A stretch of 27,814 bases of DNA from Candidatus Woesearchaeota archaeon (lineage in GTDB: Archaea; Nanobdellota; Nanobdellia; Woesearchaeales; UBA10216), in the NCBI GenBank assembly GCA_016180145.1, contig JACPBT010000007.1, forward strand, positions 1 to 27,814, in the 5' to 3' direction. Shown here piece by piece: positions 1 to 27,814 of this stretch. Position 1 is the first letter of the stretch; the number at the start of each line of letters is the position of its first letter. The notes below the pieces were generated by a model, which was not told the origin of the DNA, did not search any database, and was given only the letters and a program-made list of their open reading frames with translations. The translations under genes were made by a program, and so were the position numbers.

Positions 1-1
1 A

Positions 2-1210
2 GCCCTGTTTCAGTTCTTTTATCAGCTCCCAAATATACTTTCCCTTTCCGGATTTTTCTCCCTGCAATCCAACAACCACACTGATACAGGGATACTTGGC
101 AGCAAAGAATTTTAAACTTGTAGTATCGTGTTCTTTAAATTTATACTTTGCTTCAAGGGCATAGAGTTTCTTGCCAGAAACGATAAAGTCAACTTCTTGT
201 TTATTCACGGTTCTCCAGAAATGAATGTCATTGCCTGACTTCAGCAACTCCAGAAAGACAAAGGTTTCAAAGGCATTTCCTAAAATAACTTGGGGGAACT
301 CTTTCAGCCAGAGCAAATGCATCAATCCCGTGTCCAGCATAAAAACTTTAGGATTTTTCGTTAGTTCGCTGCGGGTGTTTTTATGAAAGGGAGTTATTCG
401 CTTCAGGATAAAAGTGTTCTCCAGCAAATCCACATAGGTTCTCAGAGTCTCTTGGTTTATTCTTAGAGTATTTGAGAGTTCAGAGATGTTCAATAACTGC
501 CCGGATTGTGAGGCTATTACCTCCAGTAATTTGTTAAATGAAGAAATATTTCGTATATTGCCAATATCCCGAATATCTTTTCTGACATAGGCGTTAATAA
601 TCTGCGACAGGTATATTTTCTTCTTTTCTTCTGATGGCTCTAAGACGATTTGAGGAAAACCTCCAAATTTGATATACTCTTCAGCCAAAGATACCAACTC
701 ATCATTTATTGCTTTGCTGTTTTCTGCCCGAAGAACATATTTTTTCTCTTTGAATAGCAAGAATTCTTCAAAACTAAGCGGATACAGCACAAAGGCAACC
801 ATCCTTCCGGCGAGACTTTCCTTAAACTTCCTCTTCATTTCAAATGTGGAAGAGCCGGAAAGCAGTAATTTTACCTGGGGGTAATGATCATGGAAGATTT
901 TTATCAAGCGAGTCGGCTCATCCAAGTATTGCACTTCATCAATGAGCAGATATATTTTTTTCTGCCCATCAGCACCTTTTTGGAGAAGATACTGATATAC
1001 TTCTTCTGCCCCCTGGTTACAGACATCCAACAATTCTCTGAGTTCCAAGTCAAAATAGAAGACATTTTCCCTTAGGTGTACGTCTATCAAATACTTTAAC
1101 AAAGAGGTTTTCCCTACCTGCCTGGCGCCCATGATAACTATTGCTTCCGGGGAATGGAGGTATTTAGTTACGTGCGCAGCCAGCTTTCTCTCATATATTT
1201 TATTTAACAT
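2..1210 (-). CDS. ATP-binding protein, AAA_14 + DUF4143 family (runs off the left edge, 3' end missing)
   Basis: Hand translation from ATG 1210 is open to the window edge: MLNKIYERKL...IMGARQVGKTSLL (Walker A), LLIDEVQY (Walker B), LLSGSS, SLAGR, YIKFGGFP, NPKVFMLDTG, FETFV, FWRTVNKQEVDFI, LEAK. It is absent from the ORF track because there is no stop in the window. Confidence 0.9.
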   Translation of the reverse strand, partial: MLNKIYERKLAAHVTKYLHSPEAIVIMGARQVGKTSLLKYLIDVHLRENVFYFDLELRELLDVCNQGAEEVYQYLLQKGADGQKKIYLLIDEVQYLDEPTRLIKIFHDHYPQVKLLLSGSSTFEMKRKFKESLAGRMVAFVLYPLSFEEFLLFKEKKYVLRAENSKAINDELVSLAEEYIKFGGFPQIVLEPSEEKKKIYLSQIINAYVRKDIRDIGNIRNISSFNKLLEVIASQSGQLLNISELSNTLRINQETLRTYVDLLENTFILKRITPFHKNTRSELTKNPKVFMLDTGLMHLLWLKEFPQVILGNAFETFVFLELLKSGNDIHFWRTVNKQEVDFIVSGKKLYALEAKYKFKEHDTTSLKFFAAKYPCISVVVGLQGEKSGKGKYIWELIKELKQG

Positions 1211-1326
1211 AGTATATAAATTATTTGATTTTTAATATACCATATCATGCTTTTATTTATAAATCTTTTGGTTTTGCCGGTTTTACAACTCATACCGCTT
1301 TCAATGTCATAAGCAGTTCTACAAAC

Positions 1327-2139
1327 TCACCTGCGCCCAGACAGCGTGTTAAAATAATTCCTCACAAGCTCCAAATCCTCCTTAGGAATGGACTCCTCAT
1401 AGCCCTCAGCAGCAACGGCAACAGCCTCAACAGGATAAGAGTCGGAAAAAGAAAGCTCCTCAACATCGCCAACATCCCTGATGGAAAGCTCTGTGCCGGC
1501 AGGCTTCAACCTGACCTTAATTTCATCATTCCCAAGCTTAGCAATAGCAGGAGCGCCGTAAATGTCACCGCCTACCTTCTTAACACCGGAATCCTCAGAA
1601 CCGACAGAAACCCGAATCTTAGAGCCGCCGGACTCAGGGCCGAAAGGGCTATCACCCCCAACATCCTGAGCCTTATCAACAATATTAAAATTGAAGTCAA
1701 GAATGCCAAAAGACACAGGAGAAAGAAGCAAAATAACAAAACACAACGCAACAATAACAATGGACTTGAGGTAGATACGCTTCTCATTAACAAAAGCCGC
1801 ATCCTCAACTCCCCTAAGGTCAGAAAGAACCTCAGAATGAAGCTCCCTCACAACCCGGTTATCAGCATCAGCATACTCAGCAGCAGTCCTCAGCTTCTCA
1901 TTAAGATTACGATACCTCTGCTCAACCATGCGAATCTTGCTGATGCGCAAACGCCTCCGCAAAACAAAGAAAAAATAAGCGGCGGAAACAACAAGCGGAT
2001 AAACCAAGGGCAAATCAAAAAAAGCCAAAACAACAAAAAAAACAAGAAAAACAAGAATCGCATTGATAACAGTATCAAAAACAATCAGCCGATTAAGCGT
2101 ACTCCTGATTTCCGCAACAGCGCCCTTAAAGCTCTTCAT
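1327..2139 (-). CDS. Membrane protein of the VWA/BatA operon (DUF4175-like C-terminus)
   Basis: 270 aa with three hydrophobic segments and the C-terminal motif IPKEDLELVRNYF. Last gene of a tightly packed co-directional cluster. Confidence 0.7.
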   Translation of the reverse strand: MKSFKGAVAEIRSTLNRLIVFDTVINAILVFLVFFVVLAFFDLPLVYPLVVSAAYFFFVLRRRLRISKIRMVEQRYRNLNEKLRTAAEYADADNRVVRELHSEVLSDLRGVEDAAFVNEKRIYLKSIVIVALCFVILLLSPVSFGILDFNFNIVDKAQDVGGDSPFGPESGGSKIRVSVGSEDSGVKKVGGDIYGAPAIAKLGNDEIKVRLKPAGTELSIRDVGDVEELSFSDSYPVEAVAVAAEGYEESIPKEDLELVRNYFNTLSGRR

Positions 2140-2145
2140 TTTTCA

Positions 2146-2649
2146 TCAGCACTTATCATAAGCAGGGTCAATCTGCTTCTGAAGCTTGCAATTGTCAGCG
2201 CGAAGTATCCTAAGCTTATCATTCTGCGAAAGGATATTACTGTCAAGCATGGCAATGGTTTCCTTATCCTTATCAATAGTGAACCGGGCTTCAGAAAGCG
2301 ACCTCTGAGTCTTAGCAAGAACATCAAGAGCCTCAGAAAGCTGGCTCTTTGTATCAGAAAGCTCAGAATCAAGCTTCTCCTTCTCACCACTCAACTCAGA
2401 ATAAAGAGAATCAAGCTTAACCTTATCGGTAGACCTAATGTTAAGCTCAGTAGTTGTTCGGTTAAGCTCCTGAAGCTTTGCAGTAAAATTACGACTAACC
2501 TTACTCAGCTCATCAGAAGCAACCTCATAGCTCTGGGAAATATTGCGGTAATTGCTCTGGTAAAAAGTTGTAAGGATTACAAGGGAAAGCAGAACAACAA
2601 GTACCAAAACCATCAAAAGCATATTAACACGCCGACTCATATACGCCAT
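2146..2649 (-). CDS. Membrane-anchored coiled-coil protein
   Basis: One N-terminal TM (MLLMVLVLVVLLSLVILTTFY) followed by a heptad-rich helical region. Start uncertain (ATG 2649 or 2640; the track uses 2664). Confidence 0.7.
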   Translation of the reverse strand: MAYMSRRVNMLLMVLVLVVLLSLVILTTFYQSNYRNISQSYEVASDELSKVSRNFTAKLQELNRTTTELNIRSTDKVKLDSLYSELSGEKEKLDSELSDTKSQLSEALDVLAKTQRSLSEARFTIDKDKETIAMLDSNILSQNDKLRILRADNCKLQKQIDPAYDKC

Positions 2650-2674
2650 TTCAAACACGACCAATACAATTCAA

Positions 2675-5056
2675 CTATTTAATTCTTCCCTCCTTCAAAC
2701 GCCTGAAAGCAACATCTCCCAAAAAGACAAGCAAAGCAAGCAAAAGAAAAACCCAAGAGTAAGACACAGGCTCAGTGACAACGCGCCGCGAATCAGCCCT
2801 AACCTTATCAACAATAGCACCAACATCATCAACACCAAACATCCTCCCCCCTGTAACAGAAACCTGCCTCTCAAGCTCAGCGCTCACCCCCAGAGAAGCA
2901 TACTCAAACTCATAATTAACAGCGGCAACAACGCCAAGAAAATGCTGCAAACCAGTGCCATCCGGAGTGAAGGATGCTGAATAAAGGCGCTTGCCAACCT
3001 TAGCAAACTTCAAACCCTCAGCAACAGGAAGGCTGCCAGAAACAACATTAACAGCCATCTCATCACCAAGAAATATGTCCTTAGCATCAACATCAAAATC
3101 CTTCTTCCTGCCCAAATCACCAACAGCCCAATTGACAGCACGGGTAACCAAAACAGAATTATCCCTGCCAAAAAGCTGAGGCGCCCACGAAGAGCCGTCA
3201 TCAGTGGAAAAAGCCGCAATACGCCCAAGACCAAGCCTTGAAACAGAAAGCACAGGACTATTCCGGGCAGTGGAAACAAGCAAATCAGCAGAAGGCTTGG
3301 GAACAACCTGATTATAACCACTAATACTCCCGGAAAGCCTCACACCAGAAGTAATGAAATGATGCCCATTAAGAACCTCAAGAGGAAAATCAGAAACGCC
3401 AGCAGAAACGCCATCCTCAGCAGAGCCGAAAACTATACTCAGACGCTCAAGCTCCTTAGGCTCAAAATAATAACCATTGCCCGCATTTGCAAGAGCCTGC
3501 ATATGCTCCCTATTAGTGCTTTCACCAACGCCAATAGTGAAAAGCTTAATGCCAAGATTTGAGGCGATTTCAGAAGCCCTTAAGTCATCACCCTTATAGG
3601 CAGATTTACCATCAGAAAGAAGAATAATATACCTGCTGCCCTCCAAAGGAGCAAGAATACGGCGCGCAGCAACAATACCCTCACCAATAAGCGTGCCATC
3701 CCTGAAATCAAGCCGCGAAATCCTGCCCTTCAAATAATCCTCATTCCCAAGAACCTTCACCAAGTCAGAAACAAGGTAAGCCTCAGTGTTAAACGCAACA
3801 ACGGCAACCTTATCAGTCTTCCTAAGACTGTCAATAACACCAACAGCAAGAGCCTTCTCAACCTCCTCAACACTCGCAGACACACCCCTCCCAAAACCGC
3901 TCCCTGTGCTGCCGGAAATATCAATAAGCAGAACAATACTCACATCCTTCTGCACCTGCTCCTTCGGCCTCCCAACAATCACAGGAAGCATACCCTCAAA
4001 AACAGAACCCTTATAGCCACCCATATCATAAGAATTCCTGCCGCCAAAAACAACAAGGCCGTTGCCATCAATAACATACCTGCTTAACGCATCAGCATCA
4101 ATATCCTTGGCGGAAATGTCATTAAAAACAACAGCGCTAAAACTCTCCAAAGAAGAAGGTAAAGAGGAAACAGAAGCAGCATCATAAAGCGAATTGAAAA
4201 TATTTGACAAAGGAGTGGGGCTTTTACTCACCAAAAGAACCTTAGGCTTAGGCTCAACCTTAACCACCTTGTAAAAAACATTATTCTCACTGAAAAAGTC
4301 ATCCGTATCAATCTCCACCCTAATAACATGATAGCCCTCAGCAAACTGCCTTGAAACAGAAACAACAGCACTGCCGGAATAAGCATCACTGTGAACTTCC
4401 TCATCATCAACATAAACAACAAGACGATAACCCCTCATCCCACCAACCTGATTAACAACAACATCAAACACAGACTCATCAGCATTCGTGACAACCCTCG
4501 GCCCAATTACTGCAACAGAAGAATCATAATGCGAAGGCTCAAGGCTAACAGCGCTCACAGTGGAATTCAAAGAAGCAGCCAAAACAAGCATATCACCAAG
4601 ACTCCTACCCCCATTATTCCTCCCGTCAGTTACGACAAGAACATTATCATCACCCTCAACACCTGCAAGAAGCGAATCACCAATCGCAGAACGGCTTCCT
4701 GAACCAAGAGAGCGAACACGAACAGGGATACGAGCCTCAAGCTCCTTAATAAGGGCAGGAACGCCAGACGTATCAAGAACCTCCATAGAAGACGAGTTAT
4801 CAACGTAAACAGTCAAAGAAGGACTGCCCGACTTCACAAAGCTCCTCAATGAAAAAGGAGACGCAACCGCAACCAGCAGCAAAACAAAAACAAGAGAGCG
4901 AAGGAAAAGAACGACAAAACGCAAACGCAAACGAGCCCTCAAAGCAGAGGCGTCAAGGCGCTTGGACTTAACAAAATCGTGCCTGACAACCAAAGCAACC
5001 ACAACAAGAACAGGCACAATCAAAGCCAACGCAGCAGGATTCTGAAAGCCAACCAT
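2675..5056 (-). CDS. VWA domain membrane protein (two VWA domains plus a GATase1-like domain)
   Basis: MIDAS-like motifs VYVDNSSSM and LLIDISGSTG; ILLSDG and VVTDG acidic motifs; segment AVVFNDI...GNGLVVFGGRNSYDMGGY...MLPV; N- and C-terminal TM helices. Confidence 0.85.
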   Translation of the reverse strand: MVGFQNPAALALIVPVLVVVALVVRHDFVKSKRLDASALRARLRLRFVVLFLRSLVFVLLLVAVASPFSLRSFVKSGSPSLTVYVDNSSSMEVLDTSGVPALIKELEARIPVRVRSLGSGSRSAIGDSLLAGVEGDDNVLVVTDGRNNGGRSLGDMLVLAASLNSTVSAVSLEPSHYDSSVAVIGPRVVTNADESVFDVVVNQVGGMRGYRLVVYVDDEEVHSDAYSGSAVVSVSRQFAEGYHVIRVEIDTDDFFSENNVFYKVVKVEPKPKVLLVSKSPTPLSNIFNSLYDAASVSSLPSSLESFSAVVFNDISAKDIDADALSRYVIDGNGLVVFGGRNSYDMGGYKGSVFEGMLPVIVGRPKEQVQKDVSIVLLIDISGSTGSGFGRGVSASVEEVEKALAVGVIDSLRKTDKVAVVAFNTEAYLVSDLVKVLGNEDYLKGRISRLDFRDGTLIGEGIVAARRILAPLEGSRYIILLSDGKSAYKGDDLRASEIASNLGIKLFTIGVGESTNREHMQALANAGNGYYFEPKELERLSIVFGSAEDGVSAGVSDFPLEVLNGHHFITSGVRLSGSISGYNQVVPKPSADLLVSTARNSPVLSVSRLGLGRIAAFSTDDGSSWAPQLFGRDNSVLVTRAVNWAVGDLGRKKDFDVDAKDIFLGDEMAVNVVSGSLPVAEGLKFAKVGKRLYSASFTPDGTGLQHFLGVVAAVNYEFEYASLGVSAELERQVSVTGGRMFGVDDVGAIVDKVRADSRRVVTEPVSYSWVFLLLALLVFLGDVAFRRLKEGRIK

Positions 5057-6841
5057 CTAAAAATCCCCCCGGAACTTAACATAAAGCAGCTCAACAAAAA
5101 CAAGCAACAACGCAAAAACGGCAATCAAAACATCAAAATGCCTCGTTTCAGTAAAAGGAACAGACACGTCAGCAGAGGAAACATCCTCAGAAAAACGCCT
5201 GAACCCTGAACTGACTGAAGACTCCTGAACACTCAAAAGATTGGCAGCAACAGACCTGCCATCATAAGAATAAAAACCAGCCTTGTCAAAAAGAACACGG
5301 TCAGCCTTCAAAACACCAAGAGGCGTGCCCACATTCTGCTTCTGAACAACGCTAATCTGTCCCGTCTTCACATTAAAGCTTGACAAAGACTCAGCCCCAA
5401 CAAGAAAATGAACAAGCCTGCTCCAAAAAACAGGATAAGTAACAGAACTCTTAAAACTGCTGTAATCATCAAGCAAACCGTAATAAATAACCTTACCAGA
5501 ACCAAGCCCCGAAAGCGCAACAACAGGACTGCCACCCGCACTGACAAGAGTGACAGCGCCTTCCTTTGGCTTTGCAGTCAAATAAGCCTCATTAACACCA
5601 AAATCAACACCATCAGTAAAGAAATTGGTAACATTAACAAAATTAACAGAAGACTCGCCAACACCTGCCAACACAACAGGCAGAAAACCAATCTTAGGCA
5701 AATCCTTCTGCCCCACAATTATTACACTACTGCCATTGCTTACTGCACGCTCAATATCCCTGTAATAGCCAGGAAGCATAAGCTTAGGGTCAAACCGGCT
5801 CAAAACAATAACATCATAATCAAAACTATTCACAACAGGAGGCCTCGCAACATCCAGCCTAATACCAGAAGAAGCAGAGAGGGCAGCCTCCACATTGCTT
5901 GAATCCGCATTCGTTATAAGCAAAACCCTCGCCTTAAAACCATCAGGAACACTCACAAAAGCGGCATTATCCGCCTTAAACCCGTCATCAACAACAAGCT
6001 TCACCTCTGTAAGACCAGGCAATGTGTCAAAATAAAACTCATCCCACGAGCCGGCACCCAAAGACAAAACAGCCTCATCCTTCAGAGAATTACCATTAAC
6101 AACCTGAACCTTAACCTTTTCAGCCACATCATTAAAATTCCTAACAGAAACAGCAGTCAAAGAAGAAGCAGGAGAAACGCCAACAATCCCGACATTTGAA
6201 ACATTACCCGAAAAATCAAAAAAACGGACACGCGCATTCCTGGAAGCAGAACGCCTCGCAACAAACGGGTCAATACCCTCAGTCGCAATAAAATCACTCA
6301 AAACAACAATATCACCCTTATCAACAAGCTCCTTCGCAACAAGAATGGCATCACCCAAATTGGAAGTGGTATCCAAAGGCTTCAAAGAACGCAAAACAGA
6401 ACGCGCCTCCTCAGCACCACGAGACTCAAGAACAACACGAGGCACATTGGCAGCAAGAACAATACTAACCTTGCCATCAACAAGCTCCAAAGCCTTACCA
6501 ACAGCAGCCTCAAAACGGCTTGAAGAGCCATAATCAGACTGCATACTCGCAGAAGCATCCAAAACAATAACAGTCCTACCCCCACCAAATGAAGAGACAT
6601 CAGCAAAAAAACCCATAACAGAAAACGCAAGCAAAGAAAGAATCAGCAACTGAAGCAAAAACAGCAAATTACGAACAAGCTGCTGAAAAAAGGAATGAAA
6701 CCTCGTAACACCAGAATCCTTAACAAAAAACATCAAACTCGGAATAACCTGCTCCAAAGGCTTTGAACGCCTAAGATAAAGAATAACAAAAGGAACAAGA
6801 ACAAGAAACGCAAAACCACCAGCAACACGTTCAAAAGGCAT
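5057..6841 (-). CDS. BatA N-terminal domain + VWA domain membrane protein
   Basis: BatA-like start (LVLVPFVILYLRRSKP...IPSLMFF), MIDAS motif IVLDASASM, VLSDF, and a C-terminal TM. Its stop abuts the ATG of the next VWA gene. ATG 6841 is preferred over the track's TTG 6856. Confidence 0.85.
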   Translation of the reverse strand: MPFERVAGGFAFLVLVPFVILYLRRSKPLEQVIPSLMFFVKDSGVTRFHSFFQQLVRNLLFLLQLLILSLLAFSVMGFFADVSSFGGGRTVIVLDASASMQSDYGSSSRFEAAVGKALELVDGKVSIVLAANVPRVVLESRGAEEARSVLRSLKPLDTTSNLGDAILVAKELVDKGDIVVLSDFIATEGIDPFVARRSASRNARVRFFDFSGNVSNVGIVGVSPASSLTAVSVRNFNDVAEKVKVQVVNGNSLKDEAVLSLGAGSWDEFYFDTLPGLTEVKLVVDDGFKADNAAFVSVPDGFKARVLLITNADSSNVEAALSASSGIRLDVARPPVVNSFDYDVIVLSRFDPKLMLPGYYRDIERAVSNGSSVIIVGQKDLPKIGFLPVVLAGVGESSVNFVNVTNFFTDGVDFGVNEAYLTAKPKEGAVTLVSAGGSPVVALSGLGSGKVIYYGLLDDYSSFKSSVTYPVFWSRLVHFLVGAESLSSFNVKTGQISVVQKQNVGTPLGVLKADRVLFDKAGFYSYDGRSVAANLLSVQESSVSSGFRRFSEDVSSADVSVPFTETRHFDVLIAVFALLLVFVELLYVKFRGDF

Positions 6842-6863
6842 GAAAGAACACTGCAAACACAGC

Positions 6864-6876
6864 TTTTAAAAGGTTT
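6864..6876 (-). promoter_or_regulatory. Archaeal BRE/TATA promoter of the BatA-VWA operon
   Basis: Minus strand AAACC-TTTTAAAA, about 23 nt upstream of ATG 6841. Confidence 0.55.
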
Positions 6877-6926
6877 CTAAAAAAAATTGAGTAAATGCAG
6901 ACTACCATAACTACCAGCAGCAGCCA

Positions 6927-9035
6927 CTACTCCTTAGCCAAAGAATAAGTCGCACCCCTGCCCATACGGGTAGAAAGCCTGACACCATACTTAACCCGAA
7001 GCTCGCCCAATGCCAGCTTAACAGTAACAGCCTCAACAGGAAACTCTGAAAAACACAAAGCCTCCTGCAACAAATCGTTAAGGGTGAAAGCCATGCCCGG
7101 ATTCCTGCCAAAAAGATTCTCCAAAGCAGAAACAACCTGCTCACGCCTCTTAACGCCAAATGCGTGCTTAGCAACCTCATACCTGCCCGGGCGATTCCTA
7201 TCACCAGACTCAACAACACGCAAAACACCCAACTCAACAAAATACCTGAAATCGTTCCTTACAGACTCATCACTAAAAGAAACAGAGCCGCCAGCAGCAT
7301 TCTGCAAATTATCAAACGCATAACGCCACTCAACAGGCTTACCGGCATCTCCCACAAGCCCAAGAACCCTCTGACGGCGCACAGTAACATCATCAAGCGG
7401 AGCCGGAGAAACACCGGAACCAACAAGAGCGTAATAAGGAAAATCCCTCTTCAATGCAGCACGGTGAACAAGCTCATCATTAACCAAATGCTCCAAAACA
7501 GTTCTCAACGAATCATCAGAAGGCTTTGAATCCTCACTGCCAGCCATGTGTTTCAGAATTTCAGCACGGATAAGATACCCCCTGCCATGCAAGGCAGCCA
7601 AAACAGCATCCTTATAATCAGGACGACTGCCATGATGCCCGGGAGCGGCAGACGCCTGCGGAACATTAACTGCACCTACCACAGGAGCAACAACAGACGC
7701 CTCAGCAACAGCAGAAGGCTGCCTGCGAACAATACTGCGAGAAGAAACCACACCAGACACAACAATATCAAGAGGAATGCCCAAATCAGAAAGCACACTC
7801 CTCCCATAACCATCAACAACAGCAGAGTTTACACGACTTGCCAAATCAGCAGCCTCGTCCAGACTGCGCGAGCCGGGCAAACTCAAGCTATAAACAAGAA
7901 CGCCATCACCCTCAGAAACCACAGGCACAGGCAAACCATGGCCTGCCCACTGCTGAACAAGCGCTGAAGCAATACGGCGCTCCAAAGGAAAAACAACCTC
8001 AACAACATAATCACCTGAAACCTTTCTTGACGCAACCATGAGCGGAATGCTGCCCAGCCTCGCATCCTTACGAAGCCGCAATCCTAAATCAATGATAGAA
8101 CTCTCACGGCGAACATCCTCAGAAACTGCCAAAAGCGCCTCCTTAAATCCTGCCAATGATGCAGAACGCGAAGCTTCATAAGAATCAATATAACGAGCTA
8201 CTTTTTCAGCATCATCCTTAATTCGGGAACGCATAAACTCGCTAAGGTTTTTTAAAACCTCCAAATCAGAACAGTTACGCCTATACTCTGCAAACTCAGC
8301 AACGTGAACAGCATCATAAGCAGAAGCCAACTCAGCATCAGAACTCCTCCGGCGAGTGCTGACAAGCCTCACTAATTCATCCTTAGAAGAAGCACTGACA
8401 GAACCAACACCAAACGAGCTCAACTTACCAAGCATAGCCTCAAGAGACATCAAAGGAGGGGGAAGCTCGCTGCCAATAAGCTTAAAAGAATCCACAACAG
8501 TCTGGGAAGCGGAAGCAATGTAAGCCATGAGCGCACCATAAGAATCATCAAACCTCCGCCTAGCAATCCTTACATGCGGCTCACGACGCTTCCCGCCAAG
8601 CTCGCGGCGGAGAGAGGCGAGAGAAGACTCTAAAGCTGCAACACGCCCGGAAGCCGCCTGTGCAGAAGCCATGCCCTCTGCCACAACCCTATCCAATTCG
8701 GAATCGTAAAGCCCAACTAACTCCTCAGCCTCATTCAAACGCCTAAGCAACTCCTCTGCACTTGGCAGAAGAACAGGCTCACTAACAACAACCTCACCAC
8801 CAACAGCAGAAGGAACAGGCTCAAAATTAAAAGGCTTTCCTTTATAGTCACTCATAAATTTAGTTAAATCGTCCTGAGAAACTCCTCCAACAAGAATGTA
8901 ATGACCGGCATCATGCATGACACGCGCAACAGCCCCATTAAGGACGAGATATTGTTTTAATTTATAGACCTCCCCCGGCTCAAAGCGCGGCGTTTCAAGC
9001 CTTACCCTAAACTCAAAAGACTTATCAGTTGCCAT
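6927..9035 (-). CDS. Hypothetical protein: coiled coil plus three C-terminal winged-helix-like repeats
   Basis: About 700-aa ORF with T/G-ending codons like its neighbours. It has a helical/coiled-coil core, an Ala/Pro/Val linker and three ~70-aa units ending in wing-like strands (FPYYAL, PGRYEV, GATYSL). Confidence 0.7.
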   Translation of the reverse strand: MATDKSFEFRVRLETPRFEPGEVYKLKQYLVLNGAVARVMHDAGHYILVGGVSQDDLTKFMSDYKGKPFNFEPVPSAVGGEVVVSEPVLLPSAEELLRRLNEAEELVGLYDSELDRVVAEGMASAQAASGRVAALESSLASLRRELGGKRREPHVRIARRRFDDSYGALMAYIASASQTVVDSFKLIGSELPPPLMSLEAMLGKLSSFGVGSVSASSKDELVRLVSTRRRSSDAELASAYDAVHVAEFAEYRRNCSDLEVLKNLSEFMRSRIKDDAEKVARYIDSYEASRSASLAGFKEALLAVSEDVRRESSIIDLGLRLRKDARLGSIPLMVASRKVSGDYVVEVVFPLERRIASALVQQWAGHGLPVPVVSEGDGVLVYSLSLPGSRSLDEAADLASRVNSAVVDGYGRSVLSDLGIPLDIVVSGVVSSRSIVRRQPSAVAEASVVAPVVGAVNVPQASAAPGHHGSRPDYKDAVLAALHGRGYLIRAEILKHMAGSEDSKPSDDSLRTVLEHLVNDELVHRAALKRDFPYYALVGSGVSPAPLDDVTVRRQRVLGLVGDAGKPVEWRYAFDNLQNAAGGSVSFSDESVRNDFRYFVELGVLRVVESGDRNRPGRYEVAKHAFGVKRREQVVSALENLFGRNPGMAFTLNDLLQEALCFSEFPVEAVTVKLALGELRVKYGVRLSTRMGRGATYSLAKE

Positions 9036-9126
9036 AGGAAAAAGGGAAGAATCCAAGACTAATAAAGCTTTTTATTACAACCACTATAAAGGCGTTAAAC
9101 ACTGCGGAAAGCAGGGAAAAGCACAG

Positions 9127-9348
9127 CTAAAAACGGCTCTTGCGCTTTTTCCTGAGAGAAGATTCCTCATCACTCTCAAAACCCTTGACAAAGCCCTCCT
9201 CCCGGGGGGAGATTTCCTCATCATCCTCCATGCGGTCACGCTCATCTGCCTCATAAATGTCATCCTCCTGCTCAGGGTCTTTAAAAGAGCGCTTCTCAGG
9301 GTAAACACCACTACCCCCATCTCCCTTCCTCACAGCCTTTTTTGCCAT
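9127..9348 (-). CDS. Small acidic hypothetical protein
   Basis: MAKKAVRK...EDDIYEADERDRMEDDEEISPREEGFVKGF; GAGGTG Shine-Dalgarno just upstream of ATG 9348, overlapping the rnhB stop. Confidence 0.7.
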   Translation of the reverse strand: MAKKAVRKGDGGSGVYPEKRSFKDPEQEDDIYEADERDRMEDDEEISPREEGFVKGFESDEESSLRKKRKSRF

Positions 9349-9359
9349 AACAAACCACC

Positions 9360-10013
9360 TCAAAATCCTTCAAGCCTCCTCTGGAACTTCATACCAAGCC
9401 GCTTCACATAAGGAGCCCACGACTTCCTGAAAATATCAGGAAAGCGCTCAAAATTCTCCTCCAAAAAGCGCACGGTCTTCGCATCCGAAAGGTAGCCGGA
9501 GCCGAAATCACCAACCCTTTTTTTAATGCTTTCTATTTCCGCATCACGGACAACCTTAGCAAGAATGGAAGCAGCAGAACACTCAACATGATTAACATCA
9601 GCCTTATGCTCAACAACAGCCTCAGTTTTCTTGTCCTCAACAAGCTTCATAAGGTATTGCCTGTAAGCCTTAACATTCGGACTGGGACAGTCAACAACCA
9701 CAGTGTCAGGCTTCAGCAAGTTGATTATATCAGCAGCCTTCAAAGCCTCAAGCCAGTTCAAATTAATGCTTTTTGAATTAACAGCAGAATCAATCTCAGA
9801 AGGAGGAATAACAACAACCCGGCAATCCTTCACAATACCCTTTATTTTACTGAAAAGAGCCTCACGCCTGCCAGGCGAAAGCAGCTTTGAATCCTTAGCG
9901 CCAACCCTTTTCAGCTCAACAGCGCCATCACCATCAGTAAGAACACCAACCATAACCAAAGGACCAATAATACAACCCCTGCCAGCCTCATCAATGCCAC
10001 ACACAAGAACCAT
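9360..10013 (-). CDS. rnhB: Ribonuclease HII
   Basis: GIDEAGRG..IGP, AKDSKLL, VVDC, EHKAD, AASILAKV.RD, GSGYLSD, and a C-terminal PIP-box-like QRRLEGF. Confidence 0.96.
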   Translation of the reverse strand: MVLVCGIDEAGRGCIIGPLVMVGVLTDGDGAVELKRVGAKDSKLLSPGRREALFSKIKGIVKDCRVVVIPPSEIDSAVNSKSINLNWLEALKAADIINLLKPDTVVVDCPSPNVKAYRQYLMKLVEDKKTEAVVEHKADVNHVECSAASILAKVVRDAEIESIKKRVGDFGSGYLSDAKTVRFLEENFERFPDIFRKSWAPYVKRLGMKFQRRLEGF

Positions 10014-10039
10014 AAGGAAAAAGATAACATGCAATGTTT

Positions 10040-11062
10040 TTAAAGTTTTAGAGGCTTATTCCGCACTTCGTCTGCAAAAGGCTCGCTGTCACGGCCATCG
10101 CCATAATCCCTGCGGCGCTTAAAAACATCAGCAGGAACATAACCTGCGGCTGTAAGAAAATTGGCAATGCCCTTAGGGAAGTGGCGCGACAAACTGCCAA
10201 GCGTTGTATTAGCAGCTTCAAACCGCTGCTTAATCTGCACCTGAATTGCCTCACTATTCTGTTGCGCAACCGGTTCAGGACCGTAACCCCCAAGAGCAGC
10301 CCAAAGAGCCTTTACCTCGGCAAATTTTCCTTCCAACGCCCTTTTGCCAACATACATTTCAACCGCAGCGTCAATGGAGTCTGCAACAGGCACAAGCTCA
10401 CTCGTATAAAGATTGAGAAACTCGTTGATTGCCTGAACATGTGCCGTAACAGCGCGCACGTTAGCCACTGAAGGATTATTAAGCAGGCCATACAAGTTAA
10501 AAAGACCTCTCCTCACAAGGCTGTTGTCACTTCCTACCTCAATAGGCAGGCCAAGAAGCCCTGACAATACCAACCCTGACGTGTCAAGGCCATACACATA
10601 ACCGCTTCTTGAATGATTAACCAACGGCAAATTGACTGAAGCTTCCAACGACTGAAGCCTTATCTCAGGCATGTTGTTTTTTTGGATAACATTAAGGTCG
10701 TATTCAGACTCAATTGTTACAGCTGCATTAACAGGAGCATCCTTTCCTCTAAAGACAAGCACAGATGAGCCGTTTTTAGCTTCAATAAGGAAAGGCCCAT
10801 GCAGCTTCGGCTCATACAATCCCCTGCCAAAAAATTCAGGCACAGCCGCCTCAAGAGCAGCAAGGATAACACAACGATGCATAAACGCCCTAACGAGACC
10901 CAGAGAGCGGTAAAGTTCATAGCTTTTCTCATCAAGAGAGAAGCCGGGCAGCCTGACAGGAGAACTGAATGCAAACACGACACGACCATCCACAACTTCC
11001 GAATGGGGATTAAAATCCGCAGGAAGCACAACCTGCCCCGTATTCAATTTGAGCAAATCCAT
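10040..11062 (-). CDS. Hypothetical protein
   Basis: 340-aa ORF with ATG start, co-directional with and closely spaced to its neighbours; no recognisable motif. Confidence 0.6.
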   Translation of the reverse strand: MDLLKLNTGQVVLPADFNPHSEVVDGRVVFAFSSPVRLPGFSLDEKSYELYRSLGLVRAFMHRCVILAALEAAVPEFFGRGLYEPKLHGPFLIEAKNGSSVLVFRGKDAPVNAAVTIESEYDLNVIQKNNMPEIRLQSLEASVNLPLVNHSRSGYVYGLDTSGLVLSGLLGLPIEVGSDNSLVRRGLFNLYGLLNNPSVANVRAVTAHVQAINEFLNLYTSELVPVADSIDAAVEMYVGKRALEGKFAEVKALWAALGGYGPEPVAQQNSEAIQVQIKQRFEAANTTLGSLSRHFPKGIANFLTAAGYVPADVFKRRRDYGDGRDSEPFADEVRNKPLKL

Positions 11063-11096
11063 TGCTTTTAAGCGAGGCAGCGCTACTATTTATTTC

Positions 11097-11864
11097 TTAC
11101 GCCAGCTTAACCAGATTCCCGTTTTTCCTCGCAAGCCTGAAGCAAAAAACGTAAATGGGCCACACAAAAATAAAATAAGCGACAGCAACAATAACCGGCT
11201 TCAACAAGCCTACAGGCGATCCCAAAGCAAGGCCGCGGGCAGCCTCAAAAATATAAGTGAAAGGCATTACAGCAGAGACAAACTGAAGAAAGCCCGGAAA
11301 CACTTCCCTCGGAAAGAAAGGAGCGGAAAGCAGCACAAAAGCCTGCAGGGCAGTCCACGCAAGAAAGCCATACCCCCTTCCCAGAACAACAATCAGCCCG
11401 GTTATCAGCACAGCCAACGCCAGCGAAGTCAAAAGCGTCAAAGCAGAGATTGCAGCCACAACAGGAAACTGCCTTAAAAAGTCCCAACCAGAAAAGAAAG
11501 CCACAGCAGCCATAAGGACAAGAACAGGAACTGAAACAACAGTAGCAGTGAACATCCTCGCAGCAACATACTCAATCTCAGAAACGCCTGACAGGAACAA
11601 CTGCTTCAAGCTGCCTGACCACGCATCCTCCATCATCTGCATGTTAACCGTGCTTTGAGCAACATAGGCAAAATTCCAAAACAGGCTGATAACAAGAACA
11701 AGAAGCCCTGCCTCAAAAGCAAAAGAGCGCGAATAAGAAGCAAAAAACGCCCACATAAGCATGGCTGTAAGCGGAAAATAAAAAATCTCAACCAAGCGCC
11801 ACCTTGAGCGCCTGATGATAAGCAGGTCACGATACGCCAATGCCGAAAGCCTTCCAAAATTCAT
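11097..11864 (-). CDS. ABC-2 type transporter permease
   Basis: About six TM segments and the motif LSAPFFPREVFPGFLQFVSAVMPFTYIFEAAR. ATGA overlap with the ATPase gene. Confidence 0.88.
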   Translation of the reverse strand: MNFGRLSALAYRDLLIIRRSRWRLVEIFYFPLTAMLMWAFFASYSRSFAFEAGLLVLVISLFWNFAYVAQSTVNMQMMEDAWSGSLKQLFLSGVSEIEYVAARMFTATVVSVPVLVLMAAVAFFSGWDFLRQFPVVAAISALTLLTSLALAVLITGLIVVLGRGYGFLAWTALQAFVLLSAPFFPREVFPGFLQFVSAVMPFTYIFEAARGLALGSPVGLLKPVIVAVAYFIFVWPIYVFCFRLARKNGNLVKLA

Positions 11865-12604
11865 TTTTTATTCACCATCTTCACAAAGTAGGAGTCCATG
11901 TCCGGATGCGTTTTCCTTATATCCGAAACTTTCGCAACCTGCATAACCCTCCCCATGTTAATAAACGCAATCCTGCCACAAAGCTGCTCAACCTCACGCA
12001 TATAATGGCTGGTAAGCACAATAGTTGTGCCAAGCTCCCTGTTAATCCGCTTAATCTCCTTCCTAACAGTTATAGCTATGTCCGGGTCAAGACCAAGGGT
12101 TGGCTCATCAAGAAGCAGCAGCTTTGGCCTGTTAATAAGCGCATAAGCAAAAGCAAGGCGCATCTTCTCACCGGTAGAAAGCACATCAAACTTGCTGCCT
12201 GCAACCTTATCCAAGCCAAAAAGCGCCAGCAACTCATCCCTCCTTCGCCTCCGCTCAGAACGTCCAAGACCATACAGCATGCCGCCAAATGTCAGCACAT
12301 CAAACGGAGTAAGCGCCCAGTGAAAACGCTCCTCACCGGAAACATACCCTATACGCTGCACAACCCTGCCACTCCGGACATCACCACCAAAAACAGACAC
12401 GTTCCCGGAATCCGGATAAACCATACCCATTACAACATTCAAAAGAGTTGTCTTACCCGCGCCGTTAGGGCCGAGAATGCCAAACACCTCACCCTCCTCA
12501 ATCTTCAATGAGACATCCTTCAGGGCATAGAACCTCTCCTTCTTCCCGCTCTCACCACGCTTGCCAAACTGCCTCGAAACACCTGAAATGTCAATGATTG
12601 CCAT
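11861..12604 (-). CDS. ABC transporter ATP-binding subunit
   Basis: Walker A GPNGAGKT, signature LSTGEKMR, Walker B LLLLDEPT, H-loop LTSHYM. Confidence 0.95.
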   Translation of the reverse strand: MAIIDISGVSRQFGKRGESGKKERFYALKDVSLKIEEGEVFGILGPNGAGKTTLLNVVMGMVYPDSGNVSVFGGDVRSGRVVQRIGYVSGEERFHWALTPFDVLTFGGMLYGLGRSERRRRRDELLALFGLDKVAGSKFDVLSTGEKMRLAFAYALINRPKLLLLDEPTLGLDPDIAITVRKEIKRINRELGTTIVLTSHYMREVEQLCGRIAFINMGRVMQVAKVSDIRKTHPDMDSYFVKMVNKK

Positions 12605-12695
12605 TACATCAGGAAGCCAAGAGGTGTTTTTAATATTGACGGTTTTCAGAGCGAAAATGTCAAAAACATATCCGGAAAACTTTCAAGACGATAAG

Positions 12696-12718
12696 CACTG
12701 GACACTGGACATGCCGCC
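12696..12718 (+). repeat. Intergenic motif copy 1 (CACTGGA x2 core)
   Basis: cactggacactggacatgc (12696-12714) is the exact reverse complement of 26707-26725; the match extends to 22 of 23 nt. Confidence 0.75.
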
Positions 12719-12754
12719 ACAGGGTATTTAAATCGTGCATTAACAAGGAAAATC

Positions 12755-13078
12755 ATGAATCCGCAAGATTTCATGAAAATTGCCGAAAATTTTACGGAAG
12801 AAAACATAACAGCAGATGAGCCGCACGTTACACTACGCTGCGAAGAAAATAACCTGAACTTAGAAGAAGTTAAACAAACACTACTCGGAAGAGGGCCTGA
12901 ACTCATAAGAGTAATCGAAGACAGGCCAAAAGTGTATAAGCTTTACTATCGCATGAGCAGAAAAACAGAACTAAAAATTATTGCAGACGTGCTTACTTAC
13001 AACAAAGTAAACATCAGGACAATAAAAAAACTAAGCAGGAAATTCCGATTAGGCTCAATTAAAAGACAAAGATTTTAA
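12755..13078 (+). CDS. Putative toxin, DUF4258/RelE-fold-like
   Basis: 107 aa, basic. The pattern PHVTLRCEENNL.LEEVKQTL resembles the DUF4258 H..R..ER motif. Lies directly upstream of a DUF2283-like gene, with a TATA-like TATTTAAA at about 12725. Confidence 0.55.
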   Translation: MNPQDFMKIAENFTEENITADEPHVTLRCEENNLNLEEVKQTLLGRGPELIRVIEDRPKVYKLYYRMSRKTELKIIADVLTYNKVNIRTIKKLSRKFRLGSIKRQRF

Positions 13079-13103
13079 ATAACGCAAAACAACGTGAATT
13101 AAA

Positions 13104-13457
13104 ATGAACATCAAAAAAAAAGGCTTTGTTTGGGACTACAGCAAAAAGTCGGACATACTGAATATTCATAAAGCCGGAAGAAAAGTTGACGGAAGCGCAG
13201 AGTTTGAAGACTTCACTATTGACTTTGACGGAGAAGGGCAAGTGGCAGGCATAGAAATAGCTTATGCTTCTGAATTCCTAAGCGACGCAGGAATACAAAA
13301 AGAGCAGCTTGCAAAAATAAAAGAAGCCGAGATAGCTGTGAACAAGAGAAATAACTATGCAGTGATATGGATTAAGTTAAGCCTGCCAAATCTTTCTGAA
13401 CCGGGAGAAGCTATTGTTGAGAAAAAGGTTACCCTTCCTGTTCCAATAATCAACTGA
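13104..13457 (+). CDS. DUF2283 family protein (putative antitoxin)
   Basis: WDYSKKSDILNI...SAEFEDFTIDFDGEGQVAGIEIAYAS matches the DUF2283 pattern YD...DILY...D.D..G.V.GIEI..AS. Confidence 0.8.
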   Translation: MNIKKKGFVWDYSKKSDILNIHKAGRKVDGSAEFEDFTIDFDGEGQVAGIEIAYASEFLSDAGIQKEQLAKIKEAEIAVNKRNNYAVIWIKLSLPNLSEPGEAIVEKKVTLPVPIIN

Positions 13458-13458
13458 T

Positions 13459-13466
13459 AAAAAAAA
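13459..13466 (-). terminator. Oligo-T terminator of tRNA-iMet
   Basis: A run of 8 T on the minus strand directly after discriminator A73. Confidence 0.55.
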
Positions 13467-13612
13467 TAGCGGGGGCTGGATTTGAACCAACGACTTCCCA
13501 AGATGCAAGCCTTGACTAGCATCTTCTGTGGGTCTCCCAACCAGGAGGTTATGAGCCGTCCGAAGCAACAGGTCACTGCTACACCGGGCACTCCTAGCTG
13601 CCCTACCCCGCT
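13467..13612 (-). tRNA. Initiator tRNA-Met (CAT) with three introns (13581-13558, 13549-13534, 13526/13525-13495); CCA not encoded
   Basis: Spliced sequence: AGCGGGG TA GGGC AGCTAGGAGT GCCC G GTG|GG CT CAT A|A CCCAC A(G)|GTC GTTGG TTCAAAT CCAGC CCCCGCT A. It has an A1:U72 pair, three G-C pairs at 29-31:39-41, and the anticodon at 13551-13553. Each intron forms a BHB-like structure. Confidence 0.9.
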
Positions 13613-13637
13613 ATGACTAACTGGTTTTTTATGAATG

Positions 13638-13650
13638 TTTATAAAGGTTT
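13638..13650 (-). promoter_or_regulatory. BRE/TATA promoter of tRNA-iMet
   Basis: Minus strand AAACC-TTTATAAA, 26 nt upstream of tRNA nucleotide 1. Confidence 0.65.
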
Positions 13651-13773
13651 AGGAAGGGCTGGTGATTTCAAGTTATAGCAACCCGCATTACCCAAAATCC
13701 AAAAAAAGTGATAATTTTATATAGAAACAGCTCCAGAATGACATAAACATGCAACCTTGCGAGGCAATCTAAA

Positions 13774-16700
13774 GTGGCGCGCGCCCTCCTGCTGTTTTTG
13801 GCAATTTCTGCTTTAGCTTTTGCTTTTTCTTCTGTTGACGTTTCTGCTGATTTTGCTTGTGCCAGCAGTTGTAGTGATGGCAGTTCTTCCAGTTTGTGCC
13901 AGGCTTCTGACTTGACTGGAAACTCTTTTGGTGATGGTGAGACTACGTGCACTTATGAGTCTTGCAGCTCGTGCCAGTTTGGCTGTAATGGTGGGGTTTG
14001 TAATGCTGCTCCTTGCAGTCCGAACTGTGTTGGAAAGGTGTGTGGTGAGAATGATGGCTGCGGCGGGAAGTGCGAGACAACAGGATTTGGCCAAAACTGC
14101 GCTTATGGCGGCAACTGCGGTGGTGTTGACAAGTGCGGCCAGTCATGCGGAACGCTGAAGATTGGCGTTCCGGGTGAGTGTGGCACGCCGTTGCCTCCTC
14201 CGCCTCCAGCGCCTGTTGCGCCTTCGTGTTCAGGCTCTGGCGGTTATTGTGGTCCAGGAGGTAGTTCTTGCTGTTCTGGATTGGTTTGTGGTGATGGTGA
14301 TTACTGTCAGGAGGCTGCTTACTGTGGGAATAGTGTTTGTGAGGCTGGTGAGTCGTGCTCTAACTGCCAGAGTGATTGTGGTAGTTGTTGCAGTCCTGTT
14401 AGTGGAGGCTGGAGTGCGTGGACGTCATGCAGCAAATCTTGCGGCGGCGGGTCACAAACAAGAACTTGTAATAATCCGGTTCCTTCTTGCGGCGGCTCTG
14501 GTTGTGTAGGTGAGCCTTCAAAGTTGTGCAATACGCAGGCGTGCGCGCCTTCGTGCATTAGTGAAGGAGGAGACTGCGAAGCTACAAGCTGCTGTTCAGG
14601 ATTGACATGCGTTTCCAGCGCTGACGGAACAGTTAACACCTGCAAAAAGTCAGCGGTTACATGCACTGCTTCAGCGTGGAGCTGCTCAGGATTTCCCAAG
14701 GAATGCCCTGCAAGCGGCGTGATGAAACAAACATGCACATTAATTGATTCAACATGCACAGCCCCTGACAATGCCAAACCGATAACATCCAAATCATGCA
14801 CACCCCCTGTCAAGGAGGAATGTGGCGGCTCCGGACAAAAGTGCTGCTCTGGTAACACGTGCAGCGCTGGTTTGAAGTGTGATTCTTTACTGGTTGGCGG
14901 CTTGGTTGTGGGTGGGGTTTGTAAGGCTCCTGTATCGTGCAGTTCTGTTGCTGGTGGTTGGAGTGCGTGGACGTCATGCAGCAAGCCGTGTGGTGGCGGA
15001 ACGCAGACGAGGAGCTGCACTAACCCAGTCCCATCATGCGGCGGCACAAGCTGCACTGGTGACTCCTTAAAGTCATGTAATACGCAGGCGTGCGCGCCTT
15101 CGTGTGTTGCTGATGGCGGTGACTGCGAAGCTACAAGCTGCTGTTCAGGACTGACATGCGTTTCCAGCGCTGACGGAACAGTTAATATTTGCAAGAAGCC
15201 TGCTTCTGTTTGCACTGCTTCTGCGTGGAGTTGTTCCGGGTTTCCGAAGGAATGCCCTGCAAGTGGCGTGATGATTCAGTCATGCACGCTGATTGATTCT
15301 TCCTGCACTACTCCTGACAATGTCAAACCGATAACATCCAAATCATGCACACCCCCTGTTAAGGAGGAATGTGGCGGTTCTGGCCAGAAGTGCTGTTCTG
15401 GCAACACGTGCAGTTCTGGTTTGAAGTGTGATGCGTTGCCTGTCGGCGGGGTGATTGTTGGAGGAATTTGTAAGGTTCCTGTTGCTGATTGTCTGGATGT
15501 GGATGGTGACGGTTTTGGGAAAGGCTGTAGTAAAGGAGAAGATTGCAGTGATATTGATGCGTCAAGGTGGCAGGTTTTGAATGGCTATGTTGACAATGAC
15601 GGCGATGGCTACGGCACAGGCTCTCCGGTGCCTGTATGTTCTGGCGCTTCTTTGCCTTTAGGCTATTCGGTGAAGGGTGGTGATTGTGATGATTTTAATG
15701 CTAAACTGGCTGCTGATTGTCCGGTTGCTGTTGTTCCTTTTGTTCCCCCTGTTATTTCTGCTGTTGCTGTTGTTAATCTTGGCAGCGCTTCTTCTGCTGA
15801 GGGTTTTATGAGCCTTATTAGCGGGAGGATTGTGTTGGGGATGGGCTGGATTACAGGCAGGGCTGTGTTGGCTGCTCCTTCAGCTTCAGGCTCTGTTTCA
15901 GACGCGTATGAGCTTTCCTTCACGCTTGACCCTCTACCAACCAAGGATTATTATGTTTTGTTGCAGTATAGGAAGAAAGATACCTCAACATGGGGTGATT
16001 TTGGGCAGGCTGTTGCCATTGAGAAAATTGACAGCAAATTCATAAACGGCAACACTGTGAAGTTCCAGATAAAGCCGTCATGGTTCATCAAGGAGGCTGG
16101 CGTTTACGAGTTTCGCATAGTCGGGGCTGTTTTCCCTCCCAGCTCTGCGAAGTTCGACTCTGAAAGCAGGCCGTATGCTGAGTTGAGGCTGGAATCTGCT
16201 GGGGACGCAACCGCAGCGTCTAAGCCTGACCTGGTTATTGAGAGCGTGACGTTTGAGGAGGATGAAACTACTCATATAATTGCCAATGTGGTCTGGAAGA
16301 ATCTTGGGGCTGCAATTCCTGCTGATTCGCCATTTGGTTTGAGCGTTATTGATCCTCCCGGGCCTGCAACTTTTGTTAGGCCGGACTTTAGCGGGTTTAG
16401 TCAATTACTGCTGAGTGCTAAACTTTACGGCAAAATTTACGGCAAAAAGGTTACTTTCCTGATTGATTTTGACAACAGGTTTGACGAATCTGACGAAAGC
16501 AACAACAAGTTTGAAGCAGTTATGAAACTTGACGCTGCTGATTCTGCTGCGGCGGATGCCCTTGATGTTCCCGCTACCGTTTTTGCTGGCGAGAATATCA
16601 AGATTAGCATTAAGAACGGTTTGATTAAGGCTGACACTAGACTCTTCAGTGGTGTTGGTCCCATACTTCCCTTTTATGGCGAATGCGGTAGCAATCCTTG

Positions 16701-19700
16701 CGCTTTTGCAGTCCCTACTAAAAATGCTGATGCAGGCAAAACTATCTTCTTTGCTCTTGACGGCAGCGACTGGACGTATACTCTGGAAAAGGGCAAGGAT
16801 TTGCAGGTTCCAGCCTTCCCGGGCAAGGTTTTCAGCCTGCTGAGCGTTAATTATGACAAAGGAACTGCTCGGATAAGCATTGACGGCGTGGCTGATGATT
16901 TTCCTTTAAGCAATATGGTTGTAAGCGGCGATGTTGCGTTAAAATACCAGTCAGGCAATAGTGAAGCAGTGCATGTAACCATTTTCAAGGTAAAGCCTGT
17001 AACTGTTGTCCTTCCTTCAAATTCAAATGTGTGCCCAAAGCCTGTCGTGAAGAGCTGTGTCCTGAATCAGAAGACTGAGAAGGTTGATATTGTGGTTGAT
17101 TACAGCCCGAACATAAGAGACGTTAGTTATAATATCCTCTTCTGCGATTCTTCAGGCCAAAACTGCTTTTACAAAGGGTTTAGTGGAAAAGACGCTGTAG
17201 AATCTGAAGGTGGTGCAGTAATCACCACTAATGAAGCTGTCGGCTATACGTTTTATAATTCACTTTCTTCAGGACAATTCCAGCTTGACAAGACAAGGAT
17301 GAGGGTATCTTCATCAGACTCGTGCACTGCGCCAGGCGAGCCAAGCGAGCCTTTCGAGTGCGCGGTTAACAAGTGCGAGGGCTCCATCCCTTCAACGCAG
17401 TTCGACCAGAACGGGGATGGAGTTGTTGACTTTGCGGACATTGGGTTGTGTGGGAGGCAGCTTGGAGGGCCTGCTGCTGATGAAAAGTCCAGAAGCTGCG
17501 ACTTTGATGGCAACTGCGTGCTAGACGGCAAAGATGCTGCGCTGCATTACAGAGCCCTAGATAAAAAGAGCGTGGACGGGGTTCTTGAATCGCCCAACAT
17601 CAGGAGCGTTGAGTTTGACAGGAAGGTGTTTAAGGGAGACAAAGCAAAAATAAAGGTTGATTTGGTTGGGAAAGAGTTGAACCACATGTTCGTGGTCTCA
17701 AATGCCGGGATTGAACTTGTTGACTGCGGCCACAAAGAAACGTGCTCGGCGGACATTGAGTTTCCAACAGAAAACGTTGACATCCTGAAATTTGCAATAA
17801 TACCTACAGACTTAAGTGTACCTGCGCATTCATGGTTCTTTCCCGGGAAACTTATATGGTCTGGTTCTGAGGAGTCCAAGTTTGCCGCGCCGCGTTTAGC
17901 GAGCGGCGATCCTGACGCAGGTAAAAATATCGAACTTTCTGTCGTGAGTGTAGAACCTCATGCTGTTAACGTTCTTCTTAACGGAAAAGCCATCAGGCTT
18001 ATGGGCGGACAACCGTACTATGATAATGGAATTCTGATGGATCCTCGATTCTTCTCGCTTGATGTGGTGAACATTTATGTGGCTGAGGACAAGGACCTTC
18101 ACACCATAGAGGTGCTTCCGCCTCCAAAGCTTGCTGTTTCTCCTCCAAAAGGCCTTCCCAGCACTGTGTTTTCCTTAAAGGTGGATGCTGGCGCTCCAAA
18201 GCTGCCGGTTCTTGTTTTTGCCAACCGCGTTGGCAGCAAAAAAGGGAAACTTTCGCCACCGGAGCGGCCCATCGTGCTTTACGATGACGGCAGCCATAAT
18301 GATGAGGAAAATAATGATGGCGTATACGGCGCCAAGTGGGATTCGGCAGGCATGCCCGCAGGCATCTACTCCTTTGATTTAAGTGTTGGACTGCACTCGT
18401 TTGAGAATAACGCGCAGGCTGTAGTAAGCGTGCCTGACTCGGATTGCATTCCTATTGTTAAGGGCGGGGATTCTTCAAACGCTATTGACCTTGTTTTCGT
18501 GCCCAACCATTACAGTGCCGGTGAGCTTGACAGATTTGCATCAGATGTTTTGCCAAAGCATTACGGGATTATTCTTTCAGAGCAGCCGTTCGCCTCCTTT
18601 AAGAACCGATTTAATGTGTGGTACTTGAGAAATGCCGAACCTTTTGACTGTTCTTATTCAAAAGCTGGTGATTGCTCGGAACATTTCAAGAAGCAGGTTT
18701 CATCAGCCTGCGCTTTTTACGATAAGGTTCTGGTCATTGACAAGAATTCACTGGTTGAAGCAGGCGGCTATAGCTTCGGAATGGCAGGTAATTTCCAGGT
18801 TACCGGAGAAAGCTCAATGGCTAACTCTGAGGGCAGGACGCTTCACGAGTTCGGACACACTTTCGCAGGACTGGCTGACGAGTATGATGCCCCAAAGCGG
18901 GCATCTGACACTAAGGCTCCTAACTGTGATGTGACAGGCTGTTCAAAGTGGTGCGGCAAAGATGACAAACTTGCTGTCCCGAAATGCTTTGAGCTTAAAG
19001 ACAAGGCTTCCTGCGAGGCGAAGAAATATCATTACAGCTTTACGATTGAAGGGGCTGTTGGAAAGAGTGCTGATTATGGTTGTGTTTGGCGTGAGAAGGA
19101 CAGCGTCTGCGCTTTTCCCCATCTGGCTGATGTGAGCTTTGCTTCAAGCTGTGAGTCAGGAGCATCCTGCTATTACGGGTGCGGAGGGTATGGCGGTTTC
19201 CGCTCTTCAAAGTACAGCATTATGGGCGATGCGGCAGTGTCTGACTTTAACGACCTTTCCAAGCGGCACATTGAAAGTATTCTGAAATGCTGTTACTCTG
19301 CGCCTTCGTCAGATGCTGACAGGGCGGCTTGTCACGAGTGGAACAATAAGAATGGTGGAAAGTTTTCAAGCTGCGTTGCAGACATCCCTGAAGTAAAGGC
19401 TTCCCCTGCCACAGACTGCCTTGCTGTTAAAGGAACGCTTAAAATCAGCAAGAGTGAAAAGCTGTGCAACAGCATCTACGCTTCGTCCGGCGGTGCTGCA
19501 CCGCAGATACTGGTCTCTGGAAATGATATAGTGTTTGATTGCAATGGCGCATCGCTTAAAGGCGGCGGCTCTGGTGCTGCAATTGCGATTGAGAAATCAA
19601 GCAATGTTGAGGTAAGGAATTGCAAGGCTTCCGGTTATAAGTTCGGGCTTTACGCCAAAGACTCCAAAAATGTGAGGGTTCTGGACAGCGACTTTTCAGG

Positions 19701-20802
19701 AAATTTCAAGCTTGTTGACAGTTCATTATTCCTTCAGATTGAGAGGCGCGAGCCTTACGGCGGCGGCATCCTTTTTGAGAATGTTGCAGGAGGCCTTATT
19801 CAAAATAATATTCTGAGAAATCAGCAGGATGGCATCAGCTTTATTGATGTCACTGATGTTAAGGTGAAGGATAACAAGGCAGACCATAATGCCGGATGGG
19901 GAATTAAGCTCTATAACTCAAGGAAGAATACGATTGATGGGAATGACTTCAGCTATATTGCCCGGCCTTGCGACCAGGACTTCCCAAGCCAGCTTTGCCG
20001 CGATGCAGGCCTTGACTCAACAACGATTGGCTGCGGGTGTGATACTGCCTCGGTTTTGCTGGTTGCTTCCTCTAACGATAACGTGATTACCAGCAACGAC
20101 ATGCGCCACAGTGGGGATGGGCTGTTCATCCATGGAAGGCATGGCGGGCCAAGCAACAGCAACTATATTGCCAATAATGACGGTAGTTTCAGCCCGCATA
20201 ACGCGTTTGAGGCGGTTTTTGTTTCCGATAATGTCTTTGCGGATAATGTTGCCACTGGCAGCGATTACGGATTCTGGCTGAGCTACAGCAAAAACACCAA
20301 AGTGAAAGGCAATACGATATCAAACAACATTCATGATGGCATTGCCGCCAACAGGGCTTCCAGCCTTCAAATATCAGGAAACAAAATCAATTCAAATAAG
20401 GCGAGCGGTGTCCGCTTGTGGGAGGACAAGGCTGAAAGCGGTTACGAGTCTTTTGAGTCTGAAAAGAACGAGATTTCTGATAACACGATTTCGGATAATG
20501 CCTTTGCAGGGGTCTGGCTTCAGAACTCAGAATCAAGTCGTATAAGCAACAATGTTTTATCTGGAAATGGCGGGAAAACTTATGCTGCCATAACTCCATT
20601 CAAGGATACGGTAATTGCAGGCAATAATGTTGCTGGCAATGTTTTGCTGTTTTTTGACCCTGCACAGGGCGTTAAGGTTTCAGCGAAAGACAACTGGTGG
20701 GGAAGCACCAATGAAAAAGACTTTAAAAGCCGCATAATCAACGCAGATTATGCGCCGTGGCGTGCGCAGCCGGTTGAGGGAGCAGGAGGTGTTTCAAAAT
20801 GA
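13774..20802 (+). CDS. Giant secreted Cys-rich multidomain protein: 2x TSP1, MopE-like Ca/metal motifs, CARDB, dockerin/EF-hand-like, choice-of-anchor X-like, M64-like metallopeptidase, parallel beta-helix
   Basis: Signal peptide. [27 protein letters not shown] twice. [10 protein letters not shown]...DNDGDGYG...[14 protein letters not shown]...[63 protein letters not shown]...FKNRFNVW...[14 protein letters not shown] (HExxH at 18844-18858). C-terminal G-I-L/N-I..N beta-helix repeats. Confidence 0.85.
14392..15483 (+). repeat. Intragenic tandem duplication, 549-bp (183-aa) unit
   Basis: Identical blocks at an offset of exactly 549 nt: 14411 vs 14960; 14572-14636 vs 15121-15185 (one mismatch); 14775-14810 vs 15324-15359. 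Confidence 0.9.
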
Positions 20803-21515
20803 AGCTTTTGTTACTATTCGCAATTTTACTCCTATGCTCTGTTTCGGTGTTTGCCGCAGAAGGCAATTTTTACGAATTCGTCGTATCAAAGGATGGGAAT
20901 ACGCTTAACGTCAGCGATGTTGTCCTTAAGAGCGGCGAGGTTCCGGTAATGATTAATGATTTTTCTGATTACCGTTTGGCACTTGTTGATAGTAAAGATA
21001 ATAAGCTGTATGAGTTCGGGTTCACCTTTGATACTGGTTTTTCAGGTGAAGTTTTTGGCGAAACAGGAAGTATTGCCCCTGCCGAAGGAAGCGCTTCCCT
21101 ATCTTCCGTAGTGCTTTCTGTGCCTTATTTTCCCAAAGGCCAGCGCATGCTCATTTATGACAACACAGGGGCTAAGATTCTTGAGATACCAGTCGCCCAC
21201 TTCGCCAACCTCTGCAACGACGGCGTTTGCCAGGATTCTGAGTCTTATGAGTCTTGCCAAGCTGACTGCCCGTCAGGAGGAGAAGACGACTACTGCGATT
21301 CTGTTGCTGACGGCAGGTGCGATGTTGACTGTGCTGGCTGGAAAGGGAAGGATTCTGACTGTGCTGATGAGGCCGGCGTTGAGCCTGCACAGAGCGGCAG
21401 CAACTTTGCCTTCAACACGCGCATGCTTGTCATTCTCGGAGGGGTGATTACAGCTATATCCGGGATGGTTGTGCTGTTCGCGAGGCTCAGAAACCGCAAA
21501 GAGGGCAAGAGTTAG
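20799..21515 (+). CDS. Secreted, C-terminally anchored protein with a Cys/Asp-rich module
   Basis: Signal peptide; [38 protein letters not shown]; C-terminal TM followed by a basic tail. ATGA overlap with the giant gene. Confidence 0.8.
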
Positions 21516-21610
21516 CGGAGCAAAGCAAAAAGATATGAGTTTCCACGCAACGTCGGAAAAACCAGAGCAGAAACGGCAAAGGTTAAATATGCATGAGATA
21601 TACTGATGCC

Positions 21611-23575
21611 ATGAAAAAAGTTACGGCGTTAACTGCAATACTACTGCTTCAGGCACTCACAGCAGCAGCAATAACCGAAGACCGCGAAACAATATACGGA
21701 AGCGAGCAGCTACTGCTACAGGCAGGCATAACAGGCACGTTTGAACTACAGGCTGAGTCTTCTGACTACAAGGCAGACTACGTCCAGGCAAACCTCACCA
21801 TATTCCCAAAACAAAGCGGATTCCAGGAAGCCACATTCACAAGGCTTGAACCCAAACCAGAAACAGGAAAAGACTACCTTTTATTCAAATGGGCGAATCC
21901 TGCCCCGGGACATTACGAGTTCACTGCAAATGCCGAAGTAATAACAAGAAACACGGCAGTGCCTGTAACAGACAAAGTGCAGTTCCCACTGAAGCAAACT
22001 GACGACAACCTGAAAGCATACACACAGCCATCAAAATACATAGACTCTGAAGACAAAGACATCATAAGCCTTGCGTCATCATTAGCAGCAGGGGAAGACG
22101 ACCAGTATGTGGTTGTATACAAGCTTGCAGAATGGAGCAACCGCAACATAAAATACGACCTCAGCACACTGACAGAAAGCACAAGCCTCCCTGCAAGCTG
22201 GGTCCTGAGAAACAGGCAGGGCGTATGCGACGAGCTGACAAACCTATTCATAGCGCTGAACAGGGCGCTGGGAATACCTGCAAGATTCGTATCAGGCATA
22301 GCATACACAGACTCAGAGCTGTTCCCTGAAAGGTGGGGATTCCACGGATGGGCAGAGGTATACTTCCCGGGATACGGATGGGTGCCATTTGACGTAACAT
22401 ACGGACAATTCGGCTTTGTAGATGCGGGACACATAAAAATGGCAGAAACAGCAGACATATCAGAAACAACAACCAACTACCAATGGAAAGGAATAGACAT
22501 AAAAGTGCAAACAGGAAAGATAAAACCGAAAATAGAAGTAAAAGAGGCAACAGGAGACTTCAACTACGGACTATCACTCAAATCAAAAGCGCTAAAGGAT
22601 TCAGTCGGATTCGGCTCATACAACATAGAAGAAGTGGAAATAACAAACCTGCTTAACCAATACGCAGTAGCAGAACTTATACACTCAAACACAGAAGGGC
22701 TAAAGCTGGAAGGCGCAAACAAGAGAGACGTGCTTCTTAAGCCAAAAGAAAAGAAAACAGAATACTTCATATTAAGAGTGGCAGACAACCTGAATGAAGG
22801 ACTCATATACACATTCCCGCTAAAAGTCCAGGCACACCTCACAGAAGCAGAAACAAAATTCACAGCAAACAGCAACGGCGAAAGCTTTGGAAAAGGCGAG
22901 CTTCAGGCACTGATGAAAGAAGAAAACCCGGAAAAAACCTACTCAAGAAGCATAACCCTTGAATGCCGCCAAAACAAAAAAGAGCTTTACACATACGAAA
23001 CAGCAGAGATAGCCTGCAAAGCAACAAACACAGGAAATGTCGCACTGGAAAACCTGAAATTCTGCCACGAGGAATGCGAAAGGTTTTCCTTAGGCATAAC
23101 ACGAAGCCAGGAATTCAACTTCACAAAAAAATTCGGCAAAGCAGGAACAAACAGAGCAAAAGCAACAGTTGAAGAGGGCAATGCCGCAAAGACAGAATAC
23201 ATTGAGTTCAACGTGCTTGACGAGCCATCAATACAACTGAAAGAAGCAACTTACCCCAAACTGGCAACATTCAATGAAAAATTTGAAATCACACTGAGCG
23301 CGAAAAAGACTTCAACAACAACACCGCTAAACACCAAAATAGAAATAAAAAAGCTAAACGCCATGTTTGACATAGGGCGAATGGAAAACAACCAAAGACT
23401 AAAAACAGAAGCAAACGCTATAAAACTCAACGAAGGACAAAACAACATAACAATAACAGCCTCATTTGAAGACGCCAACGGGAAAAGGTATCTGGAAGAA
23501 GAAACAATCACGATAGAAGTAAAAAAAATGGGCTTAATGCAAAAAATACAAAAATTCCTCATAAAACTGTTCTGA
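21611..23575 (+). CDS. Secreted transglutaminase-like (Cys-His-Asp) domain protein
   Basis: GVCDELTNLFIALNRALGIPARFVSG, HGWAEVYFPGYGWVPFDVT; signal peptide MKKVTALTAILLL; C-terminal beta-rich, Ig-like segments. Confidence 0.9.
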   Translation: MKKVTALTAILLLQALTAAAITEDRETIYGSEQLLLQAGITGTFELQAESSDYKADYVQANLTIFPKQSGFQEATFTRLEPKPETGKDYLLFKWANPAPGHYEFTANAEVITRNTAVPVTDKVQFPLKQTDDNLKAYTQPSKYIDSEDKDIISLASSLAAGEDDQYVVVYKLAEWSNRNIKYDLSTLTESTSLPASWVLRNRQGVCDELTNLFIALNRALGIPARFVSGIAYTDSELFPERWGFHGWAEVYFPGYGWVPFDVTYGQFGFVDAGHIKMAETADISETTTNYQWKGIDIKVQTGKIKPKIEVKEATGDFNYGLSLKSKALKDSVGFGSYNIEEVEITNLLNQYAVAELIHSNTEGLKLEGANKRDVLLKPKEKKTEYFILRVADNLNEGLIYTFPLKVQAHLTEAETKFTANSNGESFGKGELQALMKEENPEKTYSRSITLECRQNKKELYTYETAEIACKATNTGNVALENLKFCHEECERFSLGITRSQEFNFTKKFGKAGTNRAKATVEEGNAAKTEYIEFNVLDEPSIQLKEATYPKLATFNEKFEITLSAKKTSTTTPLNTKIEIKKLNAMFDIGRMENNQRLKTEANAIKLNEGQNNITITASFEDANGKRYLEEETITIEVKKMGLMQKIQKFLIKLF

Positions 23576-24035
23576 CAAGGTAAAGAGCCTCAAGCGCCAC
23601 AGCAACAAAAACAAAATAAGAATAACGCCGCCCAACCATCAAAATGGCGCGAACAATGCGCCACTCATTCTTCCGAACAACAAACAAGCTGCCAGCAGGA
23701 AACCCGTAAAGAAAAACAAGAACAGAAACAGCAAAAAGGCTTTGCGAAGAGTGGGCAAGCAAAAAAAAGAAAACAGCAAGAAAAGGATAAAAATCAAACT
23801 TCCAAAACAAAAGAAAGGGAAAAAGGGCGACATAGGCAGCAATCCTCAACAGAAGGGAAACGCTGAAGTAATCAAGGGCAAAAGCGGCAACAGCTGCAAA
23901 CAAAACCGCCTGAATCAAAGGAAAATACTTTCTGGCAGTCGGCATCTCCTCCCTCGCAGAACATGCAAGAAAAGCGCCAACAAGAACACCTGAAAAGGTA
24001 ACAAAAACAGCAAGCAAATACTGAACAAGAGTCAT
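23559..24035 (-). CDS. Hypothetical membrane protein
   Basis: 158 aa, mostly hydrophobic helices; ATGA overlap with the rpiB stop. Confidence 0.7.
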   Translation of the reverse strand: MTLVQYLLAVFVTFSGVLVGAFLACSAREEMPTARKYFPLIQAVLFAAVAAFALDYFSVSLLLRIAAYVALFPFLLFWKFDFYPFLAVFFFLLAHSSQSLFAVSVLVFLYGFPAGSLFVVRKNEWRIVRAILMVGRRYSYFVFVAVALEALYLVRTVL

Positions 24036-24505
24036 TTTTCCATATCCATAATCTTCTTCAACCTGCGCGTGTGGCGCTCCTCATTGCTGTAAGGAGTCTC
24101 CAGCCAAACTTTTACAATACCCTTCGCAGCCTCAAGAGAGGTCCAGTCCCCTGAAAGGGCGAGGATGTTTGCAGCATTATGCTCCCTTGAGTGGCTTGCT
24201 GACAACTCATCAAAAGCAGAAACAGCACGAACACCCTTAACCTTATTGGCAGCAATCACCATGCCAGCAGCAGAACGGCATAACAAAATGCCAGCAACCT
24301 TTGGAAACTCCCCAATACCTGAAGCCATGCCAACAGCAGCAGCAACCTTAAAAGCATAATCAGGATAATCACAACTCTCCTCAGAATGAGTGCCAACATC
24401 TTCAACAAGGTAGCCAAGTTGCTTCAAGAACGGCTTCAACTCTTCCTTCAGCCTGAAACCACCATGGTCAGAACCAATAACGACTTTAGGCTTCTTCTGC
24501 TCCAT
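24032..24505 (-). CDS. rpiB: Ribose-5-phosphate isomerase B (RpiB/LacAB family)
   Basis: IGSDHGGFRLKE, DVGT...DYPDYA, GILLC, IAANKVKGVRA, SREHNAANILAL; GAGGTG SD at 24512-24517. Confidence 0.92.
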   Translation of the reverse strand: MEQKKPKVVIGSDHGGFRLKEELKPFLKQLGYLVEDVGTHSEESCDYPDYAFKVAAAVGMASGIGEFPKVAGILLCRSAAGMVIAANKVKGVRAVSAFDELSASHSREHNAANILALSGDWTSLEAAKGIVKVWLETPYSNEERHTRRLKKIMDMEK

Positions 24506-24515
24506 AAAAAACACC

Positions 24516-25412
24516 TCACAGGCTGATTGCGAAAACGCCAGCCACAATCATAGCTATCGCCAACGCCTTTGTTAATAAAGTTTTCTTATCAACCCGCTCA
24601 ACAAAAAAACCAGGCAGCCTGAAACTCAGAAAAACAGCAAAAACAAAAGTAAAAAAACCTGCAAGCTCTGACAAAGCAGACGTCAAAGAAGCAGAGCCGA
24701 GCATCAATGCAAAACCAAAAGCCAACATACCACAAACAAGAGTAAGCTCCCTCAGCAACAACACAAAAAACGCCTTCCTGAGATTAAAAATATCCCTGAC
24801 AAAAACAACAGAACGCCCGCTAACAACAAGCACTACAAGAGCTGAAACAGCAATACCCAAGCCAAGAAAAAACGCAACCTCCCAAAAGGAGGCAAAGCCG
24901 TAAAGCCACTTGGCAATAACGAATGAGACTGAAGTAAAAAAACAAGCAACAGACATAAGGAAAAATACCTTACCCGGCCTAAAGACACCTACCAAATTAC
25001 TTGAAGAAACCAAAAAAGCGCCAGCCACAACCAGAACAAAACCGGCAAAATCATAAAAACCAAGCCGCTCACCAAGAAAGAAAAAAGCAATAACAAGAAC
25101 CATCACAGAAGAAAGAGACCACAAAGGAACAACACGCGAAGCCTCCTCAAGAGACAAAGCATGAAAATAAGGAAAGCCATTAGCAAAAAGCAACACACCG
25201 GCAAAAAAGCCAGCCAAAACCACTACAACAGAGGCAGCGCCAAAGTCAAAGCCAATAAAAGGCAACAAAGCAACAACCCAAAACCATGAAATGCCAGTAA
25301 CAATGGAAAGATTAAAAGTGCTTAAATGCCTGTCACGCATAAACTTGTCAAGAACACCCCCAACACCAAAAAGAAGAGGGGCAACCAAAGCAAAAAACAG
25401 CCAAAGAGACAT
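24516..25412 (-). CDS. EamA/DMT family transporter
   Basis: About ten TM segments in two repeats, EASRVVPL...LVIAFFFLGERLG motif; GGAGGAGG SD upstream. Confidence 0.88.
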   Translation of the reverse strand: MSLWLFFALVAPLLFGVGGVLDKFMRDRHLSTFNLSIVTGISWFWVVALLPFIGFDFGAASVVVVLAGFFAGVLLFANGFPYFHALSLEEASRVVPLWSLSSVMVLVIAFFFLGERLGFYDFAGFVLVVAGAFLVSSSNLVGVFRPGKVFFLMSVACFFTSVSFVIAKWLYGFASFWEVAFFLGLGIAVSALVVLVVSGRSVVFVRDIFNLRKAFFVLLLRELTLVCGMLAFGFALMLGSASLTSALSELAGFFTFVFAVFLSFRLPGFFVERVDKKTLLTKALAIAMIVAGVFAISL

Positions 25413-25553
25413 TATGAACTATACCTCCTCCGAACAAGAATAAAACACATTTGACATAAAAAAAACACCTACGAGAAAACGCAAATAAACCACTTTAATA
25501 AAGCTTTCTCCAAGCCAAAAATATATAAGCAAAAACACTAAAAGACAAGAATC

Positions 25554-25886
25554 ATGACATTTCATGTTTTCCTGACAGAACCTGTAAAAAAAGATATAGA
25601 CAAACTTGACAATTCAGAAAAAGCGAGAATTGAAAAAATACTAAAGCAGCTTTACGAAAAAGGAGAACAGATAGGCAAACCACTCTCAGGACTAGACTTT
25701 TTCCGAGAAAAAAAATTTGACGGAAAAAGGTTATACTATCTTGTATACAATCAATGGTCTGCCATTCTCGTTACAGCCATAAGCGACAAAAAAACACAAC
25801 AGGCAACAATAAACCAAATAGTCAAAGAAATAAGCGCCTACCAGAGCTACATGCTTGACTTACTTAGAAAAAGAGGACTTGCCTGA
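25554..25886 (+). CDS. RelE/ParE-like toxin
   Basis: FHVFLTEPVKKDIDKLDNSEKARIEKILKQL...IGKPLSGLDFFREKKFDGKRLYYLV is a RelE-type pattern; TATA-like ATATATAA at 25521-25528. Confidence 0.7.
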   Translation: MTFHVFLTEPVKKDIDKLDNSEKARIEKILKQLYEKGEQIGKPLSGLDFFREKKFDGKRLYYLVYNQWSAILVTAISDKKTQQATINQIVKEISAYQSYMLDLLRKRGLA

Positions 25887-26021
25887 AGGACGCCACTCAA
25901 CAACCCTACCATCCTTTAAAGCTTCAAAACTCTCCCTAAACTTACCAACCAACTCCCAGTCAACCTCTGACTTCCTTTTAAGCGCCTCATACTCCACTTT
26001 TGATATTGTAACTGTTTCCAT
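25860..26021 (-). CDS. Small putative antitoxin (53 aa)
   Basis: METVTISKVEYEALKRKSEVDWELVGKFRESFEALKDGRVVEW has the antitoxin-like 'S-L-E-D-L-K-x-G-R-V' style ending. It has its own TATA (TTTTATAT, 26045-26052) about 24 nt upstream, so the track's longer N-terminus is unlikely. Confidence 0.6.
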   Translation of the reverse strand: METVTISKVEYEALKRKSEVDWELVGKFRESFEALKDGRVVEWRPSGKSSFSK

Positions 26022-26070
26022 AACCCTATGGAATAACAATTTAGATATAAAAGGTTTTCTATGCGAAAAA

Positions 26071-26331
26071 CTACCTCCACTCTGAATGGCCCCACTGAAC
26101 CAGAAGGTCAACACCCAAACGAGAAACTTCCAAAGGAACATCACAAGCGCCAAAACACGAACCCGCCCAGATAATAACACCAGCGCCGGTCTTCTGCCTT
26201 ATAGCATCCTGAATATCGCCAGCATAAGGCTTCAAGCCATCAGGAAGCTGAATGCACACAAGCCTGGCGTTCTCTTCCTTAATCTTAACTATGACGCTTT
26301 CCAACTCCAAATCGTATTTTGGGGTTTGCAT
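26071..26331 (-). CDS. dph2: Stand-alone N-terminal domain of diphthamide synthesis protein Dph2
   Basis: YDLELE..I...ARLVCIQLPDGLK...IWAGSCFGACDVP...VDLLVQWGHS matches Dph1/Dph2 domain 1 (Q.PEGL, YGACD, H.GHS). Only 86 aa long. Confidence 0.8.
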   Translation of the reverse strand: MQTPKYDLELESVIVKIKEENARLVCIQLPDGLKPYAGDIQDAIRQKTGAGVIIWAGSCFGACDVPLEVSRLGVDLLVQWGHSEWR

Positions 26332-26422
26332 AAGCAACGGGAAGCAGAACCAGCTTTAAAAAGATACCGCAGCACACAATAAATAAGAATTACCTATTAA
26401 CTAATATAAAAACCAACCATTC

Positions 26423-26581
26423 TTACAGCATAACCTCGTCAAGCTCATACCTGCTGAGCTTGTGCTTGTTGATGACAGACGAAAAACTCCTGCGGGCAGC
26501 CTTGCGCTTCTGCTCAAGCTCGTCAAGGATTTCCTCATCCCCCTCCTCATACTGCATTTCCTCAAACAAACCTTCGCTCAT
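26423..26581 (-). CDS. Small acidic hypothetical protein (52 aa, below the track cut-off)
   Basis: Hand translation: MSEGLFEEMQYEEGDEEILDELEQKRKAARRSFSSVINKHKLSRYELDEVML*. TATA TTTATAAA at 26633-26640. Confidence 0.6.
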   Translation of the reverse strand: MSEGLFEEMQYEEGDEEILDELEQKRKAARRSFSSVINKHKLSRYELDEVML

Positions 26582-26702
26582 TTCAACCCTCCAAAAAACC
26601 CATTTGTTGTTACTTTCAGGTAGTGTAACCTATTTATAAATCTTTCGGTTGGCAACTGCAACAGCAAAACACGACAAAAGAAAAGCAGTATTAATGCCTT
26701 AC

Positions 26703-26725
26703 GGCCGCATGTCCAGTGTCCAGTG
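26703..26725 (-). repeat. Intergenic motif copy 2 (inverted relative to 12696-12718)
   Basis: Plus strand gcatgtccagtgtccagtg at 26707-26725. Confidence 0.75.
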
Positions 26726-26736
26726 GAGAAACAGGA

Positions 26737-27069
26737 TTACTTAATTCTTCTCCCTGCCTTCCTCTCAGCAACATAAGGAAGCCTAAAGTAATGCCTGCAA
26801 ACAAGGCAGTAGAAAACGACTTTCTGCTTCTGAAGCCTGACACGAACTGTTTTGCCGGGAACCCAGAAAGAGCTGCAATGCCTGCAAAAACGCCTCCTGA
26901 ATTGCCCGGGAACAGAAACACGCGCACGCTCAGCAGCACGCCTTGCCTTCCTGACAAAACGCAGAGCAGACTCAGGACTTTCAGAAAAAACATCCTCAGC
27001 ATGCCTGAACAAATCGGTGACAAGAGCAACGGCAAGCTTACGCGACGCTTCCCGGTCAGGCTTTTTCAT
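26737..27069 (-). CDS. rnp4: Ribonuclease P protein component 4 (Rpp21/Rpr2)
   Basis: LFRHAE...RFVRKAR...R.RV..P...RRRFCRHC...VPGKTVRVRL....VFYCLVC...RLPY carries the zinc-ribbon CxxC pairs. TATA at about 27093-27100 supports ATG 27069. Confidence 0.93.
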   Translation of the reverse strand: MKKPDREASRKLAVALVTDLFRHAEDVFSESPESALRFVRKARRAAERARVSVPGQFRRRFCRHCSSFWVPGKTVRVRLQKQKVVFYCLVCRHYFRLPYVAERKAGRRIK

Positions 27070-27108
27070 TGCAGTAATACAATGAGCAGACATTTATAAG
27101 CTTAATTG

Positions 27109-27504
27109 CTACCCGCCATCGCCTGACTTCTGGCAGCACACAAGATTAGGGCTGCTACAAACATACCTAAGCCCGGCAGGATGCTTCAAAGGCGTGCCGC
27201 AGGCAGCAATGCACGAAACAGAAGATGAAACAGGACACAACTCCTTAACGGTCCTGCAGCAAACCTTACCGGCAGGAACAGAACCCTCACTAAACTTGGC
27301 AAAGAACTGCTGCTCAAAATCACTGCAAGAATCGCGCACATTAAGATTAGCCCCTGAACACTGCCGCTCAGAAGCAGAAGACAAACCAGGAACAAAATTA
27401 CCAATGTAGCCTGTAAAAACCATAACAACAACCACCAAAACAACAAGAACAATGGCGGCAATAACAATAGTATTCAAAGACAAACCCTGAGCCTTAGAGG
27501 ACAT
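27109..27504 (-). CDS. Class III signal peptide (archaeal pilin-like), Cys-rich protein
   Basis: MSSKAQ-GLSLNTIVIAAIVLVVLVVVVMVF: K-A-Q cleavage motif plus a hydrophobic helix. The C-terminal part has about ten Cys, including two VCC motifs. Confidence 0.8.
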   Translation of the reverse strand: MSSKAQGLSLNTIVIAAIVLVVLVVVVMVFTGYIGNFVPGLSSASERQCSGANLNVRDSCSDFEQQFFAKFSEGSVPAGKVCCRTVKELCPVSSSVSCIAACGTPLKHPAGLRYVCSSPNLVCCQKSGDGG

Positions 27505-27611
27505 AACTGAAACAACAGCAAAGCATTATTTAAAAGTTTCTGAAAAGCAAAATGGACAGAAATGAAAACCACAAAAAAAGATTTATATAGTAATCTTCCA
27601 AAAAGAGAAAA

Positions 27612-27814
27612 ATGCACGACAACCAAGGCGCAAAGGCAGCAATAATCATTCTGGCACTGGTTGCAGCGCTTACAGCAATAGACTACATAGGAAATCAACA
27701 CAACAATGCAATAACAGGACACCAAACAGCAGAAGAAAGCAAAATACCCGGATTCGTGCTGGAAAAAGGATGGAACCTCATAGGAATAACAGACGACATG
27801 ACAGGCAAAACCAC
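27612..27814 (+). CDS. Secreted or surface protein (runs off the right edge)
   Basis: MHDNQGAKAAIIILALVAALTAIDYIG...NNAITG...FVLEKGWNLIG is open to the window end. TATA TTTATATA about 23 nt upstream. Confidence 0.65.
   Translation, partial: MHDNQGAKAAIIILALVAALTAIDYIGNQHNNAITGHQTAEESKIPGFVLEKGWNLIGITDDMTGKT

Follow-up and report, generated by a model that had tools for sequence, protein, structure and literature searches.

Multiple-intron tRNA genes have been described in the Thermoproteales, namely in Pyrobaculum, Thermofilum and Caldivirga (Sugahara et al., 2007, 2008; as reviewed in PMC4033280 and PMC4090602). The maximum given in these reviews is three introns per tRNA gene, and the Thermoproteales that carry such genes possess an (alpha-beta)2-type EndA (PMC4033280; PMC4090602). 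Non-canonical and multiple tRNA introns have also been found in ARMAN-2 (Micrarchaeum), including an example with two introns in the T-loop (Fujishima et al., 2011; PMC3239211). In a further survey, tRNAs were predicted for one Woesearchaeota and one Pacearchaeota MAG, alpha4 EndAs of DPANN archaea were linked to increased tRNA gene disruption, and incomplete predicted tRNA sets were read as a sign that disrupted genes lie hidden (Kaneta et al., 2018; PMC5829648). Most recently, up to five intervening sequences per tRNA gene were reported for Asgard archaea in a 2026 preprint, according to which tRNAscan-SE overlooks approximately 30%, predominantly those in the D-arm, insertions prefer BHB motifs and gains have occurred repeatedly. 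Multi-intron tRNA genes are already described in kind from Thermoproteales, DPANN (Kaneta et al., 2018) and Asgard archaea (2026). A description of multi-intron initiator tRNA genes in Woesearchaeota was not found in the literature, with Sugahara et al. (2007) and the supplement of Kaneta et al. (2018) lying outside the scope of the search.

The present analysis concerns a stretch of 27,814 nucleotides (hereafter, the window) from contig JACPBT010000007.1 of the Candidatus Woesearchaeota assembly GCA_016180145.1. A prediction made from the letters alone had supposed a Woesearchaeota-like host, with which the nearest RNase HII records agree: these belong to Candidatus Woesearchaeota, Nanoarchaeota and Pacearchaeota MAGs, several of which were obtained from groundwater. 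As judged from sequence comparison, the locus described below is very probably an initiator tRNA-Met (iMet) gene containing three BHB introns at tRNA positions 29/30, 37/38 and 45/46.

Structure of the Interrupted Initiator tRNA Gene

In-silico splicing identified the minus strand of the window from 13612 to 13467 as the 146-nt precursor of an initiator tRNA-Met. The original prediction of a 146-nt gene at 13467-13612 was correct in its coordinates, and the strand is now refined to minus. The features of the locus, including the promoter and the putative terminator, are as follows.

13638..13653, minus strand: archaeal promoter, read from the sequence
13645..13638, minus strand: TATA box TTTATAAA, with 25 nt between the TATA end and the mature 5′ end
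Immediately upstream of the TATA box, minus strand: A-rich BRE-like stretch, read from the sequence
13582..13612, minus strand: exon 1, 31 nt, comprising the acceptor 5′ strand, the D-arm, position 26 and anticodon-stem positions 27-29
13558..13581, minus strand: intron 1, 24 nt (gene 32-55), at tRNA positions 29/30, strict hBHBh′
13550..13557, minus strand: exon 2, 8 nt, GGCTCATA, positions 30-37 including the CAU anticodon
13534..13549, minus strand: intron 2, 16 nt (gene 64-79), at the canonical 37/38 position
13526..13533, minus strand: exon 3, 8 nt, ACCCACAG, positions 38-45, its boundary set to give an AGGUC variable loop
13495..13525, minus strand: intron 3, 31 nt (gene 88-118), at positions 45/46, relaxed BHB
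13467..13494, minus strand: exon 4, 28 nt, comprising positions 46-48, the T-arm, the acceptor 3′ strand and discriminator A73
13459..13466, minus strand: T8 run directly 3′ of A73, likely an archaeal transcription terminator

Exon 1 (13612-13582) matched the spliced form at 100% in a BLAST comparison, and the CCA sequence is absent from exon 4, i.e., it is not encoded by the gene. Two same-strand ORFs that overlap the gene (13355-13591 and 13377-13568) gave no Pfam match and were set aside as spurious. The neighbors of the tRNA locus are a gene of the DUF2283 type and an ORF for a giant secreted protein; no homing endonuclease gene was found among the flanking genes.

Identity and Detection of the Spliced tRNA

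Removal of the 24, 16 and 31 nt of the three introns yields a perfect 75-nt tRNA-Met(CAT) call by ARAGORN, and the MFE fold of this spliced product is a clean cloverleaf of -35 kcal/mol. In the no-intron mode of ARAGORN, the 75-nt cloverleaf was absent from all forms from which one or two insertions had been removed; when only introns 1 and 3 were taken out, a 91-nt tRNA-Met(CAT) was called, in which intron 2 forms an extra arm. The spliced anticodon loop, CUCAUAA, has 7 nt and contains the CAU anticodon, U33 and A37. An A1:U72 terminal pair together with an A73 discriminator marks archaeal and eukaryotic initiators, and both are present in the spliced product, the gene reading AGCGGGG at its 5′ end and CCCCGCT-A at its 3′ end. 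The G29-G31:C39-C41 pairs, a further hallmark of initiators, are also present. They form only after the loss of introns 1 and 2, as had been foreseen, for their parts are spread over three exons: G29 is supplied by exon 1, G30-G31 by exon 2 and C39-C41 by exon 3. The central claim of the original prediction, that a canonical initiator tRNA arises after three removals, is thus upheld by the tRNA-Met(CAT) call on the in-silico spliced sequence and also by the orthologues, the covariation and the conserved promoter considered below.

It had further been suggested that the gene could escape annotation, and both finders were indeed blind to its unspliced form. ARAGORN in default mode detected no tRNA in the unspliced window, and the Rfam tRNA model gave no match at the locus either at the gathering threshold or at E <= 10. 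The 859-kb assembly contains 28 tRNA matches, among which the interrupted iMet locus does not appear. As neither ARAGORN nor the Rfam tRNA model sees the gene, an automated annotation of the genome would record its initiator tRNA as missing.

A permissive SPLITS-like search was also performed, in which BHB motifs were combined with ARAGORN for all combinations of up to three removals in 17 long tRNA candidates from the genome. This search returned many contradictory “tRNAs”, including wrong solutions for the iMet gene itself, and it was dropped as a census tool. Because such a search “splices” many sequences into tRNA-like products, the case for the locus rests on comparative data and not on the fold alone; folding after deletion is, by itself, weak evidence.

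BHB Motifs of the Three Introns

Intron 1 displays the strict hBHBh′ motif that was originally proposed for it. The outer helix h consists of G24:C58 and C25:G57 (GC:GC), helix H (CCGG:UCGG) is paired at all four positions, the bulges UG|U and AC|G are 3 nt each, and h′, which includes AGCA:TGCT, extends by further pairs beyond the original description to a total of seven in-register pairs. Across 14 orthologues, 98.5% of the cells in the intron 1 pairing were standard pairs, compared with 16-44% in slid controls; five pairs were changed on both sides, and none of 500 shuffles attained the score.

In intron 2, helix H (CUCA:UGGG) is likewise paired at 4/4 positions and is accompanied by the 3-nt bulges UA|A and AG|A. 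Its h′ comprises 2 bp (CC:GG) that are offset by one bulged U; in three more distant orthologues (G008, G010 and G031), the corresponding h′ has 4 bp and is in register.

When intron 3 is cut at 45/46, its bulges, AG|A and AA|G, fall in register, as does an h′ of 6 bp, but H is paired at only two of its four positions. The alternative pairing CCCA:UGGG is complete (4/4) but slipped by one base, making the 5′ bulge 4 nt. Of the perfect 4-bp helices that had been claimed for introns 2 and 3, therefore, both CTCA:TGGG and CCCA:TGGG exist as pairings, and the latter is off register for the 45/46 cut. In nine orthologues, all six pairs of the intron 3 h′ were changed on both sides, with 0 of 500 shuffles attaining the covariation score, and 80% of the cells were paired, compared with 33-48% when the strands were slid. 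Among 20000 shuffled introns in each case, the observed in-register pairing was attained by 1, 315 and 15 for introns 1, 2 and 3, respectively, and a chance origin of the pairings is unlikely. The genome was also scanned for further copies of the three introns, as would result from intron transposition, and this yielded chance-level short matches only.

The boundary of intron 3 was placed at 45/46 because every orthologue, with or without this intron, has AGGTC at positions 44-48. An alternative that retains the same gene and the same introns is that intron 3 is cut elsewhere, either at 44/45 (gene 87-117, giving the loop AAGUC) or as a 32-nt intron (gene 87-118, giving a loop AGUC of 4 nt). 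The perfect 4-bp CCCA:TGGG helix speaks for such a cut: the fold that contains it lies 0.5 kcal/mol above the MFE, and a strict geometry built on it puts the cuts at 86|87 and 118|119; ARAGORN, moreover, accepts all three spliced variants. Nevertheless, the orthologues without intron 3 read AGGTC at 44-48, and the carriers arrive at this sequence only via 45/46 (46/47 in G012 and G017). A cut at 44/45 would also cause position 45 to vary (A, C or U) in an otherwise nearly invariant tRNA. Finally, G024, G006 and G009 have an in-register H paired at 4/4 positions for the 45/46 cut (CCAC/CCAU:GUGG), and h′ abuts the bulge in that register. A different cut of intron 3 is accordingly improbable. 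The original prediction had left the site open between 44/45 and 45/46, with an intron of 31-32 nt and inner exons of 8 and 7-8 nt; the AGGUC loop of all orthologues favors 45/46 and 31 nt over 44/45, and under this cut both inner exons have 8 nt, the 7-nt option falling away. The complete in-register helix in G024, G006 and G009 suggests, in addition, that an ancestrally strict intron 3 motif was relaxed in the clade to which the window belongs.

Orthologous Genes in the Order Woesearchaeales

The locus was compared by BLAST with 40 relatives, 24 of which belong to the same family and 16 to different families within the order. Matches were obtained in 32, and spliced alignment to the mature consensus segmented 32 genes, i.e., that of the window and 31 orthologues. 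All 32 loci splice in silico to 75 nt, with 0-15 differences from the product of the window. Differences in the stems come paired, as seen for 29 with 45, 52-54 with 64-66 and 6/7 with 68/69. In G019, introns are located at 15/16 and 53/54, and the mature sequence is one D-loop base off that of the window. The number of introns per gene is distributed among the 32 genes as follows.

No intron: 5 genes
One intron: 7 genes
Two introns: 4 genes
Three introns: 8 genes, including that of the window
Four introns: 6 genes
Five introns: 2 genes (G011 and G006)

Nine intron positions were identified in total (7/8, 13/14, 15/16, 20a/21, 29/30, 37/38, 45/46, 53/54 and 59/60), the 45/46 intron being found at 46/47 in two genomes, G012 and G017. 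Most introns of the lineage retain a 4-bp helix and two 3-nt bulges. At least one intron is present in 26 of the 31 orthologues, three to five are present in 15, and the set of 29/30, 37/38 and 45/46 is common to seven.

The ability of the Rfam tRNA model (RF00005) to recognize these genes differs with their introns. The five intron-less orthologues score 57-62 bits and differ from the window's product at 10-11 of the 75 positions, mostly through paired stem changes, and two genes with a 37/38 intron only score 49-50 bits. None of the tested orthologues with non-canonical or multiple introns was recognized.

A triple-intron initiator tRNA gene had been regarded as unusual. This claim of rarity fails, since 15 of the 31 orthologues have three or more introns, seven of them with the identical triple set. 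The gene in the window is consequently a good further instance of something already described rather than a novelty; of greater interest, as by-products of the analysis, are the pattern across the lineage and the orthologues with four and five introns.

Uniqueness and Reality of the Locus

In most of the 32 loci, the sequence TTTATAAA, or a one-base variant of it, is located 24-25 nt upstream of the gene; in six, it is displaced further upstream by a few bases, and T-rich tracts follow most of the orthologues on the 3′ side. A second iMet-like locus was not found in the 859-kb assembly, which is 85.75% complete, by blastn-short and pattern scans, exons 1 and 4 occurring only here; nor did BLAST with the window's gene reveal a second iMet-like match in any relative. 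One other CAU tRNA is encoded, on contig C66. It has G1:C72, lacks the GGG:CCC run and contains one long canonical intron, and on these grounds it is predicted to be of the elongator Met or Ile2 type and not an initiator.

These data bear on a second alternative, in which the locus is a decaying pseudogene with unremoved insertions and the working initiator lies in the unassembled 14% of the genome. The assembly is indeed incomplete, and the EndA gene is covered only up to codon 17; a second, intron-less iMet gene may exist in the unassembled part. The comparative evidence runs against decay, however. The exons are almost invariant in 32 genomes, the introns diverge with compensatory changes that preserve the splice motifs, every insertion is located exactly where a BHB forms, and the promoter and T-tract are conserved. 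Furthermore, the absence of a second iMet-like BLAST match extends to relatives that are 95-99% complete and carry three to four introns in the gene (G010, G015 and G031). A pseudogene is thus very improbable, and a functional, triply interrupted initiator gene is the preferred reading.

The intron-containing stretch of the gene is matched without difference by contigs of four metagenome runs from groundwater, which come from two studies dated 2017 and 2020. A single contig carries the whole gene in three of the runs, and in the fourth the gene is covered by two contigs that overlap; direct exon-exon joints were not found among the contigs of the four runs. The same runs contain relatives with shared exons that diverge exactly at the intron boundaries; one example contig departs from the window sequence at 13595 to enter a 15/16 D-loop intron, as in G011. 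That the insertions entered the metagenome bin through misassembly or a chimera can practically be dismissed, even for a fragmented MAG of 108 contigs whose exon depth in the runs is inflated by those relatives, given the identical contigs without joints and the homologous introns in orthologous genes of MAGs from other projects.

Splicing Machinery and Proposed Pathway

A gene for RtcB is present (G000:C61:3021-4169; PF01139, E = 8.4e-145). For EndA, the window's own assembly gave no PF01974 or PF02778 match, and no gene body was found by tblastn. However, the last 51 bases of contig C93 form the first 17 codons of an EndA-like ORF, MEEKVKAYISDERVMTE (the EndA N-terminus), and the two genes that flank EndA in G014 are located in the window's genome at contig ends, one on C93 and the other on C68. 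The EndA gene of this genome therefore appears to fall in the assembly gap between C93 and C68.

Exactly one EndA ORF, containing one PF02778 and one PF01974 domain, was identified in 38 of 41 genomes, the exceptions being G020, G038 and the window's assembly. The ORF usually encodes 177-199 aa (244 aa in G029, which has an N-terminal extension); that of G014, for instance, has 195 aa (L044:681-1265, minus strand). No second EndA copy above the cut-off was detected in the genomes searched, including the closed genome G040. Among solved proteins, the relatives' EndA is closest to the alpha subunit of N. equitans (E = 3e-36) and to the M. jannaschii alpha4 EndA (E = 2e-30). Its alignment with the M. 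jannaschii alpha4 enzyme over residues 48-195 contains a single one-residue gap, and both the insert of six residues seen in the N. equitans alpha subunit and any CSL/ASL-type insert are lacking. The “L3 loop” of Kaneta et al. (2018; PMC5829648) was not located in the relatives' EndA. The EndA of the lineage is thus predicted to be built like an alpha4 enzyme and to lack the known broad-specificity loops; a very divergent beta subunit may also exist. The original prediction had assumed that a broad-specificity endonuclease is needed, an assumption not supported by the single alpha-type EndA of the relatives, its lack of a CSL/ASL insert and the strict geometry kept by most introns. An enzyme that is position-independent and motif-strict could, in principle, remove most introns of the lineage.

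In the proposed pathway, the gene would be transcribed from its own TATA promoter into a precursor of approximately 150 nt. The alpha4-like EndA of the lineage would presumably act as the cutting enzyme at the three BHB motifs, i.e., the strict motif at 29/30, the canonical one at 37/38 and the relaxed one at 45/46, the predicted site being the least certain for intron 3. RtcB would then ligate the exons, of 31, 8, 8 and 28 nt, to give the 75-nt tRNA, and CCA would be added after ligation.

Folding of the precursor suggests a constraint on this process. The outer helix of intron 1 takes G57/C58, which are also required by intron 2, and the outer helix of intron 2 takes C81/C82, which are also required by the central helix of intron 3; the motif of intron 1 additionally occupies the 3′ strand of the D-stem. 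In MFE folding of the precursor and the intermediates, the precursor fold did not display the three BHB motifs. The cores (H and h′) of all three are mutually compatible, in a structure approximately 14 kcal/mol above the MFE. Because nucleotides of the outer helices are shared, the precursor would have to refold between cuts, and according to these models splicing probably takes place in more than one round. A strictly “ordered” pathway is not endorsed: as the cores are compatible and only the outer helices overlap, at nucleotides 58 and 82, refolding is expected and no fixed order is implied.

Implications

A wider reading, covering 33 genomes of one order in which each gene has 0-5 introns and nine or more positions are used, is offered tentatively and rated somewhat short of probable: the Woesearchaeales initiator gene gains protein-spliced introns at many sites, as probably do most tRNA genes of the order, and a plain alpha4-type EndA alone may suffice to remove them. 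If an alpha4-type EndA alone does remove all of these introns, including the relaxed intron 3, heavy fragmentation of tRNA genes would occur without the specialized (alpha-beta)2 or epsilon2 enzymes, and the accepted model of co-evolution between EndA type and intron load would be challenged. Four and five introns per gene would, in addition, surpass the peer-reviewed maximum of three. In the host of the window, one small RNA would apparently have to pass through three consecutive endonuclease and ligase reactions before it could serve in translation initiation.

The tRNA model detects only 14-24 tRNA genes in each genome of the order, the closed genome included. Consequently, tRNA-based completeness checks and inferences from codon usage are unreliable in this order until the hidden genes are found. 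The presence of 0-5 introns in one nearly invariant tRNA provides a natural data set for the study of intron gain and loss. The same series of orthologues can be used to test how an alpha4-type EndA handles non-canonical and relaxed motifs, intron 3 of the window being such a substrate.

Comparison with Known Systems

The arrangement described here resembles that of the Thermoproteales in that several short, protein-spliced introns are located in one gene at both canonical and non-canonical sites with BHB or relaxed BHB motifs, and in that the interrupted genes escape standard finders. It differs in its host, which is a DPANN archaeon (Woesearchaeota) and not a crenarchaeon, and in the EndA of the lineage, which is of a single alpha type collinear with the M. 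jannaschii alpha4 enzyme rather than an (alpha-beta)2 enzyme bearing the Crenarchaea-specific loop. Unlike the genes of the Thermoproteales, moreover, the orthologues of the window's iMet gene reach four and five introns. The lineage has in common with the Asgard archaea of the 2026 preprint a maximum of five per gene; the latter belong to a different superphylum, and DPANN and the initiator tRNA are unmentioned in that preprint. ARMAN-2 is likewise a DPANN host with multiple and non-canonical tRNA introns (PMC3239211). Its EndA is a three-unit epsilon2 enzyme with an ASL loop (PMC3239211), whereas in the relatives analyzed here a single ORF encodes an N-terminal and a catalytic domain, one of each. 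The gene in the window is a hidden disrupted gene of the kind suspected by Kaneta et al. (2018; PMC5829648).

Intron variation among coexisting strains

Contigs assembled from three groundwater metagenome runs (X1, X3 and X4) revealed related strains that share the exons of the initiator tRNA-Met (iMet) gene of the window and differ from it in their introns. In some, the second intron is 18 nt long, 2 nt longer than that of the window (window 13542–13546), and in others an additional D-loop intron is inserted at position 15/16 (window 13595); therefore, populations with different intron sets coexist in the same samples. The depth over the iMet exons was 10–17 times that of the flanks in these samples, because the exons are common to the related strains. 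The iMet gene, on the minus strand, is separated by a 161-bp spacer (window 13613–13773) from a plus-strand ORF for a 2342-aa secreted protein that starts at 13774. The tRNA promoter of iMet lies within this spacer, and a divergent promoter serving the giant secreted-protein gene is presumably located there too.

Splicing endonuclease gene

The gene for the tRNA splicing endonuclease (EndA) in the same assembly (G000) is broken off at a contig end after 17 codons (C93:3001–3052, MEEKVKAYISDERVMTE). Its two conserved neighbor genes lie at the ends of contigs C93 and C68, which are thus probably adjacent. The EndA of some relatives carries a lysine-rich N-terminal extension of 20–65 residues, as in the extended ORFs listed below, and 177-aa forms without the extension also occur; the extension could provide added non-specific RNA binding.

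Extended EndA ORFs
G029, locus L041: 244 aa
G014 and G018, loci L044 and L039: 195–199 aa

tRNA gene complement and class II-like tRNAs

The Rfam tRNA model identified no more than 14–24 tRNA genes per genome in six whole genomes (G000, G006, G011, G014, G031 and G040). G040, which is closed and 100% complete, yielded 14, and G031, at 99% completeness, yielded 20. Three tRNAs of G000 resemble class II tRNAs, with a long variable arm, G73 and a Ser-like acceptor:

C80:1883–1970, minus strand
C108:4138–4244, minus strand
C102:~6728–6810, plus strand

The same set is represented in relatives by L061, L069 and L072 (G017), L065 (G001) and L062 (G016). The anticodon-loops read CTTATAA (UAU) or CTGATAA/CCGATAA (GAU), so that a Ser/Leu-type body is combined with an Ile-type anticodon. 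Two of these tRNAs score 54–57 bits when aligned as tRNA with Infernal. G000 also encodes an ordinary class I tRNA-Ile(UAU) (C65:3079–3170). Copies related to the class II-like tRNAs have UGA, CAG, UAA or GAA anticodons in other genomes. Hidden introns, an unusual tRNA-Ile and mis-decoding tRNAs are among the possibilities.

iMet genes with four or five introns

Two iMet orthologues are interrupted at five positions, 15/16, 29/30, 37/38, 45/46 and 59/60:

G011, L006:1412–1623, minus strand, 212 nt
G006, L007:1410–1618, minus strand, 209 nt

Six more genomes (G022, G018, G012, G017, G008 and G031) have four iMet introns. In these four- and five-intron genes, the central helix of the splice motif is paired in register at 4/4 positions for most introns and at 3/4 for the others. 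The T-loop (59/60) introns of the iMet orthologues and of the class II-like tRNA at C108:4138–4244 have similar 3′-ends (...TGAAAG|TC or ...TGAAAA|TC). Pairing to the TTCA conserved in the T-loop accounts for part of this likeness, which may also hint that one intron type has spread between tRNA genes. Peer-reviewed reviews give three introns as the maximum per tRNA gene (PMC4033280, PMC4090602), and a 2026 preprint describes up to five per tRNA gene in Asgard archaea.

Follow-up and report, generated by a model that had tools for sequence, protein, structure and literature searches.

The window, a 27,814-nucleotide stretch of contig JACPBT010000007.1 from a Candidatus Woesearchaeota archaeon, carries on its minus strand an archaeal initiator tRNA-Met(CAU) gene with three BHB introns (13612–13467). 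The gene extends from A1 at 13612 to the discriminator A73 at 13467 and is without an encoded CCA. Exon 1 (nucleotides 1–29; 13582–13612, minus strand) is identical or near-identical to its counterparts in intron-poor orthologues. It is followed on the same strand by intron 1 (13558–13581), which has 24 nt, lies at position 29/30 and has a full hBHBh' motif, and by exon 2 (nucleotides 30–37; 13550–13557), an 8-nt micro-exon that holds the anticodon CAU. Intron 2 (13534–13549, minus strand; 16 nt) occupies the canonical position 37/38 and is of the relaxed hBH type. Exon 3 (nucleotides 38–45; 13526–13533, minus strand) is a second 8-nt micro-exon, and intron 3 (13495–13525, minus strand; 31 nt, position 45/46) is of the relaxed HBh' type with a 4-nt 5' bulge. 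Exon 4 (nucleotides 46–73; 13467–13494, minus strand) completes the gene. The arms read from the minus strand are the 5' acceptor strand AGCGGGG, a D-arm, the T-arm GTTGG TTCAAAT CCAGC, the 3' acceptor strand CCCCGCT and the discriminator A. A TATA-box-like TTTATAAA at 13638–13645 (minus strand), about 30 nt upstream of A1 and present also upstream of the orthologues, is a putative promoter element. A run of eight T directly 3' of the discriminator (13459–13466, minus strand) is likely to be the terminator, by analogy with the usual archaeal oligo-T termination signal.

Removal of the three introns leaves a 75-nt RNA that folds into a clean cloverleaf at -35 kcal/mol and that ARAGORN calls tRNA-Met(cat). 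The pairs A1:U72 and G29–G31:C39–C41 are marks of archaeal initiator tRNA. The spliced product has both, together with the anticodon CAU, and all three are kept in 25 orthologues. The unspliced locus gives no match by ARAGORN or Rfam in the window, and in a search of the whole genome the Rfam tRNA model misses it at E values as high as 1. When introns are permitted, ARAGORN wrongly calls a tRNA-Leu(caa) with a 51-nt intron there. Genes of this kind are invisible to ARAGORN and Rfam, so genomes of the lineage look as though they lack an initiator tRNA; Kaneta 2018 noted that the tRNA sets of such DPANN genomes are not completed by standard tools (PMC5829648). No second initiator-like tRNA gene was found in the 859-kb, 86%-complete assembly, in which only about 24–28 tRNA genes are detectable.

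A scan of the genome for hidden tRNAs by T-arm and acceptor yielded one further candidate, outside the window. In this 132-nt tRNA-like gene (G000:C65:4-135, minus strand) the acceptor and T arms are perfect; neither ARAGORN nor Rfam reports it, and it is probably another multi-intron tRNA. The genome holds 32 occurrences of the motif CACTGGACA, whereas about 6.6 would be expected; many are 7-nt tandem copies, and in the window the motif is found at 12696–12714 and 26707–26725. It also occurs just downstream of the initiator tRNA genes of L006, L014 and L083, which are other Woesearchaeota.

Orthologous loci are present in public genomes of Candidatus Woesearchaeota and in one of Nanoarchaeia; the relatives' genomes are about 1 Mb in size. 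The comparison set consists of 25 non-redundant orthologous initiator tRNA genes with 74 annotated introns (62 distinct) at 10 sites: 7/8, 13/14, 15/16, 29/30, 37/38, 43/44, 45/46, 46/47, 53/54 and 59/60. Intron load ranges from 0 to 5 per gene, with five introns in L006, L007, L023, L028 and L033 and four in five more orthologues. As annotated from sequence, the five introns that single Woesearchaeal orthologues reach exceed the published maximum of 'up to three', which is given for archaeal tRNA genes (PMC8450103). A pattern scan of metagenomes was unspecific: among the 80 loci listed, of 120 matching stretches, one was a true initiator tRNA gene.

Pairing within these introns is specific to register. 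Across the 62 distinct introns, the central helix in the strict register is canonical in 219 of 248 cells (88%), as against 30–49% in shifted registers. The intron 1 site is occupied in 18 of the 25 genes with compensatory changes in the intron helix, which is paired in 90 of 90 cells and has at least three pair types at two positions. In the intron 3 helix, three pairs differ between L001 and L003 and all are compensated. At the level of sequence comparison, the cloverleaf product, the recurrence in orthologues with compensatory changes and the register-specific pairing confirm that the introns are real and beyond chance. The site of the third intron slides among orthologues, from 43/44 in L014 and L025 through 45/46 to 46/47 in L009 and L010, with a matching central helix each time. 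The 45/46 introns of L001–L007 and L033 comprise at least three unrelated sequence types within one genus, in which introns 1 and 2 are nearly identical; the pattern suggests rapid turnover at the 45/46 position.

The BHB geometry applied here has a 4-bp central helix with a 3-nt bulge on either side, and each strand is cut two nucleotides 3' of its half of the helix. When an intron separates exon nucleotides X and Y, the central helix joins X-5 to X-2 with intron n-5 to n-2; X-1, X and i1 form one bulge, and n-1, n and Y the other. Intron 1 fits this strict geometry, with four of four pairs, one of them G.U, between C24–G27 and UCGG. Its bulges are U28-G29-U and A-C-G30, its outer helix has two base pairs (G22:C32 and C23:G31), and its intron helix has at least five. 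Intron 2 likewise has a fully paired central helix, C32–A35 (CUCA) with UGGG including one G.U, and a 3' bulge A-G-A38. An intron helix is lacking in the strict register, as in most orthologues, and the outer helix, with G31:C39 and G30:C40, has 2 bp before the removal of intron 1 and 5 bp after it.

Intron 3 departs from the strict geometry. The strict register (40–43) is ruled out with two of four pairs, and a junction at 44/45 plus 45', which would leave the variable loop AAGUC, is ruled out with three of four. A relaxed register joins C39–A42 (CCCA) with UGGG (13500–13497) in four of four pairs and leaves a 4-nt 5' bulge; it has a 3' bulge A-A-G46, an A38:U47 pair and a 6-bp intron helix. 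The 5' cut could fall at 44/45 instead of 45/46, which would give a 4-nt variable loop, AGUC, in place of AGGUC. Orthologues L004, L007, L023 and L028 are strict at the 45/46 site. The local minimum-energy fold of exon 3 with intron 3 is exactly the relaxed motif, with an ensemble frequency of 0.54 and a z of -2.35; local folds around introns 1 and 2 favour competing hairpins. The preliminary description also noted that UGGG of intron 2 can fold back on CCCA (UGGG-AGA-CCCA), and this fold is indeed possible at a cost of 2.6 kcal. A bare BHB motif scan of the precursor was not discriminating, with 224 four-pair candidates compared with 199 in shuffles. UGGG stands in both introns, which allows a cross pairing between the 5' splice site of intron 2 and the 3' splice site of intron 3 (13495–13549, minus strand); splicing at such a BHB-like motif would leave out exon 3. 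Four pairs make up its central helix and five its outer helix. The central helix by itself takes 2.8 kcal to form, both helices together take 9.3 kcal, and the motif is seen only in the L001–L003 clade.

Each motif demands about 8 nt of the upstream exon (at least two for the outer helix, four for the central helix and two for the bulge) and about 3 nt of the downstream exon. With just 8 nt in each of exons 2 and 3, G30–C32 and A38–A42 must serve two motifs. The preliminary description assigned G30-G31-C32 to the bulge and outer helix of intron 1 and also to the outer and central helix of intron 2, and all seven of its nucleotide-role statements are correct. Its parallel assignment of A38 and C39–A42, as bulge and outer helix for intron 2 and as outer and central helix for intron 3, is borne out by the motif assignment, as is its statement that the full anticodon-stem helix under intron 2 needs intron 1 to be out first. 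In the model, the same nucleotide is needed twice by the intron 1 outer helix and the intron 2 central helix, and again by the intron 2 outer helix and the intron 3 central helix. The three cores, each a central helix with its intron helix, have no nucleotide in common, and their formation costs add, to 13.4 kcal for all three. The motifs were described as mutually exclusive. That term is apt for the complete motifs, which collide at the outer helices, but for these only, since the cores share no nucleotide. Complete motifs would thus be unable to coexist, and the precursor would refold between cut-and-ligate cycles. With all cores compatible in the model, an endonuclease of broad specificity might not be bound to a single order. 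The clash between complete motifs may serve as a safety interlock against the loss of an 8-nt exon.

Fold energies give the three introns different standing. Formation of the intron 3 core takes 0.7 kcal in the full precursor and 0.3 with intron 2 out; with intron 1 out it takes 6.0, because the completed anticodon stem competes with it. The intron 1 core costs 7–8 kcal in every splicing state because the G+C-rich D-stem must open. Intron 2 costs 4–6 kcal. The nearest-neighbour model makes the motifs of introns 1 and 2 expensive in every splicing state (6–8 kcal), with no clear gain for intron 2 after removal of intron 1. The one clear preference in the model is for intron 3 before intron 1 (0.7 versus 6.0 kcal). 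The model predicts that the primary transcript natively adopts the relaxed motif of intron 3 and gives it up on removal of intron 1.

EndA and an RNA ligase presumably remove all three introns. Intron 3 would leave first, since its relaxed motif is the predicted native fold of the precursor and can form only while the 3' strand of the anticodon stem is left free. Intron 1 could leave at any point relative to intron 3, including together with it. The canonical intron 2, without an intron helix of its own, would lean on the anticodon stem and leave last. Three BHB introns in an initiator tRNA, with overlapping motifs and stepwise removal in which intron 2 is last, are in our judgement the probable explanation of the locus. 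We infer the order itself from thermodynamics and structure.

Removal might instead follow no obligatory order, if the endonuclease recognises each core of central helix and bulges alone while the RNA breathes, so that introns leave stochastically. Cores without a common nucleotide and with additive costs would permit this. The DPANN alpha4-type EndAs with an extra loop, which accompany many disrupted tRNAs, are thought to be broad in specificity (PMC5829648), and in Cyanidioschyzon merolae two of three introns are removed in either order (PMC3728597). However, intron 2 lacks an intron helix and would have only a 4-bp helix if the anticodon stem were missing, and the intron 3 central helix uses the same nucleotides as the anticodon stem. 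Moreover, if two neighbouring introns were cut before ligation, the 8-nt exon between them, held by 2–4 base pairs, would be set free and lost. Stochastic removal is accordingly the less likely course, although it deserves to be kept in view. It is very improbable that the refolding is a regulated checkpoint on initiator tRNA supply, as the preliminary description had suggested. The argument for it is circumstantial: with one initiator tRNA gene found, all initiation depends on three splicing events. No regulator, sensor or condition-dependent element is visible, and in close relatives the gene has 0, 1, 4 or 5 introns, which fits neutral gain and loss better than tuned control. No evidence of any kind speaks for the checkpoint.

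The introns end similarly, in TTCGGAC (intron 1), TTGGGAG (intron 2) and TTGGGAA (intron 3), and two origins were offered for this likeness: intron transposition, or convergence to pair with C-rich exon segments. A generic 3' end can be written for the 62 distinct introns as U (33 of 62), the complement of exon nucleotides X-5 to X-2, A at n-1 (53 of 62) and any base (A in 31 of 62). With the exon words CCGG, CUCA and CCCA, the pairing rule yields the ends U-UCGG-AC, U-UGGG-AG and U-UGGG-AA. Convergence is thus the right reading, given that 88% of cells pair and that A at n-1 is so frequent, and sequence comparison supports a pairing constraint with the upstream exon, not transposition, as the source of the similar ends. 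Relatedness of the three introns by transposition within the gene or genome, with the shared TTxGGAx ends as a remnant of common descent, could appeal to the hexamer TTGGGA common to introns 2 and 3, to a match of 11 of 15 positions between intron 1 positions 9–23 and intron 2 (uncorrected P 0.027) and to the intron transposition documented in Thermoproteales (Fujishima 2010, as cited in PMC4090602). It is nevertheless hardly credible here: once their last 7 nt are set aside, the introns resemble one another no more than shuffles do (P 0.3–1.0), and BLAST of the genome returned no other copy of these introns. Across 26 family genomes, the matches of the 17-mer core of intron 3 lie at orthologous initiator tRNA sites or else in coding sequence; an exact match in G021, for example, is no intron and lies in a coiled-coil coding region (A-K-L-R-L-A). 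Furthermore, the pairing rule and the A-rich bulge, seen at all 10 intron sites, together predict the 3' heptamer, and relatives with a strict register at 45/46 end in GGTGGAA, not TTGGGAA.

The apical loop of intron 1, GACCUG (13569–13574, minus strand), is the complement of tRNA nucleotides 43–48 (CAGGUC). Its GACCU is invariant in 14 genes of several genera (this one, L002–L011, L018, L025 and L033), and the stem below it covaries in six forms. Together with the next base (GACCUR), the loop is complementary to nucleotides 43–48, with a duplex of -8.0 kcal/mol. Opposite nucleotide 43 stands a G in genes with C43 and an A in those with U43, L008 being the one exception; these two states may stem from one evolutionary event. 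A 6-nt complement between an intron body and an exon is not rare in a single gene (P ~0.15), so conservation and consistency are all that the idea of loop pairing with 43–48 has to draw on. In this gene, the target is split by intron 3, so a continuous 6-bp loop-exon helix could form only after excision of intron 3. Intron 1 might on this basis carry a built-in timing device, a loop-to-exon helix with nucleotides 43–48 that helps its own splicing, which we regard as doubtful. If true, the loop-exon helix (about -8 kcal) would offset the 7–8 kcal cost of opening the D-stem for the intron 1 motif and would hard-wire the order intron 3, intron 1, intron 2; such a folding helper, encoded by the intron itself, would have no described precedent among BHB introns. 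In L002–L011, L018 and L025, intron 2 retains CACU in its 5' half (CUCCU here; 13534–13549, minus strand), a complement of AGGAGUGC in the D-loop and the 3' strand of the D-stem (nucleotides 17a–24); taken gene by gene, this complementarity does not reach significance.

No EndA gene was found in the 86%-complete assembly by profile search and tblastn, and the gene most likely lies in the absent 14% of the genome. Relatives have exactly one PF01974 match in 25 of 25 searched, in an ORF of about 180–200 aa. The 177-aa EndA of one relative (L040:1255-1785) contains both EndA domains, N-terminal and catalytic; its nearest counterparts are the Nanoarchaeum equitans alpha subunit and the Methanocaldococcus jannaschii homotetramer. 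In having one two-domain EndA gene, the relatives resemble the DPANN lineages with alpha4-type EndA (Kaneta 2018, PMC5829648).

That nested or tightly packed BHB motifs impose an order on splicing has already been published (PMC3978253, PMC8450103), and the present instance adds detail, not a new principle. As summarized in PMC3978253, which cites Sugahara 2007 and Tocchini-Valentini 2009, the last intron forms its motif only after the others have been processed. The tRNAscan-SE 2.0 paper states that in genes with two or three introns one has to leave before the second motif forms (PMC8450103). A close archaeal parallel is with the multi-intron tRNA genes of Thermoproteales (Sugahara 2007 and 2008, as summarized in PMC8450103). 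These hold two or three BHB introns, at canonical as well as non-canonical sites, whose spacing is so tight that a motif forms only when its neighbour has been removed, and they are missed by standard finders. Thermoproteales are Crenarchaeota, whereas the host here is a DPANN Woesearchaeota with a mesophile-like genome of about 45% G+C; they have an alpha-beta EndA pair, whereas the relatives here have a single endonuclease gene of about 180 aa. The nested-intron pre-tRNA of Tocchini-Valentini 2009, as cited in PMC3978253, is likewise processed by sequential rounds of two cuts and one ligation, in which a later motif is completed after an earlier removal. By that account the introns there are nested, whereas here they lie side by side with 8-nt exons between them and only the outer helices collide.

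The three-intron tRNA-Ile(UAU) of C. merolae also has three BHB introns, including one at 37/38 (PMC3728597). Experiments on its splicing order showed that the flanking introns leave first, in either order, and that the 37/38 intron is always last (PMC3728597); the order predicted here, with intron 2 at 37/38 last, matches it. In contrast to the present gene, C. merolae is a eukaryote, a red alga, and its motifs (D-stem, 37/38 and T-loop) fold independently, without shared nucleotides. The many introns at varied sites in one lineage recall the intron-transposition families of Thermoproteales (Fujishima 2010, in the form cited in PMC4090602), but near-identical introns at different sites, which characterize those families in that citation, were tested for here and not found.

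The initiator tRNA series of Woesearchaeota, with 0–5 introns at ten sites in 25 genes, amounts to a natural experiment on the gain, loss and sliding of BHB introns. The orthologue series also bears on how much of the motif an alpha4-like endonuclease needs. For the organism itself, with a sole initiator tRNA gene found, every translation initiation would depend on three successive splicing events.
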